Assembly (NCBI GenBank): GCA_963772865.1
Contig: CAVYZA010000023.1
Span: 18,664-82,663 of the forward strand
Length of the DNA stretch: 64,000 nt
Reading direction: 5' to 3'
Source: an uncultured beta proteobacterium
GTDB lineage: Bacteria; Pseudomonadota; Gammaproteobacteria; Burkholderiales; SHXO01
The notes beneath the pieces are model-generated. The model saw only the letters and a program-made list of their open reading frames with translations, ran no database searches and had not been told where the DNA came from. A program made the position numbers and the translations under genes. Every line of letters starts with the position of its first letter. Positions within the stretch are counted from its first letter, which is position 1. Shown piece by piece: positions 1-64,000 of the stretch.

Positions 1-930
1 CCATGGGATTGTCCACGGTGATGAGGGCGAGCGCACCGACCGCGTTGCCCTGCGTCTTGACCTTCTGGAACTCGGAGATCTTCTCTTCCAGCGGACAGCC
101 GGCCAGCGGCACGCCGAACACGGTCTTCTTGAACGGTGCCGGCGCACCGTCGGCCGGAGCCTTGTCCTTCAGGCCGTGCGAGCAGGAGTCGCGGCCCTGC
201 TCATGGCACCAGATGCAGTAGTTGGCCTGGTCCAAAGCGCCGACGAGGTCGGTGCCGGCGTCGGTGAGCTTGAAGCCTTCGCGCCGGCGCAGGTGCCCCA
301 GGGTGTAGCTGCGGAAGCCGGCGGCATCGTCGCTCTGCAGCGGCAACGAGGTGGAAGTAGTCGAGCTTGCCGGGGGCCTTGAACAGGATCCCGCTGCGAT
401 GCCGCTCGCGGCCGGCCGGCGTGTGCGCGGCCCACGCGGCGTAGCGCGCGGCGAGCTCCAGGGACTGGGCATGCTGCGCTTCGTCCTGCTGCCACTGCGT
501 CACCAGCTGCGCGAATCCCAGCTCCGAGAAGGTGCCGCCCATTTGCGCGCGCCAGCTGCGCTTCCAGCGCGGGACCATCGACTTGCGCGGCCTCGGCCGG
601 CTTGATTCGATTCATGGCGCGCCGCTGCACGAACAGCCGCTTCACGCTGTACAGCGGAGCCAGCTCATGATGGCGCGCGGCCAGCGCGGTCACTTCCGCG
701 CGAATGCCGAACAGCTCGGCGACGAAGTCCTCCAGATGCGGCGCGACTGCGATCAGCAGATCGGAATGCGCGCGCGCGTCGAGCGCAGCGGGATCAGTGC
801 GGGCACCCACAAGGCGGGCGGCGAGATCGGGGTCGGCTGCGCGCAGGTGATCGAGGAACAGACCGTCCAGCCGGATCAGGCCGTCGCGGTGGTAGAGATC
901 GGGGAACGTGAGGCCGTGAGCAAGGTGCAT
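1..930 (-). CDS. conserved oxidoreductase-like protein, N-terminal part (3' end outside window; apparent frameshift near 570)
   Basis: ORF 169..930 opens MHLAHGLTFPDLYHRDGLIRLD. It continues in another frame (ORF 201..578) and then to the window edge (revcomp of 1..120 reads FGVPLAGCPLEEKISEFQKVKTQGNAVGALALITVDNPM). The family is recalled only vaguely, so the product is tentative. Confidence 0.45.
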
Positions 931-1190
931 CTCATCGGAGATGGGGGTGTGGAATCATGGACGCAAGCAGCGACTGCATCGCTGCGGAAGCGGCAAAAAC
1001 GACAAAGTATAGCAGCCGGCCGAGTCGACTGGCAAGCTGCCCGCCGTACCCGCTCTGGCCCGTGGCGCCAGCTCGCGGTCTTGCGCGGCCTGCATCGCCA
1101 GCCGATAGCTCCGGCTGCTGCATCAGCCGTCGCGTCTGTATGCTTGTTCGTCTGCGCGGTCCTGCTGCGGCCTCTCGCGCCTCTGCAGGT

Positions 1191-2227
1191 TCAGGCGGCC
1201 GTGAGCCGAGCTGCAGGCCTAGGCGGCAGCCGCCGAACGCAATCGCGCACCAGCCGCGGCCCGGCGTACACCAGCCCGGTATAGAGCTGAACCAGGCTGG
1301 CGCCGGCCGCCAGCTTCTGCGCGGCGTCCTCGGCCCGCATGATGCCGCCGACGCGCGATGATCGGGATGCGGCCCTTGAGCTGTCGCGGCCAGCTGCCGC
1401 ACCACCTGGGTCGAGCGCGCCGCCAGCGGCGCGCCGCTCAGCCCGCCGGTTTCCTCGGCGTGGGCAAGCCCCTCTACGCCCTCTCGGGAGACGGTCGTAT
1501 TGGTTGCGACCACCGCATCGATGCGGTGCGCGAGCAGCAGCTCCGCAATCGAGTGCAGCTGCTCGGCGGTCAGATCGGGCGCGATCTTGAGCGCCATGGG
1601 CACGTAGCGGCCATGCTCGTCGGCGAGCTTCGCCTGCTCGGCCTTGAGCGCCGCGAGCAGGCGGTCGAGCTCGTCGGCCTCCTGCAGCCGGCGCAGGTTC
1701 TTGGTGTTCGGCGAGGAGATGTTGATGGTCAGGTAGCTCGCCAGCGGATACACCTTGCGCATGCAGGTGAGGTAGTCGGAGGCCGCGCGCTCGATCGGCG
1801 TGTCGAAGTTCTTGCCGATGTTGATGCCGAGGATGCCGCGATAGCGCGGCGGCCTGGACGTTGCGCACCAGCCGGTCCACGCCCAGGTTGTTGAAGCCCA
1901 TTCGATTGATCACCGCCTGGGCCTGGGGCAGGCGGAACATGCGCGGACGCGGATTGCCGGGTTGCGGCCGGGGCGTGACCGTGCCCGACCTCCAGGAAGC
2001 CGAAGCCCAGGCGAGCCAGCGCATCGATGTGCTCGCCGTTCTTGTCCAGGCCGGCGGCCAGCCCGATGCGATTGGGGAACGTGAGCCCCATCAGCTGCAC
2101 CGGCGCCGCGTCCGGCGCGCGGCCCGGCAAGCAGCGGCGCGCACGCGTCGAGCAGGGCGAAGGTGACGCGGTGGGCGGTCTCCGGGTCGAGCCGGAACAG
2201 CGCCGCCCGCGCCAGCTCCCAGATCAT
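1191..2227 (-). CDS. pyrD: dihydroorotate dehydrogenase (quinone), read through several frame changes
   Basis: Pieces lie in three minus frames: [23 protein letters not shown] (ATG 2227), [81 protein letters not shown]. The start overlaps the upstream stop (ATGA). Confidence 0.85.
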
Positions 2228-3009
2228 TCCGGATCTCGGAACTGCGGCTCCCGGCGCTCGAGATAGGCTTTCAGCCCCTCCACCGCATCGTCCTGCGCCA
2301 GCGCCTGCTGCAGGTCGGGCAGCATGCGGGCGAACGCCGCCCGTTCCCCGGCCTGCCGAGCCAGCCGTGCCGAGGCCAGGGTGGCGCGCACCCCGACCGG
2401 CGATTGGCGCGCGACGGTCTGCGCGAGCGCGAGCGCCCGGTCGAGCTGCTGGCCGTGCGGCACCACCTCCTGGACCAGCCCCCAGCGCAGCGCGTCGGCG
2501 GCGGAGAACTCGTCGCCGGTGAGCAGGATGCGCATGGCATTGCCCCAGCCCAGCTCCTGCACCAGGCGCACGGTGGCACCGCCGACCGGGTAGATGCCGC
2601 GCTTGACCTCGATCTGCGCGAAGCGCGTGGAGTCGGCGGCGACGCGCAGGTCGGCCGCGAGCAGCAGCTCGATGCCGATGGTCAGGCACCAGCCCTGCAC
2701 CGCGATGACCACCGGCTTGGCGAGCTGCGTTTCGCGCTGCAGCGGGTCGGCCGCGCCTTGCGGAAGGGGCGGCATGCGGCCGTCGCGGAAGAACGGCAGC
2801 CACTGCGGCAGCTCGAGGCCGCCGGTGAAGTGCTCGCCGTGGGCGTGCAGCACCGCGCAGCGCAGACGCGGGTCGCGCTCGTACTCGCCGAGCGCCAGGC
2901 CCAGCTCGCTGTACAGCGCGAGATCGAACGCATTGCGCTTGGCCGGCCGGTTCAGGCCGATGAGGACGACGTGGCCGCGCGTCTCGACCGTGACGCGCTC
3001 AGATGACAC
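2224..3009 (-). CDS. enoyl-CoA hydratase/isomerase (crotonase) family protein
   Basis: C-terminal 261 aa of ORF 2224..3618: [70 protein letters not shown] at 3009 gives [12 protein letters not shown]. Confidence 0.8.
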
Positions 3010-3812
3010 AGCGAGAACCAGCAGCTGTCGGAGCGCCGGGCCAGCGGTGGTCCGGCCTCGTGTTTCGGGAGGGCTGGCGCAGCCGGCAGAGGGCAGCCGC
3101 TCCCAGTGACCGTTGACCAGGCCCTCGATGGGCTGGAAGTTGATCTTGTAGGCCATCTTGCGGCTCTGCGCGATCCAGTAGCCCAGGTACAGATAGGGCA
3201 GCCGCAGGCTGCGGCACAGCTGCAGCTGCCACAGGACGTTGTAGGTGCCCAGGCCGCCGCCCGGATGCTCCGGGTCGAAGAACGTGTACACCGAGGACAG
3301 CCCGTCCTCCAGGCGGTCGATGATGCTCACCATCACCAGGCGGCCCTCCTTGCGGAACTCCACCAGGCTGGAGTTGACATTGCTCTGCAGCAGGAAGTGC
3401 CGGTACTGCTCGCGGCTGTCGTGATCCATGCCGCCGCCGGAATGGCGGGTCGACTGGTAGCGCAGGTACAGCGCGTAGTGCTCCGGGTTGTAGCGCAGGT
3501 CGAGCAGGCGCGCGTCGAGGTGGGCGTGGCGTTTCAGCGCCCGCCGCTGCGAGCGGGTCGGCTCGAAAGCCAGTCGGTGAGGATGCGCACCGGCACGCAG
3601 GCGCGGCAGCTGTCGCAATAGGGGCGGTAGGTGAACGCGCCGCTGCGGCGGAACCCGGCCCGCACCAGCTGGCTGTAGACCTGCGTGTCGATGGCGTGAC
3701 TCGGCGTGGCGACCTGCGAGCGCGCCAGCTTGTCGGGCAGGTAGCTGCAGGGGTAGGGCGCGGTCGCGTAGAACTGCAGTACCGAGAACGGGAGATCGTT
3801 GAGCTGGGTCAC
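2999..3812 (-). CDS. bpt: arginyl/aspartyl-tRNA--protein transferase (Bpt), frameshifted; 3' end uncertain
   Basis: ORF 3534..3812 reads [49 protein letters not shown]. It continues in the frame of ORF 2224..3618 ([56 protein letters not shown]). That frame has no stop before the hydratase gene. TGA at 2999 in a third frame is a candidate end. Confidence 0.75.
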
Positions 3813-4525
3813 GGCCTCGTGTTCTTGAGCGCGTCGATGGGGGTCAGCTGCCAGGGCGCCGGAATATCCGGGTAGTTTACCAACTCTGCCAGCCGGCGCG
3901 CGAACTGGCTGCGCGCGATCTCGCGGGCCCCGAACGAGGCCAGCAGGGGGGTGCGCATCTGGCAGTCGATGAGGCCGAATTCCCAGCGCTCGAGCTGAGG
4001 GACCAGGTGAGCCAGCGCCACCTTGGAGGCGTCGCTCACGCGCGAGAACATCGACTCGCCGAAGAACACGCGCCCGATCGCCACGCCGTAGAGCCCGCCC
4101 ACCAGGCGGCCGTCCTGCCAGGTCTCCACCGAGTGGGCGCGGCCCTGCCGGTGCAGAGCGCAGTAGGCCTGCTGCATCTGCGGCGGTGATCCAGGTGCCG
4201 GGTTGTCCCGTCGCGCGGCTCGCTGCAACCCTCGATCACCTGGTCGAAGGCGGTGTCGGCGGTGATCGTGAAGGTGCCCTTGCGCAGCGTCTTTGCCAGC
4301 GAGCGCGAGATCTTGAGCTCGCTCGGGAAACAGCACCATGCGTGGATCGGGGCTCCACCACAGGATCGGCTCGCCCGCGCTGTACCAGGGGAAGATGCCG
4401 CGCCGGTAGGCGCGGGTCAGGCGCTCCGGAGAGAGGTCGCCGCCCGCCGCCAGCAGCCCGTTGGGCCGGCGCAGGGCCTGCTCCAGGGGCGGGAAGTCGG
4501 CGTCGCCTTCGAGCCAGGGGATCAA
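3809..4525 (-). CDS. aat: leucyl/phenylalanyl-tRNA--protein transferase, two internal frame changes
   Basis: [81 protein letters not shown]. The middle segment sits in another frame (ORF 4036..4239, IEGCSEPR). A TTG at 4525 is proposed as the start. Confidence 0.8.
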
Positions 4526-4548
4526 CGATGAGGCTGAGGTCGGGGCTA

Positions 4549-4684
4549 AGCCGCAAAGACGCAAAGGCGCAAAGGAGTCGCGAAGTAACCCAGCGTCGAC
4601 CTCTTCAGCGCACCCCCAGCTGGCAACACATGCTCGCCTCCGGGTCTGCTTTGCGTGCTCGTGCGTCTTCACGCCTTACGGTCC
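4549..4684. repeat. GCAAAG-type inverted-repeat intergenic element, copy 1 (right arm degenerate)
   Basis: Left arm AGCCGCAAAGACGCAAAGGCGCAAAGGAGTCGCGAAG. Right arm CTGCTTTGCGTGCTCGTGCGTCTTCACGCCTTACGGTCC. Same family as 11791, 23095 and 26446. Confidence 0.6.
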
Positions 4685-4707
4685 TCACGGCGTAGGCGCC
4701 TGAAGAA

Positions 4708-5239
4708 TCAGAACCACTTGTCCGGGCTCTTGCTGATCAGGCCGCACGCGAGGCGGGCGCCGGAGCCGCCGGTGGGCTGGGTGGTGAGATCGTCGGCCTT
4801 CTCGTGCACGATGACGGCGCGGCCGATGATGCTGTCGTCGCCGGTGCCGAGGCTGATGCCGGTGACTTCGGCCTTGTAGTTGGCCACGCCGTTGGCGTCG
4901 GCTTCCAGGTTGCCGAGATCGCCGGCGTGGCGCGGGCTGTGGCCCGGGCCGCCGTGCGGCGCGCCGGCCGGGTTGAAGTGCCCGCCGGCGCTGGAGCCGT
5001 CCGCCGCGGTGCAGTTGCCTTTCTCGTGGACGTGGAAGCCATGCGCGCCGGGCGTGAGGCCGGTGACCTTGGCCACGACCACCACCGTGTTGCCCTCTCT
5101 GCGTGAAGTCGACCGTGCCGCTCACCTTGTTGCCCTTGGTCGGCACCAGCACTGCCGTCGCGGCGGGCGAGCGCATGCTCATGCTGGAACAGGCGCTCAA
5201 CAGCGCGCTGGCCACGAGCAAGACAATCGTTCTATTCAT
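4708..5239 (-). CDS. sodC: periplasmic Cu,Zn superoxide dismutase (one frameshift near 5095)
   Basis: Signal/lipobox MNRTIVLLVASALLSACS and KVSGTVDF lie in one frame. GFHVHEKGNC, GGHFNP, HAGDLGNL, VIVHEKADD, GGSGARLACG are in ORF 4708..5085. Confidence 0.85.
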
Positions 5240-5369
5240 TTGGTATTTCCCCCGGGGGTAGAGCGCGCCAGTCGGCAGGCCGCACGTCGAACTGCAAGCG
5301 GCATGTTTTAGCATCCACCTCTACCAGTGTCAAACCGGCGGCCCTTCCTTGATCGCGCGCAGGGAGGGT

Positions 5370-6603
5370 ATGCTGCCGGCCAACGCCAAACCCGCGGCCT
5401 CCTCGAGAATCACGTTGCGCCATCCCGCGAAACTGCCCTCTCCGCAGGAGCTGGAGCAGGCTTTCTCGCTGTTCAACGAAGCCTCCGCGCAGCTCGCGTC
5501 CGCCTACCAGGATCTGCAGGATCAGGTGGTCCGGCTGACCACCGAGCTGGCAGTGGCCAATGGCGAGCTGCGCACCCAGTACGAGGAGAAGGAGGCGCTG
5601 TCACGGCGCCTGGGGCTGTTGCTCGATGCGCTGCCCGGGGGCGTGGTCGTGCTCGATGCCGCCGGGCCGTGTGCTCGAAGGCAACCCGGCGGCCCTCGAG
5701 CTGCTGGGCGGCCGACAGCGTGGGCCGCCTCTGGAGCGAGATCGAGGCGCAGCGGCTGGCCGCGACCGCGACTCCCCAGGAGTGGCAGCTGCGCGATGCC
5801 GACGGCAACGCGCAGGAGCGCTGGGTCAGCATCGGCACGAGCCCGCTCGATCCGGCCGGCGGGCGTATTCTGCTGATCTCCGACATCACCGAAGCGCGCC
5901 GGCTGCGCGAGCAGCTCGAGCGCCACAAGCGGCTGTCCGCGATGGGCGAGATGGCCGCCGGGCTCGCGCATCAGCTGCGCACGCCGCTCGCCACGGCGCT
6001 GCTGTACACCGGCAACCTGGCGCGTCCGGCGCTGCCCGGACGTGGACCGCCTGCGCTTTGCGGAGAAGGCGCAGACCCGTCTGCGCGACCTGGAGCGCAT
6101 GATCCAGGACATGCTCACCTTCGTGCGCGGCGTGCCCGGCGGCGCACGATCTGATCCAGCTGCCGGAGCTGCTGCACGAGCTGGCGCAGGTGATGGAGCC
6201 GCAGATGGCGAGCCGCGGGGTGCACTTCGACTGTGCGCGCGGGCTGCGGGGACGTGGCGCTGCGCGGAAACCGCAAAGCGCTCGCCGGGGCCTTCGTGAA
6301 CCTGCTGGAGAATGCCCTGCAGGCATGCAGTCCCGGCGGCGAGGTGCGCCTGGAGGCGCACACCGAGGGCGGCCTGGCGTGGGTGTGCGTGGCCGACAGC
6401 GGCGCGGGCATGCCGGCGGAGGTGCAGGAACGCCTGTTCGAGCCCTTCTTCACCACGCGCACCGAGGGCACCGGGCTGGGGCTGGCGATCGTGCGCAGCG
6501 TGGTCGCCGCGCACGGCGGCGAGGTGCGGGTCGAATCGGCGCCCGGGCATGGCGCGGCGTTCAAGGTCAGCCTGCCGCTGGCAGGCACGCAGGAGAGATC
6601 GGG

Positions 6604-6607
<4 letters not shown>
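5370..6607 (+). CDS. fleS: flagellar two-component sensor histidine kinase (FleS/FlrB-like), several frame changes
   Basis: SD GGGAGGG precedes ATG 5370. A coiled-coil/PAS-like N-terminus is followed by an H-box ([20 protein letters not shown]), an N-box (NLLENALQA), and [23 protein letters not shown]. The pieces are spread over three frames. The stop overlaps the fleR start. Confidence 0.7.
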
Positions 6608-8005
<1,398 letters not shown>

Positions 8006-8036
8006 CCCCGGACCAGGATGACCGGGCCCACTTCAG

Positions 8037-8052
8037 TGGCATGGGAGTTGCA
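8037..8052 (+). promoter_or_regulatory. candidate sigma-54 (-24/-12) promoter for fliE
   Basis: TGGCAT-GGGAG-TTGCA fits TGGCAC-N5-TTGCW. It lies 34 nt upstream of the fliE ATG and directly downstream of a sigma-54 activator gene. Confidence 0.55.
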
Positions 8053-8085
8053 GCTTGACCCGCGCGTAATGCATCCGCTCTCGGA

Positions 8086-8413
8086 ATGACCCAAGTGAAC
8101 ACTCAGGGCATCGACCAACTGCTGCAGGAGCTCAACAGCCTGTCCGCGCGTGCCGCGGGCCAGCAGGAGCCTGCTGCCGCGGACGGTGCACCCGAGTTCG
8201 GCGCAGCGCTGAAGGCAGCGCTGGAGCAGGCCAACGACGCGCAGCAGGAGGCCGATCCGGCTGCAGCGCGAGTTCGACCTCAACGCCCCCAACGTCAACC
8301 TGCACGAAGTCATGGTGTCCCTGCAGAAGGCGAGCCTGTCGTTCCAGACCATGGTCCAGGTGCGCAACCGGCTGGTCTCCGCCTATCAGGAAATCATGAA
8401 CATGCAGGTGTGA
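8086..8413 (+). CDS. fliE: flagellar hook-basal body complex protein FliE (one frameshift)
   Basis: N-terminus [31 protein letters not shown]-terminus in another frame: [37 protein letters not shown]. Confidence 0.8.
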
Positions 8414-8490
8414 AGGGTTCCTCGAGCCGGCATGCATCCGCACCGCGACCCGCCTAGCACGATGCCCGCCGCGTTCCACCGGCAGCATTG

Positions 8491-10162
8491 ATGGCCCAGG
8501 CTCCCGGTCAAGCCACCCCGTCCTTCCGGTCAAGGCATAGGCGCCCTCGCGCGGGGCTTCGGCGCCCTCGGTAACGCCCAGAAAGTCGGTTTGGCTGTGG
8601 CCCTGGCCGCCGCCATCGCGCTCGTCGTGGTGGCCTTCCTGTGGGCGCGCACGGCCGAGTACCGGGTTCTCTACTCCAACCTGTCCGACCGCGACGGCGG
8701 CGAGGTCATCGCGGCGCTCGCGCAGCAGAACGTTCCGTATCGCGTCGCCGAGGGCGGCAGCGTGATCCTGGTGCCCAGGCGACCGCGTCTACGAGCTGCG
8801 CCTGCAGCTGGCCGCGCAGGGTCTGCCCAAAGGCGGTGCGGTCGGCTTCGAGCTGATGGACACGCAGAAGTTCGGCATGAGCCAGTTCGCCGAGCAGGTC
8901 AACTACCAGCGCGCGCTGGCCGGTGAGCTGTCGCGCACGGTCCAGTCGATCGCGCGCAGTGCAGGGTGCGCGCGTGCATCTGGCGATTCCGCGCCCCACC
9001 GTGTTCGTGCGCGATCGGCAGCGTCCCAGCGCCTCGGTGCTGGTGAGCCTGTATCCCGGCCGCATGCTGGACGCCGGCCAGGTCAGCGCGATCCAGCATC
9101 TGGTCGCCAGCAGCGTGCCGGAGCTGGAAGCGCGCGACGTGACCGTGGTGGACCAGGCCGGCAATCTGCTGTCCGGAAGCGAAGTCGCCGCGCCCGGCAC
9201 CGGCGGCCTGGACTCCTCGCAGCTCAAGTATCTGCACGCCGTCGAAGCGAGCTACGCCGCGCGCATCGAGAACATCCTGAAGCCGATTGTCGGCGCGGAC
9301 AACGTGCGCGCCCAGGTCGCCGCCGCGCTCGATTTCAATCAGGTCGAGCAGACCTCCGAAACCTTCAAGCCCAACCCTGCGCCGCAGGAAGCGTCGATCC
9401 GCAGCCAGCAGACGGTGGAAACGGTGACCGTCAACCCGCAGGGCCCCAGCGGCGTGCCCGGCGCGCTCTCCAATCAGCCGCCCGGGGCGGCCACGGCGCC
9501 GCTGACTGCGCCCGCCGCGCAGGCGCAGCGGCAGGCGGCGAGCCAACCGCCGCAGCCGACCAACACGCACCGCGAGAACATCGTCAACTACGAAGTCGAC
9601 AAGACCATCCGCCACACCAAGGCGGAAGTGGGCGCCGTCAAGCGCTTGTCGGCGGCAGTCGTGGTCAACTATCGGCGCGCGGCCGGATGCCGGCGGCAAA
9701 CCCACCTACACAGCCGCTCAGCGAGCAGGAGCTCGCGCAGATCAACACGCTGGCGCGCGAGGCGATGGGATTCAGCCAGGAGCGCAAGGACACGCTCAAC
9801 GTGGTCAACGCGCCGTTCAGTGCCGAAGCTGACCGTTGCAGGCGTGGAAGCGCCGGACGAATGGAGCGTGGCGGTGCGCCGCTGGTCCTCGCCCGCCGGG
9901 GTCGGCAGTCTGGTGATGTACGGGGGTGCCGGGCTGGCGCTGCTGATCGCGCTGCTGCTGGTCCGCTCCGCAGTGCGCGACCTCACGCGCGCCGGACAGA
10001 GGCCGGGCGCCGGCGCCGATCGAGCCGCAGCTCGGCGGCGCGGCCGCCTACAGTGCAGCGCCGGAGCCGGGCTATGACGCCGACCTGCGGGCCGTCAAGG
10101 ATCTGGCCCGGCAGGAGCCGCGGGTGGTCGCCAACGTCGTGAAGGACTGGGTGGGGCAGTGA
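8491..10162 (+). CDS. fliF: flagellar M-ring protein FliF (multiple frame changes)
   Basis: LWARTAEYRVLYSNLSDRDGGEVIAALAQQNVPYR, QFAEQVNYQRALAGELSRTV, ARVHLAIPRPTVFVRD, NIVNYEVDKTIRHTK, RLSAAVVVNY, and the end DLARQEPRVVANVVKDWVGQ. The exact start is uncertain. Confidence 0.8.
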
Positions 10163-10163
10163 G

Positions 10164-11162
10164 TTGAGCGAGGACGGCATCCAGCGCAGCGCAATCCTGC
10201 TGATGTCCCTGGGCGAGGAAGAGGCGGTGGAGGTGTTCAAGTGCCTCGGGCCCCGGGAGGTGCAGAAGCTCGGCCCCGCCATGGCCAAGCTGTCGAACGT
10301 GACGCGCGAGCAGGTGGCCAAGGTCCTGCGCGAGTTCCGGCGCGAGGCCGAGCAGCACGCGACCATCGGCGTGGGCTCGGACCAGTACGTGCGCTCGGTG
10401 CTGACGCGAGCCCTGGGCAGCGACAAGGCCTCCGCGCTGATCGATCGCATCCTGCAAGGTCCGGAGCAGGCCGGCATCGAGAACCTGAAGTGGATGGACG
10501 CGGCCTCGGTGGCGGAGCTGATCAAGGGCGAGCACCCGCAGATCATCGCCACCATTGTCGTGCACCTGGACGCCGACCATGCCAGCGAGATCCTGGCCCA
10601 GCTGCCGGAGCGCTTGCGCAACGACGTCGTCATGCGGATCGCGACGCTGGAGGGCGTGCAGCCGGGCGCTTTGCGCGATTTGAACGAGGTGCTGACCCAG
10701 CTGCTGTCGGGCGCCGACAAGGTGAAGAAGAGCACGCGCGGCGGTGTGGACGCCGCGGCGCAGATCTTGAATCACCTGGGCGGCACGCTGGAAGCCTCGG
10801 TGAGCGCGCATATCCGCGAGATCGATCCGGAGCTGGCCCAGACCATCCAGGACAAGATGTTCGTGTTCGAGAACCTGCTCGATCTGGACGATCGCGCCAT
10901 CCAGCTGCTGCTGCGCGAGATCCAGTCCGAGACGCTGGTGGTCGCGCTCAAGGGCACCAGCGAGCCGCTCAAGGACAAGATCTTCAAGAACATGTCGCAG
11001 CGGGCCGCCGAGATGCTGCGCGACGACCTGGACGCGAAGGGGCCGGTGCGGCTGTCCGAGGTGGAGACCGAGCAGCGCGAGATCCTGCGCATCGTGCGGC
11101 GGCTCGCCGAGGAAGGCCAGATCGCGATGGGCGGAAAGGGCGAGGAAGGCCTTGTCCAGTAA
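10164..11162 (+). CDS. fliG: flagellar motor switch protein FliG
   Basis: Intact 332-aa ORF (TTG start): SAILLMSLGEEEAVEVFK, MDAASVAELIKGEHPQIIATIV, and the MFVFENL motif. Confidence 0.9.
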   Translation: MSEDGIQRSAILLMSLGEEEAVEVFKCLGPREVQKLGPAMAKLSNVTREQVAKVLREFRREAEQHATIGVGSDQYVRSVLTRALGSDKASALIDRILQGPEQAGIENLKWMDAASVAELIKGEHPQIIATIVVHLDADHASEILAQLPERLRNDVVMRIATLEGVQPGALRDLNEVLTQLLSGADKVKKSTRGGVDAAAQILNHLGGTLEASVSAHIREIDPELAQTIQDKMFVFENLLDLDDRAIQLLLREIQSETLVVALKGTSEPLKDKIFKNMSQRAAEMLRDDLDAKGPVRLSEVETEQREILRIVRRLAEEGQIAMGGKGEEGLVQ

Positions 11163-11783
11163 GATCATCCCGAAGGAGGCGCTGACCGAGGTCCGCAAGC
11201 TCGACCTCACCGACCTGGTGACCGGCGCGAAGGCCAGCGCGTCCGGCGAGATCGCCGCCAACGCTGCGGAGCTGGCGCGCGCGCGCGAGCAGGCCTATCG
11301 CGACGGGCTGGCGGCAGGACGTCAGGAGGCGCAGGCGGCGCTGGCCGCCGAGCGCGCGGAGTTGAAAGCGCTGATCGCCGGCGTGAACGAACTGATGCAC
11401 GACTTCGAGCAGACGCTGGCCTGGCGATGTGCTTTCCGTGGGCCTGGAACTCGCCAAGCAGATCGTGCGGACAGTCGCTGCGGGTGAAGCCGGACCTGGT
11501 GCTGGCGGTGGTGCGGGAAGCGATCTCCAGTCTGCCGGGCTTGTCGGAGCAGACCGTGCTGCTGCTCAATCCCGCCGATGCCGCGCTGGTGCGCAGGGGT
11601 CTCGAGGACGATCCGTCGCTGGCGACGTTGCCGTGGAAGATTGTCGAGGACGCGCAGATCGAGCGTGGCGGCTGCCGGCTGGAGACGCCCACCACCGAGG
11701 TGGACGCCGCGCTGGAGACGCGCTGGCGGCGCGTGGTGGCCTCGCTCGGCCGCGACGATTCCTGGATCGACATTACGACCTAG
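11152..11783 (+). CDS. fliH: flagellar assembly protein FliH (two frame changes)
   Basis: Position between fliG and fliI. Ala/Glu-rich coiled N-terminus. C-terminus LLLNPADAALV..GGCRLETPTTEVDAALETRW. Confidence 0.7.
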
Positions 11784-11790
11784 AGCCGAG

Positions 11791-11976
11791 CACCGCAAAG
11801 GCGCAAAGACGCAAAGGGTCCGCAAAGGCTCAAGCCCGCCTCGAGAAGGAACTACGCGGCTGCTACTGCGTCGATCGCAAGCATGCACTGCCGGGCCGCC
11901 GCCGCTTTGATTGATCTTGCGTGATGAACGGCGCCCTTCTTTGCGCATCCTTTGCGCCTTCGCGCCTTTGCGGTTG
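11791..11976. repeat. GCAAAG-type inverted-repeat intergenic element, copy 2 (between fliH and fliI)
   Basis: Left arm CACCGCAAAGGCGCAAAGACGCAAAGGGTCCGCAAAGG. Right arm CTTCTTTGCGCATCCTTTGCGCCTTCGCGCCTTTGCGGTTG. The arms are about 40 bp and mutually reverse-complementary, around a core of about 105 bp. Confidence 0.75.
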
Positions 11977-12002
11977 CACTCACCTTCGGGAGTAACGCAG
12001 GC

Positions 12003-13401
12003 ATGAGCCGCCTGCGACGCTGGCAGAAGTACTTCGAGGATTCCAGGACCGCCGTGCGGGCGAGCCAGCCGTTCACCGTGAGCGGGCGGCTGACGCGGGT
12101 GGCGGGGCTGGTGATGGAGGCGGTGGGGCTCAAGCTGCCGGTGGGCAACAGCTGCTTCGTGCTGACGCCCGAGCGGGCAGCGCGTGGATGCGGAGGTCGT
12201 CGGCTTCTCCGGCGACCGGCTGTTCCTGATGCCCTCGACCGACATCTACGGGCTGAAGCCGGGCGCGCTGGTGATTCCCGGTCGACCCAGCCGTCACCCG
12301 CGTGCCGCGGCTGGGCGAGGACTTCGTGCCGCGCCGGCGCGCCGAGGATCGCGCCCGGCAGGTCGCGGTGGGCGCACGCGCTGCTCGGGCGCGTCGTCGA
12401 CGGCGCCGGGCCGGCCGCTGGACGACCATGGCGCGCTGGCGCTGGACCGCTACGTGCCGCTGCACAGCCGGCCGATCAATCCGCTCGACCGCGCGCCGAT
12501 CCGCACCGTGCTGGACGTCGGCGTGCGCGCGATCAACTCGCTGCTTACCGTCGGGCGCGGCCAGCGTCTCGGGCTCTTCGCCGGCAGCGGCGTGGGCAAG
12601 AGCGTGCTGCTCGGCATGATGGCGCGCTACACCAGCGCCGACCTGGTGGTGGTCGGGTTGATCGGCGAGCGCGGCCGCGAGGTGCGCGAGTTCGTCGAGA
12701 CGATCCTGGGGAGCGAGGGCCTGGCGCGCTCGGTGGTGGTGGCCGCGCCGGCCGACAGCCCGCCGCTGATGCGCCTGCACGGCGCCTCCTATGCCACCGC
12801 CATCGCCGAGTACTTCCGCGACCAGGGCAAGCACGTGCTGCTGATCATGGACTCGCTCACCCGCTTCGCCATGGCCCAGCGCGAGATCAGCCTGGCGATC
12901 GGCGAGCCGCCCGCCACCAAGGGCTACACGCCGTCGGTGTTCGCCAAGCTGCCGCAGCTGGTGGAGCGCGCCGGCAACGGGCCGGAGAAGCGCGGGTCGA
13001 TCACCGCCTTCTACACCGTCCTGGTCGAGGGCGACGACCTGCAGGATCCGATCGCCGACGCGGCGCGTGCGATCCTGGATGGCCATATCGTCCTCACGCG
13101 CGACCTGGCCGACCAGGGCCACTACCCGTCGATCGACATCGAGGCCTCGATCAGCCGGGCGATGACCGAGCTGCTCAGCGCCGGCGAGCTCGAGCTGGTA
13201 CGCCGTTTCAAGCAGCTGTTCTCGGCCTACCGCCGCTCGCGCGATCTGATCGCGGTGGGCGCCTATGTGCGCGGCGCGGATCCGGTGGTGGACCGGGCGG
13301 TGGCGTTGTATCCGCAGCTCATCGCGTTTCTGCAGCAGGACCTGCAGGAGCGGGCCGACGTGGCGAGCTGCCGGGCGCGCTTGCGGGAGCTGCTCGCCTG
13401 A
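12003..13401 (+). CDS. fliI: flagellum-specific ATPase FliI (frame changes in the N-terminal third)
   Basis: Walker [18 protein letters not shown] and Walker [28 protein letters not shown] and [10 protein letters not shown] are in ORF 12184..13401. The N-terminus [24 protein letters not shown] is in another frame. Confidence 0.88.
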
Positions 13402-13848
13402 TGGCAGCGCCGTTCCGATTGCAGACGGTGCTGGAGCTCGCGGCGCGCCGCTGGACGTGGCCACGGCGGAGCTGCAGAAGCTGCGCCTGCGCCTGCAGCA
13501 GGCCCAGGACAGGCTCGACCAGTTGCAAGGCTACCGCGCCGAGTACGAGGCGAGCCTGGCAGCCGAGCTCGCGCAGGGCCTGCCAGCCGACCGGCTGCGC
13601 GATTTCCAGGCCTTCCTCGCCAAGCTCGCGCGCGCGATCGAAGCGCAGGGGGCCGAGGTGGCGCGCTGCCGGCAAACCTGGGAAGAGGAGCATCAGCGCT
13701 GGTTGCGGCTGCGCAACCGTGAGCAGGCGCTGCAGGTTCTGCGCGTGCGCGGCACGAGCACGGCGAGGCGGTGCGCGATGCGCGCGTCGAGCAGAAGCAG
13801 CAGGACGAGTTTGCCCTCCGTGGCAGGCGCTCCGACCGCGAGGTGTGA
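13401..13848 (+). CDS. fliJ: flagellar export chaperone FliJ (frame changes)
   Basis: [14 protein letters not shown], then LQQAQDRLDQLQGYRAEYE..RWLRLRNREQALQVL. Position between fliI and fliK. Start overlaps the fliI stop (TGATG). Confidence 0.65.
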
Positions 13849-13923
13849 CGCCCGCGCACGCTTTGCACGACCCGTGGCACGCGGCTTGCAGAACGAGGCC
13901 GCAAGTCTTCGTGTAGATGCCGC

Positions 13924-15066
13924 ATGGCCAGCCCCGCACCCATCGCCCCGCCTCAATTGCCGGCGAGCCCATCCGCTCCCGGCAACGCGCCGCCAGCCAA
14001 GGGAGGTGACGACGACGCAGTCTCGTTCGACGCCGTGCTCGCTGCTGCCCTCGCCGTGCCCTCGGGCGCGAGCGTAGATCCGCTCGCAACGGCCTCCGCG
14101 CCGGCCGATGCAGGTCAGCCTGAAGCCAAGCCGGCGGACGCGACGCAGAACACGGATTTGCCCGCGCAGGTCCTGGACGGCGCGGCTGCGGCTCAAGTGG
14201 TGGTGGCTGCGCAGATGGCAGTTCCCGTCGCACCCGCTTCTGGGACGCCTGCGATAGCGGTCGATGGGCTGGCGCCGGCCAAGCCCGCGGTGGCGGATCC
14301 TGGCGTCGTCCCTGCGGCGACCGCGACGCGTGCGGATGCCGCGCCGGCCTCGCCGTCATCGGTCCCGGCCTTGCCGTCATCGGTGAAAGGACCACCCGTG
14401 CCGGACCCGGCAGGTCCCGACCCGGCAAGTATTGCCGCACCCACCCTCGCCGCGATGCGGCCGACGGCCGACCCGGCCCCCGTTTCGGCCTTGGCAGAGT
14501 CCTCGCCGAAGCCCGATTCCGCAACAACTCCGCACCACGATTCGAACACGCCGATCAACGTCGTGCCGATCGCCAGCGAACGCGTCGACAATGCGGCGCG
14601 CCCTTCCGCCCAGCCGGTGCGTCTGGAAATGGCCGCTCCGGTGGGCAGCCGCGAGTTCGGCACAGAGATGGGAAACCGGCTGGTGTGGATGGCTACCAAC
14701 AATCACCAGGTGGCGGAGTTGCGCATCGATCCACCTCAGCTGGGACCGGTCGAGGTGCGCTTGTCGATCGCGAACGACCAGGCCAGCTTGTCGTTTGCAT
14801 CTCCGCATGCGGCGGTGCGCGATGCCATCCAGGCGAGCCTGCCGCGCCTGCAGGACATGCTGCAGGGACTGGGAATCAGCCTCGGCAACGTTTCCGTCGG
14901 CGCGGAAAGCTTCGCTCAGGGCAACCCGGACCACTCGGCGCTTGCCCAGGGCTGGGCCGGGGCCGAGCACGCGCTCGCCGACCCCGCTTATCTCCTGCAC
15001 CCTGGCACCGCGGCGGGGGTCCTGCCGCTGCGGGCCGGCCTCGGCGTGATCGACGTATACGCCTGA
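13924..15066 (+). CDS. fliK: flagellar hook-length control protein FliK
   Basis: Intact 380-aa ORF. Pro/Ala-rich N-terminal half. Conserved C-terminal domain AELRIDPPQLGPVEVRLSIANDQASLSFASPHAAVRDAIQASLPRLQDML. Confidence 0.8.
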   Translation: MASPAPIAPPQLPASPSAPGNAPPAKGGDDDAVSFDAVLAAALAVPSGASVDPLATASAPADAGQPEAKPADATQNTDLPAQVLDGAAAAQVVVAAQMAVPVAPASGTPAIAVDGLAPAKPAVADPGVVPAATATRADAAPASPSSVPALPSSVKGPPVPDPAGPDPASIAAPTLAAMRPTADPAPVSALAESSPKPDSATTPHHDSNTPINVVPIASERVDNAARPSAQPVRLEMAAPVGSREFGTEMGNRLVWMATNNHQVAELRIDPPQLGPVEVRLSIANDQASLSFASPHAAVRDAIQASLPRLQDMLQGLGISLGNVSVGAESFAQGNPDHSALAQGWAGAEHALADPAYLLHPGTAAGVLPLRAGLGVIDVYA

Positions 15067-15235
15067 CGCCGGCTGTTGCCTGTCGTCTAGAAACCACCTA
15101 AACTGCCCTGCGCAAGGGCATTGTTTTTCCTCCGCTTTGACATCCGCTGGGCTCAGATTCCAGCGGCCTGGCCGTAATAGCCGGGGAGGGCCGGCTGGCT
15201 GGCGGCCATTGATCACGTCGACGGGGAAAGACACC

Positions 15236-15821
15236 ATGTCCAAGAGCGAAGTCCAGACGGAAACGGCGGGCGCACCAGGTGGCAAGAAGAAGCGCGTTGT
15301 CATTATCATCGGTGTCGTGTTGGCGCTCGTTGCTGTGCGGCGCGGGCGCCTGGTTCCTGCTGGGGACGGGGAAGAAGGCTGAGCACGCAGAGAAAGTCGT
15401 TGTCAACGTCCCTCCCGTCTTCTTTACTCTGGACCCGTTCGTGGTGAATCTGGCTGGCGAAGTCCAGCACTACCTGCAGGTGGGGATCGATCTGAAGATC
15501 GCGGATGAGCACGTGCGGGACCGGATCAAGGCGCATCTCCCGGAGATCCGCAACGGCGTGCTGCTGTTGCTGTCGAGCAAGCAGCTCGACGACCTGTCCT
15601 CGCTGGAAGGCAAGAACCAGCTGCGCGCGGAGATTCGCGAAGTCGTGAACCAGCCGCTCGGCGTCCACACCCCGGCGGGCAAGCCCCTGGCCGCTGCGCC
15701 TGAGGGTGCCGGCGGCGGTGAAGCGCACGCTGCCGAGGTCAAGCCCGCGGCGGATCGGGCCGCGCCAGAACCGGCCGACGGTGTCCTCGAAGTCCTGCTC
15801 ACCTCGTTCGTGATCCAATGA
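15236..15821 (+). CDS. fliL: flagellar basal body-associated protein FliL (one frameshift near 15300)
   Basis: MSKSEV..KKKRVVIIIGVVLALVAV (TM segment), then PVFFTLDPFVVNL..YLQVGIDLKI, IRNGVLLLLSSK..LEGKNQLRAEI. Confidence 0.75.
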
Positions 15822-15844
15822 CGCGCATGCGCCGCGCCGCGTAG

Positions 15845-16831
15845 ATGGCAGAAGACATCCTCTCCCAGGAGGAAGTCGACGCGCTGCTGCGCGGGGTGAG
15901 CGGCGAGGCCGAAGATGCGGCTGCCGAGGCGCCAGCAGCAGGCGGCGTGCAGCCCTACGACATCGGCAGGCAGGAGCGCGTCGTGCGCGGGCGCATGCCC
16001 ACGCTGGAGCTGGTGCACGAGCGCTTCGCCCGTGCCCTGCGCGGCTCGCTCGCCAACCTGACGCGCCGCAGCGTCGAGATCTCCGTCGCACCGGTGCGGG
16101 TGCTGCGCTACAGCGAGTTTCTCCGCAACCTCGCGGTTCCCGCCAACCTCAACCTGGTGCAGGTCAAGCCGCTGCGCGGGACCGGCCTGATGGTGTTCGA
16201 GCCGAACCTGGTGTTCCAGGTGATCGACACGCTGTTCGGCGGCCAGGGCAAGCTGCAGTCGCGCATCGAGGGACGCGAGCTGACGCCCACCGAGATGCGC
16301 ATCGTCACGCGCATGCTCAACCTTGCGTTCGATGCGTACCAGAAAGCCTGGCAGCCGGTGCATCCGGTGACCCTGGAGCACGTGCGCTCGGAAACCAACC
16401 CGCAGTTCGTCAACATCGCGGTGCCCAGCGAATCGGTGGTCAGCGTCACGCTCAGCGTCGATCTGGGCGGCGCCGGCGGCGATTTTCACGTTTGTCTGCC
16501 CTATGCTATGCTCGAACCGATTCGCACCGTCATCTACAGCAGCGTGCAGGCGGAGCGCGGAGAGGCGGACAGCCGCTGGGTGTCGTTGCTGTCGGCGCAG
16601 GTGTATCGCGCCGAGGCGGAGCTGGTGGCCGATCTCGCCCACGCGACCGTGAGCATCGGCCAGCTCATGGCGCTTCAACCCGGGGACGTGGTTGCGCTCG
16701 ATCTCCCCGAGCTGGTGTCGGCAACCGTCAACGGCGTGCCGGTGCTGGAGTGCCGCTACGGCGTGGTGAGAGGGCAGTACGCGCTGAAAGTCGAGCGCGT
16801 GCTGGGCGGGGAGCAAGATGGCGGACAGTGA
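15845..16831 (+). CDS. fliM: flagellar motor switch protein FliM
   Basis: Intact 328-aa ORF: ILSQEEVDALL, YDIGRQERVVRGRMPTLELVHERFAR. Confidence 0.9.
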   Translation: MAEDILSQEEVDALLRGVSGEAEDAAAEAPAAGGVQPYDIGRQERVVRGRMPTLELVHERFARALRGSLANLTRRSVEISVAPVRVLRYSEFLRNLAVPANLNLVQVKPLRGTGLMVFEPNLVFQVIDTLFGGQGKLQSRIEGRELTPTEMRIVTRMLNLAFDAYQKAWQPVHPVTLEHVRSETNPQFVNIAVPSESVVSVTLSVDLGGAGGDFHVCLPYAMLEPIRTVIYSSVQAERGEADSRWVSLLSAQVYRAEAELVADLAHATVSIGQLMALQPGDVVALDLPELVSATVNGVPVLECRYGVVRGQYALKVERVLGGEQDGGQ

Positions 16832-17225
16832 CCTGAAGGGCGACGTCAGCGCTGATCAGTGGGCCTCCGCAATGGCAGATCAGGATTCCGCCGCGCGCGG
16901 CAGCAGGCCGCAGCCGAAAGTGTTCTCCGAGCTCACCAGCGACGCGTCTGCAGCGGGCGCTCCGGGCCGGATCGACATGATCCTCGACATCCCGGTCCAG
17001 CTCACGGTCGAGCTGGGGCGCACCAAGATCCCGATCCGCGATCTCCTGCAGCTGGTGCAGGGCTCGGTGGTCGAGCTGGACCGGCTCGCCGGCGAGCCCA
17101 TGGACGTGCTGGTCAACGGCTGCCTCATCGCCCAGGGCGAAGTGGTGGTGGTCAACGACAAGTTCGGCATCCGGCTCACCGACGTCATCGCACCCGACGA
17201 GCGACTGCGCCGCCTGAATCGATGA
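16818..17225 (+). CDS. fliN: flagellar motor switch protein FliN
   Basis: 135 aa. C-terminal SpoA domain: ILDIPVQLTVELGRTKIPIRDLLQLVQGSVVELDRLAGEPMDVLVNG..GEVVVVNDKFGIRLTD. Confidence 0.9.
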   Translation: MADSDLKGDVSADQWASAMADQDSAARGSRPQPKVFSELTSDASAAGAPGRIDMILDIPVQLTVELGRTKIPIRDLLQLVQGSVVELDRLAGEPMDVLVNGCLIAQGEVVVVNDKFGIRLTDVIAPDERLRRLNR

Positions 17226-17680
17226 GCCGGCATGCGCAAGCGCTCGGCGCTTGCCGAACGGCATCCTGGCACCTTCTCCTCGGCGCTGCCGCCGCTGCAC
17301 AGGCGGCCGAGAGCAGCACACCGCCGGCCGTCGCATCTCCTGTCTCCTTCATCAGCCTGCTGCAGGTCCTGTTCGCGCTGTTGATCGTGCTCGGTGCGAT
17401 CGGCCTGTTCGCCTGGCTGATGCGCCGCTTCGTGCCCGGCCAGGCCGGCGCGGGCGGCGTCCTCAAAGTGGTCGGGGGGGTCATGGTCGGGCCCAAGGAG
17501 CGCCTGGTCGTCGTCGAAGTCGGGGACACCTGGCTGCTGCTCGGTGTGGCAGCGAGCAGCGTCACCTTGGTTCACAGCATGCCCAAACCGCTGCAGGCGG
17601 CGGAGTTGCAACCGGGCGCGGGCGGCGCGTTTCAGCGTCTACTGGGGCAGGCACTAGGCCGCGCGCGTTCCGAGCGATAG
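17222..17680 (+). CDS. fliO: flagellar biosynthesis protein FliO
   Basis: ATG overlaps the fliN stop. Single TM segment LLQVLFALLIVLGAIGLFAWLMRRF, then LKVVGGVMVGPKERLVVVEVGDTWLLLGV. Confidence 0.75.
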   Translation: MSRHAQALGACRTASWHLLLGAAAAAQAAESSTPPAVASPVSFISLLQVLFALLIVLGAIGLFAWLMRRFVPGQAGAGGVLKVVGGVMVGPKERLVVVEVGDTWLLLGVAASSVTLVHSMPKPLQAAELQPGAGGAFQRLLGQALGRARSER

Positions 17681-17716
17681 CGATGCGCGCGCAACGACCT
17701 TGCTGGTCTGATTCTC

Positions 17717-18436
17717 TTGCCTGCGCTGGTCGTGGCCTCGCAGCAGGCGCTCGCCCAGGCGGCGCTGCCAGCCGTCACGGCCACGCCCGCGCCCGGAGGC
17801 GGTCAGACCTTCACGCTCACGATCCAGACGCTGCTGTTCCTCACTTCGCTCACCTTCCTGCCGGCGATCCTGTTGATGATGACCTCGTTCACTCGCATCA
17901 TCATCGTGCTGTCGCTGCTGCGTCAGGCGCTGGGCACCGTGCAGGCTCCGCCCAACCAGGTCCTGATCGGCCTGTCGCTGTTCCTCACGTTCTTCGTCAT
18001 GGCGCCGGTCTTCGAGCAGATGTATCGCGAAGCTTATGTCCCCTTCTCGGAGCGGCGTCTGGGGTTCAACGAGGCCCTGGAGCGCGGCTCGGTGCCGCTC
18101 AAGGGCTTCATGCTGCGCCAGACCCGCCAGTCCGATCTGGCGCTGTTCGCCAACATCGCCAAGGCGCCGCCGCTGGCGAGCCCGGACCAGGTGCCCATGA
18201 AGATCCTGGTGCCCGCCTACGTGATCAGCGAGCTCAAGACCGCGTTTCAGATCGGGTTCGTGGTGTTCATCCCCTTCCTCATCATCGACCTGGTCGTCTC
18301 CAGCGTGCTCATGTCGATGGGTATGATGATGCTGTCGCCGGTGATCATCTCGCTGCCGTTCAAGCTCATGCTGTTCGTGCTGGTGGACGGCTGGAACCTG
18401 CTGGTGGGATCGCTGGTGCAGAGCTTCTATACATGA
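17717..18436 (+). CDS. fliP: flagellar type III export protein FliP
   Basis: [30 protein letters not shown], and [12 protein letters not shown] at the C-terminus. The true start may lie upstream (ATG 17683, out of frame). Confidence 0.88.
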
Positions 18437-18449
18437 GGCGCGCAGCGCC

Positions 18450-18719
18450 GTGACGCCCGAAACCGTCATCAACCTCGTCCGGCAGGCCCTCGAGATCACC
18501 GTGCTGCTGTCGGCGCCGCTGCTGCTCGCGGCGCTGGCGACCGGCCTGCTGGTCAGCGTGTTCCAGGCCGCTACCCAGATCAACGAGATGACGCTGTCGT
18601 TCATTCCCAAGCTGCTGGCGATCTTCGCTGCCGCCGTGCTGGCCGGCCCGTGGATGCTGAGCCTGCTGGTCGACTTCACCCGCCGTCTGTTCTCGGCCAT
18701 CCCGGGCATGATCGGCTGA
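18450..18719 (+). CDS. fliQ: flagellar type III export protein FliQ
   Basis: 89-aa ORF: MTPETVINLVRQALEITVLLSAPLLL..VSVFQAATQINEMTLSFIPK. Confidence 0.9.
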   Translation: MTPETVINLVRQALEITVLLSAPLLLAALATGLLVSVFQAATQINEMTLSFIPKLLAIFAAAVLAGPWMLSLLVDFTRRLFSAIPGMIG

Positions 18720-18735
18720 GCCACCGGATTGGTGC

Positions 18736-19524
18736 GTGATCAGCATCAGCTCGCAGCAGTGGTACGCCTGGATCGCTGCGTTCGTCTGGCCGTTCCTGCG
18801 CGTGCTCGGGCTGATCCTGGCCGAGCCGGTGATGGGCAATCGCGTGGTACCGGTGACCGTCAAAGTCGGATTTGCGCTCTTCGTCACCCTGGTGGTGGCG
18901 CCGCTGCTGCCGCCGATGCCCGCGGCGGAGCCGGCATCGGCGGCGGGTGTGTTGATCGCGATCCAGCAGCTGTTGATCGGGCTGGCCATGGGCTTCACCA
19001 TCCGCATCGCGCTGACTGCGGCGGAGATGGCCGGCCAGCTCTCGGGCCTGCAGATGGGCCTGGGCTTCGCGGTGTTCTTCGACCCTCAGAGCAGTGCGCA
19101 GACGGCTGTGCTGGGACAGTTCGTGGGGCTGTTCGCGATCTTGATCTTCCTCTCCACCAATGGTCATGCACTGGTGCTCACGGCTCTGGCCGACAGCTTT
19201 GCGGCGCTGCCGGTCAGCGCGGCGCCGGTTGATCCGCTGGGATTTCGCGTGCTGCTGGACTGGGGGACGGTGATCTTCCACACCGGTCTCACTGTCGCGC
19301 TGCCGGTGATTGCAGCGCTGCTGATCGCCAACATCGCGGTCGGCATCATGACTCGTGCCGCCCCGCAGTTGAATCTGTTCGCCGTCGGTTTTCCGATCAC
19401 GCTGATGACCGGGTTCGTCGCGATGTATTTTGCCGTGCCCTACATGGGGCCGGCCCTGGGGCATTTGTTCGAGCAGGCCGTTCTCGCCATGGGGCGGGTG
19501 GTCGAGGCGTTTGCTCCGCACTGA
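18736..19524 (+). CDS. fliR: flagellar type III export protein FliR
   Basis: 262-aa polytopic ORF following fliQ: FVWPFLRVLGLILAEPV, AAEMAGQLSGLQMGLGFA. Confidence 0.88.
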   Translation: MISISSQQWYAWIAAFVWPFLRVLGLILAEPVMGNRVVPVTVKVGFALFVTLVVAPLLPPMPAAEPASAAGVLIAIQQLLIGLAMGFTIRIALTAAEMAGQLSGLQMGLGFAVFFDPQSSAQTAVLGQFVGLFAILIFLSTNGHALVLTALADSFAALPVSAAPVDPLGFRVLLDWGTVIFHTGLTVALPVIAALLIANIAVGIMTRAAPQLNLFAVGFPITLMTGFVAMYFAVPYMGPALGHLFEQAVLAMGRVVEAFAPH

Positions 19525-19541
19525 GGGTCACTGCGCCGGCC

Positions 19542-20093
19542 ATGGACCCTTCCCACGGTTTGCAGACACCCTCGGCCTGGGTGGTCCGCTTCGCCGGCCT
19601 GATCGCGGCGGGTGGCCGCGTGCTCGACGTTGCCTGCGGACAGGGTCGCCATAGCCGCTACCTCGCTGGCCTGGGCTTGCGGGTGGTGGCGGTGGATCGC
19701 GACCCGCAGGCCGTCGCAGCGCTGACCGGCGTGCCGGGCGTGCGGGCGACCCTCGCCGACATCGAAGGCGGCCCGTGGCCTTATGCCGGCGAGCGCTTCG
19801 ACGCCGTCGTGGTGACCAACTATCTGCACCGTCCGCTGCTGTCGGTGCTGCGCGACAGCCTGCTGCCCGCGGGCGTGCTGATCTACGAAACCTTTGCTGC
19901 CGGGAACCAACGCTACGGCCGGCCATCGAACCCGGAATTCCTGCTGGAGCCGGGCGAGTTGCTGGAGCTGTGCCGGGGTCTGCGCGTCATCGCCTACGAA
20001 GACGTGTACGTTGAGGACCCCAAGCCGGCCCTGGTACAGCGGGTGTGCGCAGTGCAGGGCGGCACGCCTCAAGGGGCGGGCCGGATGAGTTAG
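19542..20093 (+). CDS. class I SAM-dependent methyltransferase
   Basis: 183 aa with motif I: [28 protein letters not shown]. Confidence 0.7.
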
Positions 20094-20146
20094 AATCCGC
20101 GCTGATTTTTCATCCCGCGCAACCCTCAGTACAAAGGGAGAGAACA

Positions 20147-21043
20147 ATGCTCAGAGGCAGCCTGGTAGCCATCGTCTCACCCATGCAGGAGGACGGCAGC
20201 CTCGACCTGGAGGCCTTCGGCCGCCTCATCGACTGGCACATCGCCGAGGGGACGGACGGGATCGTCGTGGTCGGCACCACGGGCGAGTCGCCGACCGTGG
20301 ATTTCGCCGAGCACACCCTGCTGATCAGGACGGCGATCGGACGTTCTGCCGGGCGCGTGCCGATCATCGCCGGTACCGGCGCCAACTCCACCCGCGAAGC
20401 GATCGAGCTGCAGGCCTTCGCCAAGAAGGCCGGGGCAGATCAATGCCTGTCAGTGGTGCCCTACTACAACAGGCCGACCCAGGAAGGGCTGTACCGGCAT
20501 TTCCAGGCGGTCGCGGAGGCGGTGGACATCCCTATGATCGTCTACAACGTGCCGTCCCGCACCGTGGCCGATCTGCACAACGACACGACGCTGCGCCTGG
20601 CGCAGATCCCCAACATCATCGGCGTCAAGGATGCGACCGGCAACCTGGAGCGCGGCGCGGACCTGATCCGGCGCGCACCCAAAGGCTTCGCGATCTACAG
20701 CGGCGACGATGCCACCGCGCTGGCGCTCACGCTGATGGGCGGGGACGGGGTCATTTCGGTGACCGCGAACGTCGCTCCGCGCCTGATGCACGAGATGTGC
20801 GTCGCCGCTTTCGGCGCCGACCTGAATCGTGCCCGCGCCGCCAACAACCGGCTGCTCGGGCTGCACCGTCACCTGTTCGTAGAAGCCAACCCGATCCCGG
20901 TGAAATGGGTGCTCCAGCAGATGGGGCTGATCCGCGGCGGTATCCGCCTGCCGCTGACGCCCTTGTCCTCTTCCTTCCACGACCTGCTGCGCGGAGCCAT
21001 GGACCAGGCGGGGCTGAGCGTGCCGCAACGCCAGCCAGCGTGA
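20147..21043 (+). CDS. dapA: 4-hydroxy-tetrahydrodipicolinate synthase
   Basis: [78 protein letters not shown]. Confidence 0.92.
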
Positions 21044-21086
21044 CCGCCCGATGCGCGGCGCGGTAGCACATGAGTACGAAGATCGT

Positions 21087-22217
21087 ATGAGGCGCAGATT
21101 TGCCCTGATAGGCGTAGTCGCCGCTGCCGCGCTGGTTGTCGGCTGCAAGTCCTCCGTGCTGGAGAACAAGAAAGTCGACTACAAGTCGGCCAAGGAAGCC
21201 CGGCCGCTGGAAGTGCCGCCGGACATCGCAGCCCCCGCGACCAGCGATCGCTACGCGCTGCCGGATGCCCCGGCCCGCGCCACGGCTACGTACTCGGAGT
21301 ACGCGCAGGACAAGCCTACCCGCAATCAGCTGCAGGGCGTGCTGCCGAAGATCGAAAGCGCCCACATCGAACGGGCCGGCAGTCAGCGCTGGCTGGTGGT
21401 GAACGAGCCGGTGGAGCAGGTGTGGCCGACCCTGCGCGAGTTCTGGCAGGAGATGGGGTTCATCGTCGCCGTGGACAACCCGCAGGTCGGCGTGATGGCC
21501 ACCGACTGGGCGGAGAACCGGGCGAAGATTCCGCAGAGCTGGCTCCGCGAAACCCTCGGCAAGGCCCTCGACCAGGCCTACTCGGCGCCCGAGCGCGACC
21601 GCTATCGCACGCGCGTGGAACGCAGCGCCGACGGCAAGAGCACCGAGATCTACATCAGCCACCAAGGCGCCTACGAGATGTACGTGAACGACGCCAACAT
21701 GCGTCAGACCGGCCGCACCGTCTGGCAGCCGCGCCCGCCCGATCCGAACCTGGAGGCCGAGATGCTCACTCGGCTGATGGTCAAGTTCGGGGTCAACCAG
21801 CAAGTCGCCACGGCCGAGGTCAGGAGCGCCAAGATCGAGCCGCGTGCCGCCCTCACCAAGGCTGATGGCCAGCCGGTGCTGACGATGAAGGACGACTTCG
21901 ATCGCAGCTGGCGCCGCGTCGGCCTGACGCTGGACCGCCTCGGCTTCGCCGTGCAGGATCGCGACCGTGCGGCGGGCACGTATTACGTCAAGTACATGAA
22001 TCCCTCGGACGTGCAGGAGAAGGGCTGGCTGTCGAAGCTGGCGTTCTGGGACAAGGACGATCCGGCGGCCAAGGCGGCGGAGTACCGTATCGCGGTCAAG
22101 GAGGCGGCTGCACCGGCCACCGGCTCGCGCGTGAGCGTGCTGTCCGGAGACGGCAAGCCTGAACAATCCGAGGTCGCCACCCGCATCCTCACCGTCCTGC
22201 TGGAAGACTTGAAGTAG
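21087..22217 (+). CDS. bamC: outer membrane protein assembly factor BamC (lipoprotein)
   Basis: Lipobox LVVGC in MRRRFALIGVVAAAALVVGCKS. Lies immediately downstream of dapA, the classical dapA-nlpB/bamC linkage. Contains LEVPPDI and the YISHQG region. Confidence 0.75.
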   Translation: MRRRFALIGVVAAAALVVGCKSSVLENKKVDYKSAKEARPLEVPPDIAAPATSDRYALPDAPARATATYSEYAQDKPTRNQLQGVLPKIESAHIERAGSQRWLVVNEPVEQVWPTLREFWQEMGFIVAVDNPQVGVMATDWAENRAKIPQSWLRETLGKALDQAYSAPERDRYRTRVERSADGKSTEIYISHQGAYEMYVNDANMRQTGRTVWQPRPPDPNLEAEMLTRLMVKFGVNQQVATAEVRSAKIEPRAALTKADGQPVLTMKDDFDRSWRRVGLTLDRLGFAVQDRDRAAGTYYVKYMNPSDVQEKGWLSKLAFWDKDDPAAKAAEYRIAVKEAAAPATGSRVSVLSGDGKPEQSEVATRILTVLLEDLK

Positions 22218-22276
22218 CCCGGTTGTGCTCGAAAACTTGAGATAACCCGCTTGTGCAGGAAGGTTTGAGATAACCG

Positions 22277-23041
22277 GTGCGCTTCGCCCTCCTCGGCAGC
22301 GGCAGTCAGGGCAACGCGCTTGTCGTCGAGGTGCAGGAGACCCGCCTCCTGCTGGACTGCGGGTTCGGCCTGGGCGAGACCGTGCGCCGCCTCGCCCGGC
22401 TGGGGCTGGAACCCGACCAGATTACGGCCGTCCTGGTCACCCACGAGCACGACGACCATCTCGGCGGGGTCGCCCGGCTCGCGCGCAAGTTCGCGCTGCC
22501 GGTGTGGGCCACCCCGGGGACGATGCGGGGCGTCGGCGGTTTGCTCGACGGCCTCGAGCTGCATCGCATCGAGGGCTACGCGTGCGTGTGCATCGGGTCC
22601 ATCGAAGTGCAGCCTTTCCCCGTGCCCCACGACGCGCGCGAGCCGGCTCAATACGTGTTCAGCGACGGCGTCCGCCGTCTGGGCGTCCTCACCGATACCG
22701 GCTGCGCTACACCCCACATCCGACGCGTTCTCGACGGCTGCGACGCGCTGGTGCTGGAAGCCAATCACGACCCCGACCTGCTCGAGCGCAGCGACTACCC
22801 GCCGGTGCTCAAGCAACGCATCGCCGGGCGCTTCGGGCACCTGGACAACGGCCAGGCTGCCGACCTGGTCACCCAGCTGGACTGCGCGCGGCTGCAGCAC
22901 ATGGTGGCCGCGCACCTGAGCCAGAACAACAATCGCCCCGACCTGGCGCGCGGAGCGCTGGCCGCCGCGCTCGCCTGCACCCCGGACTGGATCAGCGTTG
23001 CGGAGCAGGACAGCGGGTTGGATTGGCGTCAAATCAGCTGA
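22277..23041 (+). CDS. MBL-fold metallo-hydrolase
   Basis: 254 aa, GTG start. Contains the THEHDDH motif (VLVTHEHDDHLGG). Confidence 0.8.
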   Translation: MRFALLGSGSQGNALVVEVQETRLLLDCGFGLGETVRRLARLGLEPDQITAVLVTHEHDDHLGGVARLARKFALPVWATPGTMRGVGGLLDGLELHRIEGYACVCIGSIEVQPFPVPHDAREPAQYVFSDGVRRLGVLTDTGCATPHIRRVLDGCDALVLEANHDPDLLERSDYPPVLKQRIAGRFGHLDNGQAADLVTQLDCARLQHMVAAHLSQNNNRPDLARGALAAALACTPDWISVAEQDSGLDWRQIS

Positions 23042-23094
23042 TGCGCAGTCCCCTATCCATGAACGTGCGGGGGGTGTCGCAAGAGGGCCAGTCA

Positions 23095-23196
23095 AACCGC
23101 AAAGGCGCGAAGGCGCAAAGAACGGCCGCAAAGAGTTGCCATTGAAAACATGGGCTCTTCTTTGCGCATGCTTTGCGTCTTTGCGCCTTTGCGGTT
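23095..23196. repeat. GCAAAG-type inverted-repeat intergenic element, copy 3 (short core)
   Basis: AACCGCAAAGGCGCGAAGGCGCAAAGAACGGCCGCAAAGAG, a core of about 21 bp, then CTTCTTTGCGCATGCTTTGCGTCTTTGCGCCTTTGCGGTT. Nested inside a second perfect 14-bp inverted repeat (23069..23082 and 23211..23224). Confidence 0.75.
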
Positions 23197-23241
23197 AATC
23201 AGTAGACCTATTGCGACACCCCCCATGCTGGCCCACAAAGA

Positions 23242-23269
23242 AAAAGCCGACCTCGAGGGTCGGCTTTTC
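23242..23269. terminator. bidirectional rho-independent terminator
   Basis: AAAAGCCGACC-TCGAG-GGTCGGCTTTT. A-tract and T-tract flank a GC stem, between the convergent MBL-hydrolase and lipoprotein genes. Confidence 0.75.
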
Positions 23270-23290
23270 CCGTGGTCTTCGAGCGGGCTG

Positions 23291-23476
23291 TTACGGCTTC
23301 TTCTCGCCTTCCGGAGCGGGTGTCGCCGGGGGCGCTGCAGCCGGAGCGGAAGCAGCCTCGGGTGCAGGCGCCACAGGGGCGGGAGCGGGCGGGGGAGGCG
23401 GCGCGGCTTCCTCCTTCTTACCGCAAGCGGACAATGTAACGGCCAGGATGGCAGCGGCGATCAGCGCGTGTTTCAT
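23291..23476 (-). CDS. small Pro/Ala-rich lipoprotein
   Basis: 61 aa: MKHALIAAAILAVTLSACGKKEE (lipobox LSAC), then a PAPAP-rich tail. A terminator follows directly downstream. Confidence 0.55.
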   Translation of the reverse strand: MKHALIAAAILAVTLSACGKKEEAAPPPPPAPAPVAPAPEAASAPAAAPPATPAPEGEKKP

Positions 23477-23672
23477 CTAGGTTCCTCGGATTGACGTAGG
23501 TGTGTAGGGGTCAGCGACTTTGTTATGGGCCGGTGCGGCCGGAACTTGCGCCACGTGCCGACTTAGCCGATAAGCATAGCACATCCGGGCGCTATTTCCA
23601 GTGCGGAGCGGCGCTGCCAGCGCCGCTCTAAGCGTATGGCATGCATGCCCGGCGCGCTGTCGCCGAGCAGAG

Positions 23673-24161
23673 TCACAGCCCTATCGTAGTCGCCGAGACC
23701 GCCGGCACCGAGGCCTCCCAGATCTCCTGGAAGCGCTCGAGCAGGCCATGCGCGCCGTGCGCGTCATCCAGCGCCAGCAGCGCGCGCGGCTGATCGTAGT
23801 GGAAACGATGCAGGTAGTCGCGCTCGTCGGCGAGCGCAATCGGATCGCACGCACGCTTACCCTGACCCTCGGTCTCGTGAACCGTGACCGCGTGGGAGAA
23901 CTGCCGCAGCAGGCTCAAGACGCGCGGACAGTCGCGCGCGAGGTTGCCCGCGTCGTGGACCACGACGTACAGCCGGTTTGCCCGGCTGCGCAACAGGAAC
24001 GCCCGCAGCAGCTCGTGACGGTGCAGGCTGTTGTAGCTGGCACTGAGTTGGCGGTCGAAGATCCGCAGCGTGCGCTGCGGGCGAGCGAGCACAACGTCGA
24101 TCGCAGCTTCGTAGTCTTGAATGCCGTCCAGGGCCCGGTGCTGCGGTTCGTTCGTCTCCAC
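23673..24161 (-). CDS. hypothetical protein
   Basis: SD AAGGAG lies 5 nt before GTG 24161, just after the roxA-like stop. 163 aa of non-shadow-like composition (ETNEPQHRALDGIQDYEAAIDVVL..RLYVVVHD). No family recognised. Confidence 0.5.
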   Translation of the reverse strand: METNEPQHRALDGIQDYEAAIDVVLARPQRTLRIFDRQLSASYNSLHRHELLRAFLLRSRANRLYVVVHDAGNLARDCPRVLSLLRQFSHAVTVHETEGQGKRACDPIALADERDYLHRFHYDQPRALLALDDAHGAHGLLERFQEIWEASVPAVSATTIGL

Positions 24162-24171
24162 GAATGCTCCT

Positions 24172-25341
24172 TCAGTGGCTGCGGCGCACGCCGCGCAGAC
24201 CCAGGTAGCCAGCCCGATACCATGCGTGCAGCTGGGCGAACAGCCCCGCTGGATCGCCGTCGACCGGCTGCAGGCAACGCGCATCGGCCAGCTCGCGCAG
24301 GCGGGCGCGCAGGCGCCGGGAGGGTGCACCGCCAGGATTGGCGAAGACCGTATCGCCGTTGATGAACACGGCGCTGCCGTCGTAGAGCATCTGCGTCTTC
24401 AACTCGAGTGCGACTCCGGTGCGTAGCGCTCGCTGCGTGAACGCATGCAAGGACAGGGCCCGGCGCGGCGGCCGGAAGAACACATGCGGCTTGGGTTCGG
24501 TGAGGTGCGAGCCCAGGAAACGCGCCACTTCGGCGCGCGACCAGCGGATGCGGGCGAAGCGCTCGACCGTGGCGTGCAGCAGTTCATGGCTGAGCTTGGC
24601 CGGGTGCGTGGCCGGCTGCAGATCCGGATCGGCATACCGGCCGGCCAGGGCTAGCCGATCCTGCAGATGGGCGAGAAACGCGGCGGCGAGCTCCTGCCAG
24701 GCCGGCGTCCGGAAGCCGACGGAATAGGTCATGCACTCGTCTTCGGCGACACCGTCATGGGCGCAGGCCGGCGGGAGGTAGAGCATGTCGCCGGCGTGCA
24801 GTGTCCATTCCTGCTGCGGACGGAAGTCGGCGAGCAGCTTGAGCGGCGCGTCGGCAACCAGGGCCAGATCGCGCTGGTTGCTGATGCGCCAGCGGCGGCG
24901 CCCCAGGCCTTGCAGCAGGAACACGTCGTAGGAGTCGAAGTGCGGGCCGACTCCGCCGCCGGCCGGGGCGTAGCTCACCATCAGGTCGTCGAGGCGGGCG
25001 TAGGGAATGAAGGCGAAGCGCTGCAGCAGCTCGCGGCCCTGCGCCAGGAAGTGATTGACGTCCTGCACCAGCAGCGTCCAGCCGCGCGCCGGCAAGCGGC
25101 GGAAGAAGCGTGGCGTGAACGGGCCATGCTGCACTTCCCAATGCTGTGCGCGCCGGATCACGACCCGCGATTCCACTTCGTCGCGGCAGGCGAGCGCCAT
25201 CAACTCGCCTGGGGACAGCAGACCGGTGAAGCCGCCGATGGCGCCGCGCACGAGCAGCGGGCGCTTCTGCCAGTGGTGGTCCAGGAAACGGCTGGGCGTG
25301 AGCCCGCCTAGCAATGCAGTCGGTCGATCATGCAGCTTCAT
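24172..25341 (-). CDS. roxA: cupin/JmjC ribosomal oxygenase (RoxA/YcfD-like)
   Basis: Collinear with E. coli YcfD as I recall it: FLDHHWQKRPLLVRG, LLVQDVNHF, DDLMVSYAPAGGGVGPHFDSYDVFLLQGLGRRRWRI, GDMLYLPP..HDG, YSVGFRTP. Confidence 0.75.
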   Translation of the reverse strand: MKLHDRPTALLGGLTPSRFLDHHWQKRPLLVRGAIGGFTGLLSPGELMALACRDEVESRVVIRRAQHWEVQHGPFTPRFFRRLPARGWTLLVQDVNHFLAQGRELLQRFAFIPYARLDDLMVSYAPAGGGVGPHFDSYDVFLLQGLGRRRWRISNQRDLALVADAPLKLLADFRPQQEWTLHAGDMLYLPPACAHDGVAEDECMTYSVGFRTPAWQELAAAFLAHLQDRLALAGRYADPDLQPATHPAKLSHELLHATVERFARIRWSRAEVARFLGSHLTEPKPHVFFRPPRRALSLHAFTQRALRTGVALELKTQMLYDGSAVFINGDTVFANPGGAPSRRLRARLRELADARCLQPVDGDPAGLFAQLHAWYRAGYLGLRGVRRSH

Positions 25342-25372
25342 GCGCTGATTATATGCAGCGGTCCAACGGCAA

Positions 25373-25419
25373 TTGCGTGTCAGGGGCGATTTGCGTGTCA
25401 AGGTGCAACTTGCGTGTCA
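25373..25419 (+). promoter_or_regulatory. three direct TTGCGTGTCA repeats in the roxA/bcp divergent intergenic region
   Basis: TTGCGTGTCA at 25373, 25391 and 25410 (spacing 18 and 19 bp). A TAGAAT -10-like hexamer is at 25431..25436, upstream of bcp. Confidence 0.45.
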
Positions 25420-25483
25420 AGCAAATCGGTTAGAATCATCCGCGCCCCCGCAACGCCAAGCGCGCCACCGACCGAACACAGGT

Positions 25484-25951
25484 ATGTTGAAAGCAGGCGA
25501 TCCCGCCCCGGCGTTCGAGCTGCCGGATTCGGAGATGGAACTGGTCAGCCTGTCCCGGTTCAAAGGCTCGAAGACCGTCGTCCTGTACTTCTATCCGAAA
25601 GACGACACGCCGGGCTGCACGCTGGAGGCCATCGACTTCAGCGAGCTGGAAGATGCGTTCAGCGGCCTGAACGCCGTGGTGCTCGGTGTGAGCATGGACG
25701 ACTGCATGAGCCACGGGACGTTTCGCGACAAGCACGGCATCAGCGTGGAGCTGCTCGCGGACACCGAGGGCGACGTGTGCCGCAGCTATGACGTTCTCCA
25801 GCACAAGGAAGTGGAAGGCAAGCGCCGGACCGGCATCCAGCGCTCGACCTTCGTGATCGACTCCAGCGGCGTGGTGCGCCACGCGCTCTACGGCGTGGCT
25901 CCGCGCGGCCACGCGGCAGAAGTTCTGAACTTGTTGAAAAGGATGGCTTGA
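25484..25951 (+). CDS. bcp: thiol peroxidase / peroxiredoxin Bcp
   Basis: MLKAGDPAPAFELPD, VVLYFYPKDDTPGCTLEA, GVSMD, RSTFVID. Confidence 0.88.
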   Translation: MLKAGDPAPAFELPDSEMELVSLSRFKGSKTVVLYFYPKDDTPGCTLEAIDFSELEDAFSGLNAVVLGVSMDDCMSHGTFRDKHGISVELLADTEGDVCRSYDVLQHKEVEGKRRTGIQRSTFVIDSSGVVRHALYGVAPRGHAAEVLNLLKRMA

Positions 25952-26433
25952 ACGTGCAGATCGGAAAGAACACGGTGGTCTCGCTGACCTACCAGCTGAG
26001 TGGCTCGGAGGGCAACACGATCGAGCAGGCCGACCAGCCCTTGACCTACCTGCACGGCGGCTACGACGGCATCTTCCCGCGGGTGGAGCAGGCGCTGGAG
26101 GGAAGGGAGGTGGGCTACGCGTGTGAGGTGCAGCTTACGCCGGAGGACGCGTTCGGAGAATACGAGGAAGAACTGGTGCGGATCGAGCCGCGCAAGGTGT
26201 TCCCGCCGAACCTCAAGGTGGGCATGCAGTTCGAGGGCAGCTCGGAGGAATCCGGCGAGTCACGCATCTACACGGTGACCGATATCGCCGAGGACAAGGT
26301 GGTCGTGGACGGGAATCATCCTCTCGCCGGGCAGACCGTGGTGTTCTCGTGCACGGTCACCGAAGTGCGCGCCGCCAGCGCGGAAGAGCTCGCCCATGGC
26401 CATGTGCACGGCGCCCACGGCCATCATCACTAG
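25948..26433 (+). CDS. slyD: FKBP-type peptidyl-prolyl isomerase SlyD-like with His-rich tail
   Basis: VVSLTYQL, LTYLHGGYDGIFPRVEQALEG, HPLAGQTVVFSCTVTEVR, and C-terminal HGHVHGAHGHHH. Non-ATG start. Confidence 0.8.
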   Translation: MNVQIGKNTVVSLTYQLSGSEGNTIEQADQPLTYLHGGYDGIFPRVEQALEGREVGYACEVQLTPEDAFGEYEEELVRIEPRKVFPPNLKVGMQFEGSSEESGESRIYTVTDIAEDKVVVDGNHPLAGQTVVFSCTVTEVRAASAEELAHGHVHGAHGHHH

Positions 26434-26445
26434 GCATCAGAGCTT

Positions 26446-26627
26446 CACCGCAAAGGCGCGAAGGCGCAAGGTAAGTCCCCTACGTGGCGGCGCAATTGTC
26501 GCAGTGAAAGCGTACCGGGACGTTGGCCCGCGGGTGAGGCGACAATTTGGTCGCTTCAAGCTCGGCCGCATTGAAAGTTTTTGCTGGAGCTTTGCGGCTC
26601 CTTTGCGTCTTTGCGCCTTTGCGGTCC
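26446..26627. repeat. GCAAAG-type inverted-repeat intergenic element, copy 4
   Basis: Left arm CACCGCAAAGGCGCGAAGGCGCAAGG. Right arm GCTTTGCGGCTCCTTTGCGTCTTTGCGCCTTTGCGGTCC. The core contains CATTGAAA, as in copy 3. Confidence 0.75.
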
Positions 26628-26642
26628 TCGCCTAACTAGGCT

Positions 26643-27823
26643 TTAAGCCACCGGCGTCGTATCAGCCGCGGCAGCGGCTTCACCCTTCGCACTCAGCTTG
26701 CGCGAGTTGCGGTCGTCGCGGAACACGATCGGCTTGACGTTGGCCGGCAAGGCCGGTTTCTGCGCCTTGGCCACCACCTCCGTAACGAGGTTGTGGTGCG
26801 GTGACAGGTCGCAGACCGGATCGGTGTTGGTCGCATCGCCCGTGAGCATGAAGGCCTGGCAGCGGCAGCCGCCCAGGTCCTTTTCTTTCTCCGGACAGGT
26901 GCGGCACGGCTCCTTCATCCAGCCGTCGCCCCGATAGGCGTTGAAGCCGGGCGACTCTTCCCAGATCCAGCGCAGGTCGTGATCGCGCACGTTGGGGAAG
27001 GTGAGTCCCGGCAGCATGCGCGCCTCGTGGCACGGCAAGCGCCAGTCCGTCGGCGGTGATGTTGAGGAACGTGGTTGCCCCAGCCGTTCATGCACTTCTT
27101 CGGCCGGTTGGCGTAGTAGTCGGGAACGACGAAGTAGAGCTTCATCTTGTTGCCGACGCGGGCGCGGAACTGGTTGGTGATCTCCTCGGCCCGCACCAGC
27201 TGTTCGTGGCTCGGCAGCAGCTGGTCGCGATTCACCAGCGCCCAGGCGTAGTACTGCGTGTTGGCGAGCTCGACGTGCTCGGCGCCCATCGCCTCGGCCA
27301 TCTCCAGGATCTGCTGGATATGGTCGATGTTCATCCGGTGCAGCACGACGTTGAGCACCATTGGGTAGTCGTACTGCTTGATGAGCTTGGCGACCTTCGA
27401 CTTCAGCTCGAAGGTCTTGGTGCTGGACAGGAAATCGTTCATCTCCCGCGTCGAGTCCTGGAACGAGAGCTGGATCTGGCCTAGTCCTCCTTCCTTGAAC
27501 GCGGCGATGCGCTTCTCGGTCAGCCCGATGCCGGAGGTGATGAGGTTGACGTAGTAGCCGAGCCGGCTCGCTTCCGCGGCCATGATCTCAACATCGTCGC
27601 GCATCAGCGGCTCGCCGCCCGAGAGGCCCAGCTGCACGGCGCCCAGCTCGCGGGCCTGGCGCAACGCGCGCAGCCACTCTTCGGTGGTCAGTTCCGGGCC
27701 GTACTGCGTGTAGTCCGTCGGGTTGTAGCAGAACACGCAGTGCAACGGGCACTTGTACGTGATCTCGGCGTTGACCCAGAGCGGATTACCGATTTTCCTT
27801 GGTTCGGATCCAGCCTTTTCCAT
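26643..27823 (-). CDS. pqqE: PQQ biosynthesis radical SAM protein PqqE (one frameshift near 27065)
   Basis: [18 protein letters not shown] (CxxxCxxC), LGLSGGEPL, and the SPASM region [19 protein letters not shown] in the second frame. Confidence 0.9.
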
Positions 27824-28079
27824 GGGCGATCTCCAAAAATTCCATCACGTCGCCGCGCAGGTCGACTCCGGGGAAGGCCGTTTCCAGTTCCTGCACGATC
27901 TGCTCCGCGCTGCGGGTCCCGTCCAGGCGTTTCATGATCTCGCCGGCGCTGCCCGGCAGCTTGACCATGCCTTCGGGATAGAGCAGGACGAACGACTGCT
28001 GGGCCTCCTCCCATTGGAAGCGGTATTGACGATGTAGTTCCAGCGGCGTCCCGAGCGGAAGAGGAAGGCGTTCGCTCAC
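27786..28079 (-). CDS. pqqD: PQQ biosynthesis peptide chaperone PqqD
   Basis: SD AAGGAG plus GTG 28079. FQWEEAQQSFVLLYPEGMVKLPGSAGEIMKRLDGTRSAEQIV. Position between pqqC and pqqE. Confidence 0.85.
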   Translation of the reverse strand: MSERLPLPLGTPLELHRQYRFQWEEAQQSFVLLYPEGMVKLPGSAGEIMKRLDGTRSAEQIVQELETAFPGVDLRGDVMEFLEIAHGKGWIRTKENR

Positions 28080-28089
28080 GCAGGCTCCT

Positions 28090-28821
28090 TCAGCGCTTGG
28101 GGCCCATGCCCAGGTTGACCTGCATCGAGTCGAGCATCGACCACAGCACGTCGAGCTTGAACTGCAAGATGTCGAGCGCGCGCTCCTGCTGCTCGCGGGT
28201 ACGGTAGTGGTCGAGCGTGAAGTTGAGCGCGAACTGGACGTCGCGGCGCGCCTCGGCCAGGCGCTTACGGAAGTAGAAGTACCCGTCCTTGTCGATCCAC
28301 GGGTAGTGCTCCGGCCAGGTGTCCAGGCGCTTCTGGTGGATCTCGGGCGCGAACAGCTCGGTGAGCGAAGAGGTGACAGCCTCCTGCCAGGGGCGGGTGC
28401 GCCCGAAGTTGATGTAGGCGTCCACCGCGAAGCGCACGCCCGGCAGCACGTGCTTGAGCGAGGTGACGTCTTCGCGCTTGAGCCCGACTGCTTCGGCGAG
28501 ACGCAGCCAGGCTTCGATACCGCCCTCGTCGCCACGCTGGCCGTCGTGGTCGATGATGCGCTGGATCCACTCGCGCCGCACGTCCCGGTCCGGGCAGTTG
28601 GACATGATCGCCGCGTCCTTCAGCGGAATCGCGGTCTGGTAATAGAAGCGATTGATCACCCAGCCCTGAACTTGCTCCTTGGTGCAGCCCCCGCCGTTCA
28701 TGGCGATGTGGAACGGGTGATAGATGTGATAGCGGCTGCCCTTGGCGCGCAGCTGTGCCTCGAATTCCTCGCGGGTCCAGGGCTTCTCACCCCCGCGTTG
28801 TACGTTTTCTGGTGCGCCCAT
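28090..28821 (-). CDS. pqqC: pyrroloquinoline-quinone synthase PqqC
   Basis: Intact 243-aa ORF: [33 protein letters not shown]. Confidence 0.92.
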
Positions 28822-28842
28822 GGCGCTCTCCTTGGAAGCTCT

Positions 28843-29758
28843 TTACAGCTCGATGTCCATGCCGTCGTAGGCGACTTCGATCCCCGCGCGCGCCAGCTGC
28901 GCGCGCTCGGGCGAATCCTCATTCAGGATGGGATTGGTGTTGTTGATGTGGATCAAGATTTTGCGCTTGGCTTTGAGCGGCTGCAGCACGCTGATCATGC
29001 CGCCCTCGCCGGACTGCGGCAGGTGGCCGATGTCGCGCGCGCGCTTGCTGGAGATGCCCAGGCCCACCATCTCGTCGTCGGTCCAGAAGGTCCCGTCCAC
29101 CATCACCGCGTCGGCCTGAGCGAGCAACGGCTGCAGGTGCGGCTCGATTTCGCCCAGCCCGGGAGCATAGAACACCTGGTGGCCGGTGCGCGTATCGGTG
29201 ATGCGCATGCCGATGTTGTCGCCCTCGTGCGGGTTGTCGCGATGCGGGGAGTAGGGCGGCGCCTTGCTCTTGAGCGCCACGCTGGTGAAGCGCAGATGCT
29301 CGATGCCGTCGACCGCGAAGTCGTTGCCGGGCTCGATCGGGAGGCGATGCCAGTTGACGCGGCAGTAGTGATTCAGGATGTGGAACAGCGGATTGCCGGT
29401 GGTCAGATCCTCGTGGACCATGTCGGTGCACCAGATCTCCAGCGGCTTGCCCTCGCGCAGCATCAGCAGGCCGGTGGTGTGGTCGATCTGGCCGTCGACC
29501 AGGACGATGGCGCGGATGCCGGTGTCGCGGATCCCGCGGCCGGGCTGCAGGGCGGGGAAGCCCTTGATCTGGGCGAGCACGTCGGGCGAGGCGTTGAACA
29601 GCACCCAGTCGACGCCGTTGCTCGACACCGCGATCGAGGATTGCGTGCGGGGCAGCGGCGCGAATGCTGCCCTTGCGCACACCGTCGCAATTACGGCAGT
29701 TGCAGTTCCATTGCGGGAAACCGCCGCCCGCTGCAGCTCCGAGGACGCGAATGCGCAT
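28843..29758 (-). CDS. pqqB: PQQ biosynthesis protein PqqB (one frameshift near 29660)
   Basis: [24 protein letters not shown] in one frame. [41 protein letters not shown] in the other. Confidence 0.9.
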
Positions 29759-29785
29759 GAGTCAGGTTTTGTGTAGCCCAATAAC

Positions 29786-29816
29786 GACGAAAGCCCCAGC
29801 GATCGGGGCTTTCGTC
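29786..29816 (-). terminator. stem-loop between pqqA and pqqB (attenuator or partial terminator)
   Basis: GACGAAAGCCCC-N7-GGGGCTTTCGTC: a 12-bp perfect stem 17 nt after the pqqA stop. Confidence 0.55.
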
Positions 29817-29832
29817 CCAACCGCGCTGGTGC

Positions 29833-29904
29833 TTAGCGGTTGTAGATGTACATCGTCACTTCGAAGCCGAAGCGCATTTCGGTGAATTCAGGCTTGGTCC
29901 ACAT
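29833..29904 (-). CDS. pqqA: PQQ precursor peptide PqqA (23 aa), copy 1
   Basis: Read by hand; not in the ORF track. GGAGAAGACT-ATG, then [23 protein letters not shown] with the conserved E-x3-Y (EVTMY), directly upstream of pqqB. Confidence 0.9.
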
Positions 29905-30098
29905 AGTCTTCTCCAGAAAAGATATGGGTTATCATTTGCGATTGCGGTCGATGCCGCTGGCCACGATCGCCTCGAGGGAGCCGGTTGCTTGACCTCGAGC
30001 CACCTGCACCGGCCCAAAGTACAAACCAATCAACCGCGCTCTCACGTATTGTCCGTGACGGCCGTGCGGGGTTCACACAGCAATATCAGCAATTGCGG

Positions 30099-30115
30099 CT
30101 CATGATTTTCATGAG
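30099..30115. promoter_or_regulatory. 17-bp palindrome CTCATGAAAATCATGAG (minus-strand reading) upstream of pqqA copy 1
   Basis: The plus strand reads CTCATGATTTTCATGAG. Its reverse complement is identical to the site at 35232..35248. It lies about 195 nt upstream of pqqA copy 1, in the pqqA/tonB divergent region. Confidence 0.5.
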
Positions 30116-30223
30116 ATTGTGACACGCAGGCGGGGGCTGCTGTGTCTATCAGCTATCCCGGCAAACTGCCGAAATTGAATCTGTACCCCGTGTGCGCAGT
30201 CCATGCCATGAACACTTCAACCG

Positions 30224-31825
30224 TTGCACATCGTGTCGACCGCCACCACTGCCATTGATCCCTTCTTCCCGAACGGCTCGCTGCAGCCGTGGTACCAGGA
30301 ACGGCCCCTGGTGGTGGCGTTCGTGGTGTCGGTCTTGCTGCACGCATTGGCACTCCTGTTCCTGCCGGGCCTGCGGCCGCAGTTGCCTGAGGAGAAGACG
30401 CTGACGGTGGAGCTGGCCCCGGCGCAGCTCGAGCCAGCTCCGACGCCGGCCCGCGAGCCGGAGACGCGCAAGCCGGCGCCCAAGCCTGTCGCACCGCAGC
30501 GTCCGCAGCTTGTACAGCGGGCCACTCCCACGCCGCAACCGCAGCAGCGACGGCCTGAACCCCAGCCTCAGCCGGTGCCGATACAGGCGACACCGCAAAT
30601 CACTGCGCCGCCCACGCAGCCGGTGGAGCCGGTCGCACGCGTGGAGCGCCCGGAACTGCGGCAGGAGCCGAGGGTGCAGCCGCAGGCGCGTCCGGCGCCA
30701 CGACCGGAACAGCCACCGGTCCAGCGTTCTGAGCCGCGCATCGAGCCGCGGCGCGACGTGCCCGTTGCCGCGCCCCAGCCCCGGCCGGAGATTGCGCCTC
30801 CCGTAGAGCGCTCCACACCCAAGATCGAACCGCGCGCTGAACCACGGCCGGAGGTGCGTCCGGAGCCACGCATCCAGCCTCAGATTCAGCAGCAGGTGAT
30901 GGCGGTCCCCACGCCCCCGAATGCTCGTCCTGACCTGCAGGCTGAGCCACCCCGGCCGGAGCCGCGGGCCGAGACCTCCAGGGTGCAGCCACGCCTCGAG
31001 CCGAGCCCACAGGCCCGCCCCGAGCCACGCCCGCAACCACAGGTGAGTCCAGTGGCGCCGCCGGTTGCGCGTACCGAGCCGCAAATTGAGAACCGGCGGC
31101 CAGAGCCGCGCGTCGATGTCGCGCGCGCTGAGCCACGCGTCGAGCCGCAGCCCCAGGTGCGTCCCGAGCCGCGCCCGCAGCAGCCGGTCAGCCCTGCAGC
31201 GGCGCCTGTCGCGCGCGCGGAGCCGCGCGTCGAACCGACGCGGGAGGCGCCTTCTGTCGGAGTACCCAGTCAACCGAAGGCCGAGGTGACCCCGGTACCG
31301 CGCGCAGAGCCGACGATCCAGCCGCGCCCTGCCGCTGCCCCGGTCCAGCCGGTGCAGCGTTCACAGGCCGCTGTTGCGCCGCCGACCGCGGAACCGGCGC
31401 CGGTGGAAGCGGCTCCCGGGCCCCCCCGTCCTGTTACCGCCCCGGTGTCGGCGGCCCCGCCGGCGCCGCCACTCAGACCCAGCGTTCCGAAAGAGCGACC
31501 CAACAACGATGCGGACGCCATCTCACGCTTTGCACTGGAGATCCAGTCGCGCGTGGGGCGCCTCGTGAAGGATCGCGGTGACGCCGCGTATCCACGGCTG
31601 GCGCGCGATCGGCGCTGGGAAGGTACCAGCCACGTGCGCGTGGAGTTCATGCCCGGCGGCAAGGTCAAGAGCATCGCGGTCAACACCAGCAGCGGCTATG
31701 CGGTGCTGGACCAGCGCGCGCTCGAGATGGTGAAGGAAGTCATGCCGAAGGTACCCGACGAGCTGCGCGACCGCGAGTTCTCGGTGCGCTTCCCGATCGT
31801 GTTCAAGCTGGTGGAAAAGCGCTAG
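30224..31825 (+). CDS. TonB-family energy transducer with very long Pro-rich spacer
   Basis: N-terminal TM segment VVAFVVSVLLHALALLFLPG. About 350 aa of EPRP/PQP-type repeats. C-terminal TonB domain YPRLARDRRWEGTSHVRVEFMPGGKVKSIAVNTSSGYAVLDQRALEMVK. Non-ATG start. Confidence 0.8.
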   Translation: MHIVSTATTAIDPFFPNGSLQPWYQERPLVVAFVVSVLLHALALLFLPGLRPQLPEEKTLTVELAPAQLEPAPTPAREPETRKPAPKPVAPQRPQLVQRATPTPQPQQRRPEPQPQPVPIQATPQITAPPTQPVEPVARVERPELRQEPRVQPQARPAPRPEQPPVQRSEPRIEPRRDVPVAAPQPRPEIAPPVERSTPKIEPRAEPRPEVRPEPRIQPQIQQQVMAVPTPPNARPDLQAEPPRPEPRAETSRVQPRLEPSPQARPEPRPQPQVSPVAPPVARTEPQIENRRPEPRVDVARAEPRVEPQPQVRPEPRPQQPVSPAAAPVARAEPRVEPTREAPSVGVPSQPKAEVTPVPRAEPTIQPRPAAAPVQPVQRSQAAVAPPTAEPAPVEAAPGPPRPVTAPVSAAPPAPPLRPSVPKERPNNDADAISRFALEIQSRVGRLVKDRGDAAYPRLARDRRWEGTSHVRVEFMPGGKVKSIAVNTSSGYAVLDQRALEMVKEVMPKVPDELRDREFSVRFPIVFKLVEKR

Positions 31826-31840
31826 CCAGCAACCCCGACG

Positions 31841-32782
31841 ATGGAAGACCTCTATCCGCCGATTGAGCCGGCGCAAAGCGGATGGCTCGAGGTTGGAGAC
31901 GGTCACCGCCTGTACTTCGAGGTGTGCGGCAACCAGCAGGGCGCGCCGGTCCTGTTCCTGCACGGTGGCCCCGGCAGCAGTACCAATCCCGGTCACCGCC
32001 GCTTCTTCGACCCGTCCTTCTATCGCATCGTCCTGTTCGATCAGCGCGGCTGCGGCCGGTCGACGCCGAGTGGCGAGATCCGCGCCAATACGACCGCGGA
32101 CTTGCTGGAAGACATCGAGCGCCTGCGCCAGCACCTGGGCGTGGAGCGCTGGCTGTTGTTCGGCGGATCGTGGGGGAGCACGCTGGCGTTGGCTTACGCT
32201 CAGGCGCATCCGCAGCGCGTGCGCGGCCTGGTCCTGCGCGGGGTGTTCTTGGCCACGGACGCCGAGGTGGCGTGGTTCGTCGAGGGGCTCCGACACTTCC
32301 TGCCGGAGGCGTGGGAGGCGCTCACGCGTGGCGTCCCGCAGCCGAGTTGTGAAGGCCTGATCGCGCACTACCACGAGGCGGTCGTACGCGGGGACATGTC
32401 GGCGGCGCAGCGCTGGAACGCGTACGAGAATGCGACGATGGCCGTGGGCGAGGCGGGATCGAGCGCGGCCGCGCCGCCCAGCCCCGAGTTGCTCGCGCGC
32501 GTGCGCGTGCAGCTGCACTACCTGGCCTCTCACTGCTTCCTCGAGCCCGACCAGTTGATGCGCGACTTGTCCCGCATCACGCACCTGGCCGCCGTCATCG
32601 TGCAGGGCCGCCGCGATCTGGCCTGCCCACCGGTCACGGCGTACACTCTGGCGCAAGCGTGGCCGGCAGCGCACTGGTGGATGGTGGAGGAGGCCGGCCA
32701 CTCGGCCATGCACCCGGCGCTGCGCGCGGCGCTGGTACGTGCGACCGAAGAGTTCAAGGCCGTTCTGCGCCCTCCGTCATGA
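31841..32782 (+). CDS. pip: prolyl aminopeptidase (proline iminopeptidase)
   Basis: Intact 313 aa: LYPPIEP, LHGGPGSS, DQRGCGRSTP, GGSWGSTLALAYAQAHP. Confidence 0.88.
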   Translation: MEDLYPPIEPAQSGWLEVGDGHRLYFEVCGNQQGAPVLFLHGGPGSSTNPGHRRFFDPSFYRIVLFDQRGCGRSTPSGEIRANTTADLLEDIERLRQHLGVERWLLFGGSWGSTLALAYAQAHPQRVRGLVLRGVFLATDAEVAWFVEGLRHFLPEAWEALTRGVPQPSCEGLIAHYHEAVVRGDMSAAQRWNAYENATMAVGEAGSSAAAPPSPELLARVRVQLHYLASHCFLEPDQLMRDLSRITHLAAVIVQGRRDLACPPVTAYTLAQAWPAAHWWMVEEAGHSAMHPALRAALVRATEEFKAVLRPPS

Positions 32783-34518
32783 GCCTGCGGGTCCGTCTCA
32801 ACCTGATCATCACCGCGCTGATCGCGCTGTTCACCCTGGTGACCGGCAAGATCATCGTCGACGATATGCGCAACTCCATCCGCGAAGAGATCGAAGCGGG
32901 CACGCGCGTGACCATGCAGCTGTTGACCGCCGTGCTCTATGAAAGCGATCTCGCACGCCAGCGCACCGGGCGCGAGCACGTGCTGCTGCCGTTCCTGGAG
33001 AATCTGGGGCGGGTGCGAGCGCATGAGATCGCCTTTTACGACGCCGCGGGCGGGCTGGTGTACCGCTCGCCTCCACCGGTCTACAAGGCCGGACGCGCAG
33101 CGCCCGCCTGGTTCACGCGCGTGGTTGGACCCGCACTGCCCGAAGTCGAGCTGAAGACCGGCGAGGGCCGCGTGTTGATCACGCCGGATCCCTCGCGCGC
33201 CATCCTGGATGCGTGGGACGACTTGAGCCGCCTCGCGTGGCTGCTGGTCGGATTCCTGCTGGTCCTCAATCTCGCAGTATTCTTTCTGCTTGGGCGCTCG
33301 CTGCGGCCGGTGCGCACGATTCTGTCCGGCCTGTCGCAGATGGAGCAAGGACGCTACCATGTGCGCCTGCCGGCGTTCGCCTTGCCGGAGTTCGACTCGA
33401 TCGGTCAGACTTTCAACCGCATGGCCGACGCGCTGGAGGAGAGCCATGCAGAAAACCAGCGGCTCGCGCTGGTGACCAAGCAGTCCAGCGACGCCATCAT
33501 GATCCACGATCTGGAGGGCAACATCTCGTTCTGGAACCCGGCCGCGGAGCGCCTGTTCGGTTATCGGGCGGAGGCGATCGTGGGGCGGTCGGCACGCCTG
33601 CTCACGCCGCCGGACCTGGAAGCCGAGCTGTCGGAGAATCTGGCGACCATTCAGGCCGGCGCGGTGATCGAGAACCTGGAGACGCGGCGAGTCGCGCAAG
33701 ACGGCCGTGTCGTGGAGGTCGCGCTGTCGGCGGCGCCGCTGGTCGATCCGGCCAGCAGCGAGGTGATCGGCGAGATCTGCAGCATGCGCGACATCACCGA
33801 GCACAAGCGCGCGCAGCAAACGGAAGCCGAGCTGGAGCAGAATCGCCGCTTCACCCAGGTGATCCAGACCCGGCTGGAGGAGGAGCGGCGGGTGATCGCG
33901 CGCGAGCTGCACGACGAGATGGGCCAGAGCGTGACGGCGATCCGCACGATCGGCGCCGCCATCGCCAACCGCACCGAGGGCAGCGACCCGCAGATCCATG
34001 CCAACGCCCGCACCATCGTGCAGGTGGCGGGGCACCTGTACGACGTGGTGCACGGCATCATCCGCCAGCTGCGGCCCAGCGCGCTGGACCATCTCGGCCT
34101 GCAGGATGCGCTGGAGGGCTGGGTCGAGACGTGGCGCACCCGCTATCCGGACGTCGCCGTGGACTTGACCCTGGAGGGCGAGCTGAGCGGTCTCGGCGAG
34201 ACGGTGAACATCACCGTCTACCGGATCGTCCAGGAGTGCCTGACCAACGTGGTCCGGCATGCGGGCGCGAATCGCGCTCAGATCAGCGTGCGGCGCACGG
34301 CCGAAGCGCTCGAGGTGCTCGTGCGCGACAACGGTCGCGGCCTGGGCGAGCGCAACGCCAACGAAGCGGCCCGTTTCGGCCTGATGGGCATGCGTGAGCG
34401 CGTCCAGGCCCTGCACGGCGAGTTCGAGCTGCTCACGCAGCCGGGTGCCGGGCTGAGCGTGCGGGCTCGGATCCCGCTCGTCGAGGCCGGGTCCGCGCAA
34501 CCCGCTGCCGCGCACTGA
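32779..34518 (+). CDS. sensor histidine kinase (TM-HAMP-PAS-HisKA_3-HATPase)
   Basis: ATG overlaps the pip stop (ATGA). PAS region: SSDAIMIHDLEGNISFWNPAAERLFGY. HisKA_3: RVIARELHDEMGQSVTAI. HATPase: NVVRHAGA, DNGRGL, GLMGMRERV. Confidence 0.85.
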   Translation: MSLRVRLNLIITALIALFTLVTGKIIVDDMRNSIREEIEAGTRVTMQLLTAVLYESDLARQRTGREHVLLPFLENLGRVRAHEIAFYDAAGGLVYRSPPPVYKAGRAAPAWFTRVVGPALPEVELKTGEGRVLITPDPSRAILDAWDDLSRLAWLLVGFLLVLNLAVFFLLGRSLRPVRTILSGLSQMEQGRYHVRLPAFALPEFDSIGQTFNRMADALEESHAENQRLALVTKQSSDAIMIHDLEGNISFWNPAAERLFGYRAEAIVGRSARLLTPPDLEAELSENLATIQAGAVIENLETRRVAQDGRVVEVALSAAPLVDPASSEVIGEICSMRDITEHKRAQQTEAELEQNRRFTQVIQTRLEEERRVIARELHDEMGQSVTAIRTIGAAIANRTEGSDPQIHANARTIVQVAGHLYDVVHGIIRQLRPSALDHLGLQDALEGWVETWRTRYPDVAVDLTLEGELSGLGETVNITVYRIVQECLTNVVRHAGANRAQISVRRTAEALEVLVRDNGRGLGERNANEAARFGLMGMRERVQALHGEFELLTQPGAGLSVRARIPLVEAGSAQPAAAH

Positions 34519-34530
34519 TGGGGCTGAGCG

Positions 34531-35175
34531 GTGGGTGAGCGGGCCATCCGGGTGATGCTGGTGGACGACCATGCCGTGGTCAGGATGGGCTTTCGCCTCC
34601 TGCTGCAGGGCACCCCCGACATCGAGGTGGCGGCGGAGGCGGACAGCGGGGAGGAAGCGGTCCGGCAGTTCCCGGAGGTACAGCCGGACGTGGTGGTGAT
34701 GGACATCTCCATGCCCGGTATCGGCGGGCTCGAGGCGATCGGCCGCATCCTGGCACGCCAGCCGGCGGCGCGTGTGCTGGTTCTGTCCGCGCATGAGGAC
34801 GCGATGCACGCGCGGCGGGTGCTCAAGGCGGGAGCGGCCGGATACCTCACCAAACGCAGCGCCGCGGAGGCACTGATTCAGGCGATCCGTCAGGTCGCCC
34901 AGGGCAAGACGTTCCTCGAAGGCAGCATCGCTCAGCAGCTCGCCATGCAGCAGCTCTCCGGTGAGCAAGGCCCGGTGGATATGCTGAGCGAAAAGGAGTT
35001 CAAAGTCTTTCTGGCGCTGGCCGAAGGACAGTCGGTGGCGGAAATTGCCGAGGTCATGTCGCTGAGCCCGCGCACCATCGGCACCCATCTGTACAACATC
35101 AAGCAGAAGCTGGGCGCCTCGAACCAGGCCGAACTGGCGATCATCGCCATCCGTGCCGGTCTGGTTCACCCGTGA
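34531..35175 (+). CDS. NarL/FixJ-family (LuxR-type HTH) response regulator
   Basis: IRVMLVDDHAVVR, VVVMDISMPG, LSEKEFKVFLALAEGQSVAEIAEVMSLSPRTIGTHLYNIKQKLG. Confidence 0.88.
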   Translation: MGERAIRVMLVDDHAVVRMGFRLLLQGTPDIEVAAEADSGEEAVRQFPEVQPDVVVMDISMPGIGGLEAIGRILARQPAARVLVLSAHEDAMHARRVLKAGAAGYLTKRSAAEALIQAIRQVAQGKTFLEGSIAQQLAMQQLSGEQGPVDMLSEKEFKVFLALAEGQSVAEIAEVMSLSPRTIGTHLYNIKQKLGASNQAELAIIAIRAGLVHP

Positions 35176-35231
35176 ATAGCGCCTGCCGGCGCGCGGTTGC
35201 TGCGCCGCAATGTCAGCAAACAGGCGCGGAT

Positions 35232-35248
35232 CTCATGAAAATCATGAG
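35232..35248. promoter_or_regulatory. 17-bp palindrome CTCATGAAAATCATGAG upstream of pqqA copy 2
   Basis: Identical to the reverse complement of 30099..30115. About 120 nt upstream of pqqA copy 2. Confidence 0.5.
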
Positions 35249-35368
35249 GCACGAATCAGCGATTTGCGCTGGCCGCCACGCCTGCCGATCTGGAGAATGA
35301 CCCCTGAAGCAAAGCAACACCCCCGATCCGAGGACTGTTGTTTACCCCTACCAATGAGGAGAGACGCT

Positions 35369-35440
35369 ATGTGGACCAAGCCTGAATTCACCGAAATGCG
35401 CTTCGGCTTCGAAGTGACGATGTACATCTACAACCGCTAA
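35369..35440 (+). CDS. pqqA: PQQ precursor peptide PqqA (23 aa), copy 2 (orphan)
   Basis: GAGGAGAGACGCT-ATG, then [23 protein letters not shown]. The 72 nt are identical to the reverse complement of 29833..29904. A strong terminator follows. Confidence 0.88.
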   Translation: MWTKPEFTEMRFGFEVTMYIYNR

Positions 35441-35460
35441 CCGCGGACTGTAGTGACCAG

Positions 35461-35488
35461 AAGGGCTGCCGCAGGCAGCCCTTTTTGT
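35461..35488 (+). terminator. rho-independent terminator after pqqA copy 2
   Basis: AAGGGCTGCC-GCA-GGCAGCCCTT followed by TTTGTTTG. Confidence 0.8.
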
Positions 35489-35622
35489 TTGTCCGTGCGG
35501 GGATCTGCTGCTGCTCCAGACGCGCGGCCGCCGCTCGCGTCGTCAACGAGGGCAGCCTGCGACGCCGCACAGACAGTTTGCTACGATAGCGCACGGACAA
35601 CCCGCACAGGGCTCGATTCCAT

Positions 35623-36169
35623 ATGGACAACAAGACGGAGCGCGGAGCGCTACCACAACTTCGCCATCTTCCTGCACTGGCTGCTCGCGATCGGTGTCTT
35701 CGTGATGATCGGCCTGGGCTGGTATATGACCGGCATCCCCAAGGGAACCCCCGATCGCGCCTTCTGGTTCAACCTGCACAAGTCGATCGGCGTCACGCTC
35801 GGGGTGCTGGTGCTGATCCGCGTGTGGTGGCGGCTGACCCACAAACCGCCGGCGCTTCCCGCGTCCATGCCAAGCTGGGAGGTGACCGCTGCCAAGATCA
35901 GTCACCGCCTGCTGTATGCCTGTCTGATCATCATGCCGGTGGTTGGCTTCGTCGGCTCCAACTTCACCAAGTACGGCGTCAAGTATTTCGGCATCCCGAT
36001 CGGGCCGTTCTTCGCAGAGAACCAGGCGGTGCGCGATGCGCTGGCGGAAGTGCACGAAATCACCTCGTATGTGCTGGTCGCGGCGATCGTCGTTCATGTC
36101 CTCGCCGCATTCAAGCACCTGGTCCTCGACAAGGACCGCGTCTTCGAACGCATGCTGCCGGGCAGATAA
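35623..36169 (+). CDS. cytochrome b561 family protein (frameshift within the first ~10 codons)
   Basis: ERYHNFAIFLHWLLAIGVFVMIGLGWYM..LHKSIGV..SHRLLYACLIIMPVVG..HEITSYVLVAAIVVHVLAAFKH. ATG 35623 (MDNKT) is out of frame with the body. Confidence 0.75.
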
Positions 36170-36187
36170 AGAGACCGGCGCACCCGC

Positions 36188-37310
36188 CTAGCCGGGTGCG
36201 GGGGAGGCGGAATCTCCAGCCGGGTCGGCGTCCCGCGGGAAAACCACGATGTGGTCGGTTTCGAGCCGCACCCCGATGGCCTGCCCGATCGGGTGGTTGT
36301 GATGGCTGGGCACCAGCGAGAGCACTTCCGACCCGCTGGGCAAGGCGCAGCACGTACAGGATATCCGCGCCGCGGAACGCCTTGCTCAGCACCTGCGCCT
36401 GCAACCGGCTGGAATCGTCGTGCACGACGTCGTCCGGGCGCAGCAGCACGTCGACCAGCAACGGCCGCTCCGAGTGCTTGCCACCGCCGTTCGCGAACGT
36501 AACCTCGCCGGTCAGCACGCCCAGCTCGAGCTCGACCTGATCGGCCGCCGTCACGCGCCCCGGCACGAGCCTGCCCTGGCCGACAAAGTCGGCCACGAAA
36601 CGGTTGCCGGGACGGTGGTAGAGGTTGTAGGCCGTGTCGTACTGTGCGATGCGCCCTGCCTGCATGACGCCGATGCGGTCGGCGAAGGCGAACGCCTCGT
36701 GCTGATCGTGCGTCACCAGCACGGCCGTCGCGCCCTGCGACTTGAGCAGGTTGCGCACTTCCACCGCCAGGCGCTCGCGCAGGTCCACGTCGAGGTTGGA
36801 GAACGGCTCGTCCAGGAGCAGGAGGCGAGGGCGCGGTGCGAGCGCACGGGCCAGCGCCACCCGCTGCTGCTGTCCTCCCGACAGCTCGTGCGGGTACTTG
36901 GCGGCGCAGTCTTCCAGCCCGACCGCTGTCAGCAGCTCGCTGACACGCAGGTCCCGGGCCGCGCGCGCAAGGTGAGTCAGGCCGAAGCCGACGTTGCCGG
37001 CGACACTGAGATGCGGAAACAGTGCGTAGTCCTGGAATACCATGCCGATGCGGCGCTGCTCGGGCGGCAGCTGGAAGCCGGGCCGGCTCACCACCTGGCC
37101 GTCGAGCAGGATCTCGCCGCCCGTCACGGGCTCGAAGCCTGCCACACAACGCAGCAGCGTGGTCTTGCCGCAGCCACTGGGCCCCAGCAGGCAGGCGATG
37201 TCACCGGCGGACAGCGCGAAGGACAGCGCATCGCAGACGCGCTGCTGGCCGTAGGAATGAGTGAGATCGCGCACCTCGAGCAGCGGCGCGCCGGAGCTGG
37301 GCGGTTGCAT
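36188..37310 (-). CDS. ABC transporter ATP-binding protein (Fe3+/polyamine-import type; frameshift near 36345)
   Basis: LLGPSGCGKTTLLR (Walker A), LSGGQQQRVALARAL, LLLLDEPFSNLD, and the C-terminal TOBE-like part. The last ~50 aa are in another frame and end at TAG 36188. Confidence 0.85.
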
Positions 37311-37430
37311 TTGAGGACGCAAGTATAGCGGCGCGGCGCGCGACTTCAGGTCCCGGCTAGAATACGCGGGCATTCGCCGCAGTGCCGTTCCGCAGAGTGG
37401 CGGCAGGGCTGCAGCCTCGACGACTCTCTC

Positions 37431-39101
37431 TTGACTCCTTCCGATAGCTTGCTGATCGCCCCCGCTCCGGTGCGTGTGACTGCACGCGGACTGGGCACCG
37501 CGGCGGTGCTCGTCGCCGCGGTGCTCGCTCTCCCGGTGGCCGGGCTCGTCCTCGGTGCGCTGGCACCCGGCGTCTCCGGCGTCTGGTCGCACCTGCTGCA
37601 CTCCGTCCTGCCACGCTACGTCGCCAACAGCGTGGTCCTGGCCGTGTCTGTAGCTGTCGGTTCAGCGGTCCTCGGCACCGCGTGCGCGTGGCTCATCGCT
37701 GCGTTCGAGTTTCCGGGCCGGCGCTGGCTGGCGTGGGCGCTGGTGCTGCCGCTCGCCATGCCTGCGTACGTGGTCGCCTACGCCTACACCGATCTGCTGC
37801 AGTTCAGCGGTCCGGTGCAAACCTGGGTGCGCGAGGTGACCGGCTGGCGCGCCCGTGACTACTGGTTCCCGGAGATTCGCTCGCTGCCCGGTGCGGCGTG
37901 TCTGCTCGTGCTGGTGCTCTATCCCTACGTGTACCTGCCGGTCCGTGCGGCCTTCGCCGAGCGCTCGCCCAACCTCCTGCATGCTGCGCGGCTGTCTGGC
38001 CTGAGCGGCTGGCGGGCGTTCCTGCGTGTGGCGTTGCCGCTGACCCGACCGGCGCTCGCAGCCGGAGTAGCACTGGTGGGGATGGAGACGCTGGCCGACT
38101 ATGGGGTGGTGTCGTACTTCGCGGTGGAGACGCTGACCACAGGCGTGTTCAAAGCCTGGTTCAGTCTCGGCGACAGTGCGGCTGCGTCGCAGCTCTCGCT
38201 CATGCTGCTGGGTGTCGTGATCCTCATCCTGTGGCTGGAGCGCGCATCGCGAGGGCGCGCGCGCTTTCACGGCGCCGGCATTGCCAGCGCGCCGCCTCGC
38301 AATCTCGCGGGCCTGAAGGGGTGGAGTGCGGCGCTGGCTTGCCTGGTCCCGGCGGTGCTGGGGTTCTTCCTGCCGGTCGCGATTCTGCTGCACCTTGCAT
38401 GGCAGGAAACCACCCTCGGTGCGCTTGGCCGCTATGCCGGTCTGGTTGCAAACAGCTTCAAGGCGGCGGGGCTGGCGGCTGGCCTGGCGGTCATCGCGGC
38501 GCTCGTCCTTGCCTACGCGGCGCGCTTGCAGCCCCGCGCTGCGGTGGTCTTCAGCGTACGCTTGGCGGGCCTCGGCTATGCGGTGCCAGGAGCGGTCCTG
38601 GCGGTGGCGACCCTGGTGCCGCTGGCGCGCTTCGACAATGCGCTCGATGCATTCGTGCACACGCATTGGGGCGTGAAGACCGGACTGCTGCTGACTGGCA
38701 GCATCGCTGCTCTGGTGTATGCGTATGTCGTGCGCTTCCTGGCGCTGGCGCTGAGCAACGTCGAGGCCGGTCTGGCCCGCATCACCCCGGCCATGGACGA
38801 GGCCGCGCGCACGCTCGGCTGCAGTCCGATCGGTGCGGCCGCGCGCGTGCATGCGCCGCTGCTGATTCGGGGACTGCTGATCGGCGCGTTGCTGGTATTC
38901 GTGGATGCGTTGAAAGAGCTGCCCGCGACGCTGGTGCTGCGGCCGTTCGACTTCGACACGCTGGCGACCCACGCCTACAACCTGGCGAAGGACGAGCGAC
39001 TCGGCGAGGCCGCGTTGCCCAGCCTCACGATCGTGCTGGTGGGCCTGCTGCCGGTGCTGCTGGTTTCGAAGGTGCTCGCAGCGAACCGCGCGTCGCGCTG
39101 A
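37431..39101 (+). CDS. iron(III) ABC transporter permease (two-domain, FbpB-like)
   Basis: Intact 556-aa polytopic ORF with duplicated permease halves (ARLSGLSGWRAFLRVALPLTRPAL and ARTLGCSPIGAAARVHAPLL). Confidence 0.8.
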   Translation: MTPSDSLLIAPAPVRVTARGLGTAAVLVAAVLALPVAGLVLGALAPGVSGVWSHLLHSVLPRYVANSVVLAVSVAVGSAVLGTACAWLIAAFEFPGRRWLAWALVLPLAMPAYVVAYAYTDLLQFSGPVQTWVREVTGWRARDYWFPEIRSLPGAACLLVLVLYPYVYLPVRAAFAERSPNLLHAARLSGLSGWRAFLRVALPLTRPALAAGVALVGMETLADYGVVSYFAVETLTTGVFKAWFSLGDSAAASQLSLMLLGVVILILWLERASRGRARFHGAGIASAPPRNLAGLKGWSAALACLVPAVLGFFLPVAILLHLAWQETTLGALGRYAGLVANSFKAAGLAAGLAVIAALVLAYAARLQPRAAVVFSVRLAGLGYAVPGAVLAVATLVPLARFDNALDAFVHTHWGVKTGLLLTGSIAALVYAYVVRFLALALSNVEAGLARITPAMDEAARTLGCSPIGAAARVHAPLLIRGLLIGALLVFVDALKELPATLVLRPFDFDTLATHAYNLAKDERLGEAALPSLTIVLVGLLPVLLVSKVLAANRASR

Positions 39102-39120
39102 GCAGTCCTCGGGCCCGCGC

Positions 39121-40179
39121 CTACTTCCAGCCGACGCGATCGACGATGCGCTGAGCCGCCGCCAGGTTCTTGCCGAGCTGCGCGGCGTTCAAGGGATCGG
39201 CTTTGAACGTTCCCAGGGAAGCGAGCTCGGGGTTCTTGGCCGCAGCGGTCTTGACCACCGGCCACTCGTTGTTGCCGGTGGCGAAGTAGGCCTGGGCGGC
39301 GTCGCTCGCCAGGTATTCCAGGAAGCGGACCGCGTTTTCGCGGTTGGGGGCGTTGCGCATCAGCCCTCCGCCCGAGATGTTCATATGCGTGCCGTAGCCC
39401 TTCTGGTCGGGCCACACCAGGCCCACCTGCGCGGCCACGGCTCGTTCCTCGGGCTTGGCCGAGCGCATCAGGCGCACCAGGTAGTAGCTGTTGGTGAGTG
39501 CGATGCCGCATTCGCCGGCCGCCACGGCCTTGATCTGGTCGGTGTCGCCTCCGCGCGGCGGGCGCGCAAAGTTGGCGACCACGCCGCGCGCCCACTCCTC
39601 GGTCTTCTGCTCGCCGTGATGCTCGATCATCGCGCTCACCAGCGCGAGCATGTAGGGATGCGAGCCCGGGCGCGTGCAGACCTTGCCCTTGTTCCTCGGG
39701 TCCGCCAGGCTCTCGTAGCTCGGCACATCCTGCGGCTTCACCGCCGCCTTGTCATAGACGATGACGCGCGCGCGGCTGGAAAACCCGAACCACATCCCGT
39801 CGGGATCGCGAAACTCGGGCGCGATGCGCTGCTCGAGGACCTTCGAGCGCACCGGCGCGAACAGGCCCAGCTGCTCGGCGCGCGCCAGACGCGCTGCATC
39901 CACGATCAACAACACGTCGGCCGGGCTGTTGGCGCCCTCGTTGCGGATCCGCTCCAGGAGTGCGTCGTCGCCAGCCTCGATGCGATTGATCTCGATGCCG
40001 GTGGCTTTGGTGAAGTTCGTGTACAGCGCTTCGTCGGTGTCGTAGTGGCGGGCGGAGTACAGATTGACCACCTGGTCCTGCACGGACCTGGCCGGCTGGG
40101 ACGAGGTGACCACGAGCGCGAGCAGCGCCAGCCGGGCGTAGCGCAAGGGTGCGTGGGTTGGTTTGGAGCTTGCCGTCAT
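39121..40179 (-). CDS. Fe(3+) ABC transporter substrate-binding protein (FutA/IdiA/FbpA-like)
   Basis: Signal peptide MTASSKPTHAPLRYARLALLALVV, then VNLYSARHYDTDEALYTNFTKATGIEIN, DVLLIVDAARL. ATG overlaps the upstream FTR1 stop (ATGA). Confidence 0.82.
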   Translation of the reverse strand: MTASSKPTHAPLRYARLALLALVVTSSQPARSVQDQVVNLYSARHYDTDEALYTNFTKATGIEINRIEAGDDALLERIRNEGANSPADVLLIVDAARLARAEQLGLFAPVRSKVLEQRIAPEFRDPDGMWFGFSSRARVIVYDKAAVKPQDVPSYESLADPRNKGKVCTRPGSHPYMLALVSAMIEHHGEQKTEEWARGVVANFARPPRGGDTDQIKAVAAGECGIALTNSYYLVRLMRSAKPEERAVAAQVGLVWPDQKGYGTHMNISGGGLMRNAPNRENAVRFLEYLASDAAQAYFATGNNEWPVVKTAAAKNPELASLGTFKADPLNAAQLGKNLAAAQRIVDRVGWK

Positions 40180-42068
40180 GCGCGGTTGGTGTGGCCACGG
40201 AGGTAGAAATAGCCGCCCACGATCAAGAGCACCAGAACGACCTGCAGGGCGATGCCCTGAAGATTCGGATAGATGCCCAGCAGCGGGATGGTGGGGAGGT
40301 CGATCGGCGAGGCGGGCAGCCGCCCGGCGGCCTGCAGCGCCGCGATGCCCTGGCCCGCAAATACCACCGCCATGACGGCGATGAACAGCGAGCTGACACC
40401 GAAGAAGAGCGACAGCGGCAGCCGGATCGACAACCGGATGATGAGCCACGCGAGCACGATCAGGCCGACCACGCCGGTGGCGAAACCGGCCAGCACGCCG
40501 CTGCGGCCTGCGGCGTCCGATTGCAGCCACAGCGCCTGATAGAACAGCACGGTCTCGAACGCTTCGCGGTACACCGCCAGGAAGGACACCAGTGCGATGC
40601 CCCACCAGTTGCTGGTGCTGCGCTCGATCTGGGTCTTGATGAAGGCGCTCCACTTCTGCGCGCTGGACTTGCTGTGCAGCCAGAAGCCGACGTACAGGAG
40701 CACCGCCGAAGACAGTAGGGCGGTGACGCCTTCGGTGACCTCGCGCTGCGCGCCGCTGATGCTGATGATCTGGCTGGACACGGTCCAGGTCACCGCGCCG
40801 AGCAGCAATGCGGCGATCCAGCCACCGTGCAGCCACACCAGGCCATCGCGGCGGCCGGTCTTGATCAGAAACGCGGCCATTGCCGCGACCACCAGAAGCG
40901 CTTCCAGGCCTTCCCGCAGGATGATCACGGCCGAGCTCACCCAGTTCGATGCGGCCGAGATCCCATGCGACCCGGTGAGTGTTCGCGCCTCGTCGAGCAG
41001 CGCGACCGCCGTGCGGTAGGTGCTTTCCACCTGAGGAGCCGCGCCGGCCTTGAGGGCATTGCGATACGCCATCATCGCCTGCTCGGTGCGTGCGCGCAGG
41101 TTGCGATCGACGTTGTCGATGCTGCCCTCCGCCAGCTCGAAGCCCTCCAGGTAAGCCGTCACCGCGAGTTGATAGGCGCGCTCGGGCTCGCCGGCGCGAA
41201 AGGCCGTCAGGCTCTGGTGCATGGTGGCGATGCTGAAGTCGATGGGTGCGCCCGGTGAAGCCGTCTGCAGCGCGGTGGGCCGACTGCGCAGGTACGCGAG
41301 AATGGCCGCTGTGTTTCCTCCCTGGGCCTGGGCCTCGGCAGGGGTCATCGTGACCAGGCGCGACAAGTCAGTAAAGTCTGCGCGGCCCTCGCCGTCTTTC
41401 CACGCGGCTTCTCCCTGCTGGCGCTCGGTGTCGGCAGCCGAAAATTGGCTGACATAGAACGCCAGCTGCCAGCGCTGATCTGCGTTCGACTGAGTGAAGG
41501 CCGGCATCGACGTGCCCGCCACCCCGAGACTGATCGTGTTGTACAGGCCATACACGCTGCGTTCGGCGGCGCGCGCTCGATCCGTGAAGTTGCTCGGTGC
41601 CGGCTCGAGACCGGTGGCCTGGGGTCCCTTGCCGTTGCCCAGGGCGCCGTGGCAAGCCACGCAATTGGCGGCATAGAGGGTGGCCGCGCCGTCCAAGTCC
41701 GGCGCCTGTTTGGGCGCTACGGCGATCGCGTAGTCCGCGATCAAGCCGCGCTGGATCTGCCGCGCCAGCGCAATGACCTGGGCTCCGTCCCCCTTGGCCT
41801 GGATGAGGGCGTGCAGCTCACCGGCGCGCTCCTCCCAGCGGGTGCGGGCCGGGTTGTCGGGGAGCTTGGCGATGAGCTCGCGCACCTGCGCCGAGAACTC
41901 GACCTGCTCGGCGTACTCCCCGGCGTCGAGTACCTTGCCGTGCTGCACGAACGACGGGTACTCGACGGCGACGTAGTCGAGCAGGTTGAGAACGGTGTCG
42001 GCGGCCTTGTCGTCGGCGAGGAGCGAGGCTGGAAACAGCAGGGCGAGGAGGAGCAGCAACGGTCTCAT
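40176..42068 (-). CDS. cytochrome c / FTR1-family iron permease fusion protein
   Basis: Intact 630 aa. Signal peptide, a periplasmic domain with the haem motif CVACHG, then a polytopic FTR1 domain with REGLE (ILREGLEALLV) and a second REAFE motif. Confidence 0.85.
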   Translation of the reverse strand: MRPLLLLLALLFPASLLADDKAADTVLNLLDYVAVEYPSFVQHGKVLDAGEYAEQVEFSAQVRELIAKLPDNPARTRWEERAGELHALIQAKGDGAQVIALARQIQRGLIADYAIAVAPKQAPDLDGAATLYAANCVACHGALGNGKGPQATGLEPAPSNFTDRARAAERSVYGLYNTISLGVAGTSMPAFTQSNADQRWQLAFYVSQFSAADTERQQGEAAWKDGEGRADFTDLSRLVTMTPAEAQAQGGNTAAILAYLRSRPTALQTASPGAPIDFSIATMHQSLTAFRAGEPERAYQLAVTAYLEGFELAEGSIDNVDRNLRARTEQAMMAYRNALKAGAAPQVESTYRTAVALLDEARTLTGSHGISAASNWVSSAVIILREGLEALLVVAAMAAFLIKTGRRDGLVWLHGGWIAALLLGAVTWTVSSQIISISGAQREVTEGVTALLSSAVLLYVGFWLHSKSSAQKWSAFIKTQIERSTSNWWGIALVSFLAVYREAFETVLFYQALWLQSDAAGRSGVLAGFATGVVGLIVLAWLIIRLSIRLPLSLFFGVSSLFIAVMAVVFAGQGIAALQAAGRLPASPIDLPTIPLLGIYPNLQGIALQVVLVLLIVGGYFYLRGHTNRA

Positions 42069-42100
42069 CGGCGGTCTCGTGGCGGCAGGGCCTTGGTGTG

Positions 42101-42120
42101 AATGCGAATTATACGCAATA
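42101..42120. promoter_or_regulatory. weak Fur-box-like site proximal to the FTR1 operon
   Basis: AATGCGAATTATACGCAATA shares AATGCGAAT-ATTAT with the stronger box at 42173. It lies 33 nt upstream of the FTR1 start. Confidence 0.3.
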
Positions 42121-42172
42121 TTTTACTGTCAACACCCTGACGGGGCAGTACTTCGAGGATCTTGTTGCAATA

Positions 42173-42191
42173 CTTAATGCGAATCATTATC
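42173..42191. promoter_or_regulatory. Fur box candidate
   Basis: CTTAATGCGAATCATTATC matches consensus GATAATGATAATCATTATC at 15 of 19 positions by my count, including a perfect AATCATTATC half. It sits in the AT-richer divergent region between the FTR1 operon and DUF2325-bfd-bfr. Confidence 0.6.
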
Positions 42192-42243
42192 ATTACTTCT
42201 CCGCTGAGCTTACGGCCGGCATCTCGTCAGGGAATCGCAACGA

Positions 42244-42576
42244 ATGGACGCAACAGTGGTGGGAGCCGACCGGCTGGGCAACATTCCCCAAGTACTCAAG
42301 GAGCACGGCATCGACATCTGCCGTCACATCAGCGGCCGCGACGCCGCCGACCAGCGCCGTGTCGGCGCGTTGCCGCGTGGGACGCAGCTGCTCATTCTGT
42401 TCACCGATTTCCTCAACCACAACGCCATGCGCGGGTTTCGGCGCGCCGCCCAGGATCAGGGCGTGCCGGTGCTGGCTTGCCGGCGATCGGTCAGCTGCCT
42501 GGTCGAGGCCCTCAACCGCCACCCGATCAAGGCGGCGGGGTGCGCCGCTTGCCCGTTGCGGCGCGAAGACGATTGA
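42244..42576 (+). CDS. DUF2325-like small protein
   Basis: 110 aa: VVGADRLGNIPQVLKEHGIDICRHISGR..LLILFTDFLNHNAMRGFRRAAQDQGVPVLACRRS. Family assignment from memory. Confidence 0.55.
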   Translation: MDATVVGADRLGNIPQVLKEHGIDICRHISGRDAADQRRVGALPRGTQLLILFTDFLNHNAMRGFRRAAQDQGVPVLACRRSVSCLVEALNRHPIKAAGCAACPLRREDD

Positions 42577-42628
42577 CACTCATTCTCATTTCTGGGTAAG
42601 ATTTCACCCGTTCTACAGCTAGCCAGCC

Positions 42629-42826
42629 ATGTTCATCTGCATCTGCAACGGCGTCACTGAGCGGCAGGTCCGAACCGCGATCGAGCAGGGCGCGGCGTCG
42701 GTCCACGACTTGAGCGCATGCCTCGGCGTGGCGGCTGGTTGCGGCTGCTGCGCAAAGTTCGCGGCAGATCTGATCTCGGAAGCGCAGCAGGCTCCGACGC
42801 CGCATCAGGTCCCGATAGCGGCCTGA
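42629..42826 (+). CDS. bfd: bacterioferritin-associated ferredoxin
   Basis: MFICICNGVTERQVRTAI..GCGCC: the BFD-like [2Fe-2S] Cys pattern, directly upstream of bfr. Confidence 0.85.
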   Translation: MFICICNGVTERQVRTAIEQGAASVHDLSACLGVAAGCGCCAKFAADLISEAQQAPTPHQVPIAA

Positions 42827-42908
42827 AGCCTTCGCTCCCCGTGCAGCACGGGCGTCAGCCAACGCCTGGCGCTATAATTGACGGTCATCCTTCTCCGACG
42901 GAGCCGTC

Positions 42909-43373
42909 ATGCAGGGCGACAAGAAAGTCCTCGAGTACCTCAACAAGGTCCTGGTCAACGAGCTCACGGCGATCAACCAGTATTTCCTGCATGCCCGCAT
43001 GTTTCGCAACTGGGGCCTGAAGAAGCTCGACGACTACGAGTATCACGAGTCGATCGACGAGATGAAGCACGCCGACCGCCTCATCAATCGCATTCTGTTT
43101 CTCGAGGGCCTGCCCAACCTGCAGCAGCTCAACAAGCTGCTGATCGGTGAGAACGTGCCCGAGGCGCTCAAGTGCGACCTGCAGCTCGAGATGGCGGCGC
43201 TGCCGCTGCTCAAGGAAGCCATTGCATACTGCGAATCGGTTGCGGACTACATCACCCGCGAGCTCTTCGAGGACATCCTCGAGAGCGAAGAGGAGCATGT
43301 CGACTGGCTGGAGACCCAGCTCGGCCTGATCGACCAGACCGGCCTGCAGAACTATCTGCAGTCCCAGATGTAG
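42909..43373 (+). CDS. bfr: bacterioferritin
   Basis: [59 protein letters not shown]. Confidence 0.93.
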
Positions 43374-43391
43374 CCTGCGGACCGCAGGTCG

Positions 43392-44353
43392 ATGTATCCA
43401 CTGCCACGCTCGCTGGCCTGCCTGGCCGGCGCGCTGCTGGTTGTCGGCTGCGCGGCGCACCCAGCTCCAAGCACGACACCCCCACGCCACCGACACCCCC
43501 CGCGCCGGCTGCGCCGCCCGAGGCCGCACCGATCGTGGTGCCACCTCCGAAGATCGCCCTGGCGCTGGGCGGGGGCGCTGCCAAGGGCTTCGCGCACATC
43601 GGTGCCATCAAGGCTCTGGAGGCGCAGGGCATCAAGCCGGAGATCATCGTCGGCACCAGCGCCGGAAGCCTGGTCGGCGCTCTGTATGCCTCTGGCCTCG
43701 ACGGTTTCGAGCTGCAGCGCTTGTCCCTCGACATGAAGGAATCCATGCTCAGCGATTGGTCGTTGCCCGATCGCGGGGTGTTCAAGGGCGAGGCGTTGCA
43801 GGAGTTCGTGAACAAGACGGTGCACAACCGCCCCATCGAGCAGTTGCCGCGCAAATGCGCGATCGTGGCCACCGATCTGCAGAGCGGCGAGATGATCGTG
43901 TTCGAGCGCGGCGACACCGGCACCGCGGTGCGCGCCTCGAGCAGCGTGCCCGGGGTGTTCCAGCCGGTACGGATTTCGGGCCGGGAATACGTCGACGGCG
44001 GGCTGGTGAGCCCGGTGCCGGTGCGAGTCGCACGGCGGCTGGGAGCAGACATCGTCATCGCGGTCGACATCTCGGCGCGGCCCAGCAAGGCGCCGCTGGT
44101 CGGTACCGTCGACGTGCTGCTGCAGACCTTTGCGATCATGGGCAATGCCATCGCCGCGGGCGAGCTGCCGGAGGCGGACGTGGCGATCAGGCCGGATATC
44201 TCGAAGTTGTCGTCGACGGATTTTGGCGGGCGGCACCTCGCCATACTCGAGGGTGAGCGGGCCACCCAGGCCATGATCCCCGAGCTCAAGCGCAAGCTCG
44301 CAGAACGCGAGCAGCGCGTGCGCGCCGAGCTCGCCAACACGGGTGCCAAGTGA
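43392..44353 (+). CDS. patatin-like phospholipase family lipoprotein (frameshift near 43480)
   Basis: Lipobox LVVGC at the N-terminus. Then ALGGGAAKGFAHIGAIKALE, GTSAGSLVGALYA (GxSxG), DGGLVSPVP. Confidence 0.82.
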
Positions 44354-44495
44354 GAGCTGCGTGACAGTGCAGATCGGCCGCAGTCGGGCATGCAGAACGC
44401 GGGAGTGGTGGCGCAGCGTGTTGGCTCGTCCACGACAACGCGTGTCTTTGTGCAGCCCGGTTCTTTGCCGGAGTCTTCACCGCGCTCAATACCTC

Positions 44496-45173
44496 ATGCG
44501 TAACGTCGACTGGTACTTCGACTTCATCTCCCCTTACGCGTGGCTGCAGGCGGAGACCCTGGATCGCCTGCCCTCGGACGCGCTGCTGGCTTGCAAGCCG
44601 GTGCTGTTCGCGGGCCTGCTGGAACATTGGGGCCAGCTTGGCCCCGCAGAGATCCCGCCCAAGCGCACGTTCACCTATCAGTACATCGTGTGGCGTGCTC
44701 ACAAGCTCGGCTTGCGGGCATGTCCGCCGCCGCATCATCCGTTCAACCCGTTGCCGCTGCTGCGTCTGGCGATCGTGCTCGGCGACGATCGCGCCGCCAT
44801 GCTGCGCCTGTTTCGATTCGCGTGGAGCGAAGGCAAGGTGGCGGACGACCCCGAGGCATGGAGCGCGCTGGTCACCGAGCTGGGGGTGGCAGATGCCGAT
44901 GCGCGGATCGCCGCGCCCGAAGTGAAGGCGCAGCTGCGACGCAACGGCGAGGAGGCGGTGGCGCGCGGTGTATTCGGTGTGCCGACGTTGCTGATCGACG
45001 ATAGGCTGTTCTGGGGCGCGGATGCGATCGACATGGCGGCCGACTACCTGCGGGGCGACCCGCTGTTCGCGTCCGAGCAGATGCACCGCGCCGGCAGCCT
45101 GCCCGAAGGTCGAGCCCGGACACGGCGTCCGCGAGTTAGGGTCTGTAGCGGCCGCGTCGCGGGCCGGCGCTGA
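44496..45173 (+). CDS. 2-hydroxychromene-2-carboxylate isomerase / DsbA-like thioredoxin-fold protein
   Basis: MRNVDWYFDFISPYAWL, GPAEIPPKR, GVFGVPTLLIDDRLFWGADAIDM. The 3' end overlaps the convergent gene, so the exact stop is uncertain. Confidence 0.75.
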   Translation: MRNVDWYFDFISPYAWLQAETLDRLPSDALLACKPVLFAGLLEHWGQLGPAEIPPKRTFTYQYIVWRAHKLGLRACPPPHHPFNPLPLLRLAIVLGDDRAAMLRLFRFAWSEGKVADDPEAWSALVTELGVADADARIAAPEVKAQLRRNGEEAVARGVFGVPTLLIDDRLFWGADAIDMAADYLRGDPLFASEQMHRAGSLPEGRARTRRPRVRVCSGRVAGRR

Positions 45174-46403
45174 ACCGGGCGAAGCGCAGAGCAGGCGCGT
45201 GATCTCGCGCATCAGGTCCTGCCCGGTGCCCAGGCCGGCATAGCGGCCGCGCTCGGTGAGAACAAACCCCTGCAGGAGATGGCGCTGCTCGCCCTGGGCG
45301 AGGTGGCCGGACAGCTCCTGGATGCTGGTCTCCTTGTCGACGATCAGCGGGTTCGGGTCCATCAACTCCCGGCAGGCCCTACTTCGCAGCAGCTCCCTGC
45401 GCAACGGCCGCACGAAGCGCTGCAGAAATGCATGCCGCTCGATCAGGCCGATCGGCCTGCCCTCATGGACCACCGCAACGGCATGCAGCGTTCGCTCGCG
45501 CTCGAAACGCGCGAGAACTTCCGAGCACGCAGTGTCCGGACCTACGGGCACGACCGGGATAAGAAGGCTTGCCGTGCTTCCCAGGGTGCGCGCGCAGGCT
45601 GTGCCGACCTTGCCGCGCGAGGCCGTGAGTACCGCCACCACGGGGTCCGGCGCTTGCAGAGGCGGCTGCGCCGAGGGGTAGGCGATGAAGTAGCCTTGCC
45701 CGTAGGGGATGCCCAGATCGCGCACGACCTCCAGCTCGGCGGCGGTCTCGATACCCTCCGCAATGATCAGCGACCCTGAAGTCCGGGCGATCTGCTGGAT
45801 CGATTTCAGGAATTGCAGCTTGAGCGGATCGCGGTCGATACCCTGCACGAAATGCATGTCGGCCTTGACGTACTGCGGCCGCAGCTCCGACCACATGCGG
45901 AAGCTCGCGAAGCCCTCTCCGAGATCATCGATGGCGACCTGGAAACCCAGCGACCGGTAGCGGGTGAGCGCGGTGCGCACACTCGAGAAATCGAACATCG
46001 GCAGATGCTCGGTCAGCTCGATGACAATGCGCTCCGGGGGCAGATCGAGCTGGCGCAGCATCTCGGCGGTAGCGGTCGTCGCCAGGCTGGACAGCGCGAG
46101 GCACTGAGGCCGCACATTCAGGAACAGGCGCCGCGGCAGGCCCAGCCGGGCGAAGGCCTGGACCACGGTGAGGCGGCACAAGCGCTCCAGTCGCAGCACC
46201 AGCCCGTGCTTGACGGCGGCGCGGAACAGCTCGACCGGCATGCGCAACGGCGTATCGACCGGACCGCGGATCAGTCCCTCGTAGCCCACCACGGCGCCGC
46301 TCGCCAGGTCGATGATCGGCTGGAAATGCGCCTCCAGCAGGCGCTCATCGATGATCCGCCGGAGCAAGGCGAGCTGATCGGATCGCGGGCTGCCTGCCGC
46401 CAT
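45136..46403 (-). CDS. EAL-domain phosphodiesterase with C-terminal CBS pair; no GGDEF domain follows; both ends approximate
   Basis: FQPIIDLASGAVVGYEGLIRG, ELTE, AIDDLGEGFASF, VKADMHFV, IIAEGIET, QGYF, then the CBS-like AVAVVHEGRPIGLIERHAFL and LLQGFVLTERGRYAGLGTGQDLM. The main frame has no stop (ORF runs to 44286, antisense of the neighbour). TAA at 45136 is in another frame. Confidence 0.65.
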
Positions 46404-46806
46404 CCGGCCGCTGTCCAGCGTCGTGTCGGTCGGCGTGTCGCAGGGTGGGGCGGCCATTGGGAAGGAGCAGGTGCGGCGCCAGGCTAGGACAACTCTCGGC
46501 TTATCGGTCTCGCCCCAGCATGCTTGAGCGCCGCCAAGAGCAGGCGAGCTAGGGGCAAGGGAGTTGGCGGCACGTGAGTTGGGGGCAGGTGAGCTGGTAG
46601 CGAGACAGGTGAACTTGCCCGCGTCCCTAGCGTGAACCACGCGCATTTCCCGCCGATGCCAAGGCAAGGCCAGGACTGTTACGGATGTAGGCGGAAACGC
46701 CCCCGGACTCTATGCCTAACGACCTATGTCCTGTCAGCCTGTGTGTGGCTATCCTGCGCTTGCCTACCGCAGCCGTCCTGCGGGGAGCTTCAACCGGAGA
46801 AGTCAG

Positions 46807-47253
46807 ATGCACGTGGCAAGCGACAATACCGCAATCAGCAGCGAACTTTGCCTTGCACTGGGACGGCTGTGCGAGGGGTCCTCATCCGCAGTCAGGGTCG
46901 CGTGTGTGCCGAGCGGTCTCGAGTACCGCTTCGTTGTGTGCGTCGAGCCACGCTGGCGCGCGGACGTATACGCCTTTCTGGCCACTTACACCAAGGCGCG
47001 GATCCCACCGGACGGCGGTCCGCTGAACCTTTCGGCACGCGAAGCATTGCGCCTCTGTGAGCAGGTCGCCGATCCCGGCGCCGAACGATCCGCTCCGCGC
47101 GTTGCCCTGTCGTCAGCCCCGCCGGATCCCTGGCGACCTCGGCGGCGTCGCGCTCAGAGACACGTTCCAGCCCTGACCGGTCAAACGGCGCTCGCGTCCA
47201 GAACTTCAGCCGCGCCAGGAAAGGTGCGACTTCGGCCCGCGAGGTGGCCGTGA
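46807..47253 (+). CDS. hypothetical protein (weak call)
   Basis: GGAGAAG SD before ATG 46807. The first ~90 aa have non-shadow composition (MHVASDNTAISSELCLALGRLCEG..YRFVVCVEPRWRADVYAFLATYTKARIPPDGGPLNLSAREALRLCEQ). The tail is Arg/Pro/Ala-rich and may be out of frame. Confidence 0.3.
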   Translation: MHVASDNTAISSELCLALGRLCEGSSSAVRVACVPSGLEYRFVVCVEPRWRADVYAFLATYTKARIPPDGGPLNLSAREALRLCEQVADPGAERSAPRVALSSAPPDPWRPRRRRAQRHVPALTGQTALASRTSAAPGKVRLRPARWP

Positions 47254-47291
47254 GGTAGAGTAACGGCGACTCGTGATGGAGGAGACCGGCG

Positions 47292-48053
47292 GTGCCCTTC
47301 TACGAACGTGGTCCCGTCCGCATCCACTACCAGGAAGTCGGCTCCGGCTACCCCCTGCTGCTGATCCCGGGCGGAGGGCTCAATTCGTCCTTCGCCTCCT
47401 GGGAGACGGTATCGCCCTTCAAGCCGATGGAGCGATACAAGGACGACTTCCGCTGCATCTGCGCCGACCTGCGCAACGCCAACCCCGGCCAGTCCAGCGG
47501 GCCGCTGGAGATCGAGCGTCCCTGGGACGCTTACACCGACGACCAGCTCGGACTCATGAACCATCTCGGCATCGACAAGTTCCTGGTCATGGGCTTCTGC
47601 ATCGGCGGGCCGATGATCCACAACCTCATCAAGCGGGCGCCGGAGCGCGTCGTCGCCGCGGCGATGATGCAGCCGAGCGGCTTCCGGCCCGAGATCCCGG
47701 ACCTCTTCTACCAGAACAACATCAAGGGCTGGGGACCGCAGCTGTGCGAGCGGCGTCCGGACGTCACGATGGCCACCGTCCACGACTTCCTCACCAGCAT
47801 GTACGCCAACCGTGCTGATTTCGTGTTCACGGTGTCGCGCGATTTCGTGGGCTCGATCCAGACGCCGCTCCTGATCGCGCCAGACGACGTGCCCGCGCAC
47901 CCGTACAAGGTCGCGATGGAAGTGGCAAGCCTCGCCAGGAATTCCGAGGTGACCATCTATCCGTGGAAGGATTCGCAGGAGCACATCGAGGAGGTCGTGG
48001 AGCACGCGCGCCGCTTCCTCAAGGCGCACGTCTCCGCGAGCGCCAGGACGTAA
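47292..48053 (+). CDS. alpha/beta hydrolase fold protein
   Basis: Intact 253 aa, GTG start after GGAGGAG. YPLLLIPGGG. Nucleophile elbow region VMGFCIGG. Confidence 0.7.
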   Translation: MPFYERGPVRIHYQEVGSGYPLLLIPGGGLNSSFASWETVSPFKPMERYKDDFRCICADLRNANPGQSSGPLEIERPWDAYTDDQLGLMNHLGIDKFLVMGFCIGGPMIHNLIKRAPERVVAAAMMQPSGFRPEIPDLFYQNNIKGWGPQLCERRPDVTMATVHDFLTSMYANRADFVFTVSRDFVGSIQTPLLIAPDDVPAHPYKVAMEVASLARNSEVTIYPWKDSQEHIEEVVEHARRFLKAHVSASART

Positions 48054-48247
48054 AGAAAGCAGCGGGTCAAAAAGGAAGCGCCGGAAAGATCGCTTCCCTG
48101 AGGGCCCTCTGCACTCCCAGCTTGCCGTCCGCGCAATCCGCGGCGGCGGGCATCTGCAGTACAACCGAAAGGAAGAGCAACGACAGACGAGACCGACTTA
48201 GGCTCGCCGGCTCATCCGCTGAGCCCTCGAGCGACGGGTCAAGAAGG

Positions 48248-48276
48248 AAGCGCCGGAAGGATCCCTTCCGGCGCTT
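48248..48276 (-). terminator. stem-loop terminator downstream of ssrA
   Basis: AAGCGCCGGAAGG-ATC-CCTTCCGGCGCTT: a 13-bp perfect stem 11 nt past the tmRNA CCA end. Confidence 0.6.
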
Positions 48277-48287
48277 GCAAGCAAGAT

Positions 48288-48936
48288 TGGTGGAGGCGGC
48301 GGGACAGCTGATCTGCTTCTTTCGAAACAGGCTGGACTATGCCTTCATCCCGGTCGCCCGGGATGCGGAGCGTGTTATTCGTCGGAAGCTTTCCGGCGAA
48401 TCCTAGTGCCGGCCCCGGCAGTCCCCTGCGTCGGCCGGTCTATGAGTCTCTACAGGGCAGGCCTGAGGTTAGCCCCCTACCTACCCCTCGGCGTTGCCAT
48501 GCCACCTTACGGCGGCAACAGGTTTCACCGATGTGAGCCCCGTTTTCACTCTGCCCTTGCGGGCAGAGGCGACCATTGATCGAACCCGCGTCCGTAAGCC
48601 CTCTACAGTCAGTTACTACATGCTTAGCCAGGCCGTTTGATTTAGCCCTTCAACCGCCGGCCGGCGGGCTGATGTCGGGCGAGCTACCTAACGATTTGAT
48701 GCCGGGCAAAGTAGCCCTGCACGGCACGATCTCATGTAAATGACTCTGCTCTCCTCACCCTTGCGGGATCGGATCCGGCCCATGAGTAAACCGGGGCAGA
48801 GTCCGGCCGGTGTTAGGCGGCCAGAGCGTAGCTGTCGTCGTTGGCGACTATAGAGTTTCCAGCGGATTTACAAGGTGACTGGACCTTGACATGCACTGAG
48901 CTGCTTTGCGACCCACGTCGAAACCAAGTCGCCCCC
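48288..48936 (-). ncRNA. ssrA: tmRNA (ssrA), one-piece, interrupted in the T-loop by a 274-nt insert; tag ANDDSYALAA
   Basis: Minus-strand reading. The 5' end is GGGGGCGACTTGGTTTCGACG. The tag reading frame is ..ATAGTC GCC AAC GAC GAC AGC TAC GCT CTG GCC GCC TAA (48845..48813). Conserved CTAAGCATGTAGTAAC..GGACGCGGGTTCGAT ends at 48579. The 3' half TCCCGCCGCCTCCACCA is at 48304..48288. The acceptor stem has G3:U. Confidence 0.9.
48305..48578 (-). mobile_element. ORF-less group I intron (Azoarcus-like IC3 core) inside the tmRNA T-loop
   Basis: The insert follows a U and ends in G. GNRA-capped hairpins: CTCTGCCC-GCAA-GGGCAGAG and GCCGCC-GTAA-GGTGGC. Core strings GGTGAAACC, ATGGCAACGCCGAG (pairs with TCGGTG as P4) and GTAGAGACT..AGAC.GGC match the Azoarcus tRNA-Ile intron as I recall it. 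Confidence 0.75.
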
Positions 48937-48994
48937 ACATGCGCAATGTGGCATTCCGGGCTCGAATTTTCAAGCCCGTTCTGAAGGCTCGCAA

Positions 48995-50019
48995 TCACTG
49001 TGCCGGCGGCGTGACCAGGCCGACGACCTCGACTTCGACTCGCCGGTCGGGCGCCAGGCACTTGATCAGACGCTGGCCTCTCATGCCTTTGCACGTCTCC
49101 GCGGTGGTGACGGGATCGTTTTTGCCGCGTCCAATTGCCTGCACCCGGTTGGCTTCCACGCTGCGGCCCACCAGGTACTGCTTGACGGAGTCGGCTCGCC
49201 GCTCGGACAGCTTCTGGTTGTAGGCATCCGTGCCGATGCGATCCGTATAGCCGACGATCGTGATGGCGCCGATCTGCGCTGCGCCCATTTCCGCAATCAG
49301 CTTGTCGAGCTCGGCCTGTCCGGAGGGAGTGAGTTGCGCGCGGTCGAAGTGGAACTGCGTGTCGGCCGCCAATCGCAGCTTGTGCGGTTTGGGCTGGGCC
49401 GGTGGGGTGGGCGGCGGGAGGGTGGCTTCGGGGGTGGGGGCCGGAGGTGCTTGCCCTTCCGGGGCGGTGGCGAGGTGCTTCGGCTGACTTCCGCGGGTGG
49501 CTCGGGTGGTGCAGCAGCGGCTTCGGCCTGCGGTTCTGGCGCCATCGCCTCCTCGGTCGCGGCGATTTCCTGGTCGTACTTGGAGTCCGCGCTGGCCTCG
49601 GCCAGCGCTTCCGCCGCCACCACCTCCTCGTTGGCAGACACGGCGGGTGCGCTGACCGGCTGTTCCTGGACAACCGGCGCGGGTGGCGGCACCGGCGCCG
49701 GTACCGGCTCTACCGGTTTGGGCGCGGCCACCACCTCGGGTGCGGGTGCGGGCGGGGCAGCCGCGGGCGCGGGTGCGTTAGCGGTCTCCACCTCACCTTC
49801 CACGCAGCGTCGGAGTGGCAATCCGGCCTCTGGCAGGGTCGTGCGCACGCACTGGCCCGTAACAGTCGTCCGCGCGGCGTTGCCGAAGGTGTCCGAAACG
49901 TAGTCTCTTCGTTTGGGGGCAAGCTGATCTGCGCTGGCGCCAGGCAGCCAGACCGCGGCGGCGCCGAGTGCTGCCGCCAGCGTCGCGCAGGCGAGCGCGC
50001 ACCCGAGTTTCGATGTCAT
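48995..50019 (-). CDS. OmpA-family protein, paralog 1 (frame changes in the Pro/Ala-rich linker)
   Basis: N-terminus MTSKLGCALACATLAAALGAAAV..LAPKRRDYVSDTFGNAARTTVTGQCVRT. C-terminal OmpA domain in ORF 48995..49372: FHFDRAQLTPSGQAELDKL, VGYTDRIGTDAYNQKLSERRADSVKQYLV. Confidence 0.8.
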
Positions 50020-50167
50020 GATGGTCTCCCCAATTGAGCGTTGTTCCCGCCGCAGTCCCCGCCGGTACCGGCGCGGCCGCAAGTCAGAGCTCGGACCAAA
50101 TGTAGCACGCGGCAATGGGGTCTGCATCGATCGCCGGCGCCATGGCCGCGTGCTCGACTGGCGCTGC

Positions 50168-50839
50168 TCAGAGCAGGTACAGGAGGTCGAGCGGCTGCTC
50201 GATCGCGGCGTCCGCTTTCCAGCTCAGAGGTGCGGGATTCTCTCCGAGGTAGCCGTACAGGGCTACTACGGACTGCATGCCGGCAGCACGGCCTGCCTGC
50301 ACATCGCGTTCGTCGTCGCCGATGTACACGCAGCCTGCGGCCGACGATCCCAGCCGGCGGGCCGCTTCCAGCAGCGGGTCGGGATGAGGCTTGGCACGGG
50401 CACAGGTGTCGCCGCTGATCACGCAGCCGGCGCGCTGCGCGAGTCCGAGCAAGTCCAGCAGCGGGTCGGTGAACCGCGCGAGCTTGTTCGTCACCACGCC
50501 CCAGGCGAGACCTTGCCGCTCCAGCGCATCGAGCAGTTGCGGCACGCCCTCGAACAGCCTGGTATGCCGGACCAGGTTGTCCGCATACAGGTCGAGGAAC
50601 TCGTCGCGCATCGAGTCGTAGCCATCCTGGCCGGGCGTGAGGCCGAATCCCACGCGCAGCAGACCGCGTGCGCCTTGCGAAACCACCGGACGCAGCTGCT
50701 CGAGAGGCATTTCCTCGAGACCTCTCGCCAGCCGCTGGAGGTTGAGGACATAACCCAGGTCGGGCGCGGTGTCGGCAAGGGTGCCGTCGAGGTCGAAGAG
50801 AACGGTGCGCAGACCTGAGCGTGCGGATCCCGCGCTCAC
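50168..50839 (-). CDS. gph: phosphoglycolate phosphatase (HAD family)
   Basis: GTG 50839 overlaps the ubiG stop. [34 protein letters not shown]. Confidence 0.82.
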
Positions 50840-51540
50840 GGCTTGACTGCCTGCAGGATGTAGTTCACATCCGTATCGCGCCCCAGCGCATAGATCTTGG
50901 TGAAGGGGTTGTAGGTCATGCCCACCATGTCGCGCACTTCCAAACCGGCGTCGCGGCAAGAGCGCGCCAGCTCCGAGGGCTTGATCAGCTTCTCGTACTC
51001 GTGCGTGCCACGCGGCAGCAGGCCCAGCACATACTCTGCGCCGACGATGGCGAGCAGAAATGCCTTGGCGTTGCGGTTGATGGTGGCGAAGAACGCCTGG
51101 CCACCCGGCTTGAGGAGCGCAGCGCAAGCGCGCACCTGGCTGGCCGGATCCGGCACATGCTCGAGCACTTCCATGCAGGTCACGACGTCGTAGCCGTATG
51201 GCTCTTCGCGCGCCAGCTCCTCGACGGCGATCTTGCGATAGGCGACCCGCGCGCCGCTTTCCAGCAGGTGGAGCTGCGCCACTTTCAGCGCCTTGTCGGA
51301 CAGATCGATTCCGGTGACCTGCGCTCCGCGCGCCGCCATGCTTTCCGACAGGATGCCGCCGCCACAGCCCACGTCCAGCACACGTTTGCCCGCGAGCGCG
51401 CAATGCTGGTCGATCCAGCCGAGGCGCAACGGGTTGATCTCGTGCAACGGCCTGAACTCGCTGTCGGGGTCCCACCAGCGGTGCGCGAGCTGACCGAATT
51501 TCTCCAGCTCCTGCGGATCGACGTTGAGCGGCTCGCTCAT
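50836..51540 (-). CDS. ubiG: bifunctional 3-demethylubiquinol / 2-polyprenyl-6-hydroxyphenol O-methyltransferase
   Basis: [78 protein letters not shown]. Confidence 0.9.
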
Positions 51541-52889
51541 GCCTGCCGTGCGATGCGTTGCTGCCAGCTCGCGGCGGTGGCGGTGAGCTCGGCTGCGTCT
51601 AATGTGGTGAGGCGCCGATTCTCCAGGAGTGCCCGGCCGCCCACCCACACGTGGCTGACATGCTCGCGCGCTGCCGCGTACACCAGGTGCGACAGCGGGT
51701 GATAGCAAGGGGAGAGCTCGAGCGCGGCGAGATCGACCGCTGTGAGATCCGCCTGCTTGCCCGGCGTGATGGAACCGATCTGGTCCTCCAGCCCCAGCGC
51801 CCGCGCCGCATCGATCGTGGCCATGGCGAGGGTGCGTTGCGCCGGAGCAGTGGTCGGCCGGCCGCTGGCACCCTTCGCGAGCAGCGCGGCCAGCCGCATC
51901 TCCTCGAACAAGTCGAGTCGATTGTTGCTGGCCGTGCCATCGGTGCCCAGCCCGACGTTCACGCCGGCGTCCAGCAGGGCCGCCACCGGTGCGATTCCGC
52001 TCCCGAGCTTCAGGTTGGAGCTCGGGCAGTGCGCGACGTGGCTGCCCGTCTCCTTCAGCAGCGCGATTTCAGTCGCATCCAGGTGTACCGCGTGCACCGC
52101 AATCAGGCCCGGGCCGAGCAACCCCAGCCGATGCATGCGTTGCAACGGGCGCACCCCGAAGTCGTCCACGCTCTTGCGGATCTCGTCCTGGGTCTCGTGC
52201 AGGTGCACGTGGATCGGGATCTGCAGCTCGTCGGCGTAGGTGGCGATCTGCTCGAAGCTGCGATCGCTGACGGTGTACGGCGCATGCGGCGCCATGCAGA
52301 ACGACAGCAGCGTCTCGCGCTTGAGCGCGTCACGCACCGCCAGCCCTTTGTGCAGGTAGTCTTGCGCGTCGGCGGCGTACGCGGTCGGAAAGTCGAGGCA
52401 GATGATACCCAGCGCGGCCCGCATGCCCGCGGCGACTGCTGCTCGCCCGGCCTGCTCCGGGAAGAAGTACATGTCGTTGAAGCAGGTCACTCCGCCACGG
52501 ATCATCTCGGCGCACGCGAGCAGCGTTCCGTCGAAGACGAACTGCGCAGAGACGTGCTCGCCCTCGGCCGGCCAGATGTGCTGCGTGAGCCACTCCATCA
52601 GCGGTAGGTCGTCGGCAAGGCCGCGCATCAGCGCCATGGCGGCGTGGGTATGCAGGTTGACGAGGCCCGGGATCAGCGCGTGGGTGGAGAGCCCGGTATG
52701 GGTCCCCGTCGCGTAGGCGCTCAACGCCTGATCGGTGGGCAGCAGGTCCGCGATGCGTCCATCGCGGATCACGACCGCATGGTCCTCCAGGACCACGCCG
52801 GCCGGCTCTACCGGGATCACGTAGCGGGCGCTGATGATGCGGTCGGCGGGTACGGGCTGGGTAGCGGGTTTGCCTGGGGCGTTCATCAA
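51537..52889 (-). CDS. mtaD: TRZ/ATZ-family amidohydrolase (5-methylthioadenosine/SAH deaminase-like)
   Basis: Intact 450 aa: [27 protein letters not shown]. The mtaD-ubiG-gph arrangement is recalled from betaproteobacteria. Confidence 0.75.
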
Positions 52890-52892
52890 TGA

Positions 52893-52918
52893 GAAAGCCC
52901 TGCTCGCGCAGGGCTTTC
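52893..52918 (-). terminator. stem-loop after OmpA paralog 2
   Basis: GAAAGCCCTGC-TCGC-GCAGGGCTTTC: an 11-bp perfect stem between the paralog 2 stop (52944) and the mtaD start. Confidence 0.6.
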
Positions 52919-52943
52919 CGTGAGCTGGTCGGCAGTCCCGCGA

Positions 52944-54619
52944 TTACTGCGGTTTGGTGCCGGTGACCGTCACCTCCACGGAGCGATCGGGTTGCAGGCA
53001 GCTGATGTACTTCTTCCCCTTCTGGCCCTTGCACAGCGCCGGGTCGAAGGGGAGGTCGAATTCGCCGCGGCCCTCGGTCCGGATGCGGTCGGCCGGTACG
53101 CCCTTGGCCGACCAGATAGTTCTTCACCGCGCGGGCGCGCCGCTCGGACAGGATTTGATTGTACTCCGACCGTCCCGATCGGATCGGCATGACCTACCAC
53201 CACGATCTGATCGTACTCGACGCCCTGCATCTGGCTTACCAGCTTGTCGAGCTTCTCACGGGAATCCGAACGCACGGTGTAGCGGTCGAAGTCGAACCAC
53301 GGCTCGGCTTCCAGCGTGATCGTCAGGGGCAGCACCACCGGTGTGGGTTGCGGCGCCGGTGTGGGTTGCGGCGTGGGGCGGTTTGCGGCGCGGGAGCGGG
53401 TTCCGGCGCGGCCTCGGCAGGAGCGGCGGCCTGCTCCTGCTCGGCTGCGGCCACGACCGGGGCGGCTGCTTGCTCCTGCTCGGCCGCTGCCACCGCGGGG
53501 GCGGCGGCCTGCTCTTGCTGCGCGGCTGCGGGCGCCGCCACCTGCTCGGCGGGGGCGGTGCGGCGCTTGCTCGACGGGGGCCGGTGCCGCCGCTTGCTCG
53601 ACGGGGGCGGGCCGGCCGCTTGCTCGACGGGGGCCGGCGCCGGCGCCTGTTCCTCCTCCGCGGCCGCCACGGCCGATTCCTCGGTCGCCTTTGGCTCGCT
53701 GATCAGGTCCTCGGGCTGCTTGCCTTCCTCCTCGTAGTACTCGCTGCGGGCGATGACCGTCTCGTCCGTGGTGGTGGTTTCTTCTTCTTCGTAATACTGG
53801 CTTTCGCCGACGATGCCGTCGTCCTGCTGGACGCGTTCTTCCTCTTCGTAGTACTGGTTCTGGGAGACGATACCGTCGTCCTCCTGAACGGTCTCTCCTC
53901 CTCGTAGTACTGGCTCTGGGAGACGATGCCGTCGTCCTTCTGGACGGTTTCTTCCTCTTCGTAGTACTCGTTCCGGGCGACGATGCCGTCGTCCTGCTGG
54001 ACGGTTTCCTCTTCTTCGTAGTACTCGCGCCGGCCGACGATGCCCTCCTCGGACTCGACGGCTTCCTCCTCGTAGTACATGCGCGATTCGCTGATGCGGT
54101 CGTCGTCCGCTCATCCGCGGACGGCGGGGGCACCGGCACCAGCCCGGCCACGTCTCCGGGCGCATAGAAGTCTTCCATCGGCGCTTCGGCAGCGGCGGAG
54201 GGCTCCGTGTACTGCATCGCCTCGTATTCGACCGTTTCGGTGACGGTCGTGGCGGCCTGTGGCGACGGTTGTGCCGCGGCTTGCGGTTGTGGCGCGGCTT
54301 GCGGAGCGGGAGCAGCGGCGCGAGGGGCGGTCTTGCCGAACAGGCTCGGAGCGCACTCCAGGGTGGCTCCCGCGGGAGTCCAGAAGATCGTCTCCACGCA
54401 CTCACCCGTCACGGTCGTGCGGACAACGTGACCCTGCACGGTGTCGTAGGAATAATCGCCACGCTTGGGCGCGAGATCCGGGTCGCGCAGAGCCGCAACC
54501 TGCGCCTGCTCCGGATTGCGTTGCCCCTTGACTTGCCCGCCGCCGGTGCACGCGGCCATTGGAATGAGCGCAGACAGGACGGTAACGTGAGCTATCGTCT
54601 TCTTGAGTTGGAAGTGCAT
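52944..54619 (-). CDS. OmpA-family protein, paralog 2, with expanded acidic tandem-repeat linker (several frame changes)
   Basis: SD GAGGAG plus ATG 54619. MHFQLKKTIAHVTVLSALIPMAACTGG (lipobox-like), LAPKRGDYSYDTVQGHVVRTTVTGECVET, YYEEEE repeats, APVEQAA repeats. OmpA domain: WFDFDRYTVRSDSREKLDKL, VVGHADPIG.SEYNQILSERRARAVKNYLV, and the end RSVEVTVTGTKPQ. Confidence 0.78.
53722..54082. repeat. 57-bp tandem repeat x7 within OmpA paralog 2
   Basis: GTAGTAC (or GTAATAC) recurs at 53734, 53791, 53848, 53904, 53961, 54018 and 54072. The period is 57 nt, with one 56-nt and one 54-nt unit. Encodes about 19-aa units YYEEEETVQxDDGIVxxxx. Confidence 0.85.
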
Positions 54620-54977
54620 GGTCGCTCCTCGGACTCCCCGGTCTCGATGAGCCGCACGCGGCTGGCTTGTCTCGAGACCGAATCGTTGTTTTTCGCCGCG
54701 GCCGTTCCGCTTTGTCGGGCGGAAGCAACCGCGACTCTTCAAGCCGTTTGATCATAGCACAAGGCCCCCAACCAGACCTTGAACAACCGCCGCGGTGTGC
54801 ACCCTTGCCGACCGCACGGCGTCTCCGTCACTGCGTCGTCACGGCTACCTCGCATGCTAAAATCGCAGTTTTGCCGGCGGCGCGGGTATGCAGTAGAGCC
54901 CGCTGGCCCCCAGCAGGGCGTGCGGCGCGAGGTTCTGCGCTCGATCGCCGCCGTGCGCCCCGCCAGCCTCTGTGACC

Positions 54978-57629
54978 ATGGATCAATTCGCCAAAGAAAC
55001 CCTGCCCGTCAGCCTCGAAGAGGAGATGCGGCGCTCCTACCTCGATTACGCCATGAGCGTAATCGTCGGGCGGGCGCTGCCGGACGTGCGCGACGGGCTC
55101 AAGCCGGTGCACCGCCGCGTGCTCTTCGCCATGCACGAGGCGAACAACGTCTGGAACCGCCCCTACGTGAAGTGCGCCCGCGTGGTCGGGGATGTTCTCG
55201 GGAAGTACCACCCGCACGGCGACTCGGCCACGTACGAAGCCCTGGTGCGCATGGCGCAGGACTTCTCGATGCGCTACACGCTGATCGACGGGCAGGGCAA
55301 CTTCGGGTCGGTCGATGGCGACAACCCGGCGGCCTACCGCTATACCGAATGCCGACTGCAGCGCATCGCCGGCGAGCTGCTGGCCGACATCGACAAGGAG
55401 ACCGTCGATTTCGTCCCCAACTACGACGGCAAGGAGCTGGAGCCCACGGTCCTGCCCAGCAAGATCCCCAATCTGCTGATCAACGGCTCGACCGGGATCG
55501 CGGTGGGCATGGCCACCAACATTCCGCCCCACAACCTGGGCGAGGTGGTGGACGCGTGCCTGAAGCTGCTCGAGCAGCCGCAGACTGACATCGACGAACT
55601 GATGCAGATCGTGCCCGGCCCGGATTTCCCGACCCGCGCCATCATCTATGGCGTGGCGGGCGTGCGCGAGGGTTATCGCAGCGGCCGCGGGCGCGTCGTG
55701 CTGCGGGCGCGCACCCACATCGAAGACATGGACAAGGGCCAGCGCCAGGCCATCGTGGTGGACGAGCTGCCCTACCAGGTCAACAAGGCGAACCTGCTGT
55801 CGCGCATCGGCGAGCTGGTGCGCGAGAAGAAACTGGAGGGGATCGCCGAGATCCGCGACGAGTCCGACAAGTCGGGCATGCGCGTGGTGATCGAGCTCAA
55901 GCGCGCCGAGATCCCGGAAGTCGTCCTGAACAATCTGTACAAAGAAACGCAGATGCAGGACACCTTCGGCATGAACATGGTGGCCCTGGTCGACGGCCAG
56001 CCGCGCGTGCTCAACTTGAAGGATCTGTTGGACGCGTTCCTGCGCCATCGCCGCGAGGTGGTGACCCGGCGCACCGTGTACGAGCTGCGCAAGGCGCGCG
56101 AGCGCGCCCACATGCTCGAAGGCCTGGCGGTGGCGCTGTCCAACGTCGATGAGATTATCCAGCTCATCAAGGAGTCGCCCACGCCGGCGGAGGCGCGCTC
56201 GAAGCTTACCGGCCGCCTGTGGCGCTCCACCACGGTGGAGGCAATGCTGGAGCGCGCGGGCGCGGAGCAATCGCGTCCGCAGGGGTTGAGCCGCGAGGTC
56301 GGCATGCAGCCGCCCGCCGACGGTCAACCCGGCGGCTATCGACTGTCCGAGGCGCAAGCCCAGCGCATCCTCGAGATGCAGTTGCAGCGCTTGACCGCGC
56401 TCGAGCAGGACAAGATCGTGCAGGAGTACCGCGAGATGATGGAGACCATCGCGGACCTGCTCGACATCCTCGCCAAGCCGGAGCGCATCACTGCCATCAT
56501 CGTTGCTGAGCTCAAGCAGGTGAAGGAGCAGTTCGGCGATGCGCGCCGCAGCGAGATCCAGGTCAACGCCGAGGACATCAACCTCGAGGACTTGATCGCA
56601 CCCGCGGACGTGGTGGTGACCCTTTCGCACGCCGGCTACATCAAGTCGCAGCCGCTCACCGAATACCGGGCGCAGAAGCGCGGCGGGCGCGGCAAGCAGG
56701 CCACGGCCACCAAGGAAGACGATTTCATCGAGCACCTGTTCATCGCCCACACCCACGACTACATCCTGTGCTTCTCCAGCCGCGGGCGCGTGTACTGGAT
56801 CAAGGTGTACACGGCGCCGCAGGGCGGGCGTACCAGCCGCGGCAAGCCGATCAACAACCTGCTGCCGCTCACCGACGGCGAGAAGATCAACGCGGCATTG
56901 CCGATCAAGACCTTCGACGAAGCGCACTACGTGTTCATGGCGACCGCCAACGGCACGGTCAAGAAGACGCCCCTGTCGGAGTTCTCGCGGCCGCGCCCCA
57001 GCGGGATTATTGCCGTGGGCTTGGACGAGGCCGACTATCTGGTGGGCGTGGCGGTGACCGACGGCCGTCACGACATCATGCTGTTCTCGGATGCCGGCAA
57101 GGCGGTGCGCTTCGACGAGCAGGACGTCCGCCCGATGGGTCGCGAGGCGCACGGCGTGCGCGGCATGACGCTCGCCCCCGGCCAGCAGGTGATCTCGCTG
57201 GTGGTGGCCGATGACGAGAGCAAGACCGTGCTGGTGGCCACCGAGAACGGGTTCGGCAAGCGCACCCCGGTCGCCGAGTTCACCCGTCACGGCCGCGGCA
57301 CCCAGGGCATGATCGCGATCCAGACCACTGCCCGCAACGGCAAGGTGGTGGCCGCCAGGCTGGTGAGCCCCGAGGACGAAGTCATGCTCATCACGACCGG
57401 CGGGGTGCTGATCCGTACGCGGGTCGCGGAGATCCGCGAGATGGGCCGAGCCACGCAGGGCGTGACCCTGATCAACCTGGGCGACGAAGAGAAGCTGGCC
57501 GGCCTGGAGCGGGTGGTGGAAACCGACGAGAACGGCAGCGAAGACAACGGAGCGGAACCGCCTGGTCCGGCGGCTCCGGACAATGGCCCCGGATCGGACG
57601 GAATAGACCCGGATCAGCCGGAAGACTAA
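54978..57629 (+). CDS. gyrA: DNA gyrase subunit A
   Basis: Intact ORF: [59 protein letters not shown], and an acidic C-terminal tail. GTG 54972 is an alternative start. Confidence 0.95.
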
Positions 57630-57633
57630 GGTC

Positions 57634-58714
57634 ATGCGTACATTCAATTTCAGTCCGGGCCCCGCGGTGCTGCCCGAAGAAGTCCTGCGGCAGGCGCAGG
57701 AGGAAATGCTCGACTGGCACGGCAGCGGCATGTCGGTCATGGAGATGAGCCACCGCGGCAAGGAGTTCATGTCGATCGCCGCAGCCGCCGAAGCCGACCT
57801 GCGCGAGCTGCTCGCGATTCCGTCCAACTACAAGGTGCTGTTCCAGCAGGGCGGGGCGACCAGCCAGTTCGCCATGGTGCCGATGAACCTGCTGCGCGGG
57901 AAGCGGAGCGCCGACTACATCCACACCGGTGAATGGGCGAAGAAGGCGATCGGCGAGGCCAAGAAGTTCTGCAGCGTGAACATCGCCGCCAGCAGCGAGG
58001 ACCGCAAGTTCACCTATGCGCCTGCCGCAGTCGAGCTGGAAGCTGTCGCCGGAAGCAGCGTATGTGCACTACACCGGCAACGAGACCATCGGGGGCGTCG
58101 AATTTCACTGGATCCCGGACACCGGCTCGGTTCCGCTGGTGTGTGATCTGTCCTCCAGCCTGCTGTCGCGCCCGCTGGACGTCAGCCGGTTCGGGGTGAT
58201 CTATGCCGGCGCGCAGAAGAACATCGGGCCCGCGGGGCTCACCATCGTGATCGTCCGCGAGGATCTCATCGGCCATGCGCCGCCCTCCACCCCGTCGATG
58301 TTCGACTACAAGGTGCAGGCCGACAACGAGTCCATGTACAACACGCCGCCGACCTACGCCCTGTACATCGCCGGGCTGGTCCTGCAGTGGCTCAAGCGGC
58401 GCGGCGGCCTCGCGGAAATGGAGAAAGTGAACATCGCCAAGGCTCAGCTCATCTACGATGTGCTGGACGCGAGCCGTTTCTACGCCAGCCCAGTGGCGAG
58501 GCAGGACCGCTCGCGCATGAACGTGCCGTTTACGCTGCCCGATGCCGGTCTGGACGAAGCGTTCCTGCAGCAGGCCAAGCAGCACGGGCTGTTGCAATTG
58601 AAGGGTCACCGTTCCGTTGGGGGCATGCGCGCCTCCATCTACAACGCGATGCCGCTGGATGGCGTGCACGCACTGGTGAGCTTCATGCGAGAGTTCGAGC
58701 GTACCCACGGGTGA
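57634..58714 (+). CDS. serC: 3-phosphoserine/phosphohydroxythreonine aminotransferase (frameshift near 58025)
   Basis: [37 protein letters not shown]. Then in the second frame [43 protein letters not shown]. Confidence 0.9.
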
Positions 58715-58722
58715 CAGACGAA

Positions 58723-59902
58723 ATGGCCGAACACTTGCGCATCCTCACCCTGAACTCGATCTCGCACGCCGGGCTCAAGCTGTTGCCGGCGGATCGCTAC
58801 GAGGTCGGCAGCAACCTCGAGCGACCGGACGCGATCCTGGTCCGCTCGCAGGACATGCATCACACCGAGATTGCCAACACCGTGCGTGCGATCGGCCGCG
58901 CTGGCGCCGGCACCAACAACATCCCCGTGCCGGCGATGAGCCAGCGTGGCGTGCCGGTGTTCAACGCCCCCGGGGCCAATGCCAACGCGGTCAAAGAGCT
59001 GGTGCTCGCGGGCCTGCTGCTGAGCGCGCGCAACATCGTCCCGGCGGTGCGCTTCGTCGAGGGGCTGCGCGGCAGCGACGGCGATCTCGACAAGCTGGTC
59101 GAGGACAACAAGAAGCACTACGCGGGTGTGGAGTTGCCGCACCGTACCTTGGGCATCATCGGCCTGGGCCGGATCGGCAGCCTGGTGGCCGACGCGGCGA
59201 TCAAGCTGGGCATGCAGGTGCTCGGGTTCGATCCCGAGATCACGGTGGAAGCGGCCTGGAGCCTCCCGTCCCAGGTGCGCAAGGCCCAGAGCATCGAGGA
59301 AGTCCTGAAGAGCAGCGAGTTCGTCACGCTGCATGTGCCGCTGGTACCGGCCACCCGGCACCTGGTCGACGCCGGCCGCCTCGGGCTGATGCGTCACGGC
59401 GCGGTGCTCCTCAACTTCTCCCGCGACGCGGTGGTGGACGTCGACGCGGTCGCCGAGGCGCTGGCCGCCAAGCGTCTGAAGTACTACGTGTGCGATTTTC
59501 CCAACGCGCGTTTCGACGGCAACCCCGCGGTCGTGGCGTTGCCGCATCTGGGCGCCTCCACCCGAGAGGCCGAGGACAACTGCGCCGTCATGGTGGCCAA
59601 CCAGCTGCGCGACTTCCTCGAGCACGGCAACATCCGCAACGCAGTGAACTTCCCCGACGTGCTGATGGACCGCGAGTCGCCGTACCGGGTCGGCATCGCC
59701 AACGCCAATGTGCCCAACATGCTCGGCCAGATCTCGACTGCAATGGCGAGTGCCGGACTCAACATCCACAACATGCTGAACAAGTCCAGAGGGCGACATG
59801 GCGTACACGCTGGTAGACGTGGACAGTCCAGTGTCTGCGGAGGCGACGCGCGCGCTTACCGCCATCGAGGGCGTGCTGATGGTTCGCTACCTCCCCGCTT
59901 GA
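58723..59902 (+). CDS. serA: D-3-phosphoglycerate dehydrogenase-type 2-hydroxyacid dehydrogenase with C-terminal ACT-like region (frameshift near 59790)
   Basis: GRAGAGTNNIPV, LGIIGLGRIGSLVA (NAD fold), HVPL, LLNFSRDAVVD. ACT-like IANANVPNMLGQISTAMASAGLNIHNM. The last ~35 aa are in another frame. Confidence 0.72.
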
Positions 59903-59912
59903 GAGCCCAGGT

Positions 59913-60980
59913 GTGAGCGACGACATCCGCAGCCTGCGCAACCGCATCGACGCTGTCGATGACCAACTGCTCGCGCTGGTGAACGAGCGTGCTGACCTGG
60001 CCCGGCGCATCGGGGGCCTGAAGGGCGACGGCCCGGTCTACCGCCCCGAGCGCGAGGCGCAGGTGCTGCGGCGGGTTGCCGACCGCAATCCCGGTCCGCT
60101 TATCGGGGGAAGCGGTGGTGCATCTGTTCACCGAAGTGATCTCCGCCTGCCGCTCGCTCGAGGAGGCGATGGCGGTGGCCTTCCTCGGTCCACGCGGCAC
60201 CTTCAGCGAGGAAGCGGCGGTCAAGCGCTTCGGCGCCGCGGTCGATGGCGTGCCGTGCGCGTCGATCGACGAGGTGTTCCGCCAGGTCGAAGCCCGCCAG
60301 GTCGTCGTTCGGTGTCGTGCCGGTGGAAAACAGCACCGACGGAGCAGTCGGGCGCAGCCTGGATCTGCTGCTGGCGACCGCCGCGAAGGTATGCGGCGAG
60401 GTCCTGTTGCCGGTGCATCAGTGCCTGATGAGCCGGGCCAGCGATCGTCAAGGCATCGCGCGGGTCTACGCGCACAGCCAAAGCCTGGGGCAGTGCCACG
60501 AATGGCTCAACCAGAATCTGCCGCGGCGCCGAGCGCATCGCCATGGTGAGCAACGCCGAGGCGGCCCGTCAGGCGAGCCAGGAGGAAGGAGCGGCGGCGG
60601 TTGCGGGTCGGACGGCGGCGGGCCTCTACCAGCTCAACCTGCTGGCCGAGAACATCGAGGACAATCCCAACAACACCACGCGCTTCGTCGTCATCGGCCA
60701 CCTGGACGTACAGTCCTCCGGCCGGGACAAGACCTCGCTGGTGATGTCGGCGCTCAACCGCCCCGGAGCAATGCATGCGCTGCTGGAGCCGTTCGCCCGG
60801 CATGGCGTGAGCATGACGCGGATGGAGTCGCGCCCCGCGCGAACCGGGATGTGGGAGTACGTGTTCTTCGTCGATATCGAGGGCCATCAGAACGATCCGG
60901 CGGTGGCGGCCGCCCTTCGCGAGCTCGCAGAGCGCGCGTCGTTTCTGAAGATCCTCGGGTCGTATCCGGCGGCGGTGTGA
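59913..60980 (+). CDS. pheA: chorismate mutase / prephenate dehydratase (P-protein; about 3 frame changes)
   Basis: Chorismate mutase: LRNRIDAVDDQLLALVNERADLARRIG..PVYRPEREAQVL. Prephenate dehydratase: VAFLGPRGTFSEEA, VVPVENSTDGAV, NTTRFVVIG. ACT: KTSLVMS..PGAMHALLEPFA..GVSMTRMESRP..WEYVFFVDIEGH. Confidence 0.88.
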
Positions 60981-60983
60981 TCT

Positions 60984-61197
60984 AAGGCGAATTCACAGGA
61001 TTAACAGGATTTCTCAGGATTAACAGGATTAGGACTTCACCGGGATCGACTTGTCAGCGTGCAGATCGGCATCCAGACCCTGCCGATCGGGCTCCCGCCT
61101 GTGCGCCTGCCCACGATCTACCGAAGGCGGTAACGACACAGCAAGAAGTAAATCCTGTGAATCCTGAGAAATCCTGTTAATCCTGTGAATTCGCTTT
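60984..61197. repeat. CAGGATT-type inverted-repeat intergenic element
   Basis: Left arm AAGGCGAATTCACAGGATTAACAGGATTTCTCAGGATTAACAGGATT. The right arm's reverse complement is AAAGCGAATTCACAGGATTAACAGGATTTCTCAGGATTCACAGGATT. About 47-bp near-perfect terminal inverted repeats around a core of about 120 bp. Confidence 0.8.
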
Positions 61198-61217
61198 AGT
61201 AGGTAGGCCTGAGACAA

Positions 61218-62322
61218 ATGCTAGACGCCTGCGAACTGGCACCCTCCAACATCCGCGGAATCGCGCCGTATCAGCCGGGCAAGCCGGTCTCGGATCTGGC
61301 GCGCGAGATGGGACTGGAGGAAGCGACCATCGTCAAGCTCGCTTCCAACGAGAATCCACGTGGGGACGAGCGCGCTGGTGCAGACCGCGGTCTCGACTCA
61401 GCTCCAGGATCTGGCGCGCTATCCGGACGGGAACGGCTTCGACCTCAAGCAGGCCCTGTGCGCGCACTACGGCGTGCGTCCCGAGCAGGTGGTCCTCGGC
61501 AGCGGATCCAACGACGTCCTCGAGCTCGTCGCGCGCGCGTTTCTTACCGCCAGCACCTCGTCGGTGTACTCCCAGCATGCCTTTGTGGTGTACCCGCTTG
61601 CGACGCAGGTGGCGGGCGCCGCTGGAATCGAGGTCCAGGCGCGCGCCTTCGGGCACGACCTGCAAGCCATGGCGGCGGCGGTGCGCGAGGACACCCGTGT
61701 GCTGTGGATCGCCAACCCCAATAACCCGACCGGGACGTTCGCGCCGGCGGAGCAGGTGCAGGCGCTGCTGGCGCGCGTGCCACGCCGCGTCATCGTGGTG
61801 CTGGATGAGGCGTACCACGAGTATTTGCCGGACCCGTTGCGCGTCGACAGTCTCCGCTGGCTCGACGATCATCCCAATTTGATCGTCACCCGCACGTTCT
61901 CCAAGGCTTATGGCCTGGCCGGTCTGCGAGTGGGGTTCGGGGTCGCGCACCCGGAGATCTGCGATTTGCTCAACCGGGTGCGCCTGCCGTTCAACGTGAA
62001 CAGCCTGGCCCAGACCGCCGCCGTGGCGGCGCTGCGCGATCAGGCGTTCGTGGAGCGCAGCCGGCGTGTCAACGACGATGGGATGCGCCAACTCGTTCGA
62101 GGCTTCGAGCGCCTGCGGCTCGACTCCATCCCCTCGGTAGGCAATTTCATCACCGTGCGCGTGGGCGACGCCGGGCCGGTCTACCAGCGCCTGCTGCGCC
62201 AGGGTGTGATCGTGCGCCCCGTGGGCGCTTACGGCTTGCCGGAGCACCTGCGCGTGACCATCGGGCTGGAGTCCGAGAACGCGCGCTTCCTGCACGCGCT
62301 GGAAGCCGCGCTGCACGCGTGA
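61218..62322 (+). CDS. hisC: histidinol-phosphate / aromatic aminotransferase (frameshift near 61365)
   Basis: [17 protein letters not shown]. Then [54 protein letters not shown]. Confidence 0.88.
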
Positions 62323-63222
62323 TCCCTCGATCGGATGATGCGGCTTTGGAGGGACCTAAGCTGCGCAAGCTGGCAGTCTTCGGGGTTGGTTTGATCGGTG
62401 GCTCGTTTGCCGCTGCTCTGAAGCGAGCTGGCGCCGTGACCCATGTGGCAGGCGTGGGGCGCAGCCGCGCCAACCTCGAGCGCGCGCTCGAGCTGGGTGT
62501 GATCGACGAGATCGCTACCGACGCGGCCGGCGCTGTGCGCGAAGCCGACTTCGTCCTGCTGGCAACACCGGTTCAGCAAACCGGTGCGCTGCTGGCCCAG
62601 ATCGAGCCGCATCTCGAGCCGGACTGCGTGATGACCGATGGTGGCAGCACCAAGCGCGACGTGGTGCAGGCAGCTCGCCAGTACCTGGGCAGCAAGCTGG
62701 CCCAGTTCGTTCCAGCGCATCCCATCGCCGGCGCCGAGCGCTCCGGTGTCGAAGCCGCGACCGCCGCGCTGTTCGAGAAACGCCTGGTCGTTCTGACGCC
62801 GCTGCCTGAAACGTCGCCCGAGGCCTGCCGTCGCGTCGAGGCGGCCTGGCAGCGTGTGCGGCGCCAGGGTGTTGCAGATGGATGCGCTGCGCCACGACCA
62901 GATCTTCGCGGCGGTGAGCCACTTGCCGCATGCGCTGGCGTTTGCCCTGGTGTCGATGCTCGCCGCGCGTCCTGACGGGGCGGAGTTGTTCTCCTTCGCG
63001 GGAGCCGGCTTTCGTGATTTCACGCGCATCGCCGGCAGCTCTCCCGAGATGTGGCGCGATATCTGTGTCGCGAACCGCGACGTGCTGCTGCACGAGATCG
63101 ACGCGTTTCAGACCGAGTTGACCGCGCTCGCCAACAGCATCCGCAACGGCGATGCGGCGAGCGTGCAGCGCGTGTTCGAAACGGCGCAGACCGCGCGCGG
63201 CCGCTGGCTGCAGCGCTCCTGA
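62319..63222 (+). CDS. tyrA: prephenate/arogenate dehydrogenase (frameshift near 62860)
   Basis: LAVFGVGLIGGSFAAAL (NAD fold), DGGSTK, FVPAHPIAGAE. Then HDQIFAAVSHLPHALAFAL, GFRDFTRIAGSSPEMWRDI. Confidence 0.85.
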
Positions 63223-63231
63223 AACACGGCT

Positions 63232-64000
63232 GTGGCCGGCTATCCCCCTGTTCTCGATCTGCCCCCGCTGTCGCGGGCGCGCGGCACCGTGCAGCTGCCG
63301 GGCTCGAAGAGCATCTCCAACCGCACGCTGCTGCTGGCTGCACTCGCCGAAGGCGAGACCGAGATCCACGACTTGCTCGCCTCCGACGACGTCGCCCGCA
63401 TGCTGGAGGCGCTCGAAGCGCTGGGGATCGTGCTCGAGCGTGGCGCCGATGCGCACGGGCTGCGGGTGCACGGGTGCGCAGGCACGTTCCCGGTCAAGCA
63501 AGCGGACCTGTTCCTCGGCAACGCGGGCACCGCATTCCGCCCGCTCACCGCGGCGCTGGCGCTGTCCGGCGGGGACTATAGGTTGTCCGGCGTGCCGCGC
63601 ATGCACGAGCGTCCGATCGGCGACCTGGTGGATGCCCTGCGCCAGGCGGGCGCGCAGATCGACTACCTCGGCGACGAGGGCTTCCCGCCGCTCGAGATCC
63701 TGCCGGCCCGGATCAGTGTGGACCGGCCGGTGAGCGTGCGCGGCGAGGTGTCCAGCCAGTTCCTGACCGCGCTGCTCATGGCGCTGCCGTTGACCGGCCG
63801 CGCCGTGCGGTCCAGGTTGAGGGCGAGCTCATCTCCAAGCCGTATGTCGAGATCACGCTCAACCTGATGGCGCGTTTCGGCGTTACGGTCGAGCGCCACG
63901 ACTGGCAAGGGTTCACGCTGCCGGCCGGACGCTACACGAGCCCGGGCGCCTACCATGTCGAGGGCGACGCTTCCAGCGCGTCGTATTTTCTGGCGGCGGG
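63232..64000 (+). CDS. aroA: 3-phosphoshikimate 1-carboxyvinyltransferase, 5' part (frameshift near 63800; continues beyond window)
   Basis: [69 protein letters not shown]. The end of the window reads [16 protein letters not shown] in a shifted frame. Confidence 0.9.

Follow-up and report, generated by a model that had tools for sequence, protein, structure and literature searches.

The two pqqA genes that face each other across a 5.5-kb block in this genome of an uncultured beta proteobacterium are best explained as copies of one old expression cassette. We consider it probable that they are co-regulated, and that selection together with gene conversion keeps them alike. Comparison among genomes indicates that the twin pqqA locus is an old fixed feature common to many uncultured soil Betaproteobacteria.

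Two identical pqqA genes enclose a tonB, peptidase and two-component block

A repeat search of the window (the whole stretch of 64,000 nucleotides that was analysed) recovered a perfect inverted repeat, with arms of 74 nt at 29833-29906 and 35367-35440 that are 100% complementary and have 5460 nt between them. The arms consist of the 72-nt pqqA ORF and 2 nt 5' of its ATG, and contain pqqA copy 1 (A1, 29833-29904, minus strand) and copy 2 (A2, 35369-35440, plus strand). A reading of this DNA from sequence alone (the sequence-only reading) had reported two identical, inverted pqqA genes whose identity ends at the start and stop codons; the pair itself is confirmed and the identity does stop exactly at the stop codon, but at the start it extends through the two preceding nucleotides. 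Both arms encode one and the same 23-aa PqqA peptide, which scores 48.9 bits against the equivalog TIGR02107 (cut-off 20) in a profile search. Membership in the PqqA family (TIGR02107 / PF08042) is further indicated by the Glu-X3-Tyr cross-link motif, present as E15-V-T-M-Y19 in both copies, and by the processing genes pqqB, C, D and E, all of which are encoded in this genome. The 4.8-Mb assembly contains these two pqqA copies only.

A1 heads pqqBCDE, as had been described, and its position adjoining pqqB is kept in all relatives. The minus-strand genes that follow it are pqqB (28843-29758; TIGR02108, 362 bits, matching model positions 32-298 only, with the N-terminal ~30 codons in another frame), pqqC (28090-28821; TIGR02111, 378.7 bits), pqqD (27786-28100; NF002535, 107.9 bits) and the radical-SAM protein gene pqqE (26643-27823), which has two single-base insertions near 27039 and 27076 in comparison with five relatives. 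The scores of pqqB, pqqC and pqqD all exceed their cut-offs. For pqqB, an MRIRV... start is visible at 29758. As both EF-Tu genes of this genome are split as well, assembly error is the most likely source of the frameshifts in pqqB and pqqE.

The plus-strand genes between the copies are those that the sequence-only reading had named, as profile matches bear out. The first is a long TonB paralogue (30233-31825; 530 aa, one of five TonB_C genes in this genome) with an SxxxH membrane anchor, a Pro/Glu/Arg-rich spacer of ~380 aa and a TonB_C domain. It is followed by a prolyl aminopeptidase gene of family S33 (pip, 31841-32782; TIGR01249, 321 bits), the second in this genome, the other being on C17. 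The sensor kinase (32779-34518), whose ATG overlaps the pip stop codon (ATGA), has two TM segments, an outer domain of ~140 aa, and HAMP, PAS, HisKA_3 and HATPase domains. Encoded together with it, 12 nt further on, is a NarL/FixJ-type response regulator (34531-35175; REC and GerE HTH), for which the best named model is UvrY/GacA, below cut-off. A2 lies 193 nt past the regulator gene, a position that is kept in all relatives.

The layout is old and its orientation fixed

About 25 genomes of the genus have the arrangement pqqEDCB<-pqqA1 | tonB->pip->kinase->regulator->pqqA2, as do at least four further families of the same order; therefore the duplication is ancient, older than the species compared. 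The same arrangement and relative orientation are present in 20/20 fetched relatives, and the layout was also seen in L052-L058 and L117 and in G025, G055 and G019. Families f4, f27, f29 and f32 have divergent pqqA pairs at distances of 4.6-5.6 kb. By this comparison the pqqA pair is shown to predate the split of several families. The suggestion that the identity reflects a very recent duplication is excluded by the conservation of the pair, with orthologous flanks, across the genus and at least four other families.

The same genomes bear on the reading that the two identical copies are an assembly or polishing artefact, or the product of a recent copying of pqqA to a new location. The assembly is error-prone, with pqqE, pqqB and both EF-Tu genes frame-shifted, and its many indel errors attach some risk to base-level claims on this genome. 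However, its errors are indels and not substitutions, the copies of a relative (G003) are identical too, and the pair is found with orthologous flanks (promoter, hairpin and neighbours) in more than 20 independent assemblies, short-read MAGs included. We therefore rejected an assembly artefact as the source of the pair, and regard this reading as a whole as vanishingly improbable.

It had also been proposed that the repeat could support inversion of the 5.5-kb segment, so that the copies would act as recombination arms and swap the 5' control of pqqA1-BCDE and pqqA2. With perfect arms of 74 nt the repeat has sufficient length for RecA-dependent exchange, and a flip would exchange the two pqqA 5' regions, which the segment contains. 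In every informative genome (about 45, defined by a kinase gene within 5 kb of pqqB), however, the inner block has the identical, divergent orientation and none is inverted, and a domain search found no match to a recombinase family among the block's four genes (TonB, prolyl aminopeptidase, kinase and regulator). Moreover, both promoters share operator and spacing, and a swap would alter little. Among these relatives the orientation of the block is thus shown to be fixed, and inversion is a very unlikely explanation. Copy 2 is present and block orientation constant among the relatives, a synteny that supports neither recent duplication nor inversion.

Both copies share a probable expression-cassette layout

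The flanks of the two genes had been described as unrelated, a view that does not hold. Both pqqA 5' regions contain the 17-bp palindrome CTCATGAAAATCATGAG, of the form 7-3-7 (0.06 occurrences expected by chance), and a hairpin follows each stop codon. The palindrome on the A1 side (30099-30115) is 194 nt from the A1 ATG and 117 nt from the tonB start, upstream of both genes, and that on the A2 side (35232-35248) lies 120 nt upstream of the A2 ATG; both are candidate operators of the NarL-type regulator. At a like distance downstream of each is a -10-like box, GACAAT for the putative A1 promoter (30048-30053, minus strand; 45 nt from the palindrome) and GAGAAT for the putative A2 promoter (35293-35298, plus strand; 44 nt), which lie within blocks (GACAAT/GAGAAT and ACAAT/AGAAT, respectively) conserved in an alignment of 20 genomes. 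These promoter elements are assigned purely from conservation, and a simple sigma-70 scan returned no promoter in either pqqA 5' region. Downstream of A1, in the gap to pqqB, a 12-bp GC-rich hairpin (29786-29816, minus strand) was identified by folding and is kept in 19/20 relatives; it may be an attenuator or a processing structure. A2 is followed by a hairpin and T-run (35459-35485, plus strand), the terminator noted earlier, which all relatives retain, with or without the PQQ importer gene pqqU downstream.

In 20 genomes both copies are preceded by the palindrome at the conserved spacing, and the same combination is found ahead of dispersed third copies and tandem copies of pqqA in relatives. 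In this 4.8-Mb genome it occurs at these two sites only. Thus 20 or more genomes show the pattern sought for a NarL/FixJ-type regulator, a conserved inverted repeat positioned ahead of the putative target promoters at a distance suited to an activator.

In seven of 21 related loci (G003, G004, G021-G024 and G030) pqqU follows A2 on the same strand, and the receptor gene at this position in G024 matches the E. coli YncD/PqqU structures 6V81 and 9C4O (E = 7e-133). In the genome studied here no pqqU was found, either behind copy 2 or in the rest of the assembly. Judging from these loci, this genome has lost pqqU, and copy 2, closed by its terminator, now looks like an orphan.

Strong constraint and gene conversion probably keep the copies alike

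Between this genome and its relatives, 0.23-0.67 of fourfold sites differ in pqqB, pqqC, pqqE, pip and the kinase and regulator genes, whereas only 0-5 of 19 synonymous codons differ in pqqA. One and the same sequence is found in both copies of this genome, in A1 of G024 and in A2 of G020. Across 86 pqqA copies Glu15 is GAA in every one, and Pro5 is CCG in a single copy. These comparisons show the pqqA nucleotide sequence to be under unusually strong purifying selection, synonymous sites included. Ordinary codon optimisation is not obviously the cause, since GAA and CCT, which are minority codons in this genome, are not preferred in its EF-Tu genes either. With synonymous sites nearly frozen and identical sequences shared across species, identity alone is no proof of recent conversion.

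Evidence for conversion as a long-term process comes from the comparison of copies within and between genomes. The mean A1-A2 distance is 5.2 differences within a genome and 7.3 after permutation between genomes (P about 1e-5), which shows that the two copies of one genome are more alike than copies taken from different genomes. In one clade (clade I) residue 21 is Ala in A1 and Tyr in A2, and the copies are 6-10 differences apart; in the clade that contains this genome (clade II) all pairs are Tyr/Tyr, with 0-7 differences between copies. The residue-21 pairs of outgroups are Phe/Phe, Leu/Leu and Ala/Ala. A two-base Ala->Tyr change thus moved copy 1 of clade II to the state of copy 2, and in G023 three derived states are common to both copies. 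Paralogues that are more alike within genomes and share derived states are the signature used for concerted evolution of the tufA/tufB type, and the pattern supports gene conversion between the pqqA copies over the long term, although some of the amino-acid co-variation could also arise if all precursor copies were selected in parallel to fit a single PqqD/PqqE.

The sequence-only reading had taken the 72/72 identity itself to point to very recent conversion, which would have acted in this genome's own lineage and produced the identity directly. Zero differences are seen in this genome and in G003, and sister species have 2-7. Val16 is GTC in both copies of G003 and GTG in the present genome, whose A2 carries the TAA stop typical of A1, and the tuf genes set a precedent for conversion bounded by the ends of homology (PMC5485169). 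Nevertheless, the slow change of pqqA yields identity across species too, as the matching copies of G024 and G020 illustrate; two of eight genomes with zero differences, at a clade mean of 2.6, are not exceptional under a simple Poisson expectation after a single ancestral conversion (P about 0.11); and position 48, the site shared by the G003 copies, is the most variable site, at which C is common. The zero differences in this genome fit one old conversion followed by very slow change as well. Conversion thus stands as a long-term process, while the argument that identity implies recency is weak, and we judge a very recent event to be a reasonable but not the favoured cause of the identity. 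It seems that the copies are kept alike mainly by very strong selection with occasional gene conversion.

The kinase and regulator genes track pqq genes and the palindrome

Of 151 genomes sampled evenly from the order, 46 have pqqB and 105 lack it; the kinase orthologue was present in 40 of the former and in one of the latter (Fisher 6e-29). The palindrome co-occurs with this kinase/regulator pair order-wide: it lies upstream of pqqA in 36/39 kinase-positive genomes and in 0/5 pqqB-positive genomes lacking the kinase (Fisher 5e-5), an association that is partly phylogenetic, with few independent losses behind it. A role of the two-component system in PQQ production, which had been put forward as pure speculation, gains good comparative support in that the kinase tracks pqqB and the palindrome tracks the kinase. 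A regulator other than the NarL-type one of this locus could bind the palindrome.

A model for the twin cassettes

In the model that we propose, the 17-bp palindromic operator of each cassette is followed after 44-45 nt by a -10-like box, and then by a leader, pqqA and a GC-rich hairpin. Cassette 1 would drive the synthesis genes pqqBCDE, and cassette 2, which ends the divergent tonB-pip-kinase-regulator operon, would have led pqqU in the ancestor, as it still appears to do in several relatives. The NarL-type regulator is predicted to bind the shared palindrome, centred about 60-65 bp upstream of the putative transcription start, and, upon a signal that the membrane kinase detects, to co-activate both cassettes and probably its own divergent operon. 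The 72/72 identity would reflect constraint acting on copies homogenised by at least one gene conversion, which probably overwrote copy 1 with copy 2 at the base of clade II; this lineage may have undergone a further conversion later, but none is needed to explain the identity. The extra pqqA copy would raise precursor supply, in keeping with the known higher expression of pqqA than of pqqB-E and with the ten or more quinoprotein-like genes of this genome.

More tentatively, the locus may belong to an undescribed PQQ homeostasis regulon, controlled by the kinase, regulator and palindrome, in part of the Betaproteobacteria (GTDB-sense Burkholderiales), although we think it rather unlikely that all of its components hold jointly. 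In such a regulon the membrane kinase would sense periplasmic PQQ or quinoprotein status, and one NarL-type regulator acting on one 17-bp palindrome would jointly set the supply of precursor through every pqqA copy, synthesis through pqqBCDE and re-uptake through pqqU. Uptake by PqqU would be energised by the long TonB of the locus, and the second prolyl aminopeptidase would help to trim cross-linked PqqA in genomes lacking PqqF. If this is true, the pqqA ORF would be the leader of both arms, and its frozen sequence, with AT-rich codons against a 66% GC background, would reflect a role at the RNA level in addition to coding.

Comparison with known systems

The tufA/tufB genes of Salmonella and E. 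coli are inverted duplicates that evolve in concert by gene conversion (PMC5485169). Like the pqqA pair, they are ancient, near-identical copies of a highly expressed gene, with tracts bounded by the ends of homology and with strong purifying selection and conversion jointly at work. However, tuf offers 1.2 kb of homology and pqqA 72-74 nt, and conversion should therefore be much rarer here than in tuf. Also unlike tuf, many species here keep clearly diverged copies (6-10 differences, with Ala/Tyr at residue 21).

In the GacA system a palindromic upstream activating sequence precedes small RNA genes. Pseudomonas has LuxR/NarL-type regulators of PQQ-dependent alcohol oxidation and of the pqq operon, namely AgmR/ErbR and PedS2-PedR2 (= ExaDE) (PMC12997753). 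The present locus resembles these systems in linking a HisKA_3 kinase and a REC-GerE regulator, whose best named model is that of UvrY/GacA, to PQQ metabolism, and in having a palindromic site ahead of the core promoter at genes that are very small and highly expressed. It differs in that the regulator scores below every equivalog cut-off and is thus not orthologous to the regulators named from Pseudomonas or enteric bacteria, in the outer sensor domain of the kinase, and in its predicted target, a precursor gene in two or more copies.

Synteny of pqqU with pqq genes has been noted in four Burkholderiales genomes (PMC12124388), a report that covers this synteny and mentions neither the twin pqqA cassettes nor the operator nor the two-component system. 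The likeness to the PqqU (YncD) import system lies in the PqqU orthologue encoded after pqqA2 in relatives and in the TonB paralogue encoded in the locus, and the difference is that this genome is without pqqU. We found no description of the shared operator or of this layout in the literature searched.

Multiple or unlinked pqqA genes are known from methylotrophs: genomes of Methylophilaceae have 3-12 copies (PMC4109929), and in Methylosinus trichosporium OB3b pqqA is unlinked from pqqBCDE and expressed about 40-fold more than pqqB (PMC3615186). Common to these and to the present locus are more than one precursor gene per pqqBCDE set and a short, separately terminated, very abundant transcript; those methylotrophs and this genome are also placed in one GTDB order, and the dispersed extra copies in relatives bear the same palindrome. 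In contrast to the methylotroph genes, the second copy here is fixed and syntenic, faces the operon across tonB, pip, kinase and regulator genes, and would ancestrally have led pqqU.

Organization of the pqqA locus

The window carries a perfect 74-nt inverted repeat whose arms (29833-29906 and 35367-35440) are separated by 5460 nt, and each arm contains an intact 23-codon open reading frame that scores above the cut-off of the PqqA equivalog model. Identity between the two genes extends over the reading frame and two bases 5' of the ATG, stopping at the stop codon. Copy 1 (A1, minus strand, 29833-29904) heads pqqB, C, D and E, and copy 2 (A2, plus strand, 35369-35440) lies 3' of a regulator gene and is followed by a hairpin and T-run; these are the only pqqA copies in the source assembly, G000 (4.8 Mb, 38 contigs). 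The four genes between them are tightly packed and all on the plus strand: a long TonB gene (30233-31825), the prolyl aminopeptidase gene pip (31841-32782), a HAMP-PAS-HisKA_3 kinase gene with its ATG (32779) overlapping the stop codon of pip, and a REC-GerE regulator gene (34531-35175). Gene content and repeat match the description in the sequence-only reading. Two long open reading frames overlap on opposite strands at 35543-36540 (191 aa minus, 305 aa plus); each is conserved at 37-65% in relatives, and neither matched a Pfam or NCBIfam model.

Several genes of the assembly appear broken. Relative to five relatives pqqE has two single-base insertions (window 27030-27080), and the first ~30 codons of pqqB are in another frame (~29660-29760). 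Since both EF-Tu genes (contig C14, 31264-32431 and 48337-49526) are likewise split, into two to three frames, we prefer assembly indel errors to the reading of pqqE as a pseudogene, and the pqqE and pqqB frameshifts are unlikely to be real. Such errors probably explain the completeness estimate of 65%, and the apparent pseudogenes of this assembly should not be trusted. In the EF-Tu genes, moreover, 55 of 91 glycine codons are GGG and 14 of 26 phenylalanine codons are TTT, an unusual choice for highly expressed genes of a GC-rich bacterium.

The pqqA pair is old and its orientation fixed

A DNA search covering 60 relatives recovered the outward-facing pqqA pair, with a spacing of 4.9-5.7 kb, from about 20 members of the genus and from three further families; the named records among these relatives are uncultured Burkholderiales soil MAGs. 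When the window proteins were mapped onto the relatives' loci, 20 of 20 read pqqE-D-C-B and A1 leftward followed by tonB-pip-kinase-regulator and A2 rightward, with tonB always beside A1 and the regulator gene always beside A2. The same arrangement was found in further loci reached via pip, and in relatives G025, G055 and G019. Across 151 evenly sampled genomes of the order, the kinase gene is divergent from pqqB in every genome where it lies within 5 kb of it. Copy 2 is thus present at all 20 mapped loci, and the block has a single orientation in about 45 genomes, being inverted in none; none of its four genes matched a recombinase family. This conservation excludes the very recent duplication that had been proposed and points to an ancient one, and it leaves the proposed inversion of the 5.5-kb segment without comparative support.

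The linkage of pip to pqq genes is lineage-specific. At 60 pip loci from other taxa no pqq genes were found nearby, and pip was therefore rejected as a general pqq neighbor. One locus from a record labelled Acidiferrobacterales (L057, 2366-4766) reads pqqEDCB leftward and pip-pqqA rightward, without kinase, regulator or palindrome (the 17-bp site described below), and a pattern search found a single pqqA there, after pip.

Nucleotide-level constraint and gene conversion

Between G000 and its relatives 23-67% of fourfold sites differ in pqqB, pqqC, pqqE, pip and the kinase and regulator genes, while only 0-5 of 19 synonymous pqqA codons do. Both copies of G000 match G024 A1 and G020 A2 at every base; G024 and G020 are separate species whose neighboring genes differ from those of G000 at 23-50% of fourfold sites. 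Among 86 pqqA copies in the fetched loci of several families, Glu15 is GAA in all 86, Pro5 is CCG in one, and Arg11 is only CGT or CGC. The GC content of pqqA is 49% against 66% for the genome, and its AT-richer codons are kept across families. Ordinary codon optimization does not obviously account for this constraint, as GAA and CCT are in the minority genome-wide and also in the EF-Tu genes of G000. The constraint could stem from selection for translation of a highly abundant mRNA, or from demands on the RNA as such; in Methylosinus, pqqA is expressed ~40-fold above pqqB (PMC3615186). Because the nucleotide sequence of pqqA hardly changes, the synonymous identity of the pair is weak evidence of a recent event, and in very short, highly expressed genes such identity between paralogues does not by itself show recent gene conversion.

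If the copies had evolved independently since duplication, A1 would be no nearer to the A2 of its own genome than to those of other genomes. Within genomes A1 and A2 differ by a mean of 5.2 differences, compared with 7.3 after permuting partners (P ~1e-5), and the means for orthologues (6.4 and 6.3) are only slightly below that for paralogues of different genomes (6.8). These distances indicate that gene conversion between the copies has happened.

Two clades of the genus separate in the tree of linked proteins. Clade I (G002, G004, G005, G007, G008, G009, G014, G016) has Ala at residue 21 of A1 and Tyr at that of A2 (Gln in G004). Its copies show 6-10 differing sites, and the nearest neighbor of an A1 is usually another A1, G002 and G004 being exceptions; conversion has left codon 21 untouched there. 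In clade II (G000, G003, G011, G015, G020-G024) residue 21 is Tyr in A1 and A2 alike, with 0-7 differing sites between them. Since the shift from GCC to TAC takes two base changes and lands precisely on the codon of the partner copy, the economical reading is one A2-to-A1 conversion at the base of clade II. Outgroup families have Phe/Phe, Leu/Leu and Ala/Ala pairs at residue 21, and in G023 three derived states are common to both copies. Conversion of tuf genes is bounded by the ends of homology (PMC5485169), a feature the pqqA pair resembles. The occurrence of zero-difference copies in two of eight genomes, at a clade mean of 2.6 differences, has P ~0.11 under simple accumulation; further recent conversion in the G000 lineage is possible and is unnecessary to explain the identity. 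The original proposal of recent conversion thus holds as conversion over the long term, but identity does not prove its recency.

A shared cassette and its proposed link to the two-component system

Alignments from 20 genomes show the same conserved block 5' of A1 and of A2, consisting of a palindrome, CT(C/A)ATGA-N3-TCATGAG, a weakly similar stretch, and GACAAT or GAGAAT 44-45 nt past the palindrome; a conserved GC-rich hairpin follows both copies. The two flanks, which had been described as unrelated, therefore share both elements. The palindromes lie at 30099-30115 and 35232-35248 of the window (chance expectation 0.06) and are the only two in the 4.8-Mb genome. The palindrome also precedes dispersed third pqqA copies and each tandem unit in G019. 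As the palindrome, the -10-like box and the hairpin are common to both copies, the repeating unit is a putative operator and promoter, a leader, pqqA and the hairpin, the leaders alone having diverged. The A1 palindrome stands 117 nt before the divergent tonB start and so may also serve the tonB-pip-kinase-regulator operon.

A simple sigma-70 promoter scan of the two 5' regions found none, and the A1 and A2 promoters are inferred from conservation. A sigma-54 reading of the A2 promoter was rejected, as by eye the GG/GC spacing is wrong and the regulator does not belong to the enhancer-binding proteins. The sole other site of the G000 genome with both palindrome half-sites intact is TCATGATTGTCATGA (C12:104910-104924). 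In G019, positions 7-832 of locus L136 (contig C60) hold a tandem array of at least three pqqA cassettes 3' of the regulator gene, with periods of 369 and 385 nt, each cassette having its own palindrome and all having identical coding sequences; the contig begins inside the array, and more units are possible.

A search of the 151-genome sample with a strict composite of palindrome, 40-52 nt, ANAAT, 40-170 nt and ATGTGG was positive in 19 genomes from 10 genera; the reversed control gave one occurrence. Orthologues of the kinase sensor half (E < 1e-40) are present in 41 genomes and pqqB in 46, and the kinase gene is usually within 5 kb of pqqB. The kinase occurs in 40 of 46 pqqB-positive and 1 of 105 pqqB-negative genomes (Fisher 6e-29, on counts that are not phylogenetically independent). 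Among the pqqB-positive genomes checked, 36 of the 39 with the kinase carry the palindrome 5' of pqqA, and none of the five without it do (Fisher 5e-5, likewise phylogenetically non-independent). Complete genomes, G061 for one, also carry the module. Given this co-occurrence of kinase, pqqB and palindrome, the NarL-type regulator of the locus is the obvious candidate for the palindrome. It was earlier offered as speculation that the two-component system acts on PQQ production, and of all parts of that reading this one has gained the most comparative support.

An uptake arm and a possible role for the peptidase

In 7 of 21 loci (G003, G004, G021-G024 and G030, representing both clades and an outgroup) A2 is followed on the same strand by a gene for a TonB-dependent receptor of ~750 aa, for example at 6478-8727 of locus L038 and 8652-10922 of L039. 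The G024 receptor matches the E. coli YncD/PqqU structures (PDB 6V81/9C4O) with E = 7e-133, and we refer to the gene as pqqU, for the PQQ importer. In G000 pqqU is absent after A2 (window 35441-35620), and the rest of the assembly holds no orthologue either; the gene is likewise missing after A2 in G020, G015 and most of clade I. The G000 locus keeps its TonB gene despite this absence. Because pqqU follows A2 in both clades and an outgroup, the ancestral locus had two arms under one putative operator, A1-pqqBCDE for synthesis and A2-pqqU for uptake, and a TonB of its own; G000 has lost pqqU and retained the cassette and TonB.

The pip gene of the locus is a second paralogue in G000. Since no PqqF equivalog was found in this assembly, Pip possibly takes part in PqqA trimming; Pseudomonas pqq operons include a gene of the prolyl-oligopeptidase family (PMC12997753). 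The at least 10 PQQ-propeller open reading frames of G000 fit a high cofactor demand.

Comparison with known systems

PQQ is a cofactor that soil communities share. To our knowledge, Pseudomonas and a few methylotrophs aside, little is understood of how producers time its synthesis. The main, moderate interest of the locus lies in the compact, testable circuit for PQQ control that it offers in uncultured soil Betaproteobacteria, with one putative operator sequence, one kinase/regulator pair and at least two tiny target genes, kept across many uncultured soil lineages and tied in relatives to a PQQ importer. Recent conversion and a possible inversion switch, as first posed, are largely ordinary. 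No relevant account of a pqqA operator, or of an orphan pqqA with a two-component system, came up in the literature searches. The ingredients are known: multi-copy pqqA, LuxR-type control of PQQ metabolism, and PqqU. The LuxR-type regulators of PQQ metabolism in Pseudomonas (PMC12997753) resemble the window regulator in being PQQ-linked, but the latter scores below every equivalog cut-off, its nearest named model being UvrY/GacA. Synteny of pqqU with pqq genes has been reported in four Burkholderiales genomes (PMC12124388), a report that covers this linkage but not the twin cassettes or the operator.

What the first reader, a model, noticed from the sequence alone, without database searches (positions are those of the whole stretch)
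48288..48936. tmRNA gene split in its T-loop by a 274-nt Azoarcus-like (IC3) group I intron
On the minus strand the ssrA parts are collinear. The 5' acceptor is GGGGGCGACTTGGTTTCGACG. The tag ORF gives ANDDSYALAA plus TAA. The conserved CTAAGCATGTAGTAAC...GGACGCGGGTTCGAT ends at 48579. The partner of that T-stem plus the acceptor 3' strand (TCCCGCCGCCTCCACCA) appears only at 48304..48288, 274 nt later. Removing 48305..48578 restores a canonical 5-bp T-stem (GCGGG/CCCGC), a 7-nt loop TTCGATT, and the G3:U acceptor pair. The insert obeys group I rules: the 5' exon ends in U and the insert ends in G. GTCG near its 5' end can pair with the exon CGAT as P1, including the U.G wobble. It has GNRA-capped helices (GCAA and GTAA). 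It also carries GGTGAAACC, ATGGCAACGCCGAG and GTAGAGACT..AGAC.GGC, which I recall almost verbatim from the P4-P6 and P7 core of the Azoarcus tRNA-Ile IC3 intron. There is no ORF, so no homing endonuclease. As far as I know, IC3 introns in bacteria normally sit in tRNA anticodon loops. The one tmRNA intron I recall (Clostridium botulinum, T-loop) belongs to a different subgroup. An IC3 intron in a proteobacterial tmRNA T-loop would therefore be rare or undescribed, and it makes trans-translation depend on self-splicing.
Basis: partly seen in the sequence, partly recalled or inferred. Interest (0 to 1): 0.85.

Follow-up and report, generated by a model that had tools for sequence, protein, structure and literature searches.

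The report
Known-type self-splicing intron in tmRNA gene
The ribosome-rescue RNA gene (tmRNA) in this window really is interrupted in its T-loop by a 274-base group I intron, but this is the already catalogued "intron form" of tmRNA, known from hundreds of bacteria including Proteobacteria, so it is a correct but ordinary finding.

Summary
On the minus strand, ssrA is split into a 358-nt 5' exon (48936..48579) and a 17-nt 3' exon (48304..48288) by a 274-nt insert (48578..48305). ARAGORN finds no tmRNA until exactly that insert is removed. It then calls a canonical 375-nt tmRNA with tag ANDDSYALAA.

The insert is a group I intron. It has U-1•G in P1, a terminal G and no ORF. An explicit P1-P9 fold is supported by covariation across 37 species: 91% of cells are paired, against 34-41% in slid controls.

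Its core does resemble Azoarcus-type IC3 tRNA introns. It is not a plain IC3 intron, though, because it carries two extra hairpins (P7.1/P7.2) between P7 and P3'. Every tmRNA intron I collected has extra sequence there, including Bacillota-type ones, and no tRNA intron has its junction motifs. An HMM built only from low-GC tmRNA introns hits the window at E=3e-10.

The novelty claim fails. PMC11915505 lists 883 unique intron-form tmRNAs in 21 phyla, most at this same loop subsite, with 159 instances in Pseudomonadota. My two truncated scans found 40 genomic and 76 resolved metagenomic examples.

Splicing itself is inferred, not shown. Interest is low.

The parts
48579..48936 (-). ssrA (tmRNA) 5' exon, 358 nt: acceptor 5' strand GGGGGCG, pseudoknots, tag ORF, T-stem 5' strand GCGGG and T-loop nucleotides 1-6 (TTCGAT)
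   Evidence: RF00023 143 bits; ARAGORN on the spliced sequence
48813..48845 (-). Tag reading frame GCC AAC GAC GAC AGC TAC GCT CTG GCC GCC TAA, encoding ANDDSYALAA*
   Evidence: ARAGORN; read directly
48305..48578 (-). Group I intron, 274 nt, from C1 (48578) to the terminal G (48305); no ORF
48288..48304 (-). ssrA 3' exon, 17 nt TCCCGCCGCCTCCACCA: T-loop nucleotide 7, T-stem 3' strand, acceptor 3' strand, ACCA
   Evidence: the same exon type is seen in 40 genomic loci
48570..48582 (-). P1: exon CGAU (48582..48579) pairs with the internal guide GUCG (48573..48570). U-1•G is invariant in 37/37
   Evidence: (helix 1)
48549..48568 (-). P2 hairpin, 8 bp, GCAA loop
   Evidence: all 8 pairs covary (helix 2)
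48537..48542 (-). P3 5' strand CGGGGC; pairs with 48371..48366 (GCUCCG)
   Evidence: helix 3: 100% paired, one pair AU/GC/GU
48454..48531 (-). P4-P5-P5a-P6-P6a domain: P4 48531..48526 with 48493..48488, J4/5 AAA, P5a with GUAA loop, J5/4 CAA, P6/P6a 48487..48454
   Evidence: (helices 4-7)
48442..48448 (-). P7 5' strand GACU(C)AU; pairs with AUAGUC at 48340..48335 (pseudoknot with P3, site of the guanosine pocket)
   Evidence: helix 8: invariant and 100% paired; Rfam alignment
48377..48438 (-). Extra peripheral block between P7 and P3': P7.1 (48438..48409) and P7.2 (48401..48377), flanked by the conserved CAUAGAC, ACUAGGAU and AUAACACGC
   Evidence: the hairpins covary (helices 9-11). The junction motifs occur in order in 90/114 tmRNA introns and 0/72 tRNA introns
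48366..48371 (-). P3 3' strand GCUCCG
48346..48365 (-). P8 hairpin, 8 bp, GCGA loop
   Evidence: helix 13 (5 pairs covary)
48335..48345 (-). J8/7 (AAGGC) and P7 3' strand (AUAGUC)
   Evidence: invariant in 37/37; identical in Azoarcus-type tRNA introns
48313..48330 (-). P9 hairpin, 7 bp, GAAA loop. It is followed by an 8-nt tail ending in the terminal G at 48305
   Evidence: helix 14 (6 pairs covary)
48248..48276 (-). 13-bp hairpin AAGCGCCGGAAGG-GAU-CCUUCCGGCGCUU, 11 nt after the CCA end, followed by CCUUCUU: a likely transcription end with a weak U-tract
   Evidence: read directly; not called by the consensus scan

Best explanation
This is the chromosomal ssrA gene of a betaproteobacterium related to uncultured Burkholderiales MAGs. 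It is in the known 'intron form': a 274-nt ORF-less group I intron sits between T-loop nucleotides 6 and 7, which is 'position 7' in PMC11915505.

Proposed mechanism. The gene is transcribed as one precursor. The intron folds into the P1-P9 ribozyme, with the P3/P7 pseudoknot and a P7.1/P7.2 peripheral module. Exogenous guanosine attacks after U-1, which is held in a U•G wobble in P1. The terminal G then occupies the P7 pocket, and the 5' exon attacks the 3' splice site. This ligates GGGUUCGAU to UCCCGCC, which restores the 7-nt T-loop, the 5-bp T-stem and the 7-bp acceptor stem with G3•U. Only then can the RNA be end-processed, charged with alanine, bound by SmpB and used in trans-translation.

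What is shown: the anatomy, the conservation of the fold, membership of the family, and vertical conservation in relatives. What is inferred: the splicing chemistry and that splicing is obligatory.

The intron belongs to the tmRNA T-loop intron family found across many phyla. That family's catalytic core is close to the IC3 tRNA introns, but it carries the P7.1/P7.2 extension.
For: - Exon reconstitution: ARAGORN recognises the tmRNA only after exact removal of 48305..48578. RF00023 is truncated at the T-loop.
- Ribozyme fold: Intron_gpI aligns over its full length with the P3, P4, P6, P8, P9 and J8/7-P7 consensus. My explicit 87-pair model has 91.4% of cells paired, against 34-41% when slid. 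It has 44 pairs with double changes, against 18-25 slid. No shuffle out of 500 reaches the observed value on any measure. RNAalifold recovers every helix except the P7 pseudoknot and the inner P7.1a stem without using my model.
- Splice-site rules: U-1•G and the terminal G are invariant in 37/37.
- Family membership: 40 of 120 genome loci and 76 of the 120 metagenome loci carry an intron at the identical TTCGAT|T site (TTCAAT|T in three). Nearly all have 30 nt after P7'. They share the motifs CATAGRC..ACTAGGAT..ATAAYACGC. An HMM from 6 low-GC introns, truncated before the selection motif, gives E=3e-10 on the window. One of those six tags (GKENNNFALAA) is matched by ARAGORN to Bacillus.
- Purifying selection and vertical descent: relative L102 has flanking genes at 75-79% identity, but ssrA plus intron at 90.8% (exon 94.7%, intron 91.3%). 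L004, L100, L231 and L057 keep synteny at about 70% and keep the intron.
- Literature: PMC11915505 describes this gene form, the boundary rules and the loop subsite, and counts 159 Pseudomonadota instances.
Against: - No transcript or biochemical data exist for this locus, so splicing is inferred.
- Rfam Intron_gpI scores only 25 bits, below its gathering score of 50. The Williams preprint notes that none of the model's 12 seed sequences was bacterial, and it worked at thresholds of 18-20 bits.
- P1 is only 4-5 bp and I found no convincing P10.
- P1, P4, P5 and P7 never vary, so they carry no covariation evidence of their own.
- Only 64 kb of the genome is visible, so a second intact ssrA elsewhere cannot be excluded.
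- I could not check whether this exact sequence is already in the tmRNA database.
Confidence: 0.9

Rival explanations
1. One reading: a genuine IC3 (Azoarcus-type) tRNA intron moved into a proteobacterial tmRNA T-loop. On this reading it is independent of, and in a different subgroup from, the previously known tmRNA intron, and is therefore essentially undescribed.
For: The core motifs GGYGAAACC, ATGGCAACGCCGAG, GTAGAGACT and TGAAGGCATAGTCCAG are shared with tRNA-CAU and tRNA-Leu-UAA introns. The literature classes those introns as IC3. In J6/7 and J8/7 the window resembles proteobacterial tRNA introns more than Bacillota tmRNA introns.
Against: - The P7.1/P7.2 block and its junction motifs are absent from all 72 tRNA introns and present in the tmRNA introns, including Bacillota-type ones.
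- The insertion site and the 30-nt tail are the same as in the wider tmRNA family.
- A low-GC tmRNA-intron HMM hits at E=3e-10.
- On shared columns the window lies 0.34-0.37 from Bacillota-type tmRNA introns and at least 0.45 from the nearest tRNA intron. This holds even though the tRNA set was pre-selected for similarity to the window.
- 159 Pseudomonadota cases are already catalogued.
Confidence: 0.05
2. A dead ssrA copy: the insertion inactivated the gene, and another intact or two-piece ssrA elsewhere does the work.
For: Only 64 kb of the genome can be seen. Standard annotation tools fail to call the gene.
Against: - Exons and intron are more conserved than the flanking coding genes: 91-95% against 75-79%.
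- The tag frame, G3•U, T-arm and CCA are all intact.
- The intron fold is maintained by compensatory changes across 37 species.
- The same arrangement occurs in more than 100 other genomes and contigs.
- No second tmRNA of any Rfam type is in the window.
Confidence: 0.03
3. The insert is excised without exon ligation, by hydrolysis or RNase processing. This would give a two-piece tmRNA held together by the T-stem and acceptor stem, analogous to permuted two-piece tmRNAs.
For: Two-piece tmRNAs function in some alpha- and betaproteobacteria and in cyanobacteria (introduction of PMC11915505). The 12 bp joining the halves could in principle hold them together.
Against: The complete splicing apparatus is conserved: the U•G at the 5' site, the terminal G, and invariant P7 and J8/7. 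The 3' piece would be only 17 nt. PMC11915505 treats these genes as self-splicing.
Confidence: 0.02

Closest known systems
Intron-form tmRNA genes: group I intron at TΨC-loop 'position 7' (Williams 2002, NAR 30:179; PMC11915505, 2025)
   Same: - Same host gene and same internucleotide site (TTCGAT|T).
- U-1•G and terminal G boundary rules.
- ORF-less, and the 274-nt length is close to the 293-nt average of the founding set.
- A P7.1 region is present.
- The window is homologous to Bacillota-type members (E=3e-10).
- Pseudomonadota is among the listed phyla.
   Different: Nothing structural. The window belongs to a high-GC proteobacterial sub-lineage (Burkholderiales-like and Steroidobacteraceae MAGs). 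The J6/7 and J8/7 sequences of that sub-lineage differ from the Bacillota version: GTAGAGACT / GAAGGCATAGTCCAG against GTATCGACT / CAAGATATAGTCAGT.
Azoarcus-type tRNA-Ile(CAU) and tRNA-Leu(UAA) IC3 introns
   Same: P2, P3-P9 core order, J4/5 AAA, J5/4 CAA, the P4 sequence, J6/7-P7 and J8/7-P7' are near-identical. There is a GAAA L9. The introns are short and ORF-less, and the hosts are Proteobacteria.
   Different: They sit in the anticodon loop of tRNAs. They lack the ~65-nt P7.1/P7.2 block. Their P6 sequence is different. They have the canonical CCUAAG..UAUGG receptor in P5, which the window lacks. They cluster apart from the tmRNA introns.
Subgroup IA group I introns (for example phage T4 td and Twort orf142)
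   Same: Extra P7.1/P7.2 helices lie between P7 and P3'. These are among the peripheral elements used to define group I classes (PMC3984707). From memory, the founding C. botulinum tmRNA intron was labelled IA3.
   Different: The core sequence of the window is much closer to IC3 tRNA introns than to what I recall of phage IA2 introns. I made no direct comparison with a IA reference here.
Permuted two-piece tmRNA genes (alpha, beta, cyano)
   Same: Another way in which the tRNA-like domain of tmRNA is encoded discontinuously, so that RNA processing is needed before function.
   Different: Those genes are circularly permuted and are processed by cleavage without ligation. Here the parts are collinear and are rejoined by a ribozyme.

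Membership tests
tmRNA T-loop (position 7) group I intron / 'intron form' tmRNA | Intron lies in the TΨC-loop between loop nucleotides 6 and 7, and its removal reconstitutes a canonical T-arm and acceptor stem | tested here: met
   ARAGORN calls a tmRNA only after deleting 48305..48578. The loop is TTCGAT|T and the stem is GCGGG/CCCGC
tmRNA T-loop (position 7) group I intron / 'intron form' tmRNA | The -1 nucleotide is U, paired with G in P1, and the last intron nucleotide is G | tested here: met
   U48579•G48573 and G48305; invariant in 37/37 aligned members
tmRNA T-loop (position 7) group I intron / 'intron form' tmRNA | Sequence homology to other members, independent of the motif used to fetch them | tested here: met
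   nhmmer with an HMM of 6 low-GC tmRNA introns: E=3e-10, 34.9 bits. Groups with tmRNA introns in 190-194 of 200 bootstraps
tmRNA T-loop (position 7) group I intron / 'intron form' tmRNA | Presence of the P7.1 region | tested here: met
   Covarying P7.1 and P7.2 hairpins (helices 9-11). Junction motifs occur in order in 90/114 tmRNA introns and 0/72 tRNA introns
tmRNA T-loop (position 7) group I intron / 'intron form' tmRNA | Score of at least 150 bits with the authors' tmRNA_intron covariance model, or presence in their database | not testable with these tools
Group I intron (Rfam RF00028) | Reaches the family's gathering score | tested here: not met
   25 bits against 50; E=1.9e-4; alignment covers model positions 1-253. 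None of the model's 12 seed sequences was bacterial, and the Williams preprint worked at 18-20 bits for bacterial introns
Group I intron (general) | Conserved P3-P8 core with the P3/P7 pseudoknot, supported comparatively | tested here: met
Group I intron (general) | Guanosine-dependent self-splicing | not testable with these tools
   Needs in vitro transcription with GTP/Mg2+, or RT-PCR
Subgroup IC3 (Azoarcus-like) | Core sequence and order as in IC3 tRNA introns; P2 present; no P5abc | tested here: met
   Shared core motifs with tRNA-CAU and tRNA-Leu-UAA introns. P5-P5a is a simple hairpin
Subgroup IC3 (Azoarcus-like) | No P7.1/P7.2 between P7 and P3' (compact periphery) | tested here: not met
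   About 65 nt with two covarying hairpins. P7-to-P7' is 105 nt, against 30-76 nt in the 72 tRNA introns
Subgroup IC3 (Azoarcus-like) | L9 GAAA docking into an 11-nt receptor in P5 (CCUAAG..UAUGG) | tested here: inconclusive
   L9 GAAA is near-invariant, but P5 reads CCUGUU..CAUGG rather than the canonical receptor. The tertiary contact cannot be tested

The most novel reading that the evidence does not exclude
The proteobacterial tmRNA introns may be evolutionary mosaics or a bridge between subgroups. They combine the P7.1/P7.2 module, P6 and insertion site of the pan-bacterial tmRNA-intron family with active-site joining segments identical to those of IC3 tRNA introns living in the same host phylum (J6/7 GUAGAGACU, J8/7 GAAGGCAUAGUCCAG). 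This could reflect recombination between tRNA and tmRNA introns within Proteobacteria. Alternatively, the whole tmRNA-intron family may descend from an anticodon-loop IC3 intron that moved to the T-loop and gained P7.1/P7.2. A further speculation is that guanosine-dependent splicing couples tmRNA supply to the cell's guanine-nucleotide status.
Probability: 0.12. Interest if true: 0.45.

Novelty: new member of a known kind. Interest (0 to 1): 0.2.

Why it matters
The main consequence is practical. Standard annotators miss this gene: ARAGORN finds nothing and Rfam calls a truncated tmRNA. The genome would therefore look as if it lacked a complete ssrA, and genomic-island mapping at ssrA would be thrown off.

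Biologically, it is one more example of an essential-pathway RNA whose maturation depends on a ribozyme. It also adds a well-resolved member to a proteobacterial lineage of these introns (Burkholderiales-like and Steroidobacteraceae) that appears to be vertically inherited. It does not open a new question, because the gene form, the site and the phylum are all already described.

Tried and rejected
- Rfam at gathering threshold gave no Intron_gpI call. Only the permissive scan did.
- ARAGORN on the unspliced window found nothing.
- An alternative splice pair, shifted 4 nt at the 5' site and 3 nt at the 3' site, also lets ARAGORN call a tmRNA. I rejected it because it gives a non-canonical T-arm (GGACG/TGTCC, loop not TTCGANT).
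- The founding paper (PMC99078) and 'Traffic at the tmRNA gene' (PMC142792) are not held. The 'IA3' label of the C. botulinum intron therefore rests on my memory only. Literature searches for it gave nothing useful, and one search was a malformed query.
- BLAST of the whole locus against phages gave one irrelevant 62-nt hit.
- Three exact-protein look-ups to identify the source genome found nothing. The taxon is inferred from syntenic relatives labelled Burkholderiales or betaproteobacterium.
- The consensus promoter/terminator scan found nothing around ssrA.
- That clustering is descriptive UPGMA, not a proper phylogeny.
- I did not build a covariance model. The ~280-nt model would probably exceed the calibration limit, and nhmmer plus pair counts already answered the question.

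Full report
**1. What is there**

On the minus strand, Rfam's tmRNA model matches 48928..48577 at 143 bits. The match ends abruptly after GGACGCGGGTTCGAT, and the 3' T-stem and acceptor strand are unaligned. ARAGORN finds no tmRNA or tRNA anywhere in the window.

I joined 48990..48579 to 48304..48250, which removes exactly 48305..48578. ARAGORN then called a canonical 375-nt tmRNA (48936..48579 plus 48304..48288). It has the resume sequence, the tag ANDDSYALAA*, T-arm GCGGG-TTCGATT-CCCGC and a CCA end. The unspliced sequence gave nothing.

The boundaries are unique under the group I rules (U before the 5' site, G before the 3' site). A shifted pair that ARAGORN also tolerates gives a non-canonical T-arm.

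There is no sense-strand ORF in the insert. Its G+C content is like that of the surrounding gene.

**2. Is the insert a group I intron?**

At Rfam's gathering threshold nothing is called. A permissive scan of 391 nt aligns Intron_gpI end to end (model 1-253) at 25 bits, E=1.9e-4. P3, P4, P6, P8, P9 and the J8/7-P7 consensus are in register, and there is one large insertion between P7 and P3'. The low score is expected. [quoted passage not shown]

I then threaded an explicit model onto the sequence: P1, P2, P3, P4, P5, P5a, P6, P6a, P7 (pseudoknot), P7.1, P7.1a, P7.2, P8 and P9. I tested it on an alignment of 37 homologous introns from different species (A1).

- 91.4% of cells form standard pairs, against 34-41% when the partners are slid by 1-3 columns.
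- 44 pairs show changes on both sides, against 18-25 in the slid controls.
- No shuffle out of 500 reaches the observed value on any of the five measures.
- P2, P5a, P7.1, P7.2, P8 and P9 covary heavily, and P3 has one covarying pair.
- P1, P4, P5 and P7 are invariant, so they are uninformative on their own.
- RNAalifold, without my model, recovers every helix except the P7 pseudoknot and the inner P7.1a stem.
- The U-1•G wobble and the terminal G are invariant in all 37.

I regard the ribozyme fold as established comparatively. Catalysis is inferred.

**3. Relatives, and the IC3 question**

One genome-collection scan used three core motifs ([25 protein letters not shown]).

- 72 loci are tRNA anticodon-loop introns: tRNA-CAU 29, tRNA-Leu-UAA 26, then Ser, Gln and others. 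By host anticodon, the first two correspond to the Ile2 and Leu classes that the literature assigns to IC3.
- The tRNA-CAU introns (for example L042, 204 nt) match my recollection of the Azoarcus ribozyme. They also share with the window TGAAGGCATAGTCCAG, which was not in my pattern.
- 36 loci, and 40 with the edge-truncated ones plus L116, are tmRNA genes that ARAGORN recognises only after splicing at TTCGAT|T. They are mostly Steroidobacteraceae or other Gammaproteobacteria MAGs and several Burkholderiales MAGs. One is a Planctomycetia and one a Candidatus Fraserbacteria.

The two host classes differ in architecture. The distance from the P7 5' strand to the P7 3' strand is 30-76 nt in tRNA introns and 94-165 nt in the 37 genomic tmRNA introns (105 nt in the window). 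The extra ~65 nt form the two covarying hairpins P7.1 and P7.2. P7.1 and P7.2 are among the peripheral elements used to define group I classes (PMC3984707). In my recollection they are a IA hallmark and are absent from IC3. The window is therefore not a plain IC3 intron.

**4. Is it the same thing as the known tmRNA intron?**

A second scan, of metagenomes, was independent of the P4-P6 core. It required only P7' (ATAGTC), 20-50 nt, a G, and a generic tmRNA 3' exon.

- 76 of these metagenome loci, plus genome locus L116, resolved to spliced tmRNAs, all at the same loop site.
- Their tags range from proteobacterial (ANDDNYALAA, ANDERFALAA, ANDENYALAA, and one more ANDDSYALAA in L231) through Leptospirillum-type (ANEELALAA) to low-GC 'GK..NN..ALAA' tags. 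ARAGORN matches one of those (GKENNNFALAA) to Bacillus clausii and B. halodurans.
- Although 20-50 nt was allowed, almost all have exactly 30 nt between P7' and the terminal G.
- The low-GC introns align with the window along their whole length. They share the IGS-P2 start (GTCGCC), the P6 sequence and the P7.1/P7.2 junction motifs CATAGRC..ACTAGGAT..ATAAYACGC. The Azoarcus-type intron has a gap across that whole block.
- Those junction motifs occur in order in 90/114 tmRNA introns and 0/72 tRNA introns.
- An HMM built from six low-GC introns, cut before the ATAGTC used to fetch them, finds the window's intron at E=3e-10.
- On columns shared by all introns, the window lies 0.34-0.37 from the Bacillota-type tmRNA introns and at least 0.45 from the nearest tRNA intron. 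The top-level cluster split is tmRNA-hosted against tRNA-hosted in 190-194 of 200 bootstraps.

So the window's intron belongs to the same family as the Bacillota tmRNA introns, the phylum where this gene form was first found and is most common. I could not fetch the C. botulinum sequence itself, and its 'IA3' label is from my memory only.

**5. Is the gene alive?**

The closest relative is L102, a Burkholderiales MAG. It shares flanking genes with the window at 75-79% nucleotide identity, yet ssrA plus intron is 90.8% identical (exon 94.7%, intron 91.3%). L004, L100, L231 and L057 keep the upstream HAD-hydrolase and amidohydrolase genes at about 70% and also carry the intron.

Both exons and intron are therefore under stronger constraint than neighbouring coding genes, and the arrangement looks vertically inherited in this clade. 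No other tmRNA of any Rfam type is in the 64 kb. The rest of the genome cannot be checked.

The neighbours are ordinary: an alpha/beta-hydrolase downstream and an OmpA-family gene upstream. A 13-bp hairpin follows the CCA end.

**6. Comparison with the literature, and novelty**

[quoted passage not shown] It reports the following:

- 883 unique intron-form sequences.
- The U-1/terminal-G boundary rules.
- Four loop subsites, of which position 7 is the main, originally known one. It is now found in 21 phyla, predominantly Bacillota.
- A P7.1 region that sometimes hosts homing endonuclease genes.
- 159 intron(7) instances in Pseudomonadota out of 176,648 tmRNA genes.

An earlier preprint found 343 such genes. 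The window's site, TTCGAT|T between loop nucleotides 6 and 7, is position 7.

'Undescribed' and 'different subgroup' are not supported. I file it as a new member of a known kind. It may well already be in the authors' database, which I could not consult.

**7. Verdict**

This is a real, precisely delimited and very probably functional group I intron in ssrA, and it is an instance of a catalogued gene form. Interest is 0.2.

The residual interest lies in the annotation gap and in a modest evolutionary curiosity. Proteobacterial tmRNA introns share their J6/7 and J8/7 segments with proteobacterial IC3 tRNA introns, while sharing everything else with the pan-bacterial tmRNA-intron family.

Noticed in passing
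L186:1567-3299 (metagenome contig Ga0209342_10017780): A 123-bp direct repeat (97.6% identical) covers the last ~50 nt of a tmRNA intron, the 17-nt 3' exon and ~55 nt downstream. The 1.6 kb between the copies encodes a nucleotidyltransferase and a weak HEPN match (a toxin-antitoxin-like pair) and no integrase. It looks like an island remnant whose attachment site reaches into the intron.
   Followed up: partly
L004:7420-7751 and L100:539-870: Two Burkholderiales MAG tmRNA introns carry about 52 extra nt between P1 and P2, apparently an added hairpin domain. Their guide sequence is GTTG rather than GTCG, giving G•U in P1.
   Followed up: no
L223, L173, L180, L192 (metagenome loci): tmRNA introns of 639-672 nt whose extra length lies between P7 and P7'. 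This fits the homing-endonuclease genes reported in the P7.1 region by PMC11915505. Their tags are unusually long.
   Followed up: no
Alignment (window 48335-48453 against L224, L237, L165, L164, L141, L042): Active-site joining segments come in two host-correlated versions. Proteobacterial tmRNA and tRNA introns have GTAGAGACT / GAAGGCATAGTCCAG. Bacillota-type tmRNA introns have GTATCGACT / CAAGATATAGTCAGT. Low-GC proteobacterial-tag introns (L156, L209) keep the AGAGACT and GAAGG..ATAGTCCAG elements, so this does not look like a simple G+C effect.
   Followed up: partly
Window 48302-48343 (-), alignment A1 columns 385-392 with 421-427: RNAalifold pairs GGCAUAGU (J8/7-P7') with (R)CUG|UCC across the 3' splice site. 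This is an invariant 7-bp alternative to P7 that would sequester the terminal G and the start of the 3' exon. It may be an artefact of pseudoknot-free folding, or a real alternative conformer.
   Followed up: no
L063, L082, L099 (Fibrobacter MAGs): ARAGORN labels the intron-split host genes 'tRNA-Pyl(cta)'. This is most likely a splice-site offset artefact rather than real pyrrolysine tRNAs.
   Followed up: no
Window 48995-50127 (-): An OmpA-domain ORF of only 125 aa overlaps a 276-aa ORF with no Pfam match in another frame. The stretch has G+C of 0.71-0.74 and strong AT skew. It may be a frameshifted or low-complexity OmpA-family gene just upstream of ssrA.
   Followed up: no
L060 (Planctomycetia MAG) and L116 (Candidatus Fraserbacteria MAG): tmRNA introns with the proteobacterial-type core occur in non-proteobacterial MAGs. 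L060's tmRNA has a 25-residue tag and ends in CCG rather than CCA in the gene. L116's intron is 576 nt. This could be horizontal spread or misbinning.
   Followed up: no
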